DNA of 64,000 nucleotides, taken from Octopus sinensis (Eukaryota). Shown one piece after another: positions 1 through 64,000 of this stretch (the first letter of the stretch is position 1; each line of letters begins with the position of its first letter). Made by a program: the position numbers and the translations under genes. The stretch covers positions 15,748,001 through 15,812,000 of the forward strand of contig NC_043022.1 in NCBI RefSeq assembly GCF_006345805.1, in the 5' to 3' direction. The notes under the pieces were generated by a model, which saw only the letters and a program-made list of their open reading frames with translations, was not told the origin of the DNA and made no database searches.

Positions 1-410
1 TTAGTCAAAAATTTCAGAGTCTCAAACAGTTGTCTTATAAACAAATATGAGGTTGTCTCAATGTCTTCGCGACAGGATAATCATCCAACACAGTCGTGAT
101 CGATGACCAAACCTAGGGCAAGCGTTTGTTAGCTGACATCATCCATAGACGGAAATTAAACCCATTAGATTTCAACTGGGCTATTTCTATTTGTTATTGC
201 TGCCAGGAGCTGGCACGCCAATCGTCGTAAAGTTGATTGGTCATACATCGAATAGGTTGTAAGTCAATGACGACTTGTGTTGCTGTCTCTGCCCAATGCT
301 GTTATAATCAGAAATAACCTGGCAATTTGTTCTTGGAGAATAAGGTAGGAATACAAAAGATGTAGTTATATATAAGTAAAGTAAATTTTGTTTGGGATTT
401 TTTTTTATAG

Positions 411-555
411 ATTCACTGCTACGGAGAAGAAATTTGAATGATTTTGAAGCTGTACGACAGAGAAGACAGATGAAAGCATCGTTCAGTTATTGGAAGACAT
501 CTTGGAGAAATTCTCAGATAAGTAGAAAATGGTTCTGCCAACATTTGAAATTGAG
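411..555 (+). CDS. Sfi1-repeat gene exon (DSLLRRR...QHLKLR)
   Basis: tttttatag| acceptor and AG|gtttgt donor; 145 nt; only one frame is open. Confidence 0.75.
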
Positions 556-1968
556 GTTTGTAATTTCAAACAACTTGTATTTTCAATTAACATTTTAAAT
601 CGTCTTTAATCCATAAAATGATGTGTGTATTTATTTTAGACGTGCTCCTATTCGCTACAACCTGAAAGGCTTTTGCTGAGGGATTTTGTGTTTGTATCGG
701 AGAGAAAATTTCTTTCTACAAAGACTTTGTGTGTGAAGGCATTTTGAACTGAGCTCCAAATGATGTTAGTGGACGACTAGTCACCAGTGCTTTGGCAGCA
801 AGAATCAAAATAAAGATGTGTTCATTTATTTTTAACACACGTCTGTATGCTAGAACACTTGTTCCCAAAGTGGTTGGTCGAAATACTGTTGCTTTGAATT
901 TGCTACAGAAAATGGTCTATGTCTGTGATGGTGAGTGGTGGTGGTGGTGGTGTTGGAGACACTAGGTGCGTGACCTTAGAACCAAGGGGGCGGCAGCCTG
1001 AAAAGGTTTGGGAACCACTGTGCTAGAACATGAAAGTATTTGCCGAAGGGTTTTTCCTTGGAGAAAAAATTTTGTCTCTATGGACTTGTATGTAAAAATA
1101 CTTTGAGCTGAGTTAGCAGACTACAAGACACAAAGTTTCGGTGTGATTTCACCTCATCAGGGACAAATATTTAATGGGTGCAAGAAATCATAATTGTTAT
1201 TATTGTTGCTGCTGTTGTTGCTTAACACCAAGCCATCCTGATTGGGTAGACCAAGGTACAAAGGTTTTCTAGCTGCCCATAGGCTTTCTCAATCAGGGTT
1301 TTCTTTCTGTTAAGAAACAACATCCCCCTCCTGCCTTCATCATCATCATCATCATCGTTTAACGTCCGTTTTCCATGCTAGCATGGGTTGGACGGTTCAA
1401 CTGGGGTCTGGGAAGCCAGGAGGCTGCGCCAGGCCCAGTCTGATGTGGCAGTGTTTCTACAGCTGGATGCCCTTCCTAACGCCAACCACTCCGAGAGTGC
1501 AATGGGTGCTTTTTATGTGCCACCTGCACAGGTGCCAGACGAGGCTGGCAAACGGCCATGATCGGATGGTGCTTTTTACGTGCCACCAGCACTCCAAGAA
1601 AATCAATACTGTCAATAACTTTCTGTTTTCTGTTCAAATATTAGGTCGTTTGAAGTCTGGTGGTTGTACGTCAGCCACAGAAACCAACTCAGAGTCCAAC
1701 TAAACAAACTTACATGTTCAGTGAAAAGAAGATATTTGTATACCAGTTATATAAGGTGGAAAGACAAGACTGTAAGTCGTACGGCTGAACGGACCCAAAG
1801 ACAGCGCCATGCCGACATGGCCAAATTTCACTTTACACGACGACTTTGGTGAGTCTTTAGATATTTACAAACATAATATATTCTCTTTTACTTGTTTCAG
1901 TCATTTGACTGCGGCCATGCTGGAACACATATATGTGCATATATGTATATATATATATGTGTGTGTGT

Positions 1969-1999
<31 letters not shown>

Positions 2000-2000
2000 T

Positions 2001-2032
<32 letters not shown>

Positions 2033-3226
2033 GCACATACATGTATGTATATACAGATATATACATACATATGTACATTCATACACCTTTGTATACTCTT
2101 TTACTTGTTTCAGTCATTTGACTGTGGCCATGCTGGAGCACCACCTTTAGTCGAGCAAATCAACCTCAGGACTTATTCTTTGTAAGCCTAGTTCTTATTC
2201 TATCAGTCTCTTTTGTCGAACCGCTAAGTTAGAGAACAGCCATACTGGGGCACGACCTTCAAGAATTATGAGTTGGACGAATGAACCCCAGCCCTTGTGC
2301 TTTTAAGCTCAGTACCTGAGTCTTTAGCATTTATTTTGACAGTGCTGAGTTTAAACTCGAAACAGGTATCAAACAAGGCGGCGAGCTGGCAGAAACGTTA
2401 GCATGCCGGGCGAAATGCTTAGCGGTATTTCGTCTGCTGTTACGTTCTGAGTTCAAATTCCACTGAGGTCGACTTTGCCTTTCATCCTTTCGGGGTCGAT
2501 AAATTAAGTACCAGTTACGCACTGGGGTCGATATAATCGACTTAATACCTATGTCTGTCCTTGTTTGTCCCCTCTATGTTTAGCCCCTTGTGGGTAATAA
2601 AGAAATAGGTATCAAACAAGCTATGGTCATGTATCTAGGGCAGTGGTTTTCAACCAGGGTTCCGCGGAACCTTAGGGTCCCGCCAGTACAGTCCAGGGGT
2701 TCCGCAGGAAGTTACAAAACTGCCAAAATCGGCAGTAATTTTTAATTCTCCTGTGCAGCTATGTGTGCATAAGACAATCAAATTATTGCACAGGGGTTCC
2801 TCGAGCCAGTGGAATGTTTCCTTGGGGTTCCGCTCCAGCAAAAAGTTTGAAAAGCACTGATCTAGGGTGATGGTCATTTGTCTACATCGTATATTCCAGT
2901 TGGTCTTTTACAGAGAACTGTAAACATTCACACGTGTTAAATACTTAATCCGTCGGATTATCGGCAAATTATGTAATGATTACCAAACAGATGGCATTTC
3001 TCAATGTTTGGTTTTTTTCTCTTATCTTTACAAGATAACATTTATTGGCACACCATGTATGTATATGTGTGTGCGTGTGAGTGAGTGTGTGTGTATGCAT
3101 ATATGTATGTATTTATCTCTATGTACGAATGTACACATGTATATGTATGTATATATATATAAGTATATATATGTATGTGTATATATATGTATGTATATGT
3201 ATTATATGCACATATACATACATATA

Positions 3227-3263
<37 letters not shown>

Positions 3264-3317
3264 GCATATATATATATACATATATACATATATATAACTT
3301 ATATATATTTATAAACA

Positions 3318-3359
<42 letters not shown>

Positions 3360-4654
3360 TACATATATATATATATATATGTATATATGTGTATATATAT
3401 ATGTATGTTTATATATGTATATACATGTATGTGTGCATGTGTGTGTGTATTTATACATGCATATATCAATTTCTATCTCTGTCTCTCTTCCCGTTTCTTC
3501 CTCCTTCCCTCCCTCTCTCTCTCTCCCTCCCACTCTCTCTGTCTGTCTGTCTCTCTCTCTCCCTCCCCCCTCTCTCTCTACACACATATATTAAGGTACG
3601 CATGAACTCAACAGCATATGTCAGAGAACGAACTCCATCACACTCGGATGTGATACGCATGTAAAAGAAGGAAACAAGAATTCACAAACAATCGCGAACG
3701 TTGCCAGGCTGTCACGTAAGCCCCCTGGTCGAACAAAACACTGCCAAAACAGCACAACACACCACAATGAATAAAATATGAATATATTGCCCCCGCAAAG
3801 CCCTTCAGATGCCTTTTATTGTGTCAGTGCAAAGGCCTCGATTCTGGCAAGCAGGAAGTTGTGTCAACCTGTTATTAAAAGCCTTAAATGACAGTTACAA
3901 CAACAACTAATTATTGAGAGCAACTGTCGCTGGTTTGTTCACCTACTCAGGCGTGTATGAGTGGAGGCGCAATGGCCCAGTGGTTAGGGCAGCGGACTTG
4001 CGGTCATAGGATCACGGTTTCGATTCCCAGACCGGGCGTTGTGAGTGTTTATTGAGTGAAAACACCTAAAAAGCTCCACGAGGCTCTGGCAGGGGATGGC
4101 GGTGATCCCTGCTGAACTCTTTCACCACATCTTTCTCTCACTCTTACTTCCTGTTTCTGTTGTACCTGTATTTCAAAGGGCCGGCCTTGTCACTCTCTGT
4201 GTCACGCTGAATATCCCCGAGAACTACGTTAAGGGTACACGTGTCTGTGGAGTGCTCAGCCACTTACACGTTAATTTCACGAGCAGGCTGTTCCGCTGAT
4301 TCGGATCAACCGGAACCCTCGTCATCGTAACCGACGGAGTGCTTCCACATGCGTGTATGTATCTCGTGGCTTAGGGGTTAGGGTTTTGCATCCATGAGTT
4401 ATAGATAATGGGTTCGAATCCTGGATCGGGCAGCGTATTGTGTTCTTGAGCAAAACACTTCATTTCATATTTGCTCCGGTAGACTAAGCTGTAAGGGGAT
4501 AATCCTGTGAGGGATTAGCCTTCCAATCAGGGGGAATGTTGACCTGGTCTCCTTGCCAGTAGGGAGGCATTATTCAAAAGCTAAAAGCGATGCAAAAGTG
4601 CATTGTGATCAGCAATGTATAACATCTTATTGTCTGGTAGGTCATGTGATCACG

Positions 4655-4704
<50 letters not shown>

Positions 4705-5068
4705 CGCATGGCTCAGTGGTTAGAGCGTCGAGCTTACGATCGTGAGGTTGTGAGCTCGAATCCCGGACCGGGCTGCGTGTTGTGTTCTTGAGCAAGACAC
4801 TTTATTTCACGTTGCTCCAGTTCACTCAGCTGTAGAAATGAGTTGCGACGTCACTGGTGCCAAGCTGTATCGACCTTTGCCTTTCTCTTGGACAACACTG
4901 GTGGTGTGGAGAGGGGAGGCTGGTATGCATGGGCGACTGCTGGACTTCCATGAAACAACCTTGCCCGGACTTGTGTCTAGGAGGGTAACTTTCTAGGTGC
5001 AATCCCATGGTCATTCATGACCGAAGGGGGTCTTTACCCTTTTATATATATATATGCATGTGTGTGTA

Positions 5069-5109
<41 letters not shown>

Positions 5110-6402
5110 AACTAAACTTACAGAACAAACAAATGCAAGGTCATCCACATAACATTTCATATCTCAAACATTTAATCAAAGAATATACATTTAAACATCA
5201 CGGAAGATGAAACATAACTCATCTGTACAAGCATATAAGAAAGTGCGAGAAAAAATGTGTGAATACAGTTCATCACGGTTAAAAGTTAATACTTTAGCGA
5301 TTAAGAAATATATATTTTTTAAAAAACATTACAACACCTAGAAAATAAATACGTAAAAATATAGTATAAAGTAATATATAAATATATAGGTATATAAAAA
5401 TATATAAAAATATATATATCTCTCTCTATATAAACGGCAGTTTGTCTGTCTGTGTGTCTGTCGGGTTGTACCCTCACCCTGACCACGGCTTTCAACCGAT
5501 TCTGATGAAACTTGACACACACATAGCCCAATGTCATAATTCAAAACTAACGCAGCAAAAATTTTGAAAAGTTCCCCCAGTTCTGAAAAAAATCGATAAA
5601 TTCGACATGGGGTCAAGAATCTAAGCTTTTTATATGCAACACGTTTTCTGTTGTAGTTTTCGCAACTTGCAATCGATTTTCACCAAACTCATGGTGAAGC
5701 TTAATGTTACCCTAAGAAACTTAATTCTGACGTTCGTTTTCCATGCAATACCTTACCATCAGAAAAAATCGATAAAATCATGCCATTTTGGGAAATCGCG
5801 TTTTCGCCCAAAGGGACAGCTAAGAACATCGTATACACAGGGGACATTGCAACCTACACATGCACCTTCGTTCCCTAGAGGGAAAGGACTAGATTGGGAT
5901 TAGTCGTTACCTACTAGTGGCTCTTACATACTCGGGCAACGCCGGGCTATGCTGCTAGTATATATAGGAAGCATATAAATAAGTAATATATAATATATAA
6001 TGTAAAAATAAAAGTTCATCGTTTAGAAAATCTTTTAAAAATTACTTTTCAAATAAGGGAAACCTATAGTTAAAAGGGAAACCTATAGTTAAACTATAGG
6101 TTTCCCTTATTTGAAAAGTAATTTTTAAAAGATTTTCTAAACGATGAACTTTGAAGTTGAAACAGTTTAAAGACAAAAAAAGATTAATTCATATTGAACC
6201 TTTGTTCTTATTTTCTTCCCTTCTTCAAGTCTTCAAGTATTCCACGTCTGGCACAATGAAATCCTTGTGTCGCAGAATATAGCCAGACGCCGGTTCAGGC
6301 TCAGTTATAAATATTGCCAACGATGGAAATACCGAGTGGATTTGATTTCTACAGCAATATTCTGGGTAACTATTATTATTATCATCATCATCATCATCAT
6401 CA

Positions 6403-6451
<49 letters not shown>

Positions 6452-7420
6452 AAAAGACACAGCTTATTTTGCTAGGTATTATGGAAAGTGTCTGCAGTCC
6501 ACAGCCAGGTGACACTTGTTTACTGGTCATACTTCAAGAACCCTGCAAAGAATTCTTGCAATTCCTAGCAAAGTTTATTCTTGTAGGTGTTCTATCTTCA
6601 CACTTGTCACTCTCTGTGTCACGCTGAATATCCCCGAGAACTACGTTAAGGGTACACGTGTCTGTGGAGTGCTCAGCCACTTACACGTTAATTTCACGAG
6701 CAGGCTGTTCCGTTGATTCGGATCAACCGGAACCCTCGTCGTCGTAACCGATGGAGTGCTTCCATCCATCCCTTACAATAAATATCACCAGGGCTTCATG
6801 CGTTTTAATTATAATTATTTATCTTGTTTTACTTTCTCCAGAATGAAAAGCAAATTTATAAAAGAATATGGGTCAATTGGCGCCATACTTACCTCAGAGA
6901 GATCTGCTCAATGAAAATTGTTCAAGAATTTACAAAACAGCGTCAAATTCAAGTAAGAATTTTGCTTTAACCCTTTAGTGTTTGCATTATTCTGCCAAAA
7001 TTAATCCTTTTTTATCCACATTGCTTTGAACTAATCAGGCATTATCTTGCTGCTATGAGATTTTGATGAGGTAGCTGTTAATTTTTAAAATGATATTGTA
7101 GGGCTGGTGTGAGAGACCAGATCTGGCCAGTTTGAACATAAAACAGGCAGAATACTTTTGGCCGGATATGGCCGGTTTAAACGCTAAAGAGTTAAATTTC
7201 TAAGATGAGAAATCGTCATAATGAAAAGCTTGTTTACAAAACCAGATGTATGCATTGGAGTGACTTTTGAGTAATTGTTTCAATCAATTCTTCACCACAT
7301 TATTTACATTATTTACATTTGGCAGATATTTGTCCTCATCTTGTTTGTTGTTAACACAATGTTTTGGCTGATATACCCTCCAGCCTTCATCAGATATATG
7401 GTGTAGTGAGCTTGACAGGG

Positions 7421-7455
<35 letters not shown>

Positions 7456-8051
7456 AATCATCATCATCATCATCGTCTTCATCGTTTAACATCTGTTTTC
7501 CATGCTGGCATGGGTTGGACGGTTTGACTGGGGTCTGGGAAGCCAGGAGGCTGCACCAGGCTCCAGTCTGATCTGGAAGTGTTTCTACAGCTGGATGCCC
7601 TTCCTAATGCCAACCACTCCAAGAGTGTAGTGGGTGCTTTTTATGTGCCACTGGCACAGCGACCAGAGGGGGCTGGCAATGACCACAATCAGTTGGTGCC
7701 ACTGGCACGGAAGCCAGTCAAGGAGGTGCTGGCACCGGCCATGTTCGAATGGTATATATATTTATTTATGCACCCTTTTCAAGCCTAGCCAGGCTCATGG
7801 GCCCGGTTTCTGTGGCGTATGTGTTCCCCCAGCTGGATGGGACGCCAGTCCATCGCAGTGTTACTCAAGAAACAGGAAGAGAGAGTGAGAGAAAGTTGGA
7901 GCGAAAGAGTACAACAGGGTTCACCACCACCCCCTGCTGGAGCCTCGTGGTGCTTTAGGTGTTTTCGCTCAATAATTGCACACAACGCTTGCTCTAGGAA
8001 TCGAAACCGCGAGGCCGCTGCCCTAACCACTGGGCCATTGTGCCTCCACAG

Positions 8052-8092
<41 letters not shown>

Positions 8093-9326
8093 GATAAATT
8101 ATCCTGGTGGATAATTGATGAAATTGCAGCGATTAGGATGCATGATTGCATGCAGAGCAATGGGCAGCTGGTGCAGCAGAAACAAATGTTGGTCATTGTT
8201 ATATATGGTGTAGAAAACTGTTTTAATTAAAGTTTCGGATGTGAATAAATATATATGAGGGCTTCTTTCAGTTTCAAAGTACCAAATCCACTCACCAGGT
8301 TTTGGTTAGTTTGGGGCCATAGTAGAAGGCATTTGCCTAAGGTACCATGCAGTGGGACTGAACTCGGAATCATGTTAGTTTGGAAACTAACTTCTTACCA
8401 CACAAACAAGGCGGTGCCTGTATATTATGTTTGTGTGTGTACCATATACATTGTTTCTCTGTATTTGTGTGTATGTGTGTGTAAGTACATGTATGTATGT
8501 AGGTATTTATAGGCACAGGAGTGGCTGTGTGGTAAGTAGCTTGTTTACCAACCACATGGTTCCGGGTTCAGTCCTACAGCGTGGCACCTTGGGTAAGTGT
8601 CTTCTACTATAGCCTCGGGCCGACCAAAGCCTTGTGAGTGGATTTGGTAGACGGAAACTGAAAGAAGCCCGTCGTATATATGTATGCCAGCCTCGTCTGG
8701 CACCTGTGTCGGTGGCACATAAAAACACCATCCGAGCGTGGCCGTTCGCCAGCCTCGTCTGGCACCTGTGTCGGTGGCACATAAAATCACCCACTACACT
8801 CTCGGAGTGGTTGGCGTTAGGAAGGGCATCCAGCTGTAGAAACACTGCCAGATCTGACTGGCCTGGTGCAGCCTTCGGGCTCCCCAGACCCCAGTTGAAC
8901 CGTCCAACCCATGCTAGCATGGAAAACGGACGCTAAATGATGATGATGATGATGATGATGATATGCATGTGTCTGTGTTTGTCCCCCTAGCATTGCTTGA
9001 CAACCGATGCTGGTGTGTTTATGTCCCCGTTACTTAGCGGTTCGGCAAAAGAGGCCGATAGAATAAGTACTGGGCTTACAAAAGAATAAGTCCCGGGGTC
9101 GAGCTGCTCGATTAAAGGCGGTGCTCCAGCATGGCCACAGTCAAATGACTGAAACAAGTAAAAAAAAAAATGTATATATATATATGTGTGTGTGTGTATT
9201 TTATAAATTTTGCGGTTATCTTCTGTCTATCAACAGATCTTCCATGCATGGCATCAACTCTGTGTTTGCAAGAACAGACGCTACGATAGTTTCTCTTCTA
9301 GCATCCTGCAACAGTTGAGTCATTAA
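411..9326 (+). CDS. Sfi1-repeat-containing protein (SFI1/CCDC191-like, centrin-binding type), 3' part; exons 411-555, 1645-1848, 6230-6365, 6476-6508, 6842-6952, 9237-9326
   Basis: All junctions are AG/GT and phase-compatible (1-2, 2-2, 2-0, 0-0, 0-0, 0-stop). The spliced product (about 238 aa) is basic and helical with recurring F/L-x-x-W-[KRH] units: [72 protein letters not shown]. These match the Sfi1 repeat pattern. The 5' exons are not identified here (probably outside the window), and the last exon is less certain. Confidence 0.75.
856..1020. mobile_element. hAT-type MITE
   Basis: Imperfect TIRs cacttgttcccaaa / tttgggaaccactg; 8-bp TSD tgctagaa at 848-855 and 1021-1028. Confidence 0.75.
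1645..1848 (+). CDS. Sfi1-repeat gene exon (SFEVWWLY...FHFTRRL)
   Basis: aatattag| acceptor and TG|gtgagt donor; 204 nt; overlaps ORF 1664..1852. Confidence 0.8.
2378..2606 (+). mobile_element. tRNA-derived SINE family C with a Meta-like central domain
   Basis: ggtcgactttgcctttcatcctttcggggtcgataaattaagtaccag resembles the MetaSINE core as I recall it; 14-bp TSD aggtatcaaacaag at 2364-2377 and 2607-2620. Other copies at 12275-12495, 39542-39765, 42700-42902(-) and 60040-60246(-). Confidence 0.8.
2641..2859 (+). mobile_element. hAT (Charlie-like) MITE
   Basis: TIRs cagtggttttcaac / tttgaaaagcactg; 8-bp TSD atctaggg at 2633-2640 and 2860-2867. Confidence 0.85.
3961..4350 (+). mobile_element. 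tRNA-derived SINE family A (~390 bp)
   Basis: A/B-box-like head (tggcccagtggttag...gtttcgattccc); TSD gcgtgtatg at 3951-3959 and 4351-4359. Other full copies at 29935-30316(-), 38620-38998(-) and 60259-60648(+); partial copies near 6603, 7855, 22915, 23340, 23810 and 43450. Confidence 0.85.
4705..5042 (+). mobile_element. tRNA-derived SINE family D
   Basis: tRNA-like head tggctcagtggttagagcg...ctcgaatccc, then tgtgttcttgagcaagacacttt; degraded relatives at about 4365-4600 and 59045-59260. Confidence 0.7.
5419..5958 (+). mobile_element. Non-autonomous Helitron
   Basis: 5' TC; 3' hairpin (ctcgggcaacgccggg) followed by CTAG; inserted between A and T. Confidence 0.7.
6011..6152. repeat. Perfect 61-bp inverted repeat with a 20-nt spacer
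   Basis: 6011-6071 is the exact reverse complement of 6092-6152. Confidence 0.95.
6230..6365 (+). CDS. Sfi1-repeat gene exon (CLQVFHVWH...STAIFW)
   Basis: ttttcttcccttcttcaag| acceptor and TGG|gtaact donor; 136 nt. Confidence 0.75.
6476..6508 (+). CDS. Sfi1-repeat gene 33-nt microexon ([11 protein letters not shown])
   Basis: ttattttgctag| acceptor and CAG|gtgaca donor; phase 0-0; completes the F-x-x-x-W-K unit. Confidence 0.55.
6842..6952 (+). CDS. Sfi1-repeat gene exon ([15 protein letters not shown]...QRQIQ)
   Basis: ttttactttctccag| acceptor and CAA|gtaaga donor; 111 nt. Confidence 0.8.
8512..9165 (+). mobile_element. SINE family B with a nested (GAT)n-tailed element at about 8685-8960
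   Basis: The insert sits in the internal microsatellite and carries a 39-bp tandem duplication; the same (GAT)n-tailed family occurs at 1340-1600(-) and 7460-7740(-). Confidence 0.7.
9237..9326 (+). CDS. Sfi1-repeat gene, putative last coding exon (IFHAWHQL...QLSH*)
   Basis: tcttctgtctatcaacag| acceptor, phase 0; TAA at 9324-9326. Confidence 0.6.
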   Translation: MFHAWHQLCVCKNRRYDSFSSSILQQLSH

Positions 9327-10519
9327 TTCTTTGCCAAGACTGCCAACACACCGAAATTCTTCAGCTGCTGCCAAAGGCCGCTCTTGGACTTAGGCCCTTT
9401 TGCTTCTTTCCTGGCTGTGATTTCCAGATTGCTACACAGTTTTTGAGGTATATTTGTTACTTCTCTTTTGTTAATTAAATAACTATCCCATAATTCCTGC
9501 AGTTTGTTGTTGTTGTTGTTGTTGTTATTTTTTTGTTGTTGTTATTGCTCGGCAATTTTATCAAAGTGAACGGCCCCACTCTAATTATGTCTGTACCTCA
9601 AAGAAAGACGACGTGAAGAGGGAACGTACCTCAGTGGTCAGAGCGACCGTGGTGCCGTTGAGACCCCAGAAGCGGCCCCAATCAATCTCCCGCTTTGGGG
9701 GAATTTTTCGTTGTTAGAATTTATATTATTGTTTTCACTGTTTACACGCTTCTGTTTATGTAACCCCACATTATATTATCCTGTACCGTCCCCAACGTTT
9801 TTTGTGAACCCTTGATGGTAAATAATGAAAGCATTATTTTAAGATATGATTCTGTTTAACTCTAAGAGAAGCCTGAATTAGGAGACACGAATAAAAAATA
9901 TTTCAATTATGACGATAATGTCTTAATTTCAGGTATAGTGCACCTAGGAGTACATAAACCAAGATGTGTTTCCATTTATAAGATAGCAGCGTGAAATTTG
10001 AGGCAGAACTGGTTGTTATTTCTCACAGGTCGAGAGACCACATAGATACCCTTATATCGACTCTTGTGAAGATTGTGTTATGATACCTAGTGACTGATAC
10101 ACACCGTGTGCTGGGGAATGTGTGTATGTGTGTGTGTGTGTACATGTGTCCAAGAAATTTAGGAGTAATATTCTTGGGAACATACGTCCATTAATGTTAC
10201 GGAGCAACTGGAATGCCCTTCTACAAGCACGCTGGGATTGAGTTGGGTCAGCAGAAGGAAGGGGCTGGATAAAAAAAAGGCTTTTCGTCCTTGTTCAGAC
10301 GTTTCTAACTGCCCGACGGTCATCGACGAACGGCTGGAAATGTGCCGTCTTGAACTTGTCCGAATCACTGTAGATCCTCCCCTGCTCCTATTCAAAGACA
10401 ACTTTAAGTTATCTACAGGGGACTGAGTCCTCGAGTAAAGCGAAAGGTGATTAACAGGTTTTTACACAAGTCAAGACAGGCCTCATCAGTGGAAAGAGAT
10501 GACGTCGTTGCTGGTATGG

Positions 10520-11495
10520 AATACTTATTTCTTTACTAACCACAAGGGGCTAAACACAGAGAGGACAAACAGAGACAGAAAAACGGATTAAGTCGATTAT
10601 ATCGACCCCAGTGCGTAACTGGTACTTATTTAATTGACCCAGAAAGGATGAAAGGCAAAGTCGACCTCGGCGGAATTTGAACTCAGAACGTAGCGGCAGA
10701 TGAAATACCTATTTCTTTACTACCCACAAGGGGCTAAACACAGAAGGGACAAACAAGGACAGACAAACGGATTAAGTCGATTATATCGACCCCAGTGCGT
10801 AACTGGAACTTATTTAATCGACCCAGAAAGGATGAAAGGCAAAGTCGACCTCGGCGGAATTTGAACTCAGAATGTAGCGGCAGACGAAATACCTATTTCT
10901 TTACTACCCACATGGGGCTAAACATAGGGAGGACAAACAAAGACAGACAAATGGATTAAGTCGATTATATCAACCCCAGTGTGTAACTGGTACTTATTTA
11001 ATTGACCCAGAAAGGATGAAAGGCAAAGTCGACCTCGGCGGAATTTGAACTCAGAACGTAGCGGCAGATGAAATACCTATTTCTTTACTACCCACAAGGG
11101 GCTAAACACAGAAGGGACAAACAAGGACAGACAAACGGATTAAGTCGATTATATCGACCCCAGTGCGTAACTGGTACTTATTTAATCGACCCAGAAAGGA
11201 TGAAAGGCAAAGTCGACCTCGGCGGAATTTGAACTCAGAATGTAGCGGCAGACGAAATACCTATTTCTTTACTACCCACAAGGGGCTAAACACAGAGAGG
11301 ACAAACAAAGACAGACAAATGGATTAAGTCGATTATATCAACCCCAGTGTGTAACTGGTACTTATTTAATTGACCCAGAAAGGATGAAAGTCAAAGTCGA
11401 CCTCAGCGGAATTTGAATCCAGAACGTAGTGGCAGATGAAATACCGCTAAGCATTTCGCCCGGCGTGCTAATGATTCTGCCAGCTCGGTGCCTTT
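10520..11495 (-). repeat. Head-to-tail array of 5 SINE-C units, 184-bp period
   Basis: Unit landmarks at 10526, 10710, 10894, 11078 and 11262; a single intact head at about 11446-11495. Confidence 0.9.
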
Positions 11496-13459
11496 TACAG
11501 AATACCTACACCGACTTGAGTCGCGAGTGAGTCAAAAACTAGAACTAGTGGGGTTACTTATCAAAAGGGAGCATTGGGTGGTTATTAAATTGGGTGGTTA
11601 TGATGTGGGTATACACGTCTGGGGTAAAATGGTATTACACAAATAAATAGTTGGTTGTGGTTGTCTAAAATAACCTATCACTGAATAATATATCTCTCTT
11701 TTACTTGTTTCAGTCATTTGACTGCGGTCATGCTGGAGCACCACCTTTAATCGAGCAACTCGACCCCGGGACTTATTCTTTTGTAAGCCCAGTACTTATT
11801 CTATCGGTCTCTTTTGGTGAACCGCTAAGTAACGGGGACATAAACACACCAGCATCGGTTGTCAAGCAATTCTAGGGGGACAAACACACACATACATATA
11901 TATATATATATACATACATATATACGACGGGCTTCTTTCAGTTTCCAATACCAAATCCACTCACAAGGCTTTGGTCGGCCTGAGACTATAGTAGAAGACA
12001 CTTGCCCAAGGTGCCACGCAGTGGGACTGAACCCGGAACTATGTGGTTGGTAAACAAGCTACTTACCACACAGCCACTCCTGCGCCATATGTTAACACAG
12101 GATGCACACCGTGTTACTCGAACGTAGGTACGATACACAATACTATTAAACCAACACACATCAAACTAACACGGTAAACCAACACGGTGGAACTAATGCC
12201 ATGAACTACGATCTTTCAGTTCTTAGTTATTGTAATCGGTTTGGGGGCCTATATGTCCCTTTATTAGACTATTTTAAGGCAGCGAGCTGGCAGAATCGTT
12301 AGCACACCGGGTGAAATGCTTAGCGGTATTTCGTCTGTCTTATGTACTGAGTTCAAACTCCGCCAGGGTCGACTTTGCCTTTCATCCTTTCAGGGTCAAT
12401 AAATTAAGTACCAGTTGTGTACTGGGGTCGATGTAATCGACTAGACCCCTCCCCCAAATATCAGGTCTTGTGCCTAGAGTAGAAAGGATTTATTGGGATC
12501 GGTTAATCCATTTTCAGTCAGGTGAGGGGTGTTCAGGATTCTCTCATAACATAAATAGAAAGTTTAAGAGAGATTCTTTAATTTTTCAATGAAATAACGA
12601 TAGAAGCGGTTGAAAGGCATTGTATATAGATTGCCAACAGAGAGGAAGCGTTTGGACCATATCTTCGAGGTGAAACATGAACGTTGCATTGCTCGAATTA
12701 AAACACATTCTTTTTAGACATGTTGTAATGAATGCTATTTACTTTTTTTTTTTTTTACTTGTTTTAGTCATTTGACTGCGGCCATGCTGGAGCACCACCT
12801 TTAGTCGAACAAATCGACCCCGGGACTTATTCTTTGTAAGCCTAGTACTTATTCTATTGGTCTCTTTTGCTGAACCGTTAAGTGACGGGGACGTAAACAC
12901 ACCAGCATCGGTTGTCAAGCAATGCTAGGGGGACAAACACAGACGCACAAACATACACACACATATATAAATATATGCATATATACGACGGGCTTCTTTC
13001 AGTTTCCAATACCAAATCCACTCACAAGGCTTTGGTCGGCCCGAGGCTATAGCAGAAGACACTTGCCCAAGGTGCCACGCAGTGGGACTGAACCCGGAAC
13101 CATGTGGTTGGTAAACAAGCTACTTACCACACAGCCACTCCTGCGCCTATTTGCTACAAACCCTCAGTTCGGTCTTTGAAGGATATCTCTGATTCCACAA
13201 AGATATCAGCTGTCTATTTTTTTTTTAACTGGAGACAATGAAGTTCAGAGCCAACTGCGACCGGTCTTCCGCGACCATCGGCGGAGGACACAAAAGCTCT
13301 ACAAAACCTTTCATCTGCTGGAATGGTGAGTTCTTTGAGTAATTGTACAAATGTGTGTGGTGGGGGTTGGGGTGGGGATCATTGGCGCATCGATGATAAT
13401 GACGTTGACAACGATGACGATGATTGGAAAAAGTGAAAATTTTAGTAGAGAAAATCTTT

Positions 13460-13494
<35 letters not shown>

Positions 13495-13678
13495 TGTAGT
13501 AGTTCTTTTATTTTCCACAATAGCGACGAATGAAATAATGATAATAATAATTGTCATCATTATTTTTTTTTTACTATTATTATGATTATTTTTTTTTTAC
13601 TAATATTAATATGATTATTTTTATTACTATCATTATTTTTATTATTATTGTTATTGTTATTATTATTACTATTATTAC

Positions 13679-13733
<55 letters not shown>

Positions 13734-13828
13734 GTTATTGTTATCATCATTATAGCAAAATGGCTGTAATGATTTGATTTTTTGAAGATGACAACCAGTC
13801 TAAGTCAGTCAATCAATAAACCAAAGGA

Positions 13829-15628
13829 TCAATACGTGGCTAGGTTTTCTCTCATTCTGGTTCTGAGCTGTTGGAAATGGAAGAAGCAATCTTGCATGAT
13901 TTTTTCATTGGTATCCAGCTTCTGAGCTGACGAGAAGTGAAACGGACCAATCAAGAAATTTATCGACTGCATGTTGATGTCGGGGAAATGTCTTTGCATA
14001 AATTCTACGAATTTGATGGAAGGGAAATTAATTCTTTTGTCGGCCACGTCCAGCACGTATTCGTCCTCGTCGGAGAACAGTCGTGTCGCCGGTGTGAACG
14101 CTTTCGATATTTCGGTGATGCCTTCGTTCTCCAGCAGCAAAAAATCTATATATTTGCTCAGAATAAATTCAACTTTCGGTGAACCCGACACAGTCTTTGG
14201 GATTTGATGGTTTTGGAAGACGGGAAAGTAATCTTTGGTTCTGTGGTGGTCGATGAGTTTTACGTCCGCTGCTAAAATGGTGATGCAAAAATTGTCTTGC
14301 GACTTGGAATTTTCTTTTAAAAGGCAATCCTCTTGCATTTCGTTTTCCGTAAACGGTAGTTTTTTGGAAGTGGGTGGCCCCGTGCATGGCATACTGACAG
14401 GCAAATCATTGACATTCTGATAGGATTTCGACTTAGAGGGTAAATCTTGAATATTTAAATTAGTTGAAAATGGTTTTTGATTGGGTAGAAAAGAATAAGA
14501 TGTGGAAGGGTGCAACATAGAATGCAGAAGGTAACAGTTTTGAGGGGTTTTCACGAAGGGCCCTGACATGACATTGAGGTCGGAGAAGGAATTGTTTGGA
14601 GACTGGATGTTTTGCTTATAGGTTGGTGGTACGTTTTGATTCCAACACCTTCCAGGAGGATTTCCTAAGGGGAAAGGATGCGGATAGGAAGGTAAGGGCG
14701 TGTTATATGAGAGCTGAGAAGTTGGACACAGGTAATGAGTGCTCCAGTCTGGACTGACGGATGATGGTGATTGAGTGGGAAGTCCAAGAGGAATCCATGG
14801 CATTTCTTGATTGGTTTTGGTAAGATTCAAATTCGAGAAATCTTGACCAGCAGGAAAATTTTGCGTGACAGGTACGTAGTTGAAATTCTGTTGAGTGGGA
14901 AGAGATGAGACGGACAGCATTGGTGCCAATCCAGGCGAAGGATTGGAAGGATTGGTGCAGGAATTCATCATCGTGTTGTGTTGGTTCTCTTCATTCTCTC
15001 CTGAAAGCAACAACCGAAGGCAAGAGTCCTTGTGGCCATATTGCGATGCGGTTTTGCTTTCTAACTCGTTTTGTTCGACTTCAACCTCGTAAATGTTATC
15101 TTTTAACTTATCTTCTTCTGGAATTATCGTCAAATTGGGTTGAACTTCAAAAAATTTAGATTCCTCTTGTTCTGAATGTGGTAGACAATTCGGAATATTG
15201 CCGGAATTGAAGAAGTTCTTATCGCTAGCGTTTGAGATGTAATCACACGACATATCAGGCGACGGCGGAGATGTTGCTGGTTTCAAATTGTTAGAATTTA
15301 ATTCCGGAAGTTCAAACTTTAACGTTGAACATATATTGTATTTCTCTTGATAGTTAACAATGTCAAACACCTCATTCCGAATCAACTCTTCATTGCTCAC
15401 TTCCTCCTGTTTAATACGAATCAACGGGACTTCCGAGTTGTTGTTATTGCAGTTATCGCTAGCTTCTTCTTCAACCAATAACCCGATACCTTTCGAATTT
15501 TGCCTTACATCCATTTCAGCTTGGCACAGGTCGATCGGCTGTTTATCTAACGAGCTTTCTATCGTCCCACCAAGATTTCCATTATCACCACACAACTTGC
15601 CTTTATCAACTTCGATGTCATTTTTCAT
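13829..15628 (-). CDS. Uncharacterised 599-aa protein (single long coding exon), likely nuclear/regulatory; probably extends to 15921
   Basis: 1.8-kb non-repetitive ORF in an AT-rich genome. Acidic N-terminal part with a SUMO-type IKQE motif and an LxxLL-like LRLLL; P/S/N/Q-rich middle; globular-looking C-terminal ~150 aa that I do not recognise. Splice acceptor tatatttcag| at 15932-15931 lies upstream. Confidence 0.85.
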   Translation of the reverse strand: MKNDIEVDKGKLCGDNGNLGGTIESSLDKQPIDLCQAEMDVRQNSKGIGLLVEEEASDNCNNNNSEVPLIRIKQEEVSNEELIRNEVFDIVNYQEKYNICSTLKFELPELNSNNLKPATSPPSPDMSCDYISNASDKNFFNSGNIPNCLPHSEQEESKFFEVQPNLTIIPEEDKLKDNIYEVEVEQNELESKTASQYGHKDSCLRLLLSGENEENQHNTMMNSCTNPSNPSPGLAPMLSVSSLPTQQNFNYVPVTQNFPAGQDFSNLNLTKTNQEMPWIPLGLPTQSPSSVSPDWSTHYLCPTSQLSYNTPLPSYPHPFPLGNPPGRCWNQNVPPTYKQNIQSPNNSFSDLNVMSGPFVKTPQNCYLLHSMLHPSTSYSFLPNQKPFSTNLNIQDLPSKSKSYQNVNDLPVSMPCTGPPTSKKLPFTENEMQEDCLLKENSKSQDNFCITILAADVKLIDHHRTKDYFPVFQNHQIPKTVSGSPKVEFILSKYIDFLLLENEGITEISKAFTPATRLFSDEDEYVLDVADKRINFPSIKFVEFMQRHFPDINMQSINFLIGPFHFSSAQKLDTNEKIMQDCFFHFQQLRTRMRENLATY

Positions 15629-15657
15629 TAAACTGGTTTCAGGTCGTTGGAAACTCT

Positions 15658-15921
15658 TCAGCTGAGCGTCAAGATTTTTCTGGCTTTCTCTTTGATATTT
15701 TTACCTAACTTCAAATCTTTGTAAGAGCTTTGAGCACAACCACCCCGCCCAGGGTTTGTCTTGCACTTCTTAACATAGTAGGGACTTGATTTTACTGTCT
15801 GACGTTCTTTCTTGTGGTTATCCGCTTTGATCTCCAGGACGTTAGACACTCCCGGAAAATAGGCTTTGGTCACGTAGTCTGGGTCGTCTGCTGGGTTAGC
15901 TTTGGAACGCAGTCTTTTCAT
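15658..15921 (-). CDS. 87-aa upstream ORF (MKRLRSKANPADDPDYV...), either the frameshifted N-terminus of the 599-aa protein or a uORF
   Basis: The ATG is 9 nt after the acceptor. Its frame overlaps the open upstream extension (15700-15629) of the long ORF; one extra A in the A5 run at 15702-15698 fuses both into 697 aa. Confidence 0.55.
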   Translation of the reverse strand: MKRLRSKANPADDPDYVTKAYFPGVSNVLEIKADNHKKERQTVKSSPYYVKKCKTNPGRGGCAQSSYKDLKLGKNIKEKARKILTLS

Positions 15922-16299
15922 TTTTCAAATCTGAAATATAGATACCAATTCTCTAAGACTGGCTGAACCATTTTTTAAAAGAAAAAACAAACAACAAAAC
16001 AACTCATTCAGTTCAAAGACGTTTGGCAACCATTCTCCCTTCTATAAATTAGTGAATCTGTGTGTGTGTGTGTGAGAAAGAGAGAGAGAGAGTGTGTGTG
16101 TGTTTATAGTTCCATCATAGTTTCATGTGAAGTAGTCAGCCTAAGTGAGAAATAGATGAATAAACTATAATTATTTGTAGGTTGGTTGATATAATAATGA
16201 TAATAGTAATAATAATAATAATTTCCAACTTGTCTCTTGAGTTCTCTGGATGAGACTTGGAGCCAACTTGTACAAATGTAAAGCAAAAGTCAAACATAA

Positions 16300-16345
<46 letters not shown>

Positions 16346-16619
16346 GCCCTGATGCAGTACCAGGCAGTGGCTCTCATGGCTTCTGATCTTAACTGATTGG
16401 AAGTGTTATGTACATTGTTTTGTCTTGGTATAAAAGATGGGCTACAGCAAATATTCTGCTCAATACCACAGATTTGCTTGTCAGTTGTTTGACCATAACC
16501 AGTTGAGCATGTCCCTTAGTGGCTGACGATATGTGCATCTCTGATCACGAGCAGAAGTAGTGGAGGAACATCATAGCCATGTCAAAAATTCAAGCCAACA
16601 GCTGGTTGCACAACAACGC

Positions 16620-17615
16620 TGACAACAAAGTCAAGCAATGCGGATGCAAGCGGAAGAGTAAGATCTCCCGCCTTGCAATAAGGTGGCTATTATTTCGGAA
16701 TTCCCTTTTTCTAGAGAGACGCCTAAACAAAGACTAGGGGTTTCCCACTCATCGCTGTCAGATGGTCAATGGCTCTACTGACTTTATCTGTTCTTTGTCC
16801 GGTTTTGTTTTCGTCCAGCAGGGTGTCCAACGATAACGGCACCGCCTAACCAAGAAGGATTGGTAGAATTGCCGGTTAAGTACCCCAGGGGCTCAACCTT
16901 GTGATAGGCTGTACTAGGTTACATGTTATCAGTAGTACTAATAATACATGATGATGGCTGTCCCCTCGTATGGTCATTGCACGAAGCTTAACTGTTATTG
17001 GTGCTGTGATCGAATGTGACTTTTTAGCCCAGCTAAAGATCTACAATGTCTTGTACAAAATTGGCAACTAAGACCTTTACCGGTAAAAAGTCGGCTGTAG
17101 TTGTAACTGGGCTTCATGTACCTTTGCATGTCGTTTAAGACCTCCTGCCGAATTACACTCTCTTCCACATGCCCGGCAGATATGATTAGTATGGTGTGTT
17201 ACACCACCACCAGTGGCCAGGTTGTCACTCATCTGTCTCGCTTTATGACTATGAAGATGACTCTTGAGTCCAGCGTTACTGAGGCAGGGTCTTGTACAGA
17301 CACTGCATGTCAGCATCATAGGAAGGCCCTTCCCATCTGGAAGTATAACAGTGATGCTCTTCCTGGCATCCCTCCTTACCTTCTCATGCGCAACTCGAGA
17401 TTTCTCAAAAGTGGCTGTCCTCTCATGCACAATCCTTCTCCATCTGCTACGATAGCTATGCCCTCCCATGTGTCAGGAGAGATGTAAACATCTCTTAAGG
17501 AAGCCTTCAGCAAGTCCTTATACCTCTTTTTTGGTTTATGTGGGGGTCATTCTCCTTCAGCTAACTCTCCATAAAAGAGTTGTTTTGGCATCCTTGAATC
17601 CTTCATCCTGACCAG
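16620..17615 (-). mobile_element. RTE-clade LINE 3' fragment (ORF2 C-terminus with two C2H2 zinc fingers plus 3' UTR)
   Basis: RMKDSRMPKQLFYGEL...KRYKDLLKASL...WEGIA..RSRWRRIVHE..TFEKSR, then CSVCTRPCLSNAGLKSHLHSH and CRACGRECNSAGGLKRHAKVH; contains a stop and a frameshift. Confidence 0.8.
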
Positions 17616-17653
17616 ATGATCACTTCATCTGAGCCTAATAATACATACATACA

Positions 17654-17858
17654 TAGAACCTCCAGCTTCTCTATACAGGCTATGAATTCATATTCATACC
17701 AATAATAAATTGGAGCACTAGGTTTTGTTAGTAAATACTTAAAGGAGAATCTGGATAAACTGAGATTTTCAGAAAGAGAAATCGACCAGCTAATTCGTAC
17801 ATTACAAGTGCAATCTGTGAGTGGAACAGTAAAAATATGCAAGACTTTTCTCAAGTTC
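17654..17858 (+). mobile_element. RLE-type non-LTR retrotransposon extreme C-terminus
   Basis: ..YEFIFIPIIIGALGFVSKYLKENLDKLRFSEREIDQLIRTLQVQSVSGTVKICKTFLKFQM*; a related remnant lies at about 43745-43890. Confidence 0.6.
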
Positions 17859-17981
17859 CAAATGTGAATTTGCCTGTGTTAACTACATCCCAAAGATGGA
17901 GCCTTGTAGCTTTGTTGGAAACCGGCTCCCTCCTCAGTGGAAGATTTCTAATAATTAGAAAATAGAAGAGATATACATACA

Positions 17982-18301
17982 TACGAGGGGGTGCTGAAAA
18001 GTTCCAGGCTTTAAGGGTGTCGCGAATGATCTGGTCAGTGGCCAAACTTCCGAGCTCTTTTACAGAGCTTAGAAAACCTGAAGGGCCACTGCAATAAGTG
18101 TGTGAATTTTTGAGAAGGGAATGTTTTGAATGAAATCATAATTCCGCCGAGGTCGACTTTGTCTTTCATCCTTTCGGGGTCCATTAAATTAAGTATCAGT
18201 TGCGTACTGAGGTCGATCTAATCGACTGCCCCCCTCCCCCCAAAATCATAATTAACTGATCCTTAAAGCCAGGAGACTTTCTGCACCCTACCCCCGTCGT
18301 A
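17982..18301 (+). mobile_element. Mariner/Tc1-derived non-autonomous remnant with an inserted SINE piece
   Basis: TA-cgagggggtgctgaaaagttcc end with a degenerate inverted counterpart near 18270-18301; remnant of the mariner C-terminus (L..L..HCNKCV...G..); SINE fragment at about 18142-18245. Confidence 0.55.
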
Positions 18302-18399
18302 CACACATAGGCGCACACGCGTATGTATACACATGGCCGGCGTGTATATGTTCAGTTGCTGCACATCAGCCAAAGATGAGTAAATATCAATGAAACAGA

Positions 18400-18575
18400 A
18401 CCCCCCCCCCACAAAAAAAACCGGTGCATTCGAATAAAAATGCCCCGTGGGATTTATTCCACGCGTGTGACGCTCCGGCACCCTCGCTTCGTCACTGGTA
18501 ACTAACGTAAAATTCTACGAGGTTCCCTGATTGGTCCGTTGGTAACCGGCGACGCCAAACTTGACATGAGACATA
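18400..18575. promoter_or_regulatory. CpG-rich candidate promoter with inverted CCAAT box
   Basis: Local CpG enrichment in unique sequence; ATTGG at 18530-18534; lies about 2.5 kb upstream of the 5'-UTR acceptor of the minus-strand orphan gene. Confidence 0.35.
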
Positions 18576-18884
18576 TATTGAAAAACAAAAAAAAATATAT
18601 ATACATATATTTAAAACACAAAATATGAAATATAAAATTTAAATCGATACACAATATAATGGGAAAACTGCAACAACGAAAATCGATGCGATGGTCGTGT
18701 TTGGAAAGTCTTTCGTCGTTATGCATGTTCGGATCAGGAAGGAAGGAAGGACGTTATGGATTGAGGGACCCCAAAACAACTTCAAAACTACCACTTTCTG
18801 ACATTAGAAGAAAAAAACCCTCCAGAAAAACCGTTATACCTATATATATATACACACATATATATATATATATACATACATATA

Positions 18885-18953
<69 letters not shown>

Positions 18954-19448
18954 CATACATATATATATATATATACATATAATATATATATATATATAGT
19001 TATGCAAGACTGTGGATATGATAATAATAATAATAATAATAATAGTGATGATAATAATAGGTAATAATGATAATAATAAGCGGCAAAGAAGTTTGAATTG
19101 TCTTACACGACAAAGGTATTATCAGTGTGTAAAAAATGGAGGAAATTGTTCTTCTTCATTTAAGTCGACGTTTTCATAAAATGAAAGAGAGTCTGCCATC
19201 TGAAAAGAGTAACAGTTTTAGAACATTGGAATAACAGAACAGTGGATGAAATAAAAACGAACGGAATGGAATGGGGGAAATGTTACACACATAGAGCTAA
19301 CGTTTACACACACACACACACAGAAACACACACGCACGCATACGCACACGCACACACAAATATGTGTATGTACGTACGTATGTATGCATGTATGTGTATA
19401 TGAGTGTATTTATGTACATATATATGTAGGTATATCTCCCCCTATCTT

Positions 19449-19482
<34 letters not shown>

Positions 19483-19578
19483 ATATATATATATACATAT
19501 ATATATATGTATATCTATCTTTCTATCTCTCTATCTATCTACCTATCTATCTATCTACCTACCTATCTATCTATCTAC

Positions 19579-19625
<47 letters not shown>

Positions 19626-19626
19626 C

Positions 19627-19657
<31 letters not shown>

Positions 19658-19658
19658 C

Positions 19659-19690
<32 letters not shown>

Positions 19691-19999
19691 ATATGTATAT
19701 ACGTATGTATGTATGTATTATATGTCTTCTGTACCATGTATGTGTATGTACATATATGTATATACGTATGCGTATGCGTATATATACTGTGTGTGTGTCA
19801 AACATCTTTAAGTCAAAATCACCAATGGGACGCCCGAACTCAGTCGGTTCAACGACACAGCGTCCGATTATTTCTCAACGACGCATGGCCTGCTGGGAGT
19901 CCGACTCACTTGGTTTTGCTTTCTTCTTTTCATTTCTTTTTGTTTGTTTTTGGGTTGTTTTAATATTGGATTATTTTCTCAATCGGAAGGGAAATCTGT

Positions 20000-20420
20000 G
20001 ACCGAAGCAGTGGAAGAAAGATTCTATGGCTATCAAGCTTGGTTGGAAGGAAGAAGCATTGAACACCAAGAAGTGGAACTGTTAGAGAATGCGAAGAGCC
20101 GAGAATTGTGGCCGGACATGACCGCCTATGTCATACATTCTGGGCATTGCACCTAAAAGGAGAAGTTTAGTGATGATAAGGACCAAGCAACTGAGATCCC
20201 TTTGTCATGTGATGAGGAAAGAGGACCTGAAAGACTGAAGAGAAAAGAAGCAGAGGAAAGAGAATGATGATATGGATGTCAAACTTGAGGAATTGGTTGG
20301 AAGGGACGAAGCATGAAACATCAGGAAGTGGAACTATAACAGAAGACAAAGAACAGAGAATTGTGGTTGGACATGATCGCCTATGTCTTTCATTTTGGAC
20401 ATAGCACCTAAAAAGAAAGA
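20000..20420 (+). mobile_element. Two RTE LINE 3'-end remnants
   Basis: ENAKSRELWPDMTAYVIHSGHCT* and KNRELWLDMIAYVFHFGHST*, the second followed by an (AAAG)n tail. Confidence 0.55.
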
Positions 20421-22329
20421 AAGCTGACGTTGGCAGCAGCGATTCTGAGACTTGGTGAGATTGTCGAAGACCCTAACGTTCTTTTCTCTTCTTCCTGGTC
20501 ACTTCGAAATCTGCGAAAGAAAAGAAAAGAAAAGATAGAAAGAAAACTGTTACGGAGGTAATCTTCATCGCCCACCCGGCTTAGCACCGCCACCCGCACC
20601 TTTTGGTAGCTTTACCGTAGTCCACCCTGTCAAACATTCGCGACACGTTTTGGGGTTGAGGATATCGTCCTTCTCTCCCATGAATCTTGGAGGAAATGTC
20701 TTAACGCCTGACAAGAATACATTCAAAAATGAATAAGAAAAGAAAAGGAAAAACGAGAAGGAAATTCCAGAGATTGGCCGGATTCTGTCAAGAAATAAAT
20801 GGATGCCGTGATAAGGATGGCCGAGAGAAACCATGGGTGAAGAGTGATTGTGGCCGATTCCGCTTGGATGGTCGCATTCTCCGTCTTGAACCGTGGTTCT
20901 CAACCGTTAAAAAAAATTTTTTTAACTATGGACCCCTTTCATTCCTGTCTTATACTATTGGATCCCCAGGTTTAAAAAAAAATTGTTAGGTTTTTAGAAT
21001 TAAATATTTTTTTCTTTACTCGTTTCAGTCATTAGACTGTGGCCATGCTGGGGCACCGCCTTGAAGAATTTTTAGGCGAATAAATCGGTCCAGGTACTTG
21101 TGAGTTTTTTTTTAAAGTCTCGTACTTATTCTATCGATCTGTTCGGGGACATAAACACACCCAAACCGGTTGTCAACTCACGCACACACACACATACACA
21201 CGATGGGCATCTTTCTACCAAATCAACTCACAAGGCTTTGGTCGGCCCGTGGCCATAGCAGAAGGCACCTGCCGAGGGTCCAACGCAGTGGGATACGAAC
21301 TGTATAAAAGATAAATGTTAAAACATTTTACGTTGTGTGGTAAGTAGCTTGCTAAACAACCACATGGTTCCGGGTTCAGTCCCACTGCGTGGCATCTTGG
21401 GCAAGTGTCTTCTGCTATAGCCCCGGGCCGACCAATGCCTTGTGAGTGGACTTGGTAGACGGAAACTGAAAGAAGCCTGTCGTATATATGTGTATATATA
21501 TATATATGTATGTGTATGTGTTTGTGTGTCTGTGTTTGTCCCCCTAGCATTGCTTGACAGCCGATGCTGGTGTGTTTACGTCCTCGTCACTTAGCGGTTC
21601 GGCAAAAGAGACTGATAGAATAAGTACTGGGATTACAAAGAATAAGTCCCGGGGTCGAGTTGCTCGACTAAAAGGCGGTGCTCCAGCATAGCCGCAGTCA
21701 AAATGACTGAAACAAGTAAAAGAGTAAAGAGTATAACGAATTTTATTGAAGCGTAAACTTTTGACAACCAAATCTTCAAGAGACACCGCACCCCACAAAA
21801 GTCACGTGAACCCCGAGGGAGGAGGAGAAGGAGGAGTAATAGGAGTAGTAGATTGTGTTGTGGAGGTGGAAACTATAGAGAGAGGGAAACACTTGTGTGT
21901 TTGTAGAGATGGAGACGAAGGTGGCATCGAAGAGCATATTGGACGGAGGAGAAGAATACGCACAACCACCCGTAACGTCGAAAACGGGTGGTTGTGCGTA
22001 TATTCTTTACCTTCGCCGCATATTGTTCTTGCTGTTGTGCTTATTTGCCATCCGTTCCTCTCGTCAGTCCCCTTTTTCTTGGCCATTCATCGATCCATCG
22101 ATCCATCTCTGTCCATAGTTTACTGCATCGGTCATGGGGCCGGAGTTCCTCGAGCAATCTCTTCCCTGGGATCCTACCAGAAGTGACCTTCATTACGCTT
22201 TCGGGCTTGATTCCCAATCGCGACCAACTGCGACTATGGATATCATCCAACCATCACCTTACTTGCTATCTTTTTTTATTGATTCCATGGAATTCTAAAA
22301 AGTATGTATTCTAGGAATATACAATATAT

Positions 22330-22618
22330 TTGATGTTGTTGTTGTTCTTCTTCTTCTCCTTTTTTTCCTTCTTTCTTCTTCTTCTTCTTCTTCTTCTTCT
22401 CCTTCTTTTTTTCCCTTCCTCTTCTTCTTCTTCTTCTTCTTCTTCTTCTCCTTCTTCTTCTTCTTCTTCTTCTTTTTTTCCCTTCTTTCTTCTTCCTCTT
22501 CTTCTTCGTCTTCTTCTTCTTCTTCTTCTTCTTCTTCTTCTTCTTCTCCTTCTTCTTTTTTTCCTTCTTTCTTCTTCTTCTTCTTCTTCTTCTTCTTCTT
22601 CTTCTTCTTCTTCTTCCA
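22330..22618. repeat. (TTC)n microsatellite
   Basis: About 290 bp of degenerate TTC/CTT. Confidence 0.95.
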
Positions 22619-25234
22619 ATCAGGACTCACGCCATTAGCCACAAAGAACAATCTCCAACTCGAACCTCACTCTAAGCTACTAAGAATTCGTGTGGCAACT
22701 TGAAGATCCACCCACCACATGCGATAGAATGGCGGGTTGCACGGACGCGAAAGCTACGTTGTTATCCTCATTCCGTAAACGGTGGCTTTTTTAACGGGTG
22801 GAGAGCTGAACCATCCTGGGGTACAGAGGATTCGCAATCTAGACTAGGGTCTGAAAGTTTACCACACCATAGTGGGTTACACCATGGTCCCTCTGCTTTG
22901 TGGCAGAAGTAGGAAGAAAGAGTGAGAGAAAGTTGTGGTGAAAGAGTACAGCGGTGTTCACCACCACCCCCTGCCAGAGCCTCGTGGAGCTTAGGAGGTT
23001 TTGCTCAATAAACACCCACAATGCCCGGTCTGAGAATCGAAACCGCGTTCTTACGACTGCGAGTCCGCTGCCCTAACCACTGGGCCATTGCACCCCATTG
23101 TTGTTATTGTAGTTATTCCCGTTGTTGTCAATGTTGCTGCTGCTGTTTGTTTGTGGAGCGAAGCGGTCTTCGTCCCAGAGCTCGCAAGATGGCGAGTGGG
23201 AGAAGTCCGAAACCTGGTCCTTTGCTATTCGTAAGACCCGCAGAAGAGAAAGCAGGTCACCCCCCCCCGACACCGAGAGCATCGACGGATGGATGAATGC
23301 GCATCCAGGCTCAGCGGTTGCGTAGGAAGTCGGGGACAAGAAACAGGAAGAAAGAGTGAGAGAAAGTTGGAGCGAAAGTGTACAACAGGGGTGGCCGCCA
23401 CCCCTGCCGGAGCCTCGTGGAGCTTTTAGGTGTTTTCGCTCAATAAACACACACAACGCCCAGTCTGGGAATCGAAACCGCGATCCTCCGACCGTTGCTG
23501 CTGCTGTGGTTGTTCTTGTTGTTTCTTCCTCTCCTATCAGCTGAGCCTTTCTTTTCTTCCACTTAAATTCCATAGAATTCCACGAACCATATATTCCAGG
23601 AATACACCAGACTCTTACCGTTTCCGCTGCTCCAATTATTGATGTTGTTGTTGCTGTTGTGTTGTCGTTGTTATCGTTTCTATCTCGTATTCCCCCCCCC
23701 CACCATTCCACCTTTTCTTAGAATGCCATTCACGTCATATAAACTGTTTTATTGTGTCAGTGACCTTCAAGTGTCAATGAAGTCGTAGGAGCGCCGTCCT
23801 AAGCAATGCTTAGTGCTTAGGCTATTCGGCTTACGATCGCATAGGTCGTGAGTTCAATTCCTTGAGCAAGACACTTTATTCCCCACGTTGTCCCAGTCCA
23901 CTCAGCTGGCAAAAATGAGCTGTACCTGTAATTCAAACGGACTGCTTGTTACATTCTGTGTCACATTGAGAACTACGTTAAGGGCACACGTGTCTGTGGA
24001 GTACTCAGCCACTTGCCATGTTAATTCCACGAGCAGGCTGTTCCGTTGGTCGGATCAACTGGAACCCTCGTCGTCGTAACCGACGGAGAGCCGTTTAAAG
24101 TGGGATTTGGGATTTCCAAGAGATCGGAAAATGCAGCTCAGACTGCTTTCACGACGATGAGGAGACAATTTAATTAAACAATTTGGCCCAAGTGGGGGGG
24201 GGAAGAGGAACGCAATCAAGGAAAAAAACTGGAAGCGCATCGTGGCCAGCGGCGTATAACAACAAGCGATAGTTTGGTCAATTGAGAGATACTCTTTTAT
24301 TATTTTACTTGTTTCAGTCATTTGACTGCGGCCATGCTGGAGCACCGCCTTTAGTCGAGCAAATCGACCCCGGGACTTATTCTTTGTAAGCCCAGTACTT
24401 ATTCTATCGGACTCTTTTTTGCCGAACCGCTAAGTAACGGGGACGTAAACACACCAGCATCGGTTGTCAAGCAATGCTAGGGGGACAAACACAGACACAC
24501 AAACATATACACACACACTTATATATATATATACATATATACGACAGGCTTCTTTCAGTTTCCGTCTACCAAATCCACTCACAAGGCATTGGTCGGCCCG
24601 GGGCTATAGCAGAAGACACTTGCCCAAGATGCCACGCAGTGGGACTGAACCCGGAACCATGTGGTTGGTAAGCAAGCTACTTACCACACAGCCACTCCTA
24701 TGGTGATTTGAAGGGATTTGGTTTCTATTTCTAGCTGATCGGTTGACCATGGAAATGTCACATACTTCCGTTGTTTGACAAGATGGAGGAGTTGTGATAA
24801 GGGAGTATAGCGGTTTGTTTTTGTTTTTGTTGTTTATGCCTGAGTGGTAGTAAGAGTAGGAAACGAGGTGCGGTGGCGGGCGGGAGTGTATATTTATGGA
24901 TGTACACGTGTGTGTGTATATGTGTTCATGTGTGTGTGTTGCGTGCATGTGTGTATGCATGTGTGTGTCTTTGTGTGTGTATTCATGCGTGCCTCTGTGT
25001 ATGTATCTTTGAGTACGTGAGTGTATATGTCTTTGTGTGCGTGTGTGAGCGTGAATATGGATGTGTGTGTTCATGTGTGTCTGTGTTGGTGTGTATGTGT
25101 GTCAGTGTGTGTGTGTGTGTGTGCCTTTGTACTTGTATGTGCTTATGTGTATGCTTGTGATTGTATATATGCGTATGTATATGTGGGTGTCCAGTCAATT
25201 CGTCGAGATCATAGGTAAAATGGAAGAACTAATA

Positions 25235-25729
25235 TCTTTATATATAAAAGTGAAGTTGTGTGTCTGTCTCCTACGATTTAGATTCCTAACTACTCCCACA
25301 TTTTGCGGTGCAGTTTAACCAAAAGCGGGTATCTTATAGTCGTGATTCATATCGAGCCCTTCTGGGTATTGGCGCGCGTCTACGATGAGTGTACGATTAA
25401 AAAAAAATTTACCATCATTTTTTTCCATTTTAATGCATTTTCCGCTATTATATAAGGGAAGTAACTCTCTAAAAATGTCTATGATGAGTCAACGATTTAA
25501 AAAAAAATTTACCATCATTTTTTTTCCATTTTTAATGCATTTTCCGCTATTATATAAGGGAAGTAACTCTCTAAAAATGTCTATTGTTGAGTCAACGATT
25601 TAAAAAAAATTTACCATAATTTTTTTCCATTTTAATGCATTTTTTGCTATTTTTTGGCTATAACTCTCTAAAAATGCTTATATAGTTATTTCCCTTACAA
25701 AACCGAGCAACGCCGGGCAATACTGCTAG
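25235..25729 (+). mobile_element. Non-autonomous Helitron with internal ~100-bp tandem triplication
   Basis: A|TCTTTATATATAAA...ccgagcaacgccgggcaatactgCTAG|T. Confidence 0.75.
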
Positions 25730-27519
25730 TCTGAGTTTTAAAAAAACCCCTTTATTTTAAGGTTTGCTGTATTACATATTTATTTTCCCCTTCAAATTTA
25801 AGATTGTGTGCACTTTGGCTTGGATCATATTTTTCCATGACATTTTTTATATGCAGGGCTATATCTCTGTGTTTTTTCCTTTTGGCTTGGTTCTTCTCCT
25901 TCCATAAACTTCTGCAATTTGGTCCTGGCAAACCTTTCCTCACGTTTAATCACATCAATAAGTTCCCAAATATTTGGATGACTAATATTCTCTGTGCTTT
26001 CCAGCGAGCTGTGGTAGGCTTCTAAACTATTTGTAGCATGGACAACCCCTGTCATACATCGATCCCAAAACATTCCATACGGGTAATGCAAATGGAGGTT
26101 CAAGGTATTGCCTCTTCTGTCCTCTTCCTCTTGGTGGTTCTCTTTTACTTGTTTCAGTCATTTGACTGCAGCCATGCTGGAGCACCGCCTTTAGTCGAGC
26201 AACTCGACCCCGAGACTTATTCTTTTGTAAGCCCAGTACTTATTCTATCGGTCTCTTTTGCCGAACCGCTAAGTGACGGGGACGTAAACACACCAGCATC
26301 GGTTGTCAAGCAATGCTAGGGGGACAAACACAGACACACAAACACACACATACACATACACACACACACATATATATATACATATATACGACGGGCTTCT
26401 TTCAGTTTCCGTCTACCAAATCCACTCACAAGGCATTGGTCGGCCCGGGGCTATAGTAGGGGACACTTGCCCAAGATGCCACGCAGTGGGACTGAACCCG
26501 GAACCATGTGGTTGGTAAGCAAGCTACTTACCACACAGCCACTCCTGCACCTGTTTATAATTTTCACCTGTTTGAAGTCTCGCCTTGCACACACGATTTT
26601 CGCACCTACAGTATATCTTCAATCCATCTACATTCTGCTTATTTTTTGTGCGTATGTAATTTATTTTTTGTGTATATGTAATTTTCTTGGGGCTGCTAGG
26701 CTACACGTGTTGGTTCTCTATCATTTCTCTATCAGGCGCAGGAGTGGCTGTGTGGTAAGTAGCTTGCTTACAACCACATGGTTCCGGGTTCAGTCCCACT
26801 GCGTGGCATCTTGGGCAAATGTCTTCTACTATAGCCTCAGGCCGACCAAGCCTTGTGAGTGGATTTGGTAAACGGGAAACTGAAAGAAGCCCGTCGTATA
26901 TATGTTATATATTATGTATTATATAATATATATATATGTATGTGTGTTTGTGTGTCTGTGTTTGTCCCCCTAGCATTGCTTGACAACCGATGCTGGTGTA
27001 TTTATGTCTCCGTTACTTAGCGGTTCGGCAAAAGAGACCGATAGAATAAGTACTCGGCTTACAAAAGAATAAGTCCCGGGGTCGATTTGCTCGATTAAAG
27101 GTGGTGCTCCAGCATGGCCGCAGTCAAATGACTGAAACAAGTAAAAGAGTAAAAAAAAATCCACAACCTTGCGATTCGGCAAATGAGACCGACAGAATAA
27201 GTGCAAGGTTTTTAAAAAAAAAAGATGAAATAAAAGTACCGTGTTGTCAATTGATTCGATTACAATTTTCATGTCGGTGAGTTGCCCCAGCGTGGCCGCT
27301 CTCCAGTAATTGAAACAGATTAAAGAATAGAAAAGAAAAATATATAAAGAACTGAAACCATGAAAGATGTCTGAGAAACCATCCAGTTGTTCGAATTCTT
27401 TACTTTTTTTCCTTTTATCAATTCTTCATAAAAAACAATAAAATTATTCTTTATCTCATTCCGATAAAAATTACTCGACGTTTTGTTGTTCTGTTTCGTT
27501 TTCAAGCATCTCTACCCCC

Positions 27520-27550
<31 letters not shown>

Positions 27551-28540
27551 CTCCCCTTTTCCCCCATCTCGTTCACACTCTCTCAGTCCCTTTCTCTCTC
27601 TGTGTCTTCGCACTTTTGCTCTCTTAGTCCCTCTTTCTGTTTGTCTGTCAGTTTCCTCCCCCTCTCTCTCTCTCTCTCTCTCTACTCTATCTATCGATCG
27701 ATCGATCTGTCTCTCCCCTCTCTCTCTCACTCACTCAGATCCTTTTTCTCTTTGTCTCTCACTCTTATATTCTCTCTCTCTCTCTCTCTCTCTCCCTATC
27801 TCCCTCTCTGTCTCTTTCTTCCTCTCTTTCTCTCACTCGTTGTTCTTTATTTCACACGCAAGCGCAACACCAACCCAACCCATATTTCCTGCTTCAGTTT
27901 AGAATATGGCATAATATATTCTGATCGACGAATGTTTCGTTTGTGGTGCTCAAGAGATTTAAACTTGAGCGGATAAAGAAATAAACATGGGTATAAACAA
28001 GTTAGACAGATCAATATATAAAGTTTTACTCAATTAAAACATGAAACACAAAAAATGTATATATGTTTACATACAAAAAGGCTCGACTTACACAGAATAT
28101 AAATGATATAGAGGATTCGAGGGGGTTGAAGAAAAGTTTCTGGAGGCTCGGCGATACAAAATAATGTTTGTAGATTGATTCCATCATAGGATGAGACGAG
28201 CCTCTGTCTTCAGGGAAGAGATCTTACATTTGAGGTGATAAAGGAAAGAATTTCAAAGATGGAATGAGCTTAAAAGCGGTGTATTATCCTGGCGGTTACC
28301 GTGTTTCCTCTTAAATCGGTTTCGTATTCCAGCTAAGCACAACGGTCCTCTTGTGATACCCGAGCTAACAAGATGTGGTTAGGCTCTGGTAACTATTCTC
28401 GCTTGGTAAATTCGAATGTCCTACTCAGGATTGCATAATTTCCGTAGAGTAAGAAATAGGATTCATAATGATGAGGAGAACAGAGACTTTGCACATCCAT
28501 TATTTTATTCAAACAGTTCTTTACGGCATTTTTTCTGGAC

Positions 28541-28646
28541 CTACGCGCGTTTCAAGTGCATTGACTTTACACTGTTAGATATGCAACCTAGTGTCATAAT
28601 CGGTGCAGTTTCGTCAGGTGCTGTTTCATCAGGGTCCGAAGTGAAA
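28541..28646 (-). CDS. Rab-like gene putative exon 4 (FTSDPDETAPDETAPIMTLGCISNSVKSMHLKRA*)
   Basis: gtttttcag| acceptor phase-compatible with the AA|gtaaat donor at 29659; TAG at 28543-28541; AATAAA about 30 nt downstream (28509-28504); adjacent to the assembly gap. Confidence 0.5.
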
Positions 28647-31600
28647 CTGAAAAACTCAACCCAAANNNNNNNNNNNNNNNNNNNNNNNNNNNNNNNNNNN
28701 NNNNNNNNNNNNNNNNNNNNNNNNNNNNNNNNNNNNNNNNNNNNNNNNNNNNNNNNNNNNNNNNNTATCTAAATCAATCATCAACTATCAGATAATACGA
28801 CATCATATACTTATTAAAAACCTACACAATAGCAATGAGATTAGACATTAATACAGTACACAATCAATATGGTGAGATATAACTAAATAAATATAACAAG
28901 ATATAAAAATACATATACATTATAACTGACAGCTGTTTCGGCCATGAAGATAGGTATTCCGAAAAAGAAGGTAAGAAAGGTAAACAAAAATGAAAGAAAA
29001 CAAAGACAACAGACTTATTTATTTATTCATTTATTTATTTCTTATAAAAAGGTTTCTTATTGAAACCAGGAAGATTTGGATCATTGAAGAAACTGTTAAA
29101 TATGAAACTATGATAATTATGGTAAGTTGGTCACGTGACTGTGCCATTCTCTGAAGAACATAAGGAATGTGACTGACGGGGAATATGAAGACGCAATTGG
29201 AAAATGAAGCAAAGCCCTATACGGTTCTAATACACACACACACACACATACACGCACGCACACACATATTGTTTTTGTTTTTAGTTTTATTTTTGTTTTT
29301 GTTTTTTGTATTTATATTTGTGTGGCTTCGTCCGTTTTTTCTGTCCTTGTTTCGTTTACATTCGATCCTTTTTCCAAGAAATCTAATGCTCGCAGCTTAG
29401 TTTTTCCTTGGGGCTGGGCCGTTTCGGAGCAAATATCAGGATTAATCAGCCGAAATTTGCTGTGATGATCCGGTTTCTGACTGAAGATTAAAGGCTTCGA
29501 ATGACGCGTCCGTTTTTTGTGTTCGTTTCTTTGTGTATTTTACGTTCATGTTCCTTTTTTTATATATAATTTTTATACCTATATATATATATAACACTGA
29601 CAAACACACGGAAAGACCCATCCACACACCAAAATTTTGAAATCCTACATCCATTTACTTATCCATTTCCGGTCGGCACTTCCGGCTGTCGCTTAGAATC
29701 ATATCGATCATTCGATAAAAGAGAGAAGATATCGATTCCATTGTGTCTAAATCAACTTCCTGATAAATCAGACCAAGACTCGCTGCAAGGTCGGTCGCCT
29801 GTTTTTCGCTGATGAGTCGCTGTTTCGAACCGTCGTTCAGTCCCACGAGAATAATTCGTGATACAGGGGAAGCTTTTTGGAAGATTTTGGAACACCTGTT
29901 GAATACATGAAAACAATTGTAACATATTGGATTGGAAGCACTCCGTCGGATACGACGATGAGGGTACCGGTTGATCCGAATCAACGGAACAGCCTGCTCG
30001 TGAAATTAACGTGTAAGTGGCTGAGCACTCCACAGACACATGTACCCTTAACGTAGTTCTCGGGGATATTCAGCGTGACACAGAGAGTGACAAGGCCGGC
30101 CCCTTTGAAATACAGGTACAACAGAAACAGGAAGTAAGAGTGAGAGAAAGTTGTGGTGAAAGAGTACAGCAGGGATCACCACCACCCCCTGCCGGAGCCT
30201 CGTGGAGCTTTAGGTGTTTTCGCTCAATAAACACTCACAACGCCCGGTCTGGGAATCGAAACCGCGATCCTATGACCGCGAGTCCGCTGCCCTAACCACT
30301 GGGCCATTGCGCCTCCTGTAACATATATTGGCCAGACCGGTCCATGAAACTAATAATGAAATATTTTAATTGATAAATAAATTATATTATGTGGCCTTCG
30401 GGCCTTTTTCGACAACATTAGCAACAAAATAAATTATCATTTTCACAGTGAACCGTGAGAGTACGGACGATATCTTTATATATAAATGTGAAGTTGTGTG
30501 TCTGTCTCCTACGATTTAGATTCCTAACTACTCCCACATTTTGCGGTGCAGCGTAACCAAAAGCGGGTATCTTATAGTCGTGATTCATATCGAGCTCTTC
30601 TGGGTATTAACGCGCGTCTACGATGAGTCTACGATTTAAAAAAAAAATTACCATAATTTTTTCCCATTTTAATGCTTTTTTTTTTGCTATTATATAAGGG
30701 AAGTAACTCTCTAAAAATGTATTATTAAATCTCAGAACGTAAAAAGCTACAGTAACCCCCCCGCCTTTGTGGTTAACCATATTGAGATGGCTATTATACT
30801 TTACATCTCTAAAAATGCTTATATAGTTATTTCCCTTACAAACCCGAGCAACGCCGGGCGATACTGCTAGTTGTTAATAAGTACAGAAGATTCGGACGCG
30901 AAAATGCTAGTGGCCCCTTTTGACGTTGTTGATAAAGAAAGGGCTGGCTTACCATTTAGGGACATTGACGAAGGTTTCTTTGTTTGTCACATCGAATACA
31001 ATCAAATAACCGTGAACGATTGAACGGTGCGAAATTTCCCATTGGGCGTCGGCTACAATAAACAACAACAACAACAATAATAACAACAACAACTATAGCA
31101 ACAAAAACAACGATGACGATAATAATAATCCTTTCTACTAAAGGCATAAGGCCTGAAATTTGGTGGGAAGAAACTAATCGATTTCATCGACCCCAGTGTT
31201 TCACTGGTACCTAATTTATCGACCCCGAAAGAGTAAAATGCAAAGTCGACCTCTGCGGAATTTGAACTCACAGCGTGGAGACGACGAAATACCTGTTTCT
31301 TTACTACCCACAAGGGGCTAAACACAGAGGGGACAAACAAGGACAGACAAACGGATTAAGTCGATTACATCGATCCCAGTGCGTAACTGGTACTTAATTT
31401 ATCGACCTCGAAAGGATGAAAGGCAAAGTCGACCTCGGCGGAATTTGAACTCACAACGTGGAGACGACGAAATACCTGTTTCTTTACTACCCACAAGGGG
31501 CTAAACACAGAGAGGACAAACAAGGACAGACAAACGGATTAAGTTGATTACATCGACCCCAGTGCGTAACTGGTACTTAATTTATCGACCTCGAAAGGAT

Positions 31601-32956
31601 GAAAGGCAAAGTCGACCTCGGCGGAATTTGAACTCAGAACGTAGCGGCAGACGAAATACCCATTTCTTTACTACCTACAAGGGGCTAAACACAGAGAGGA
31701 CAGACAAACGGATTAAGTCAATTACATCGATCCCAGTGCATAACTGGTACTTAATTTATCGACCTCGAAAGGATGAAAGGCAAAATCGACCTCGGCGGAA
31801 TTTGAACTCAGAACGTAGCGGCAGACGAAATACCCATTTCTTTACTACCTACAAGGTGCTAAACACAGAGAGGACAAACAAGGACGGACAAATGGATTAA
31901 GTCGATTACATCGACCCCAGTACGTAACTGGTACTTAATTTATCGACCTCGAAAGGATGAAAGGCAAAGTCGACCTCGGCGGAATTTGAACTCATAACGT
32001 AACGGCAGACGAAATACGGCTACGCATTTCGCCCGGCGTGCTAACGTTTCTGCCAGCTCCTCGCCGCCTTAATAATGATGATGATGATGATTTCATTTAT
32101 CTATATATATAAAACTGAAGTTATCTGTGTGTGACAGGTTTGGCAGCCTTCAACTGACACTATCTCCTCCAAGACCCTGCGGCGCAAGTTGACCAAAATT
32201 GAGAGTATGATAGAAGAAAGTTTGCTCTTCCTTCCGTAGAAGGAAAAATTCAAATCGGACCATGTTAACACCAAATATTATTTACATCAAAAAGGTGCTT
32301 TTTTTCTATGAAAATCCCTATTTTTTACGATTTTTTTAAGGCTGCCATCTTTCGGTGTATTTTAACCAGAAAAATGTTCACTTAAAGACAATAACAAGCT
32401 ACATAAGGCAAAATTTTTACTTTTCAAAAATTCCAATTCTGAAGGGTCGAAACAAACTCGAGCAACGCCGGGCGATACTGCTAGTTTACCATAAGGGCGA
32501 AGGATGAGGGGGCCAATACAGAGACAGACAGAAAGTGTTGGGATTTACATGTAATAAAGAAATGATAAAATAATTATAAAAAAGAAGTAGATACAATGCA
32601 AAAGAATGGACATGTACATGATATAGAAAGGTTAAAAAAAGTGTGTGTGTGTGGGGGGGGGGAAGATGATAGAGATGTGGCCCTTCAGATACAGAATAAC
32701 CTTTAGGGATAATCGAGGAACCCTACTGTCCGAGATTTCTCTGAAACCCCAGGAGCAAGTGCCCTCTCCAATTCCTTCTCTCCGACTCAAAGGTCTACAC
32801 TCCAAGAGGTACCATCCACTCTTGCCATTTTCGCAACTTTCACCCACCTTTCGATAAACTCACTCGAGGACAACGCACTTCCCTCTCCACTCTCAATTTC
32901 CTTATAATGATGTTGATGATGATGACGACGATGATCGATGACAATGATGATGATGG

Positions 32957-32994
<38 letters not shown>

Positions 32995-33139
32995 TGGCTG
33001 TGTGGTAAATAGCTTGCTAACCAACCACATGGTTCCGGGTTCAGTCCCACTGCGTGGCATCTTGGGCAAGTGTCTTGCTGTAGCCCCGGGCCCGACCAAT
33101 GCCTGTGAGTGGATTTGGTAGACGGAAACTGAAAGAACC

Positions 33140-33177
<38 letters not shown>

Positions 33178-33799
33178 GTTGTGTGTGTGTGTGTTTGTGT
33201 TTGTGTGTGTCTGTGTTTGTCCCCCTAGCATTGCTTGACAACCGATGCTGGTGTGTTTACGTCCCCGTTATTTAGCGGTTCGGCAAAGGAGACCGATAGA
33301 ATAAGTACTGGGCTTACAACGAATAAGTCCTGAGGTCGATTTGCTCGACTAAAGGCGGTGCTCCAGCATGGCCGCAGTCAAATGACTGAAACAAGTAAAA
33401 GAGTAAAGAGTATGATGATGATGATGATGATAAGGGATTAGTTTTATTAAACCACTTACTGCTGGTGTCCTTCAGATGGAGAAGAATTCTTTGCCATCTT
33501 TTTGTATCTTCATCTGTTCTTCTCTGCAACATATTATGGCTGAGTTCACCTCGGTGGTTCAAAACGCAGTTTTTCTTCACGAATTTATCTATCAATGAAG
33601 CTTTCCCCGTCTCAGCTTCTCCGGTAACCACCAAGTTAACTTGATGGATCGATTCATCGATTCTTCCTCTGCTTCCGTCGTCTCTATCTTCAGTGAAATC
33701 GCTTGCATCACCATAAATCTTCTTATTGTTCTTGTTGTTATTATACAGTAACGTGTAACGAGCCATGGAAACTTGGTGGAAATAACCGGTGGCGCACAT
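28541..33799 (-). CDS. Divergent Rab/Ras-fold small GTPase (candidate pseudoGTPase); exons 33799-33460, 31052-30953, 29895-29659 (or to stop 29655), 28646-28541
   Basis: Splicing A|gtaagt..tag|CC, TG|gtaagc..cag|G and AA|gtaaat..cag|T gives 260 aa (226 aa without exon 4): ...VNLVVTGEAETGKASLIDKF...ILLHLKDTSTDAQWEISHRSIVHGYLIVFDVTNKETFVNVPKWCSKIFQKASPVSRIILVGLNDGSKQRLISEKQATDLAASLGLIYQEVDLDTMESISSLFYRMIDMI... This is colinear with the Rab core (b1-P-loop, WDTAG, GxxxVYDVT..SF..V..W, LVGNKxD, ETSAK). Confidence 0.85.
28666..28765. other. Assembly gap (100 N)
   Basis: Run of exactly 100 n. Confidence 1.
29655..29895 (-). CDS. Rab-like gene exon 3 (CSKIFQKASPVSRIILVGLND...RPEMDK)
   Basis: ttttcatgtattcaacag| acceptor, phase 2. 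The N-terminus of track ORF 29655..29984 is SINE-derived and spurious. Confidence 0.85.
29935..30316 (-). mobile_element. SINE family A copy
   Basis: Reverse complement of 3961-4350; its 3' end is about 40 nt from the exon 3 acceptor of the Rab-like gene. Confidence 0.85.
30473..30870 (+). mobile_element. Non-autonomous Helitron (same family as 25235-25729)
   Basis: A|TC...cccgagcaacgccgggcgatactgCTAG|T; lies in intron 2 of the Rab-like gene. Confidence 0.75.
30953..31052 (-). CDS. Rab-like gene exon 2 (TDAQWEISHRSIVHGYLIVFDVTNKETFVNVPKW)
   Basis: ttgtttattgtag| acceptor and TG|gtaagc donor; 100 nt; phase 1-2; not visible in the ORF track. Confidence 0.85.
31130..32072 (-). repeat. Second head-to-tail SINE-C array (periods 183, 184, 174, 184)
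   Basis: Landmarks at about 31292, 31475, 31659, 31833 and 32017; lies in intron 1 of the Rab-like gene. Confidence 0.9.
32100..32484 (+). mobile_element. Non-autonomous Helitron (different internal sequence, same 3' end)
   Basis: A|TCTATATATATAAAA...cgagcaacgccgggcgatactgCTAG|T. Confidence 0.7.
33460..33799 (-). CDS. Rab-like gene exon 1 (P-loop GEAETGKA to DTS)
   Basis: Within ORF 33314..33850; donor GTAAGT at 33459-33454. The start is uncertain (ATG at 33799 or 33766, or an internal exon). Confidence 0.8.
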
Positions 33800-33967
33800 T
33801 TTGTCAGATATATTTTTTATTAGTGACCGGAGAAAATAAAACGAAAACAAATGGGAAAGAGAATTCTTCTATTTTGGAGGTGCAAAAGGCTGAATGGTGT
33901 TAATGGCGATGTTGTGGATGTGACATCAAAGTGTTTCAAGAATGCGTTCTATTTTGAAAAAGGAGGG

Positions 33968-34493
33968 TTTTTAAATTTTTTCTATTGATCCTTTAAAATT
34001 TTTCTATTGATCCTTTAAAATTTTTCTATTGATCCTTTAAAATTTTTCTATTATCCTTTAAAATTTTTCTATTGATCCTTTAAAATTTTTCTATTGATCC
34101 TTTAAAATTTTTCTATTGATCTTTTAAAATTTTTCTATTGATCCTTTAAAATTTTTCTATTGATCCTTTAAAATTTTTCTATTATCCTTTAAAATTTTTC
34201 TATTGATCCTTTAAAATTTTTCTATTGATCCTTTAAAATTTTTCTATTGATCTTTTAAAATTTTTCTATTATCCTTTAAAATTTTTCTATTGATCCTTTA
34301 AAATTTTTCTATTGATCCTTTAAAATTTTTCTATTGATCCTTTAAAATTTTTCTATTGATCTTTTAAAATTTTTCTATTATCCTTTAAAATTTTTCTATT
34401 GATCCTTTAAAATTTTTCTATTGATCCTTTAAAATTTTTCTATTGATCCTTTAAAATTTTTCTATTGATCTTTTAAAATTTTTCTATTGATCC
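33968..34493. repeat. 22-bp minisatellite (tttaaaatttttctattgatcc), about 24 copies
   Basis: Directly visible tandem units, with 21-bp and C>T variants. Confidence 0.95.
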
Positions 34494-34694
34494 TCGGTGT
34501 GTTTCACAAGTTTTTTTTTGTATTTCTCCCAAAATGGCGAATGTTGAACGAACCCAAACGGTTAAAATAATCGTGTCACAACTGAACTTCAGAAATCCGA
34601 CCGTGTTAGCGGTCTCAGCAATTTGTGAGACGGATATGGAAAAGTCGTAGGCGTTGCTGTTCTTCCTAGATAACGAAATAATAATAATAATAAC

Positions 34695-34734
<40 letters not shown>

Positions 34735-34751
34735 GTGATAATAATAATAAT

Positions 34752-35520
34752 AAATGGCAAGAAAAACCTCTCAATGGCAAATATACAAAGAGAGCTAATA
34801 ATGCCGATGTTGACAAAGTCGTTACCCATCAATGGTTAGTGTCTTCTGGCTTAAAATCAGAAGCAGAAGGGTTTATCATAGCAACCAAAGATCAATGCCT
34901 ACCGACACGGAACTACCAGGCCAACATATTAAAGAACAGCAGTAGCCCAACATGTCGAGTATGTCAACAACAAAATGAAACCATTGATCATGTTGTCTCA
35001 ATGTGCAGTTTTCTTGCACCTACAGAGTATCTCAACAGGCATTATAGAACAGCACAATATATTCACTGGGTAATTTGCAAAAGCCTGGACTTGCCCCGTG
35101 ATAAAAACTGGTGGGAACACAAACCACCTCCAGTGCTTGAAAAAGATCACATCTCACTCCTCTGGAATTTCACCTTTCAAACTGACAGAAAGATAGATGC
35201 GAATAGGCTAGACATTATATTGAAAGACTTCAAACAAAAATCATGCCTCCTCATTGATATGACTGTCCCAATCGATATAAATGTATCTGTCAGGACCTAC
35301 CAAAAACTGAGCAAGTATAAAGATTATGAAATAGAAATGAGCAAAATGTGGAACCTCAAGACTAAAACAATACCAGTTTGTCATAGGTGCCCTGGGAATG
35401 ATAGCAAAAGGGGCTGGTCGCTACCAAGCTTAGATACCAGGAAATCCAAAAATGGCAGAAATTCAAAAGAATTTCTCATGGGAACTGTCCATATCCTACG
35501 TAAAATACTGTCTATGTAAT
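34752..35520 (+). mobile_element. R4/Dong-like non-LTR retrotransposon 3' fragment (CCHC knuckle plus restriction-like endonuclease)
   Basis: KWQEKPLNGKY...LKSEAEGFIIATKDQCLPTRNY..CRVCQQQNETIDHVVSMC...NRLDIIL..LLIDMTVP..QKLSKYKDY; 5' end abuts (TAA)n at 34677-34752. Confidence 0.85.
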
Positions 35521-35654
35521 CTCAAATTTTAAAACAGACTCATAATTTTCTTGTGTCTTCTTAAACATACATATGTTGGGACATCAACGTTTTGTTTGCA
35601 AACCATAAAATATTACAAAGCGACATTTAAGACATCAAAATTGACTAGGCACCC

Positions 35655-35685
<31 letters not shown>

Positions 35686-35779
35686 GCAAATATACACACA
35701 TATACATAGAGAGACTGAAAGACAGTGAGAGACAGACAGAGAGGCAGGCAGGCAGACAGATATATATATATATCTGTAT

Positions 35780-35818
<39 letters not shown>

Positions 35819-35822
35819 TAGA

Positions 35823-35854
<32 letters not shown>

Positions 35855-35872
35855 TAGATAGATAGATTGATG

Positions 35873-35945
<73 letters not shown>

Positions 35946-36206
35946 GGAGAAAGAGAGAGAGAGATGAAGGCAAAACAACAAAATCCCCTGAAATACGTCA
36001 ATAAGTCCCTACCCGTAGCTTCCAAGACCACGGGATCTGATGGTAAAAAACCATTCTTGGAAACAAGAGCTGAAATCTATAAACGAATCTTCGAAACAAC
36101 AGGCGACAATCGCGAAGAATCCAACGATTTTCAACAGCTTTAAAAACAAAGGAACGCAACCGCTGAATCCAATTGCACCGTATTCGGCTAAGATAACAAC
36201 CCGACT

Positions 36207-36610
36207 TTGTGGCTGTGTGGTAAGCAGCTTGCTTACCAACCACATAGTTCCAGGTTCATTCCCACTGCGTGGCACCTTGGGCAAGTGTCTTCTACTATGG
36301 CCTCGGGTCGACCAAAGCCTTGTGAGTGGATTTGGTAGACGGAAACTGAAAAGAAGCCCGTCGTATATATGTATATATATATGCATGTGTGTGTTTGTGT
36401 TTGTGTGTCTGTGTTTGTCGCCCTAGCATTGCTTGACAACCGATGCTGGTGTGTTTATGTCCCCGTTACTTAGCGGTTCGGCAAAAAGAGACCGATAGAA
36501 TAAGTACTGGGCTTACAAAAGAATAAGTCCCGGGGTCGAGTTGCTCGATTAAAGGTGGTGCTCCAGCATGGCCGCAGTCAAATGACTGAAACAAGTAAAA
36601 GAGTAAAGAG
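36207..36610 (+). mobile_element. tRNA-derived SINE family B (~400-450 bp, internal AT/GT microsatellite, (AAAGAGT)n tail)
   Basis: Head ggagtggctgtgtggtaag...gggttcagtccc and a ccttgggcaagtgtctt segment. At least 15 copies, e.g. 8512-9165, 11695-12085(-), 12750-13148(-), 21335-21730, 24292-24700(-), 26140-26548(-), 26737-27152, 32990-33410, 49148-49545, 55732-56008, 63590-63972(-). Confidence 0.85.
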
Positions 36611-37207
36611 TAAAACATGCCATTACCTTAAGAATGTAAGCATCCGCGTGTGTGAGAGTGTGTTTGTGTGAAGTCAAATCGGTTCTCATGAGCCACCAAG
36701 TTGATGTCGTCTTCGCCAAAATAGCTGAGACGAATGTGGACGAAACAAGACCACCGTCCACCTTGTATTTATAATCGTATGTATGCTTTCCAATTTTACA
36801 CAACTGTAATCATCATCATCATCATCGTCGTCATCATCATCATCCTCATGGCTTCGTTGACTCGGTAAGATGCTTTGTAGGCGTGGTTTCACGATTCTCT
36901 TTTAACCAATCAGTTATCAGGAACCCAGCTAAGTCTCTGTAATTATTCGTTATTGTTGTACTTACCGTTGTTGTTGTCGTTGTTGTTGTTGCTGTTGTTG
37001 TTATCATTGTTAGGTACAGCGCCGTGAATGAACAATTAATGTCGGGGCAATGGGAAGAAGTTTGTGGATGTGTTGACTGTGTGAGGGGTGGGTGGGGGGG
37101 AGCGGGTTATTTCTGTGTAAAGTCAACCACCGGAACTAAGCAATTATGGCCGCATTTGATGACATTGCTGTTGTTGCTGCTGTTGTAGGTTCATCTGAGT
37201 GAATGCA

Positions 37208-37253
<46 letters not shown>

Positions 37254-37484
37254 CGTGTGTGTGTGTGTGTCTGTGCGTGTGTGTGTGTGTGTGTCTGTGT
37301 GTATCTCTATAGGCTCGGGTGGGAGTGCGCAGGAAGAATCTGGCTTCCCAACCACATGGTTCGAGGTTCTGTCCCACTGCGAAGTTCTTTGGGCCAGTGT
37401 CTTTTACTATAGCCTCGAGCCAAGCAAAGCCTTGCGAGTGGATTTGGCACATGGAAACTGAAACAAGCCCGGCATGTGTATGTG

Positions 37485-37542
<58 letters not shown>

Positions 37543-38619
37543 GAAAAATACAAACTGGGACAAGAACGTAAAACATTTAGAAGACGATACAAAAAACACG
37601 GACGGGACATTCGAAGCCTTCAATCTTCAGTCAAGAACCGGATCATCCTCGCAATTTCGGCTGATTAATCTTGAGATCGCTCCGATCCGGCCAGCCCTAA
37701 GGAAAAACTAAGCTACGAGCATTAGATTTCTTGGAAAAAGGATCGAATGTATACGAAACAAGGACAGGAAAACGGACGATGCCACTATATATATATGTAG
37801 TAGATCTTGCAAGCATAAAGTGAATTCGATCCACCACAGCCAAATTTAAATTAACACTGCAACAGAACTTTCCCCACGATGGAAAAATGGTTTTTCTCTG
37901 ACAGCAGTTTTACATTTTCCAGATGCCTTTAGCTAGGCCGAAATAATGTCTTCTGAATAATGTATGTATGTGTGTGTGCGCGTTGGTTGGCCCTGTGTTA
38001 TAGTAGAAGACAGCAGGACTGAACCGGCGACCACGATGCTGATGTGATGACCCTCCCAAGACACAAGAAGATAAGATATTTATCTTAGACTAACTGAAAC
38101 CATTGGGAGCCTTTTAGCAAAAACGTTTTTGCTTACACATCGTGACATGAAATATATAAATAACACCAACAAATATAAAAATATCATTCAACACTGTCTG
38201 GATAGTGTGGGCCACTAAAGACTATATCTTGAGTCAACGTCTGCATTTAAAGAAACCGAATTCTCATAAGTAAGGGCATTGTTAAATGTTATATTTTCAC
38301 AAGGTCAACCGAACTACTCGGTACACACGAGGGTGTTAAGTGGGTTAAATGTGTGCATTCATGTGGAGCAAACAAATGATAGGGTAGACGAAGCTTCACT
38401 GCAAAATGCCCGAGGTTCAACAACAAGGTTTTTTTATTAACAAAGAGTACCTCGCCGGGTACTCAAAAGGAAAAATAGACTAAGTGATGTCTTGTCATGA
38501 AAAGACAATAAAATCGACAATTTAAAACAGTATTTACATGTGTTAATAAGTATGGTGGGAAAAACGGGTATGTATTATATTTTAGCATGTGAATTATTTA
38601 CTTGGTAAATAGTAGTAGG

Positions 38620-38998
38620 AGCACTCCGTCGGTTGCGACGATGAGGGTCCCAGCTGATACGATCAACGGAACAGCTTGCTCGTGAAATTAACGTGCAAGT
38701 GGCTGAGCACTCCACAGACACGTGTACCCTTAACGTAGTTCTCGGGGATATTCAGCGTGACACAGAGAGTGACAAGGCCGGCCCCTTGAAATACGGGTAC
38801 AAGAGAAACAGGAAGAAAGACGGAGAGAAAGTTGTGGTGAAAGAGTACAGCAGGGATCACCACCATCCCCTGCCGGAGCCTCGTGGAGCTTTAGGTGTTT
38901 TCGCTCAATAAACACTCACAATGCCCGGTCTGGGAATCGAAACCGCGATCCTATGACCGCGAGTCCGCTGCCCTAACCACTGGGCCATTGCGCCTCCA
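38620..38998 (-). mobile_element. SINE family A copy
   Basis: Near-identical to the other family A copies. Confidence 0.85.
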
Positions 38999-39436
38999 CA
39001 TGCGACCGGTATAAGGCGGCGAGGAGCATGGCAGAAACGTTAGCACGCCGGGCGAAATGCTTGGCGGTATTTCGTCTGCCGCTACGTTCTGAGTTCAAAT
39101 TCAGCTTCTTTTCTTTGTAAGGCCCTTGTGGCCAATTAAATGAATAAAAGAAGCTTTCTCCCCAACCTCATGGTCCCGGGTTCAGTCCCACTGCGTGGCA
39201 CCTTGGGCAAGTGTCTTCTACTATAGCCTCGGACTGACCAAATCCTTGTGAGTGGATTTCGTAGACGGAAACTGAAAGAAGCCCGTCGTATATGTGTGTG
39301 TGTGTATCCCACAATCGCTTGACAACTGATTTTGGTGTGTTTATGTTCTCGTAACATAGCGAGTCGGCAAAAGAGACCGATAGAATAAGTACTGTTGTAA
39401 TTTAATCATCTGATTTGATATTTTGGAATATGAAAA

Positions 39437-39872
39437 TTCCTTCTTCAGATATCCCTAGGAATTGATCGAGTCACTGCTATAATCGGTTTTCCAACAGCTT
39501 TTTTTTTTGTTTGTTTCGGAAGCGTCTCAGCAGTGGTCTCATAAGGCGGCGAGCTGGCAGAAACGTTAGCACACCGGGCGAAATGCTTTGCGGTATTTCT
39601 TCTGCCGCTACGTTCTGAGTTCAAATCCCGCCGAGGTCGACTTTGCCTTTCATCCTTTCGGGGTCGATAAATTAAGTACCAGTTACGCACTGGAGTTGAT
39701 GTAATCGACTTAATGTCCTTGTTTGTCCCCTCTATGTTTAGCCCTTAGTGGGCAATAAAGAAATAAGCAGTGGTCTCACGAAGCTCCTTCTGGAATTCCT
39801 CATGAGAAGTGCGTGAGGTGGGCCATGTCAAAATCTCGTGTGTGTTGGGCACATCCGTAGCGCTGCTTCATA
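39437..39872 (-). mobile_element. Old LINE ORF2 linker remnant split by a SINE with a 13-bp TSD
   Basis: After removing the SINE (39542-39765; TSD agcagtggtctca at 39529-39541 and 39766-39778) the sequence reads SHEEFQKELRETTAETLPKQTKKK. Confidence 0.5.
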
Positions 39873-40224
39873 TTTTTATAATTAAATATTATTTGGAATT
39901 TTATTTAAAAAAAACTAAAATGTTTTGTGTATTTAAGAAGAATAATCAGTTTATTGCTCATAAATTTTGACAATAAAATCTTGTATGCCCCCCCCCCAAG
40001 GGTCATAAGGACTCCCAAAGGTCGTATGGACAACTGGTTTAGATCCTAAACAAGTAACGCAACCTAGTAGGGATATAACCAAGGTAGACGAGTCCAACCG
40101 AAGATTGTTCACAAGAGTCTGTTTCTGGAACTCTTCTGCGTGTGAAGACTAATTCAGTCCTTGTTGCTCCACTTAGATCAAGAGTGCAGGCTAAGGTGCA
40201 AAATACTTGTGGCCCTAAGTTTAC

Positions 40225-40318
40225 CTGTCGAAAATACGGAAGGGTTTCAAACCATTCGACAGTTTTAGTCACCGTCAAAGAATTTAAAACATGTTTTAGT
40301 AGTTCTTGCAATCTCTGC
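40225..40318 (-). CDS. Candidate orphan coding exon (QRLQELLKHVLNSLTVTKTVEWFETLPYFRQ)
   Basis: Perfect TACTAAC branch point (40348-40342), CAG acceptor (40320-40319) and CAG|GTAAAC donor; open frame, phase 2-0. Confidence 0.4.
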
Positions 40319-42044
40319 CTGGGCCAAAACATGTTGAATACGTTAGTATATATATGAATATGTATGTATATATGTATATATGTATGTATGTAAAAGTAAA
40401 AAAATACACAAACTGGGACAAGAACGTGAAACATTTAGAAGACGACACAAAAAACACGGACGGGACTTTCGAAGCTCTCAATCATCAGTCAAGAACCGGA
40501 TCATCTTCGCAATTTCGGCTGATTAATCTTGATGTATGTATATATACATGTCTGTGTGTGTGCTTTGCGGTTAGACACACGTGTGCCGAGGCAGTACATT
40601 TTTAGTTCCTTTATGCGTGATATTAAGGAGTGCACAATGATTCGACAGGTAGTCGGTCGTACGACTCTATGTCAATGTAAAATTTTAAAAAAACAAAGCA
40701 GGCAAAATGGCCTGTAAATATACCACACAAAGCACATTTAGGACAAATAACCTGACCAAATGAAGAAACAACCTGGTGGAATCGTTGGCGTATCATTGAT
40801 CCCGTCGGGATTTGCACTCAGAAAAGTAAGTTTCAAAACTTGATGTACTTTAAAATAACATATAAATATGATTTTTTTTCTGACTCTGCCATGGCCATAA
40901 AAATACATTGTCATTGTAAAATAACAATGGTTTCTAATTTTAAACGTACTTTAAATTTTTTTTAATGCTTTTAATTTTTTCTGAAAAAAAAAAAGGAACA
41001 AAAAAATAGAAATATTTAAATAAGGGAAGAATGTGTTTCTTTATGTAATTGTATTTAAGCAATGTATGTCTATATGGTACCGTATTTTGTGAAAATAACA
41101 AGCAACAAAATATGACAGCTGCTTCATCATTGAAAATCAATGTCTTTTGTTTCATCCGTTCCGTTTGTAGATAAATAAATCGCTTTATCGTCTGTATTCA
41201 GTGAAAAATATTTTAAATGGTTTCAACCATCAGATCGCTTTATCGTCTGCATTCAATGAGAGATAAAAATCACAGTATCATCTGTTGCATAATTTCCCGA
41301 AATAGACCCCTTTTGTAGATAATTTCATTCGATATGGTTTCAGTAAATATTTTCATTTTGTTATCTGATTAGAATTTTTAAAAACCTATTGTTGTTACAT
41401 ATTACAAATACTAGGCACGTGGGATCTTTTCGCTTTGACTGGCAGATTTTTAAAAATAATTTCTTTGCAACTAAACACTTTTAAACTTCGTATACTGGTA
41501 GAATGTGTTACATAAAACATCTTTTTCTCTTGGCTTTCTTGAGAAAATTCTATAGTTTGTAAGTTATTTGTTGTTTAATTTCTTGCATTTCGGCAATTTC
41601 AACCAATCAATGACGTCTACTATAGCCTCGGATCGACCAAAGCATTGTGAATGGATTTGGTGGAGGGGAAACTGAAAGAAGCCCATCGTATATATATATA
41701 TGTGTGTGTGTGTGTGTATGTATGTGTGTGTGTGTGTACGTGCGTGTGTGTGTTTGTGTGTCTGTGTTTGTCCCTCCAACATCAGATGACAACCGATGCT
41801 GGTGTGTTTACGGCCTCGTAACCTAGAAGTTCGGCAAAAGAGACCGATAGAATAAGTACTAGGCTTACAAAGAATAAGTCCTGGGAGTCGATTTGCTCGA
41901 CTAAATGTGGTGCTCCAGCATGGCCACTGTCAAATGACTGAAACAAATATAAAGAATAAAAGAATGTATAAATATATATACCGACAAGCTACGTTTCATG
42001 GGACAGAATCAAACTATTTAGAATAATAATAATAATAATAAAAG

Positions 42045-42385
42045 AAATGGAGAAACTTTCAAAATACAAAGACCTGGAAATAGAGGTAACCAGAATGTGG
42101 AATCTAAAAACAGAAACAATTCCTATCATAGTAAGCGCATTAGGAATGATAAAAAAATATTCAGACAAATACATAACAAAAACACCAGGACTTACAAATA
42201 TATATATAACATACAGAAAATTGCACTACTTGGACATTGCACACAGCCAAAGTAAAACACTTTCAGTACAGTAACCATCAGAGCATCACAGCAAACCACA
42301 GCACATACCCAAGGCACACAAAGCTGCTCGGTAGTGAAGTGAAAGCATGTGATAAAAACAAAACTACTGAATAATAATAATAAGA
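42045..42385 (+). mobile_element. R4/Dong-like 3' end in a (TAA)n repeat
   Basis: EKLSKYKDLEIEVTRMWNLKTETIPIIVSALG plus 3' UTR ending aaaactactgaataataataa; (TAA)n on both sides; a further KTALLGTA remnant at about 42410-42490. Confidence 0.75.
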
Positions 42386-44935
42386 AGAAGAAGAAGAACA
42401 AGGAGGAGATTAAGAATATTGGAGCTGCCGTCAGGTTGGAGGTGATCCCGAAGACAGCATTGTTGGGTACAGCTTGCATTCTAACCCGAAAAGAGATCGA
42501 TAGATTGATCTCGCCTTAACGAAACCAACACCTTGCATTACCTGCCAGGTTTTGACGGGGAAGAGAGGAAACCCTAAAGTAACTGGAGGTGGGATACTAT
42601 GACAGGGCTGGTAAAGTAGGGATCAAATTGGAGAGGAGCAGAAAAGACGGCCCCAGAGTCGAAAACAGTAGATGGACAAAAGTCATCGATGGCCTATACC
42701 TATTTCTTCATTGCCCACAAGGGGCCAAACACAGAGGGGACAAACACGGACAGACATAGGTATTAAGTCGATTGCATCGACCCCGAAAGGATGAAAGGCA
42801 AAGTCGACCTCGGCGGAATTTGAACTCAGAACATAACGACAGACGAAATACCACTAAGCATTTTGCCTGGTGTGCTAACGCTTCTGCCAGCTCGCCGCCT
42901 TTCGATGGCCTATACCCCATCTACACACACGCATGCACGCACACACACAGGCACACATATACACACGTCTTGTAAATAATGAGCGGAGGGGAAGGGAAGA
43001 GAAGTCGTTTCCTTAAGCCTGCCGTGCCAAGTGTCAAACTCTTCGTTTTGATTAGCATAATGAGAGATTAACCTGAGTGGGGGAGAGAGAGGGGGAAGAG
43101 AGAAGGAAGGGGAAGGGAGACAGGGAAAGGGTGCAAATGATTTAACTAAGAACTAGATATTACACCTTTTATATCCAAGCTGTAGATTCTCATTTGTACC
43201 TGCTGAGGTGGCGAGTTAGCAGAATCGTTAACACGCCGGGCGAAATGTTTAACAGTATTTCGCCCATCGCTACGTTCTGGGTTCAAATTCCGCCGAGGTC
43301 GACCTTGCCTTTCATCCTTTCGGGTCGATAAATTAAGTACGAGTGAAACACTGTTGTTGTTGTTGTTGTTGTTTGTTCCTTCTCGAGCCATGCCTGGCTC
43401 ATAAGAGCCGGTTTCACGGTTTCATTGGTGTATGGGTTCCCCACCTGGACGGGGACGGACGCCGGTCCATTGCGGGTAAGCTGCTAGAGTGAGAGAAAGT
43501 TGTGGCGAAAGAGACAGCAGAAGTTCGCCATTACCTTCTGCTGGGGGTCCCTGGAGCTTAGGGGTTTCGCTCATAAACACACACATCGCCTGAAGTTCGA
43601 ACCCGCAATCCCTCGACCGCGAGTCTGCTGCTCTAACCACTAGTCCATGTGCCTCCAGTGAAACACTGGGCTTGATGTAATCGACGAGTCCCCTCCTCAC
43701 ACACACACACCCACAATTTCAGGCCTTGTGCCTTTAGTAGAAATGATTATAGGTACCCTAGTGTATGCAGCAATAGATTTGCGTAAAGGTCTGGATACAC
43801 TGGGGTTTTCCAAGAAAGAACAAGAAAAATTGAGACGCTTCTTTGCAACGCGGTCGATCAGCGGAACAGTAAATATATGTGAAACATTCTAAAGATTATC
43901 AGAGTGAGTTTCCTGGAAGGATCATATATACACAATCAAACGTATGTATACAGCATACACACATTCTCTCACTGATACACATAAGCATGAAAAAATAATG
44001 AGACCCATACACAAAAAGAGCTATGTATACCCGTTACAAGAGTTCAAGTATATACAAACGTATAGGCCTACATATGTGCGCATATATGAGGAGGTCTTTA
44101 ACATATTCTTCATCTGTGCAACTGTTTCGATACGTAAACGATAAAACGGTTTGCGACATTGGTTGGTGACTGGATTAACTTGTGCAAAGAACTCGGAGTA
44201 AATCTCCAGCAAAGGAAATGCATATGTGCAAACGCACACACACACACACACACACATATGTGTGTGTGCGTTGATTGATATAAACATACATGCATACATA
44301 AGATGCATACATGCATATATATATATATATAAATGCATATATGTATGTATGTATAATACACACACGTATATATATATATAATATATATGTATATTATATA
44401 TATACATATATATATATATATGTATATCCATTTCTCTGGAAATTTACATCTACACCATTGGAATCTGTGCATACATACAAAGGATTAATTCACCCTCTCT
44501 GTAATGCTAATAAGCAGGAATTGAGACCCACCTCGTTGTAATTAACAATGGATAAATTTGTCTTCTGTGAGTATATAATCCCTCATCATATCTATGGAAA
44601 TTCATATGGATTAGGTCACCTTCTCTGTGATGCTATCAAAACTTTTTTAAAATTCTGTGATAAGACTGTACATCATCTTTAAAGAACTTTAATGAACTTT
44701 AGAAATCTGTTTAATTATCTACATTACTTCATGAGTATAGCCTCAACACTAGGATGTCTAGAGAACTTACATGTATTTTAGCTGATGAGTACGGGACTCG
44801 TTTATATGCTGTAATCTTTGCAACTTTTTAATAACCTGTCCTTGTATGAAACGATCGTACTAATACCTATCCATTCTTGTTGCTTCTTTCTCGCGTATAT
44901 ATGTATATATATATATATACATATATATATGTATA

Positions 44936-44998
<63 letters not shown>

Positions 44999-45038
44999 CA
45001 TACCATGCATTCTTACATACAGCATAATCGGCTGTTTG

Positions 45039-45070
<32 letters not shown>

Positions 45071-45116
45071 CATACATACATACATGCATTCTTACATACA
45101 AGCATAATCGGCTGTT

Positions 45117-45151
<35 letters not shown>

Positions 45152-45154
<3 letters not shown>

Positions 45155-46830
45155 ACTTCACCCTACGTGGATACCCCCTCACCACTATCCACACCGCCCT
45201 TGCCAGAGCACGGTCCGTGGACCGTGTATCTGCTCTCTCTCCCCGAACCCGCCCTGTAGTCTCCCGCCCCCTTTTCCCCTCACTTACCACCCCACGACCC
45301 TACGTCTCCAACGCACCATCTTCGATCGAGCTTTCCGTCATCTCCAGTCCGACCCGTCCACTTCACACCTCTTCCCTAACCGACCCCTCCCCTCTTTCAA
45401 ACGAGCCCACAACCTTCGAGACCTTTTGGTCCATAGCTCCTTCCCTGACCCTACCTCCCAACCCGGCTCGTTCCCCTGCTCCCGCCCACGTTGCCGCACT
45501 TGCCCTTACCTCTCCAACACCACCCGCCTCACTAGCACCCACCATCGACCCTATCCCATCATCCACTCCTTCACCTGCACCTCCAGCAATATTATCTATT
45601 GCATCTCTTGCTCTCTCTGCAATTCCTTGTACATCGGACAAACGGGACGCCGCTTGGCTGACCGGTTCGCGGAACACCTTGCGAACGACACACCGGTCTC
45701 ACGCCATTTCCGCTCCACCGGTCACTCCTTGCAACACCTATTTGTGTTCGGTTGTCCTTACACAGAGGCCATCCGGATTCCCGTTTGCGCCGTGAACAGG
45801 AATTAATCTTCTCTCTTCGCTCTTATACGCCATTTGGTCTCAACTCTCCCCCCCTCCTCATCTAACCCCCCTCTCCTCCCCCTCCTCACCTATCCTTTCT
45901 CCCCCGACCCCCACTTCTTTCAGTCCTTCATCCTTTCACCCCTACTCCCCTTCCCTTCTTCCCTCTTTCTCTCCTTTCTCCCTCCCTCTTCTCTTCCCTC
46001 TGCTCCCTCTCTCCCCTTCTCTCTCCCCCTCTCCCTCTTCTTCCTCCTCCTTCATCCCTCTCCTCCCTTCCTTCTCCCCATCCTCTCCTCTTCACCCTCC
46101 CTCCCCCTCTTCTTCCCCTCCCCTTCTCCCCCTCCCCCTCTTCTCCCCTCCCCCCCCTCTTCTCCTCACTACACAACACATGACTTTACACATCACATCA
46201 CATATGATGTGCCATACTAATACACACACCAACTAATACATACTAATACGTACTAATACATACTAGTACATACTAATACTTACACCAACCCTATACATAC
46301 ACACGTCCAGACCCCGCATACGCACTTATACTCTCTCACACACCACACACACACACCTATACATACCAATACGTACTAATACATACTAATACATACTAAT
46401 ACATACCCCACCCCATACATACGCACGTCCGACCAATCCCACGCACTAATACTCTCTCATACACACACACACACACCACACACCCTTATACATACTAATA
46501 CATACACCAACCCTATACATACACATCCAGACCCCTCCCACGCACTTTAGCTGGTCCTCAACCTATTATCTCCCCTTATTTCGCTCTCGCGTCTCATGTT
46601 TGATCTTTGACCTCTGGCCGAAATCAGATCGCCATGTTGATTCGTTAGCTACTGCACGCATTTTTTTTTCTCTCTTCTTTCTGTGTTTTTCTCTCTCTGT
46701 GTATCTTCTGTTGAAGAGCGTAGGCTCGAAACGTTAAAGACTTGTTTTATTTATATTTCCTGAGCGCCATACTAATACAATTGTTCGTTTGTTTTCCACC
46801 TGCCTTCGTCTTTTGTTTATTTTCATAAAG
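45152..46830 (+). mobile_element. Penelope-like element 3' part: RT linker plus GIY-YIG endonuclease, low-complexity spacer and terminal repeat with a hammerhead-like motif
   Basis: RGYP...FKRAHNLRDLLVHSS...CSRPRCRTCPY...FTCTSSNIIYCISCSLCNSLYIGQTGRRLADRFAEH (45152-45850, frameshifted); CTGTTGA..CGAAAC motif at 46708-46732. Confidence 0.8.
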
Positions 46831-46838
46831 CTTCCCGT

Positions 46839-46871
<33 letters not shown>

Positions 46872-47621
46872 TACATACAGCTGATACCACAGATGCGTAC
46901 ACAAACACATACGTATATGGTCACATTTCTATATGCACACACGCATATCTCTATACATATATATGCACACACATAGATGCATTCATACATAAATGCATAT
47001 ATATTACACGCACACACACACACACACATATGTACGCATGCATGCATGTATGTATGATATATGTATGCATGTATATATACAGCCCAGAGGCTACAGTATA
47101 TAATATATACAGGTGCTGCATTCATACACAGCCTGCATACATTAAGCTGCAGCGAAAAAATACAGAATAACCATGGAAGAAGGAAAGAAGGACAACAAAG
47201 TTAAAAATATATAAAAAAAAACAACAACAACAACAAAAAAATGGTTAAAAAAAAAAGAAGAATCATTAAAACGCGACATTCGAACCTTTAGCGACAGCAG
47301 CTTCTTACTTTTCTCTGAAAGGTCATGAACCTCTAGGGAGGGCGGCTGCCTCAATTTAACATATATATATATATATATATATTATATATTATATTATATA
47401 TATACAATATATATATATAATGTATATAATGTAGGTATGTATGTATGTATAATGTCGGCATACTATTTTTTGTGTTGTTGTTTTCTGTGATTTTTGTTTC
47501 ATCCGCAGTTGTTTCTAATTTTGAAACGCCCCTGTATCTCTTCTACTACATTCCTTATTGATGATTATTAATTAATTTATTCAGAATTATTATAATTTGC
47601 ATGCAAGAACGTTTGTTTGTT

Positions 47622-47654
<33 letters not shown>

Positions 47655-47856
47655 AAGATAATATACATGTATAGATGTATATATACATGTATACATATAG
47701 ACATGCATATATATGTGTGTGTGTGTATATATATATTTAATTTGGAATTTTATATTTTTTATATTTTATATTTTTTTTAAATTAATTTTATTTCAATGAT
47801 TTTCACTGTTTGATTTGCCTAGTGGTTTTTCTCTCTATTTTAATATAATATAATAT

Positions 47857-47887
<31 letters not shown>

Positions 47888-47962
47888 TTTTATATATATG
47901 TGTGTGGTGTGTGTGTGTGTGTGTGTGTGTGCGTGCAAATATATATATACATATCACGAATA

Positions 47963-48017
<55 letters not shown>

Positions 48018-48668
48018 CACATATATATCATGCATACTAGCATTGTGTAAACATACAATCATGTTTATATAAGCGTTTGGATTATACAAACATATATCTA
48101 CACACACACACACACATACACATATATGTATATTTAATTTTTATATCTATCTATCTATCTATCTATATATATATATATATATATATACATGCACATATAT
48201 ATATATATATTTATATATATGTGTATACATATTAGTATTGTATGTGTGTGTTTGTGTGTATATATTGGGAGACGCCTTTTCTTGTAGAAACACAGTCATA
48301 CATGCATATATACACTCGTTCATGAAAACTCGGACAGAGCAAGAAACATATCTATATACACACGAATTTGTCTCATGGATCGCATACTTGTGGATACATA
48401 CATACATCCATACATATGTGTGTGCATGCATATATATTTTTACGTACATCTATATATTTATATGTGTCTGTATACATACACATATGTACATACATATATA
48501 ATCTTATACATATATACGTTTATATATGTGTGTATATGTAGTCATACATACATGCATATATATATACGCATGCAAACATACTGACAGATGTGTATAGATC
48601 ACCTGTACAAGTGTGTATGAATACATCTTCAGATATGTATGTATGTATATATATATATATATATAATG

Positions 48669-48702
<34 letters not shown>

Positions 48703-49316
48703 CAAAATAAGCAACAAGAATGACTCCGGTAATTTGGTACGATCGTTTCGTACTACATCATTTTATTAAATGTTATATATAAATAAAATAAGCAACAAGG
48801 ATACAAGGATATCCAAAGGTAATGCAGTCCGATCGCATGAAACGATCGTACTGCATTACCTCTGGATATCCTTGTCGCTTGTTTTGATTTTAATCACCCC
48901 ATTTGATTTATATTGATAATACCGTGTTAAATTCTGGTGCCTTAAGTACCATATTCATCTGAATCTAAATTTTTGCTGAACTCACCTACCATACCCAAAG
49001 TATACATATATATATATATAAAGTTAATCCAAACAAGAAAAACAAAAAAGACAACAACGCAAAAGGTGGAACAATTAATGTATTATTAGGCGCTCAGGAA
49101 AAAAGGGAAGATATATATATATATATAGGTAGATAGATAGATATAGACGCAAGAGTGGCTGTGTGGTAAGTAGCTTGCTAACCAACCACATGGTTCTGGG
49201 TTCAGTCCCACTGCGTGGCATCTTGGGCAAGTGTCTTCTGCTATAGCCCCGGGCCGACCAATGCCTTGTGAGTGGATTTGGTTGACGGAAACTGAAAGAA
49301 GCCTGTCGTATATATG

Positions 49317-49353
<37 letters not shown>

Positions 49354-49803
49354 TTGTCCCCCTAGCATTGCTTGACAACCGATGCTGGTGTGTTTACGTT
49401 CCCGTCACTTAGCGGTTCAGCAAAAGAGACTGATAGAATAAGTACTGGGCTTACAAAGAATAAGTCCCAGGGTCGATTTGCTCGACTAAAGGCGGTGCTC
49501 CAGCATGGCCGCAGTCAAATGACTGAAACGAGTAAAAGAGTAAAAGAGTATGTATCTGTGTGTATGCATTTGCGCGTTTATATAGACACACTCTCACACA
49601 CGCACCCACACACGCACGCGTACGCATACACACACGCACAGACACACACATGCACACAACGCGCACGCACACACACAGACTCACACATACACACACGCCC
49701 CCAAAACGGACAACCCAGAGATGTCCTATTAGCTAATAACTTGACACTCCAGCCCTCCTCCATTCCCCTCGTGTGTCTGGTATTCTGTGACGGTCCCACC
49801 GCT

Positions 49804-49844
<41 letters not shown>

Positions 49845-50457
49845 CGGTCATCGACACAATTTTATTTCCCACTTAATCCTTCTACCCCCTTCACCCGCCA
49901 TACACTTCTTACCCACCGACACACACACAGGCACACATATACACACGTCTTGTAAATAATGAGCGGAGAGGAAGGGAAGAGAAGTCGTTTCCTTAAGCCT
50001 GCCGTGCCAAGTGTCAAACTCTCCGTTTTTATTAGCATAATGAGAGATTAACCTGAGTGGGGGAGAGATGGGGAAGGGAGAGAGGGGGAAGAGAGAAGGA
50101 AGGGAAAGGGAGACAGACAGACAGACAGACAGACACAAGCCAAGAGCCGAACGGAAGGTCGGACGTCGCGTGGACAGAGTGATGAACACACACACACACA
50201 CACCACACACACACACAGAAAGCGGAAGAAATAAAGAAAAATATACAGGTAGGCAGACAGACAGGCAGGTAGGCAGACAGACACAGATAGATAGATAGAT
50301 AGATACACACATACATGCATGCATGCATACATACATACATACATACATACATACATAGACAGATAGACAGACAGATAGATAGACAGACAAGTAGATAGAT
50401 TTATATATAAATAAGGTACATAATGATCACAGACATACACATGCTTCCCTTGTACAT

Positions 50458-50492
<35 letters not shown>

Positions 50493-50888
50493 TGAAACGC
50501 TGTTTGATTTTTCTTTTCAGCGTTGAATGTTCACCATCCCACTTCCATTGCAGGCGCACACACACACACACACACACATATATATTAACATTACTCCCTT
50601 TTACATACACGCACATATACTCACGCAGAGTTGAAACGCTGTTTGATTTTTCTTACTGTAGAACTTCCATCATCCCACTACCAAGTTTGCCATCACCCCT
50701 TCCTTCCTTCCTTCCTTCCTTCCTTCTTCCCTTCCTTATTCATCTATCACCCCTTACTTTCTCATTCATATGTTGATCGCAAGTTTTTATTTCGTTTATT
50801 AATGTACAAGGATCGGTTCGTTGATTTCTCTTGTCGCTTATGTATCAGTAAAATATAAAAATTCTTTCTCTCTCTCCCTCTCTCTCCC

Positions 50889-50926
<38 letters not shown>

Positions 50927-51199
50927 CGTGTCAGGAAAGATGATCATCGAATTTACTAAAGCTCGAACAAACCAGATAAACTCTCTCCACAGCGTGATTT
51001 TAATCAATTTTGATTTTAGAGTTGTGTCCTTTGTTTTTAACTAGAAATATAATTAAAACTAATTATATTTCTCTGCATCAATGGCAAAAAAATGGTGTGG
51101 CGGATGAAGGGAGCTCGTCACATTAAGAATATCACCCTCAACTTAACTATATGTTCTGGATGCAAAAGACATTCCCGAGTAATTTTCATTGCATCATTA

Positions 51200-52690
51200 T
51201 TTCAATTGCTTACTCAATGAAATTTGACGTAACTCCAAATATAAATCCTGTTTTTATTAAATTACATATAGTCTTTAGACTCAGGTTATATACCGAAACA
51301 GCTCCCAACTCAGTCTGTCATCCCGGTTTTCAAACAGGGAAACAGATCCCTCGCAGTCAACTATCGCCCAATCTCACTCACCTCCCACATCAATAAAATG
51401 TTTGAAAGAGTGGTAAGATCAAGGATAGCTGGCTTCCTGGAGATCCACAAACTCCTAAATGCAAATCAGCATGGCTTTCGCTGTGGCAGGGATTGTCTAA
51501 CACAGCTCTTACACAACATTGAATATATACTTAAAGCCTTGGGAACAGGTTCGAACTCTGATGTCATATATCTTGACTTCAGTAAGTATTTCCTGGCGAA
51601 TAGAATACAACATGTTGTAGTCGATGGAGTCCACTCAAGCCCAGCATAAGTCACCAATGGTGTCCTTCAGGGGACTGTCTTGGGCCCGCTCCTCTTTATA
51701 ATCTACGTAAACTACCTTTCCAGCGTCGTAAATCAACGAAAAATGAAACTATTTGCTGATGACACTAGGCTCCAGCAAATCATCAATGAAGAAGCAGACC
51801 GAACTCAACTCTAGTCTGATCTCTGTGCTGTGAGCCAATGGGCAGACAAAAACAAAATACAACTGAACGAGGGAAAATTTGAGCTGATGCATTTTGGAAG
51901 AAAGTCTATACTAAAACAGCCATACTCCCTTCCTTCAGAGGAACCGCTCACAGCATCTAATAATATCAGAAATCTGGGTGTAATTGTCGATAACAATCTT
52001 AGTTGGATTGCCCACATCAACAATAAGGTCGATATAGCTCGTAGGATGAGCTCCTGGACCTTAAGAACCTTCTGGTCCAGAGAACAAGGTGTCATCATTC
52101 CACTTTTCTCCTCCTTTGTACAGCCACACCTCGAATACTATATATGTGGTCCCCCCATACAAAACAAAACATCTCGAAAATTGAATCACCCCAGAGGGCA
52201 ATCACTAAACGAATTGAAGGCACGACTGATCTCGAATACTGGGACCGCCTTAAAGCCTTGAAACTTTACTCTCTCCAATGCCACCGCGAGCGGTACATCA
52301 TTTGTACGATGTGGAGGATATACCGCCAGCATTGCCCAAACGACCTGAACATTAGTTTCAAGGTTCATCCAAGACTGGGACCACGGGCCATACGTCCCTG
52401 CCCAATTCAGGATCACAACATATGGGTTCACTGCGACACAGTTTCTTTTCCTCAACAGGCCCTGCCCTGTCCAACATTGTCCCTAAACTGATCAAAGAGG
52501 AAAAGGATCCCATCACCTTTAAACGGAGTTTGGACAAATTTCTTCAAGGAATAGCGGATAAGCCACCCATACCTGGATACAACTCACTCAACAAGAGGTC
52601 ACTATTTGAATGGGCCAGAATGCCACAAAACTTGACTTTAAAAAGGATTTAGATAATCCTATCAGATGGTGCTATTAAGTTAGACATAGC
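51200..52690 (+). mobile_element. CR1/L2-group LINE reverse transcriptase fragment (degenerate)
   Basis: YRPISLTSHIIKMFERVV, NQHGFRCGRDCLTQL, VIYLDFSK, GVLQGTVLGPLLFIIYVN, LFADDT, IRNLGVIVDNNLSW; stops, frameshifts and an internal deletion between LDFSK and FLANR. Confidence 0.9.
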
Positions 52691-52696
52691 CTAGAC

Positions 52697-52897
52697 CAGT
52701 GCTTTTCAAACTTTTTGCTGGAGCGGAACCCCAAGGAAACATTCCACTGGCTCGAGGAACCCCTGTGCAATAATTTAATAGTCTTGTGCACACATATCTG
52801 CACAGGAGAATTAAAAATTACTACTGATTTTAGCAGTTTTGTAACTTCTTGCGGAACCCCTGGACTGTACTGGCGGAACCCTGGTTGAAAACCACTG
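52697..52897 (-). mobile_element. hAT MITE, second copy of the 2641-2859 family
   Basis: Reverse-complement match with a short internal deletion; TSD gcctagac at 52689-52696 and 52898-52905. Confidence 0.85.
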
Positions 52898-53184
52898 GCC
52901 TAGACCAATCTTTGGTCGAAACATATCTTAAGTTTTATCTACTCGAATCTACTCGGGCCAAGGGCTTAAGCTGAATGCATTAAGCATTTGAGCGAGGCAA
53001 ACGAATGTACACATACAAACACAAGGAAATATATACTCTTTTATTCTTTTACTTGTTTCAGTCATTTGACTGTGGCCATGCTGGAGCACCGCCTTTAGTC
53101 GAGCAAATCGACTATATATATACACACATACATACACGGTCATACACACTTATTCTAAAATTAGGTCAAAGCTATGAAACTGAG

Positions 53185-54830
53185 AAGGATTTCTCTTTCC
53201 CTCTCTCTCTGTCCCTCCTTCTCTCTCTCTCTCACCCTTCTTATCTCTCTCTCCCTCCTTCTCTCTCCCTCCTTCTCTCCTCTCTTTCTCTCTCTCCCTC
53301 CTTTTTTCTCTCTCTTTCTCTCTCTTCCTCGTCTCTCTCTCTCCTTCACTCTCTCCCTCCTTCTCTCTCTCCCTCCTTCTCTCTCTCACCCTTCTCTCTC
53401 TCTCTCCTTCTCTCTCTCCCTCCCTCCCTCCTTCTCTCTCTCCCTCCTTCTCTCTCTCCTCCTTCTCTCTCTCACCCTTCTCTCTCTCTCTTTCTCTCTC
53501 TTCTTCCTTCTCTTTCTCTCTCTCTCCCTCCTTCCTTCTCTCTTTCTCTCTCTCTCCCTCCTTCTCTCTTTCTCTCTCTCTCCCTCCTTTTCTCTCTCTT
53601 TCTCTCTCTCCCTCGTCTCTCTCCTTCCTTCTCTCCCTCCTTCTCTCTTTCTCCCTCCTCCTCCCTCCTCCTCCCTCCTCCTCCCTCCACTCTCTCCTCC
53701 TCTCTCTCCTTCTCTCTCTCCCTCCTTCTCTCTCTCCCTCCTTCTCTCTCTCCCTCCTTCTCTCTCTCCCTCTTCTCTCTCTCTCCCTCCTTCTCTCTCT
53801 CACCCTTCTCTCTCACCCTTCTCTCTCCTCCCCTTCTCTCTCTCCCCTTCTCTCTCCCTCCTCTCTCTCTCTCTCCCTCCTCCTCCTCTCTCTCTCCTTC
53901 TCTCTCTTTCTCTCTCTCCCTCCTTCTCTCTCCTCTCTCTCTCCTTCTCTCTCTCCCTGCCTAACCCTAATCCTAACCTTAACCCTACTCAGACAAGCTT
54001 TCCTCGCCTCATGGCACCTTTAAGCTTTCTACTGACTCCGTATTCCTTGTCTTCCATCCTCTCTCTCTCTCTCTCTCCCTCCCTTTGTCTCTCTCTCTCT
54101 CTCTCTCTCCCTCCCTTTGTCTCTCTCTCTCTCTCACCTCTTTCCATCCCTTCACCCTCTTGGCCCATTTTCCCCCCTCCATCCCCTCCTTACAACACCA
54201 ACCCGTCTCCGTCAAACGGATTCTTTTCTCTTTTCCTTTTCCAATCGACTGAGTTACCTCCCTTCACCTTCTTCCCATCGCTCTCCCCACAACCACACAC
54301 ACTTTCACTTTCCGCCATTGCACCACTCACATCATCTCAACTATCTCAACTATCTCTCCCTCCCTCTCCTTCTTTCTCTCTCTTCCTCTGTCTCTCTGTC
54401 TCTCTCACTGTCTCTGTTTCTCTCTTTCTCTCTCTCTCTCTCTCTCACTCTCTCTCTCTTCCTCTGTCTCTGTCTCTGTCTCTCTCTCTTCCTCTGTCTC
54501 TCTCACTGTCTCTGTGTCTCTCTCACTGTCTCTGTGTCTCTCTCACTGTCTCTGTTTCTCTCTTTCTGTCTCTCTCTCTCTCTTCCTCTGTCTCTGTCTC
54601 TCTGTCTGTCTCTCTCTCTTCCTCTGTCTCTCTCACTGTCTCTCTCTCTTCCTCTGTCTCTCTCACTGTCTCTCTGTCTCTCTCACTGTCTCTGTGTCTC
54701 TCTCACTGTCTCTGTCTCTCTCTCTCTTCCTCTGTTTCTGTCTCTCTGTCTCAGCCCGCTGTCTGTCTCTCTCTTTCTATCTCAATCCTCTCTCTCTCCC
54801 ACCCTCTCCCTCTCTTCGTCTCTATTCGAA
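53185..54830. repeat. CT-rich low-complexity/microsatellite block
   Basis: (CT)n and (CCTT)-type degenerate repeats; source of the spurious 217-630 aa ORFs. Confidence 0.9.
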
Positions 54831-55139
54831 ATTTCCAATCAAATTCACACACACACACACGTCTGCTCACATGCATATGTATATGTGCGTGTGTGTACAT
54901 GTTGAGTGCGTGTGTGAGTGCCTGTGCGTTTGTGTGTGTGTGTGTACATGTTGAGTGCGTGTGTGCCCGTGTGCGACAGGTTTCCGCCTATTTCTTTTTC
55001 GTTCAGCAAAATTCACTCACAAAGTGCCGTGCAATGAGGTTGAACCCGAAATCGCTCTGTTTGTAGTAACGCGAGCTTTTTTCTAAACGACACAGACTCC
55101 GCTTTGGCTCACTGATTACAACAAGCATTAATTTTAATT

Positions 55140-56100
55140 AATTAACTCTATTAATTTTAATAAACAATAATAAATAAACTGAAACGGTTTCATTATAGAA
55201 AAAAAATTGTTCACAAACAAATAAAATAAAAAAATATAAATAAAAATACATATAAACATAAATAAAATATAAAAATTAAAACAAATAAAATAAAAAGTAT
55301 AAATAAAAAATATATAAAAATTGTTTACAAACAAATAAAAAAAAATATATAAATAAAAATACATATAAGCAAATAAATAAAATATAAAAATTGTTACAAA
55401 CAATAAAATAAAAATATAAATAAAAATACAATATACAAATAAATAAAATAAAAATTTTTAAAACAAATAAAAAAAAATATTAATAAAATACATATAAACA
55501 AATAAAAAAAAATTGTTTACAAACAAATAAAAAAAATATATAAATAAAAATACATATAAACAAATAAATAAAATATAAAAATTGTTTACAAACAAATAAA
55601 ATAAAAATATATAAATAAAAATACATATAAGCAAATAAATAAAATATAAAAATTGTTTACAAACAAATAAAATAAAAATATATAAATAAAAATACATATA
55701 AGCAAATAAATAAAATATAAAAATTGTTTACCAAAGCCTTGTGAGTGGATTTGGTAGACGGAAACTGAAAGAAGCCCGTCGTATATAGCATATATATGTG
55801 TGTTTGTGTCCCCTAGCATGCTTGACAACCGATGCTGGTGTGTTTATGTCCCCGTTACTTAGCGGTTCGCAAAGAGACCGATAGAATAGTACTGGGCTTA
55901 CAAAAGAATAAGTCCCGGGGTCGAGTTGCTCGATTAAAGGCGGTGCTCCAGCATGGCCGCAGTCAAATGACTGAAACAAGTAAAAGAGTAAAAGAGTAAA
56001 AGAGTAAACAAATAAAATAAAAATATATAAATAAAAATACATATAAGCAAATAAATAAAATATAAAAATTGTTTACAACAAAAAATAAAAAATAAAAGAT
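55140..56100. repeat. AT-rich ~70-bp minisatellite interrupted by a truncated SINE-B (55732-56008)
   Basis: Repeated aaataaaataaaaatatataaataaaaatacatataagcaaataaataaaatataaaaattgtttacaaac. Confidence 0.85.
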
Positions 56101-56399
56101 AAAAAAATCAAGTCTCTCTCGGTTTCTCAGTCTGACTGCCTGACTGCCTGTCTTGTGTGTCAGGCAGGCAGGCAGACAGGCAAGCAGGCAGACAGGCTGG
56201 CAGGCAGTCAGTCAGTGAACCCCCCTCTCTCCGTCTCTGCTCCTGGTAAAGGCGGCAGCAGTCAGTGATCAGGGGTTACGGCGCGGTGAGCGAGCCGATG
56301 ATGGTAGTCGGTAACTGGTGTCGCTTCGCAGCAAAACCATCGCCTACCTTATTCCCTCTTCCTTTCTTTCCCCCACTTTTCTCTTTCTTTCTCTTGGTC

Positions 56400-57370
56400 T
56401 CTCTCTCTCTTTCTATATCACTCACTCTCTATATCACTCACTTTTTATATCGCTTTCTCATCATCGCTCACTCTCTCTATATCGCTCACTCTCTTTATAT
56501 CGTTCCCTCTCTCTATATCGCTCACTCTCTCTATATCGCTCACTCTCTTTATATCGTTCCCTCTCTCTATATCGCTCACTCTCTTTATATCGTTCGCTCA
56601 CTCTCTTTATATCGTTCCCTCTCTCTATATCGCTCACTCTCTTTATATCGTTCCCTCTCTCTATATCGCTCACTCTCTTTATATCGTTCCCTCTCTCTAT
56701 ATCGCTCACTCTCTTTATATCATTCCCTCTCTCTATATCGCTCTCTCTATATCGCTCTCTCTATATCGCTCTCTCGTTATATCGTTCCCTCTCTCTATAT
56801 CGCTCTCTCTATATCGCTCTCTCTATATCGCTCTCTCGTTATATCGTTCCCTCTCTCTATATCGCTCACTCTCTTTATATCGTTCCCTCTCTCTATATCG
56901 CTCTCTCGTTATATCGTTCCCTCTCTCTATATCGCTCACTCTCTTTATATTGTTCCCTCTCTCTATATCGCTCACTCTGTCTGTATCACTTTCTTTCTCT
57001 ATATTGCTTACTCTCTCTTTATCGCTCACTCTCTATATCGCTCATACTCTTTATATTGCTCACGCTCTCTATATCGCTTACTCTCTATATTGCTTACTCT
57101 CTATATCACTTTCTCTCTATCGTTCACTCTCTCTCTATCGTTCACTTCTCTCTCTATCGTTCACTCTCTCTCTATCGTTTACTCTCTCTCTATCGTTTAC
57201 TCTCTCTCTATCGTTTACTCTCTCTCTATCGTTCACTCTCTCTCTATCGTTCACTCTCTCTCTATCGTTCACTCTCTCTCTATCGTTCACTCTCTCTATA
57301 TCGCTTTCTCTCTATATATATATCGCTTTTTCTCTCTATATATCGCTTTCTCTCTCTCTCTCTCTCTCCT
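56400..57370. repeat. CT/ATATCG-based ~36-bp minisatellite
   Basis: Repeated atatcgctcactctctttatatcgttccctctctct, grading into an 18-bp ctctctctatcgttcact unit. Confidence 0.9.
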
Positions 57371-58243
57371 TTAGTCATTACGATTATATTGCAAGTATTG
57401 AACTATAGCGTCGTTAGTTTATATATTTTACAAGCAGTGAAATTTCCCTGAAATACTGGTTCAAGCTTCTCCGACGACGAGAATAAGAAAGCAATATCTG
57501 GAACTCGATACTTCATGACCATTTCTTAAGAAACTTAATTTCCGAAAAACCAGTTTTCCTTTTTCTTTCTTTTTTTAATATTTTTTCTGGGTTTTTTTTT
57601 CCAATTTCTCCCCGAGTTTTGCAATCTTTGTTGCTACACATATCGGTTAAAAATCCACATGCATACACAGGACATACATACATCTTTGCTTTCTCGTATA
57701 CGGGCAAAGCCATGGCCAGACAGAATCACCGAAATGAGTCATTGTTGATGCCATGTGAGGCCCTTCTTTGACTCTTGAGCCCCTGGCCAAAGATTTGCAC
57801 ATTCTATTGCATAATGCACAGCTGTGCTGGCTGGCAGAGGGAACCAGTGCCACAGTATGAACCCCTTTGACATACCTTTTCGATCCCCCAACTGAAAGGC
57901 ACACCTTTAATACAGGTTGCACATATTCTGTTGTGAACAACAGCCATGTCACAATTTACCATGGGTCAATTCCCCCGAGTTTTCTGATGGCTGACCAGGC
58001 CCCCACGAATCAAGCACCTCCTTCCACAAACCCCACACACCCAAAAGCAACACTCCCCCATTTTCCACATACATACACACACACATACATACATACATAC
58101 GTACGTACGTACGTACATGCATACATACATACATACTACACACACACACACACATACATACATACACACATACATACATACATACATACCTACATACATA
58201 CACACACACATACATACATACACACATAGATACATACATACAT

Positions 58244-58274
<31 letters not shown>

Positions 58275-58295
58275 TACATACATACATACATACAT

Positions 58296-58364
<69 letters not shown>

Positions 58365-60258
58365 TACATACACATACATACATACATACACATACATACA
58401 TACATACACACATACATAGATACATACATACATACATACATGTGCACACGCACGCACAGGTGGGATTACTCACGATCACTGATTTTTCCGGGGTCCTAAG
58501 AACGTTGAGCTTTTCAACAGCAGATCCTTCACTCCGTTAACCCAGCAACCCAGCAGGGGTTGACTGACCGAACCCCAGCCTGCCTCCCAGTCACAACAAA
58601 TCAAGGTGCTGCCCTCTTTACCTGAAGCCACTGAATTCGTTTTCTCTGAGAATTCGTTGATACAAAGTGTGGTCCCCACCCAATCTGTCCTGTCCCACCC
58701 TGCCCTAGCCGCCTTCTTTAGGGCCCGAGCAGGAATAGGAATAGAGAAAACTCCATTGAAAAAGGGCATATCCCTCTCCAATGGGTGTTGTGTTATGGTA
58801 CACGTCAACCAGGTTAAACCTTAATGAAGGGTCGCTGTCTCAAAGAGCAATATTTTCGGTGTGAGAAGGAATACCCGAGCGTAAAACTCGTGTCAACAAG
58901 GGTGAGGCTGGGTGAGCATTGGGGAAGAGCAATGAAGGGTTTATCTAGAAAACTGTCAGGGGACCACGAAATCTAGCGAGCGGCGGAAACGGAAGATGGG
59001 CTCCAACCAGGGCGCATATGATATTTTTGACACTGTTAGAGGCCTTTCTGCGTGGCTTAATGGTTATTGTTGTAGGATTCATGACCGTAAGATTGTAGTT
59101 TCGATTCCTGGACTGGGCAACGCGTTGTGTTCTTGAGAAAGACACTTTTTTTTCACGTCGCTCCAGTCCCCTCAACTAGCAAAAATGAGTGTAACCCTGC
59201 AGCGCACCGGTGTCCCGACAGGGTGGGGAATATATACGCCATGAGAATAGGGAAACTGGCCCTCTGGGTCGATATATTACTCGGGAAGCCTTTTCTTATC
59301 GTAGATGCCTTTTGGTGGTGGGGGTCACATTTGGAATAGCCTAAAATCTCTCTTCATCTAAATCTTGTAATGCGGAAGAGGAAGGTCCTGCATCAGTCTA
59401 GATTGGAGAAGAGGACTGAATGAAACTGTATCATCTCAATAAAAGAGGGCACGGAGTTAATCCCGGAATTTTGGGGATAAAACATCAGGTCCTATTTAGG
59501 GAATTTGAATCAGGTCTGAGTCGCATTAAGGGCCTCCAGGCAAATCAGTCCACTGGGCCCGATAGCATTTATTTCTTGACAGCAAGCTATAGCATGCATG
59601 GACCCTTAAGCTCTTGGACCCTTGAGGTCCCGAGCAATTCGGTTCACCGGATCCTATAATATTCATTTACTGAAAGCTAGGCACAGCATGCATGGATCAA
59701 AATTGGGGTCCCTAGGTTTGTGGAGCCCCCGTGCAGCTGCCCAGTGTGCCGATGCTTTAAGATAGTACTATTCCGTAAGGTTGTCGGTTCACTGGACGAG
59801 GAGAGGACGAAGGTCGCGGACGGAGCGGCGTCCACTACAGCCAACTATCAGTGCATGTTATGAGGTATTGGGTACAGCTGGATTGATCAGAAATGGTGGT
59901 TATTGCTTTTGTTCCGCCTGTTGTTGTACGAAGGGATCTTTAGATCGGTAGGGGCCAATATCGAAGCTAGATGAGAGGGGCTGTTCGCCCTTGGGAACGC
60001 TTTTATGGGTTCCGTACTTTTGGCTTTGTTGTTTGGTCCTTATTTCTTTACTGCCCACAAGGGGCTAAACATAGAGGGGACAAACAAGGACAGACAAACG
60101 GATTAAGTCGATGATATCGACCCCGAAAGGATGAAAGGCACAGTCGACCTCGGCGGAATTTGAACTCAGAACGTAGCGGCAGACGAAATACCGCTAAGCA
60201 TTTCGCCCGGCGTGCTAACGTTTCTGCCATGCTCCTCGCCGCCTTTTACCGGTCGCAT

Positions 60259-60648
60259 GTGGAGGCGCAATGGCCCAGTGGTTAGGGCAGCGGACTCGCG
60301 GTCATAGGATCGCGGTTTCGATTCCCAGACCGGGCGTTCTGAGTGTTTATTGAGCGACAACACCTAAAAGCTCCACGAGGCTCCGGCAGGGGATGGTGGT
60401 GATCCCTGCTGTACTCTTTCACCACAACTTTCTCCTCACTCTTACTTCCTGTTTCTGTTGTACCTGTATTTCAAAGGGCCGGCCTTGTCACTCTCTGTGT
60501 CACGCTGAATATCCCCGAGAACTACGTAAGGGTTACACGTGTCTGTGGAGTGCTCAGCCACTTACACGTTAATTTCACGAGCAGGCTGTTCCGTTGATTC
60601 GGATCAACCGGAACCCTCGTCGTCGTAACCGACGGAGTGCTTCCATCC
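60259..60648 (+). mobile_element. SINE family A copy
   Basis: Near-identical to the other family A copies; head-to-head with a family C copy at 60040-60246. Confidence 0.85.
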
Positions 60649-61885
60649 ATGCCGTTCGCATTTGTATCCTTTTATCGCGTGTCACTATCTTTGCCATTTC
60701 TTTCTTCCCACCCTTTTATGTAAATCCCCACACAAATTGCTGTCGGTCCTTGTGATGTCCCCCTCATCTATGCCTCTGTGGGGCATAATAAAAGAAATCA
60801 TCATCATCATCATCATTATTAGACGTGGTTGTGTAGTAGGAAATTTACTTCCGAGCCCCATGGTTTCGAGTTCAGTCCCACCGCGTGGCACCTCGGGCAA
60901 GTGCCTTCTATAATAGACTCAGGCTGAACAAAGCCGTTGTGAGTGGATATGCATGAAGGAAACTGAAAGAAGCCCGTCATATGTATACGTATCTGTGTGT
61001 GTCTCTCACCACCACTTGGCAAAACCAGTGTTGGTGCATTTACGTCCCCGTAACATAGCCGTTCAACAAAAGACACCGATGGAATAAACATCTGGCATTG
61101 TTCCCCCAAAATTTCAGGCCTTGTGCCAATTGTAGAAAAGATAATAATAATAATAATAATAATGATCTTTTCTATTCTTGGCACAAGGTCCGAAATCTTT
61201 TGGGGAAGGGGCCACTCGATTAGATCGACCCCAGCACAATGATGATGATGATAATAATAATAATAATAAGTGGGGGAGCATCATAGCCATGTGTTGAGAG
61301 GGATTCTTTGGGGTTTGAATAATTCACCTCTGGAAACATGGGTGGTTCTTTCAACATCCTTAAACAACCCTTATTCAGGGACCTTTTGAGCGGGATGGGC
61401 TACACAACCTGAAGAAAATTCTAACTGGGCCCCACCTGCAAGGTCATGCGCTATTTATCTTGATATGAAATCACCATGTCACGCACATATGGTTGTGATG
61501 CATGTGCCTAGTGTACCCTTATCAGACGAGTAGTCATGATGGGTATATTGGGCTTCGTATATTTTACCCCAGTGTCACTTTGATGGCATGAACTGCTCTC
61601 TCACTCAATAATAATAATAATAATAATCTTTTCTATTCTTGGCACAAGGTCCGAAATCTTTTGGGGAAGGGACCACACGATTAGATCGACCCCAGCACAA
61701 TGATAATAATAATAATGATAATAATAATAATGATAATAATGTGTGTGTGTATAAATATGTGTGTTTTGTGTGTGTGTGTGTGTACACACCGCCTGGAGAA
61801 CCGCCTTTAGTCGAGCAAATCGACCCCAGGACTTATTCTTTGTAAACCTAGTACTTCTATCGGTCTTTTTTGCCGAACCGCTACA

Positions 61886-62150
61886 ATAACCATCAGAGCA
61901 TCACAACAAATCACAGCACATACCCAAGGCACACAGAGCTGCGCTCGGTAGGTCGACTTTGCCTTTCATCCTTTCGGGGTCGATAAATTAAGTACCAGTT
62001 TCGCACTGGGGTCGATGTAATCGACTTAATACCTATGTCTGTTCTTGTTTGTCCCCTCTATGTTTAGCCCCTTGTGGGTAATAAAGAAATAGGTAGTGAA
62101 GTGAAAGCACGCTATAAAAATAAAACTACTGAATAATAATAAATAATAAT
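61886..62150 (+). mobile_element. R4/Dong-like 3' UTR interrupted by a Meta-like SINE fragment
   Basis: Matches the 42270-42380 tail; SINE at about 61950-62092 flanked by a ggtag duplication; ends in (TAA)n. Confidence 0.7.
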
Positions 62151-62154
62151 AATA

Positions 62155-62205
<51 letters not shown>

Positions 62206-62521
62206 GCAGCAACAACAGTAATAGTCAGGATCGATTCACTCGACTAAAATTCTTCGAGGCTGTGCCCCAGCATGGCCACAGTCTGTTGAGTGGAACAAGT
62301 AAGAAGGTGAAAGAAAATTATTATCATTATTATTATTATTAGTGGGAAATCGTCAGCAGATGGCAGCACGGTGAAGAAGAGATAAGACAGCAGCGACACC
62401 AGATGGATGTTGCCACCGGAAACTCCGCAGCAGGCATAATAAATAAATAAATAAATAATGAGATAAAAAAAAAGAAAGAAAAAGAAATATATTATTATTT
62501 ATATAGTCTTTTTAGTATTAT

Positions 62522-63250
62522 ATAAGTGTGTGTGTGTGAGTGTGTGTATGAGTGTGTGTATGTGTGGTTGTTTGTGTGTGTGTGTGGCCGTGTGTGGCCG
62601 TGTGTGTGTGTGTGTGTGTGTGGCCGTGTGTATGTGAGTGTGTGTATGTGTGGCTGTGTGTGAGTGTATGTGTGGCCGTGTGTGTGTGAGTGTGTGTGTG
62701 TGTGTGACCGGGTGTGTGTGAGTGTGTGTATGTGTGACCGTGTGTGTGTGAGTGTGTGTATGTGTGGCCGTGTGTGAGTGCGTGTGTATGTGTGGTCGTT
62801 TGTGTGTGAGTGTGTATGTGTGGCCGTGTGTGTGTGCGTGAGTGTATGTGTGTGTGGCCGTGTGTGTGTGAGTGTGTGTATGTGTGGCCGTGTGTGGCCG
62901 TGTGAGTGTGTGTATGTGTGGCCGCGTGTGTGAGTGTATGTATGTGTGGCGGTGTGTGTTTGTGTGAGTGTGTGTATGTGTGACCGTGTTTGTGTGTATG
63001 TGTGGTCGTTTGTGTGTGAGTGTGTGTATGTGTGGCCGTGTGTGTGAGTGTGTGTATGTGTGACCGTGTGTGTGTGAGTGTGTGTATGTGTGGTCGTGTG
63101 TGTATGTGTGGCCGTGTGTGTGTATGTGTGTGGCCGTGTGTGTATGTGTGTGGCCGTGTGTGTGTGAGTGTGTGTATGTGTGTGAGTGTGTATGTGTGGC
63201 CGCGTGTGTGTGTGTATGTGTGTGGCCGTGTGTGTGTATGTGTGGCTGTT
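62522..63250. repeat. GT-rich minisatellite (tgtgtggccg / tgtgagtg units)
   Basis: Direct inspection; source of the His/Thr ORF 62495..63262. Confidence 0.9.
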
Positions 63251-64000
63251 CTTATTCAACAAGAACGTTAACTCCGTCTATCAACAACTTTAGGTTATTT
63301 CCCTTGGACTGGAAAGCGCCCAGTAAAATAAAGATTCATTTTGTCTGGTTAAACGAAGAATTTTGATTTTTTAATTTCCAACCATTTTTTTTGTTTCATA
63401 ATATTTACATTTAGAAATAAATGAGTGAATAATTAGCTAACTTGATTAATTAATAGACGTCCTTGATTTTCTATATTTTAAAGTCTGTTCCAAAGACTGC
63501 AAAACTATATCAATTTACTAACAAAAACATTTTGTTTTTAATGGGAACTGCAGAATTTACGACTAAAGCATTTATATATCTCTCTTTCTCTTTTACTCGT
63601 TTCAGTCATTTGACTGCGGCCATGCTGGAGCACCGCCTTTAGTCGAGCAAATCGACCCCGGGACTTATTCTTTTGTAAGCCCAGTACTTATTCTATCGGT
63701 CTGTTTTGCCAAACTGCTAAGTGACGGGGACATAAACACACCAGCATCGGCTGTCAAGCAATGCTAGGGGGACAAACACAGACACACAAACATATATATA
63801 TACATATATACGACGGGCTTCTTTCAGTTTCCGTCTACCAAATCCACTCACAAGGCTTTGGTTGGCCCGAGGATATTGTAGAAGACACTTGCCCAAGGTG
63901 CCACGCAGTGGGACTGAACCCGGAACCATGTGGTTCGTAACTAAGCTACTTACCACACAGCCATTCCTACGCCGGTATAGAATTATATCCATAAAAAAGA

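What the first reader, a model, noticed from the sequence alone, without database searches (positions are those of the whole stretch)
28541..33799. Hidden spliced Rab-fold gene with all five G motifs degenerate: candidate pseudoGTPase
Seen: three exons (33799-33460, 31052-30953, 29895-29659), scattered among SINEs and Helitrons, splice with canonical GT-AG in matching phases into an uninterrupted Rab-like fold. The middle exon is invisible in the ORF track. Known: active Ras-superfamily GTPases need G1 GxxxxGK[ST], G2 Thr, G3 DxxG(Q), G4 NKxD and G5 SA[KL]. Here G1 is GEAETGKA, the G2/IGVDF region is replaced, G3 is DTST, G4 is GLND and G5 is EVDLD. No C-terminal CAAX/CC/CXC is present in either possible ending, while the hydrophobic core (VNLVVTG, GYLIVFDVT..TF.NV.KW, IILVG, LF..MI..I) and the reading frame are preserved. 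Inference: a nucleotide-independent, non-prenylated Ras-fold scaffold under purifying selection, possibly lineage-specific and uncharacterised.
Basis: partly seen in the sequence, partly recalled or inferred. Interest (0 to 1): 0.8.

Follow-up and report, generated by a model that had tools for sequence, protein, structure and literature searches.

The report
Decaying Rab-like gene in octopus
This is a real, already annotated three-exon octopus gene for a Rab-type protein that has lost its GTP-binding motifs and lipid anchor, but it now changes about as fast as the surrounding non-coding DNA and is broken in the sister species, so it looks like a gene being lost, not a well-conserved new scaffold.

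Summary
The sequence observation holds. The three minus-strand exons (33799-33460, 31052-30953, 29895-29655) join through GT-AG introns in phases 1 and 2. The 226-aa product is letter for letter RefSeq XP_029651403.2, "Rab-35-like isoform X1" of Octopus sinensis, so the gene is not hidden. It matches Pfam Ras end to end and models as a Rab fold.

The motif readings are correct: GEAETGKA, DTST, GLND, EVDLD and no C-terminal cysteine.

The gene is the octopus orthologue of a mollusc-wide atypical Rab clade found in oyster, scallops, a gastropod and cuttlefish. It shares their intron positions and phases, and shares an N-terminal motif with the decapodiform cephalopods. G2 and G5 are already atypical in the whole clade, and G4 in cephalopods. 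G3 and the prenyl cysteines were lost only in Octopus. The P-loop Ser/Thr is lost only in O. sinensis; O. bimaculoides keeps GKT.

"Under purifying selection" is not supported. Coding and flanking non-coding divergence are both 7.7%. Omega is 0.54 (about 0.28-1.05, not significantly below 1). O. bimaculoides has a net 61-nt deletion of beta5/G4 plus a 1-nt insertion in exon 3.

The 260-aa ending lies in a dispersed repeat beyond the assembly gap and is rejected.

Verdict: a Rab relic under relaxed constraint. A functional pseudoGTPase remains possible at about 0.3.

The parts
33460..33799 (-). Coding exon 1 (codons 1-113 plus the first base of codon 114). It holds the N-terminal extension, beta1, the P-loop, alpha1, the replaced switch I region, and beta2/beta3 up to DTS.
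   Evidence: Identical to RefSeq X1. 91% nt identity to the O. bimaculoides exon, with a conserved GTAAGT donor.
33749..33799 (-). N-terminal motif MCATGYFHQVSMARYTL, shared across cephalopods (consensus M-x-x-T-G-Y-[YF]-H-Q-V-S-x-x-R-Y).
   Evidence: It is shared with Sepia and a second decapodiform transcript, with synonymous codon differences. The first 54 nt are identical between the two Octopus species (P=0.0135 at 7.66% divergence).
33599..33622 (-). G1 / P-loop GEAETGKA. The Ser/Thr that binds Mg2+ is replaced by Ala (GCT).
   Evidence: O. bimaculoides has GEPETGKT (ACT) and Sepia has GDAATGKS, so the Ala is derived in O. sinensis.
33460..33469 (-). G3 remnant D-T-S-(T). The last codon is completed by 31052-31051. 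The Gly and Gln of DTAGQ are lost, and switch II is 3-4 residues shorter.
   Evidence: The loss is shared by both Octopus species. Every other member of the clade has DTAGQE.
31053..33459 (-). Intron 1 (phase 1), full of repeats, including a 183-nt tandem array at 31178-32017.
   Evidence: Same position and phase as intron 1 of the oyster and gastropod orthologues.
30953..31052 (-). Coding exon 2 (100 nt): the rest of switch II, beta4 (GYLIVFDVT), and alpha3 up to the Trp codon.
   Evidence: 90% nt identity to O. bimaculoides with conserved AG and GT.
29896..30952 (-). Intron 2 (phase 2, inside the Trp codon TG|G).
   Evidence: Same position and phase in oyster and gastropod.
29655..29895 (-). 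Coding exon 3 with stop TAA (29657-29655): alpha3, beta5, the G4 remnant, alpha4, beta6, the G5 remnant and alpha5. There is no C-terminal cysteine motif.
29832..29843 (-). G4 remnant G-L-N-D, in place of GNKxD.
   Evidence: Sepia and the second decapodiform have GTNC[FL], so NKxD was already lost in the cephalopod ancestor.
29745..29759 (-). G5 remnant E-V-D-L-D, in place of ETSAK.
   Evidence: The whole molluscan clade has EV.[SL]D-type sequences here (oyster EVNLDN).
29806..29867 (-). A 62-nt segment that encodes PVSRIILVGLNDGSKQRLISE (beta5 and G4). It is missing from the O. bimaculoides genome and is skipped in RefSeq isoform X2 of O. sinensis. Both share the junction CTTCC|AAAAC, and the segment has no GT-AG ends.
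   Evidence: and direct reading.
28666..28765 (.). Assembly gap, 890 nt downstream of the stop codon and outside the CDS.
   Evidence: The flanks belong to two different dispersed repeat families.
28541..28646 (-). Rejected: it is repeat-derived.
   Evidence: It lies in a dispersed repeat with at least 46 copies at 72-84% identity. It contains a 15-nt tandem duplication that produces 'DETAPDETAP'. The 260-aa protein is absent from the protein collection. It has no match in 10 kb downstream of the O. bimaculoides gene.

Best explanation
The locus is a genuine three-exon gene, RefSeq 'Rab-35-like isoform X1'. It is the Octopus orthologue of a mollusc-restricted, unclassified ('RabX'-type) Rab1-related clade.

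The GTPase machinery was lost in steps:
- The whole clade lacks the canonical switch I/G2 (TIGVDF) and the G5 SAK motif.
- Cephalopods lost the G4 NKxD motif.
- The Octopus stem lineage then lost G3/switch II (DTAGQ became DTST, with a shortened switch II) and the C-terminal prenyl cysteines, on a very long branch.
- O. sinensis alone lost the P-loop Ser/Thr.

If the protein is made, it is inferred to be soluble and unable to bind Mg-GTP normally, so it cannot work as a membrane-anchored Rab switch.

Since the split of O. sinensis and O. bimaculoides, the coding sequence has changed as fast as the neighbouring non-coding DNA, with only a weak excess of synonymous changes. The O. bimaculoides copy has frameshifting indels in exon 3.

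The most likely reading is a Rab-derived gene in late functional decay. Constraint is relaxed, one species already has a broken copy, and the other still has an open frame. It does not look like a scaffold held by clear purifying selection.

Shown: gene structure, identity to RefSeq, fold, motif states, orthology, evolutionary rates, and the lesions in the sister species. Inferred: loss of nucleotide binding, loss of membrane anchoring, and loss of function.
For: - Gene model and RefSeq identity.
- Ras profile and fold.
- Only one orthologue above 33% identity among 1.84 billion representative proteins (O. bimaculoides).
- Clade membership:
  - Tree: Octopus is sister to the decapodiforms (89/88) inside the molluscan clade (99/97), with an Octopus stem of 4.19 substitutions per site.
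  - Intron positions and phases are identical in oyster and gastropod.
  - The N-terminal motif is shared with decapodiform transcripts.
- Stepwise motif loss is read from alignment A2.
- Relaxed constraint:
  - CDS divergence is 7.7% against 7.66% for non-coding DNA.
  - Differences by codon position are 17/10/19.
  - Omega is 0.54, p=0.063 against 1, interval about 0.28-1.05.
  - The Sepia orthologue pair has omega 0.235 (p=0.0002), codon positions 5/5/22, and a CDS more conserved than its UTRs.
- Disabling indels in O. bimaculoides exon 3, and a 167-aa annotated product.
- With Sepia as outgroup, derived replacements at otherwise conserved sites occur in O. sinensis as well: GKT to GKA, Tyr to Ser in the YY of switch II, EN to KE.
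- No transcript contig with this ORF was found in the protein collection, while the Sepia orthologue cluster (six variants at 90% identity or more) is on more than 30 RNA-seq contigs.
Against: - The O. sinensis frame and all four splice sites are intact.
- Non-coding indel rates predict about 2.7 frameshifting indels per lineage in 678 nt, and O. sinensis has none (P about 0.07).
- The omega point estimate is below 1, and it is 0.30 in the exon 3 tail.
- The very long Octopus stem branch, crossed without losing the frame, the introns or the core, implies selection on a coding product for most of the gene's history.
- The N-terminal motif is still perfectly conserved.
- The difference in omega between Octopus and Sepia is not significant (p=0.10).
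- The O. bimaculoides lesions rest on one assembly lineage.
Confidence: 0.55

Rival explanations
1. One reading: a functional class-i pseudoGTPase. The Rab fold is kept as a soluble, nucleotide-independent interaction scaffold. It may act through the conserved cephalopod N-terminal motif and is under weak purifying selection in O. sinensis. The O. bimaculoides lesion would then be a recent loss, an allele or an assembly error.
For: - The ORF and canonical splice sites are intact.
- The fold core is confidently modelled.
- The long Octopus stem branch without ORF decay argues for long-term selection after G3 and CAAX were lost.
- The N-terminal motif is conserved between octopods and decapodiforms at protein level, and the first 54 nt are identical between the Octopus species.
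- Omega is 0.54 overall and 0.30 in the tail downstream of the O. bimaculoides frameshift, which suggests that lesion is recent.
- There are no frameshifts in O. sinensis against 2.7 expected.
- Class-i pseudoGTPases that act as binding modules are known, for example AAGAB (PMC12490416).
Against: - Neutrality is not rejected (p=0.063).
- CDS divergence equals non-coding divergence.
- The sister species carries frameshifts.
- O. sinensis itself has recent replacements at clade-invariant positions.
- No transcript contigs were found.
Confidence: 0.3
2. It is still an atypical nucleotide-binding protein: a low-specificity or non-hydrolysing GTP/ATP binder, like other non-canonical small GTPases. 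In this view the molluscan clade works with altered G2, G4 and G5, and the Octopus protein keeps phosphate binding through the P-loop Lys and the Asp of G3.
For: - GxxxxGK and the G3 Asp are retained in both Octopus species, and O. bimaculoides keeps the full GKT.
- Clade relatives keep G1, G3 and prenylation and are under purifying selection in Sepia, so altered G4 and G5 are compatible with function in this clade.
Against: - O. sinensis has GKA.
- The Gly and Gln of G3, the guanine-specific Asp of G4 and the SAK of G5 are all absent, and switch II is shortened.
- The only copy with an intact P-loop is the frameshifted one.
Confidence: 0.1
3. It is not a gene at all: chance open frames, or a gene-prediction artefact among repeats.
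For: Transcript support could not be inspected here. The RefSeq models are computational.
Against: - The Pfam Ras match spans all three exons end to end.
- Intron positions and phases are identical to the oyster and gastropod orthologues.
- An orthologous locus exists in O. bimaculoides, with 8 kb of collinear upstream DNA.
- The N-terminus is conserved with decapodiform cephalopods.
Confidence: 0.02

Closest known systems
Molluscan atypical Rab1-related clade, given varying automatic names such as 'RABD2a-like', 'RIC1-like', 'Rab-3C-like' or 'uncharacterized'. Members: Crassostrea angulata LOC128189337, Pecten maximus, Mizuhopecten yessoensis, Gigantopelta aegis, and Sepia esculenta transcripts.
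   Same: - Three coding exons, with intron 1 in phase 1 after DT[AS] and intron 2 in phase 2 inside the Trp codon.
- No TIGVDF switch I.
- A G5 of the EV.[SL]D type.
- A beta4 motif of the GCLIVFDVT..TF..V..W type.
- Tree placement inside the clade.
- The N-terminal TGY.HQVS..RY motif, shared with the decapodiform members.
   Different: - Octopus lacks DTAGQERYRSLTSSYY: it has DTST and a shorter switch II.
- It lacks the C-terminal CVIS/CXC/CC motif.
- In O. sinensis it lacks the P-loop Ser/Thr.
- It has an added low-complexity N-terminal insert.
- Its stem branch is roughly 6-10 times longer.
- It is not nested in the DJ-1 gene as in oyster and gastropod; the DJ-1 gene is 7 Mb away on the same scaffold.
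Canonical Rab GTPases (Rab1, Rab35, Rab8/Sec4)
   Same: - Ras/Rab fold.
- Best sequence matches in the PDB are Sec4, Rab35 and Rab27 (E about 1e-12).
- Best fold matches are Rab8a and Rab5.
- A RabF5-like LIVFDVT motif.
   Different: - At most 33% identity to any Rab, which is RabX territory under the 40% rule of PMC3192815.
- All G motifs are damaged.
- RabF1-4 are absent.
- There is no prenylation site.
Class-i pseudoGTPases (for example the AAGAB N-terminal domain and the p190RhoGAP pseudoGTPase domains)
   Same: GTPase fold with missing G-motif residues. The expected consequence is no nucleotide binding or hydrolysis (PMC12490416; PMC5593906).
   Different: Those domains are conserved over long evolutionary spans and have demonstrated binding partners. 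This gene shows near-neutral recent evolution and a broken orthologue, and nucleotide binding is untested.
Unitary or decaying pseudogenes of small GTPases
   Same: - Loss of catalytic and targeting motifs.
- Substitution rate equal to the flanking DNA.
- Frameshifts in one species.
   Different: In O. sinensis the frame and splice sites are still intact, and the omega point estimate is below 1.

Membership tests
Ras-superfamily small G domain (Pfam PF00071 Ras) | Profile match above the curated cut-off, covering the whole domain | tested here: met
   65.3 bits against a cut-off of 21.6, profile positions 2-160 of 162.
Ras-superfamily small G domain (Pfam PF00071 Ras) | Six-stranded beta sheet and five-helix G-domain fold | tested here: met
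   AF2 with a 47-sequence alignment gives mean pLDDT 70, with 84-96 in the core. Foldseek TM about 0.75 (normalised to the target) to Rab8a, Rab5 and KRAS. This is a prediction, not a solved structure.
Functional Rab GTPase | G1 GxxxxGK[ST] | tested here: not met
   O. sinensis has GEAETGKA. The O. bimaculoides orthologue has GEPETGKT.
Functional Rab GTPase | G2 / switch I Thr in a TIGVDF (RabF1) context | tested here: not met
   No TIGVDF; the region is replaced by ELSHNMLQRRTDEDTK. Whether a nearby Ser could substitute cannot be told from sequence.
Functional Rab GTPase | G3 DxxGQ | tested here: not met
   DTSTD in O. sinensis and DTSTE in O. bimaculoides.
Functional Rab GTPase | G4 NKxD | tested here: not met
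   GLND(G). The Asn, Lys and guanine-specific Asp positions are not conserved.
Functional Rab GTPase | G5 SAK/SAL | tested here: not met
   EVDLD.
Functional Rab GTPase | C-terminal CC/CXC/CAAX prenylation motif | tested here: not met
   The protein ends ...SRKCRPEMDK. The single Cys is 7 residues from the end. The alternative 260-aa ending is repeat-derived and also lacks the motif.
Functional Rab GTPase | At least 40% identity to a defined Rab subfamily (Rabifier rule, PMC3192815) | tested here: not met
   Apart from the O. bimaculoides orthologue (86%), every full-domain match in 1.84 billion representatives is at most 33% identical; a few partial matches reach 36-41% over the C-terminal part only.
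Molluscan atypical Rab1-related clade | Shared intron positions and phases | tested here: met
   Phase 1 after DT[AS] and phase 2 in the Trp codon, in Octopus, Crassostrea and Gigantopelta.
Molluscan atypical Rab1-related clade | Phylogenetic placement inside the clade | tested here: met
   The clade has 99/97 support, and Octopus plus decapodiforms has 89/88. The tool raised a long-branch caution. The N-terminal motif supports the placement independently.
Molluscan atypical Rab1-related clade | Retained G1, retained G3 (DTAGQERYRS) and a C-terminal prenyl motif | tested here: not met
   G3 and the prenyl motif are lost in both Octopus species, and G1 in O. sinensis. The gene is therefore a degenerate descendant of the clade and is not expected to work as the other members do.
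Molluscan atypical Rab1-related clade | Nested antisense in the DJ-1/PfpI gene (seen in oyster and gastropod) | tested here: not met
   The multi-exon DJ-1 gene of O. sinensis is on the same scaffold, C26, but at 22.77 Mb, 7 Mb from the window.
Class-i pseudoGTPase | No nucleotide binding or hydrolysis | not testable with these tools
   Inferred from the motif losses only. It needs a mant-nucleotide or thermal-shift assay.
Class-i pseudoGTPase | Maintained by selection as a functional protein | tested here: inconclusive
   Omega is 0.54 (about 0.28-1.05, p=0.063 against 1), and the CDS rate equals the non-coding rate. The orthologue is frameshifted, but the O. sinensis ORF is intact.
Pseudogene | A disabling mutation in this genome | tested here: not met
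   226 open codons and four canonical splice sites.
Pseudogene | Neutral evolution, or disabling lesions in the orthologue | tested here: met
   O. bimaculoides has a net 61-nt deletion plus a 1-nt insertion in exon 3, and neutrality is not rejected.

The most novel reading that the evidence does not exclude
An Octopus-specific class-i pseudoGTPase. In this reading a mollusc-only atypical Rab lost its GTP switch and lipid anchor in steps, yet was kept for a long time as a soluble Rab-fold scaffold. It would carry an N-terminal peptide motif (TGY.HQVS..RY) conserved between octopods and decapodiform cephalopods. This would be a dated, stepwise natural example of a GTPase turning into a pseudoGTPase, with intermediate states still alive in cuttlefish, scallops and oysters.
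Probability: 0.27. Interest if true: 0.5.

Novelty: new member of a known kind. Interest (0 to 1): 0.3.

Why it matters
As a single gene it is minor. It is a computationally annotated, fast-evolving Rab relic of doubtful function.

Its value is comparative. The same orthologous gene can be seen at successive stages of losing a GTPase switch:
- canonical Rab1-like relatives;
- a molluscan clade without canonical switch I and G5;
- cephalopods without NKxD;
- Octopus without G3 and without prenylation;
- O. sinensis without the P-loop hydroxyl;
- O. bimaculoides with a frameshift.

That series could help show which motif losses a Rab fold tolerates while still under selection (Sepia, omega 0.24), and where it tips into decay.

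It is also a warning for annotation. The automatic names 'Rab-35-like' and 'RABD2a-like' suggest a function this protein almost certainly cannot perform.

Tried and rejected
- Single-sequence AF2 of the 226-aa protein was useless (pLDDT 33). It was replaced by the alignment-based model.
- Exact-protein look-ups for transcript contigs of X1 and X2 found nothing. A further homologue search with exon 1 alone found only the two reference-genome proteins. So no third octopod sequence and no direct transcript evidence could be obtained.
- The 260-aa ending through a fourth exon (28646-28541) was rejected. It is not in the protein collection. It is not conserved downstream of the O. bimaculoides gene. 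It lies inside a dispersed repeat and carries a 15-nt tandem duplication. It is also separated from exon 3 by the assembly gap.
- Downstream synteny with O. bimaculoides failed. Nothing collinear was found beyond window 29580 within 10 kb of L004. Orthology therefore rests on 8 kb of collinear upstream DNA and on the exons.
- A search for a better, intact orthologue of the Sepia protein elsewhere in the O. sinensis genome found none. Every other hit is a generic Rab exon or an intronless copy at 45% identity or less over comparable lengths (short fragments reach 56%).
- The Pecten locus could not be fetched. Oyster and gastropod loci were used instead.
- A rescue of the O. bimaculoides frame by an alternative AG acceptor was checked by hand on the sequence. 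No acceptor gives the Rab frame.
- A tRNA scan for SINE heads in the introns found none. The 'Helitron' identity of the intronic repeats was not tested.
- The difference in omega between Octopus and Sepia is not significant (p=0.10), so 'relaxation relative to Sepia' is a trend and not a result.

Full report
**What is there.** The window is Octopus sinensis scaffold C26:15,748,001-15,812,000. On the minus strand the three proposed exons are bounded by canonical sites:
- Exon 1 (33799-33460) ends A|GTAAGT, phase 1.
- Exon 2 (31052-30953) follows TTGTAG| and ends TG|GTAAGC, phase 2.
- Exon 3 starts at 29895 after CAACAG| and runs to a TAA at 29657-29655.

The joined 226-aa product is letter for letter RefSeq XP_029651403.2, 'ras-related protein Rab-35-like isoform X1 [Octopus sinensis]'. 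A second model, X2 (XP_036369550.1, 173 aa), is in the same cluster. The gene is therefore real in structure but not hidden.

It matches Pfam Ras at 65.3 bits over profile positions 2-160 of 162. Its best solved relatives are Sec4, Rab35 and Rab27, at E about 1e-12. An AF2 model built on 47 aligned relatives has pLDDT 84-96 in the core. Confidence is low in residues 1-48 and in the switch I/interswitch region (82-100). The model superposes on Rab8a, Rab5 and KRAS with target-normalised TM of about 0.75.

**The assembly gap.** The gap (28666-28765) lies 890 nt beyond the stop codon, so the 226-aa CDS does not depend on it. That ending uses donor AA|GTAAAT at 29659 and a fourth exon at 28646-28541, so its intron would span the gap. 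Continuity across the gap cannot be shown.

The right flank (28766-28957) is one roughly 192-nt arm of a very high-copy element. Elsewhere in the genome it occurs as close inverted pairs, like a MITE. The left flank (about 28270-28620, in some copies to 28660) belongs to another dispersed repeat, with at least 46 copies at 72-84% identity. That repeat contains most of the supposed exon.

That exon also holds a 15-nt tandem duplication, which creates the 'DETAPDETAP' peptide. The 260-aa protein is not in the protein collection. Nothing like it lies within 10 kb downstream of the O. bimaculoides gene. I reject the 260-aa ending.

**Motif states.**
- G1 is GEAETGKA.
- There is no TIGVDF.
- G3 is DTST.
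- G4 is GLND.
- G5 is EVDLD.
- There is no C-terminal CC/CXC/CAAX.

**Relatives.** A search of 1.84 billion representative proteins found one orthologue, O. bimaculoides XP_014783395.1 (86% identity). No other full-domain match exceeds 33%; a few partial matches reach 36-41% over the C-terminal part only. Among the weaker hits one family stands out:
- transcripts from Sepia esculenta RNA-seq; two of the runs, SRR23936169 and SRR20545809, were identified through PMC10571815 and PMC9538352;
- transcripts from a second, unidentified decapodiform;
- genome-annotated proteins of Gigantopelta, Pecten, Mizuhopecten and Crassostrea.

Three independent lines tie the octopus gene to this family:
1. In an ML tree the Octopus pair is sister to the decapodiform pair (89/88), inside a molluscan clade with 99/97 support. 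The Octopus stem is extremely long, at 4.19 substitutions per site, and the tool issued a long-branch caution.
2. The oyster and gastropod genes have exactly the same structure. They have three coding exons, with intron 1 in phase 1 in the codon after DTA and intron 2 in phase 2 inside the Trp codon.
3. The N-terminus MCATGYFHQVSMARY matches Sepia MSQTGYYHQVSTGRY and the second decapodiform MGQTGYYHQVSMGRY. The codon differences are synonymous, so the conservation is at protein level.

In oyster and gastropod the gene is nested antisense in a DJ-1/PfpI gene. In O. sinensis the multi-exon DJ-1 gene is on the same scaffold but 7 Mb away.

**Stepwise degeneration.** This is read from alignment A2:
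- The whole molluscan clade lacks the canonical switch I and has EV.[SL]D-type sequences in place of the G5 SAK.
- G4 varies: NNCD in scallops, IKRD in oyster, TKSH in the gastropod, TNC[FL] in decapodiforms.
- All non-octopus members keep GxxxxGK[ST], DTAGQERYRSLTSSYY and a C-terminal CVIS/CXC/CC.
- Both Octopus species have lost G3 (DTST[D/E]), have a shortened switch II and have lost the prenyl cysteines.
- Only O. sinensis has GKA. O. bimaculoides has GEPETGKT, so the loss of the P-loop hydroxyl is a recent single-base change (ACT to GCT).

'All five G motifs degenerate' is therefore true only of this species. Two of the five were already atypical before cephalopods arose.

**Is it under purifying selection?** The O. 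bimaculoides locus (L004) is collinear with the window for about 8 kb upstream and through the exons.
- Over 3734 aligned non-coding sites the two species differ at 7.66%.
- Over the 597 shared coding sites they differ at 7.7% (46 changes). By codon position the changes split 17/10/19.
- Nei-Gojobori gives dN 0.061, dS 0.165 and a ratio of 0.37.
- A pairwise ML codon model that estimates kappa (3.5) gives omega 0.54. The LRT against omega=1 gives p=0.063, and the profile interval is about 0.28-1.05.

For comparison, two Sepia species' orthologues give omega 0.235 (p=0.0002), codon positions 5/5/22, and a CDS more conserved (4.8%) than the UTRs (about 7.6%). The Octopus-Sepia difference in omega is not itself significant (p=0.10).

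So strong constraint is excluded, and neutrality is not. With Sepia as outgroup, O. sinensis carries derived replacements at positions conserved in the clade: GKT to GKA, a switch II Tyr to Ser, and EN to KE. Relaxation is therefore not confined to the O. bimaculoides lineage.

**The sister-species lesion.** In O. bimaculoides exon 3 has a net 61-nt deletion that removes the codons for PVSRIILVGLNDGSKQRLISE (beta5 and G4). It also has a 1-nt insertion 128 nt further on. Read from exon 2, the frame stops after 167 aa, which is exactly the annotated protein. No alternative AG acceptor restores the Rab frame (hand check).

Two caveats apply:
- Both O. bimaculoides assembly versions descend from the same contigs.
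- In the 49 codons downstream of the frameshift omega is 0.30, which suggests the lesion is recent.

One point is unexplained. RefSeq isoform X2 of O. sinensis skips 62 nt (29867-29806) with no GT-AG ends. Its junction, CTTCC|AAAAC, is the same as the O. bimaculoides deletion junction. Either the same deletion allele exists in the transcripts used for annotation, or the model was projected from the other species.

**Points in favour of a function.**
- The O. sinensis frame and all four splice sites are intact.
- Non-coding indel rates predict about 2.7 frameshifting indels per lineage in 678 nt, and none is seen (P about 0.07).
- The long Octopus stem branch was crossed without loss of frame, introns or hydrophobic core. 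That needs selection on a coding product for most of the gene's history.
- The first 54 nt are identical between the two Octopus species (P=0.0135), and they encode the cephalopod-wide N-terminal motif.

**Points against.** No transcript contig that encodes this ORF was found in the protein collection. The Sepia orthologue cluster, by contrast, appears on more than 30 RNA-seq contigs. The tools may withhold records close to this genome, so this evidence is weak.

**Verdict.** The protein is a Rab-fold product that almost certainly cannot act as a prenylated GTP switch. However, it is an annotated member of an older molluscan 'RabX'-type clade (by the 40% rule of PMC3192815), and the evidence for current purifying selection is weak.

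My probabilities are:
- about 0.55 for a gene in late functional decay;
- about 0.3 for a functional class-i pseudoGTPase scaffold of the kind defined for AAGAB (PMC12490416);
- about 0.1 for a protein that still binds nucleotide.

Loss of nucleotide binding, loss of membrane anchoring and the expression status are inferences. None was measured here.

Noticed in passing
L045:301-1230 (Crassostrea angulata) and L046:301-6493 (Gigantopelta aegis): In both oyster and gastropod the atypical Rab gene lies nested on the opposite strand inside a DJ-1/PfpI (PARK7-like) gene. This is conserved microsynteny across two mollusc classes. In O. sinensis the multi-exon DJ-1 gene is on the same scaffold, but 7 Mb away (C26:22,771,122-22,775,657).
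   Followed up: partly
window 29806-29867 (-): RefSeq isoform X2 of O. sinensis skips exactly this 62-nt segment. The segment has no GT-AG ends, and the resulting junction (CTTCC|AAAAC) is the same as that of the genomic deletion in O. bimaculoides. This could be a shared or segregating deletion allele, or a model projected across species. Unexplained.
   Followed up: partly
window 33749-33799 (-); L005:194-244; L035:166-216; L027:552-602: A short N-terminal motif, M-x-x-T-G-Y-[YF]-H-Q-V-S-x-x-R-Y, is conserved between Octopus and decapodiform cephalopods at protein level. It is absent from the bivalve and gastropod members of the clade. The gene call for the second decapodiform (P0160) starts at an internal Met and misses the motif.
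   Followed up: partly
window 28766-28957: The right flank of the assembly gap is a roughly 192-nt arm of a very high-copy element (938 first-look candidates, 89-94% identity). Elsewhere it occurs as inverted pairs 150-900 nt apart, like a MITE or foldback element. The gap probably hides the rest of the element.
   Followed up: partly
window 31178-32017 (intron 1); similar units at about 10582-11494: A tandem array of 4.6 copies of a 183-nt SINE-like unit (91% matches). The same unit is dispersed in the window and in the O. bimaculoides locus (L004:15919-16071 and 20641-20857). ARAGORN finds no tRNA-like head in 28400-34000.
   Followed up: partly
window 13829-15700 (-): An uninterrupted 623-codon open frame with no Pfam match. 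It is probably a large coding exon of a neighbouring gene, rich in Ser, Pro, Asn and Gln.
   Followed up: no
window 51272-52491 (+) and 34674-35519 (+): Fragments of retroelement reverse transcriptase: RVT_1 at E=7e-6 and zf-RVT at E=1e-4, both below the Pfam cut-offs. The second lies about 900 nt upstream of the Rab-like gene's start codon.
   Followed up: no
window below 29580, compared with L004:12476-22287: Collinearity with O. bimaculoides stops about 75 nt after the stop codon. Only dispersed repeats match in the next 10 kb, so the 3' flank has been rearranged or filled with insertions in one of the species.
   Followed up: partly
G000:C8702:645345-645866 (-): A second DJ-1/PfpI copy in O. 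sinensis is a single uninterrupted stretch that covers the whole domain with one in-frame TAG. It looks like a processed (retro)copy.
   Followed up: no
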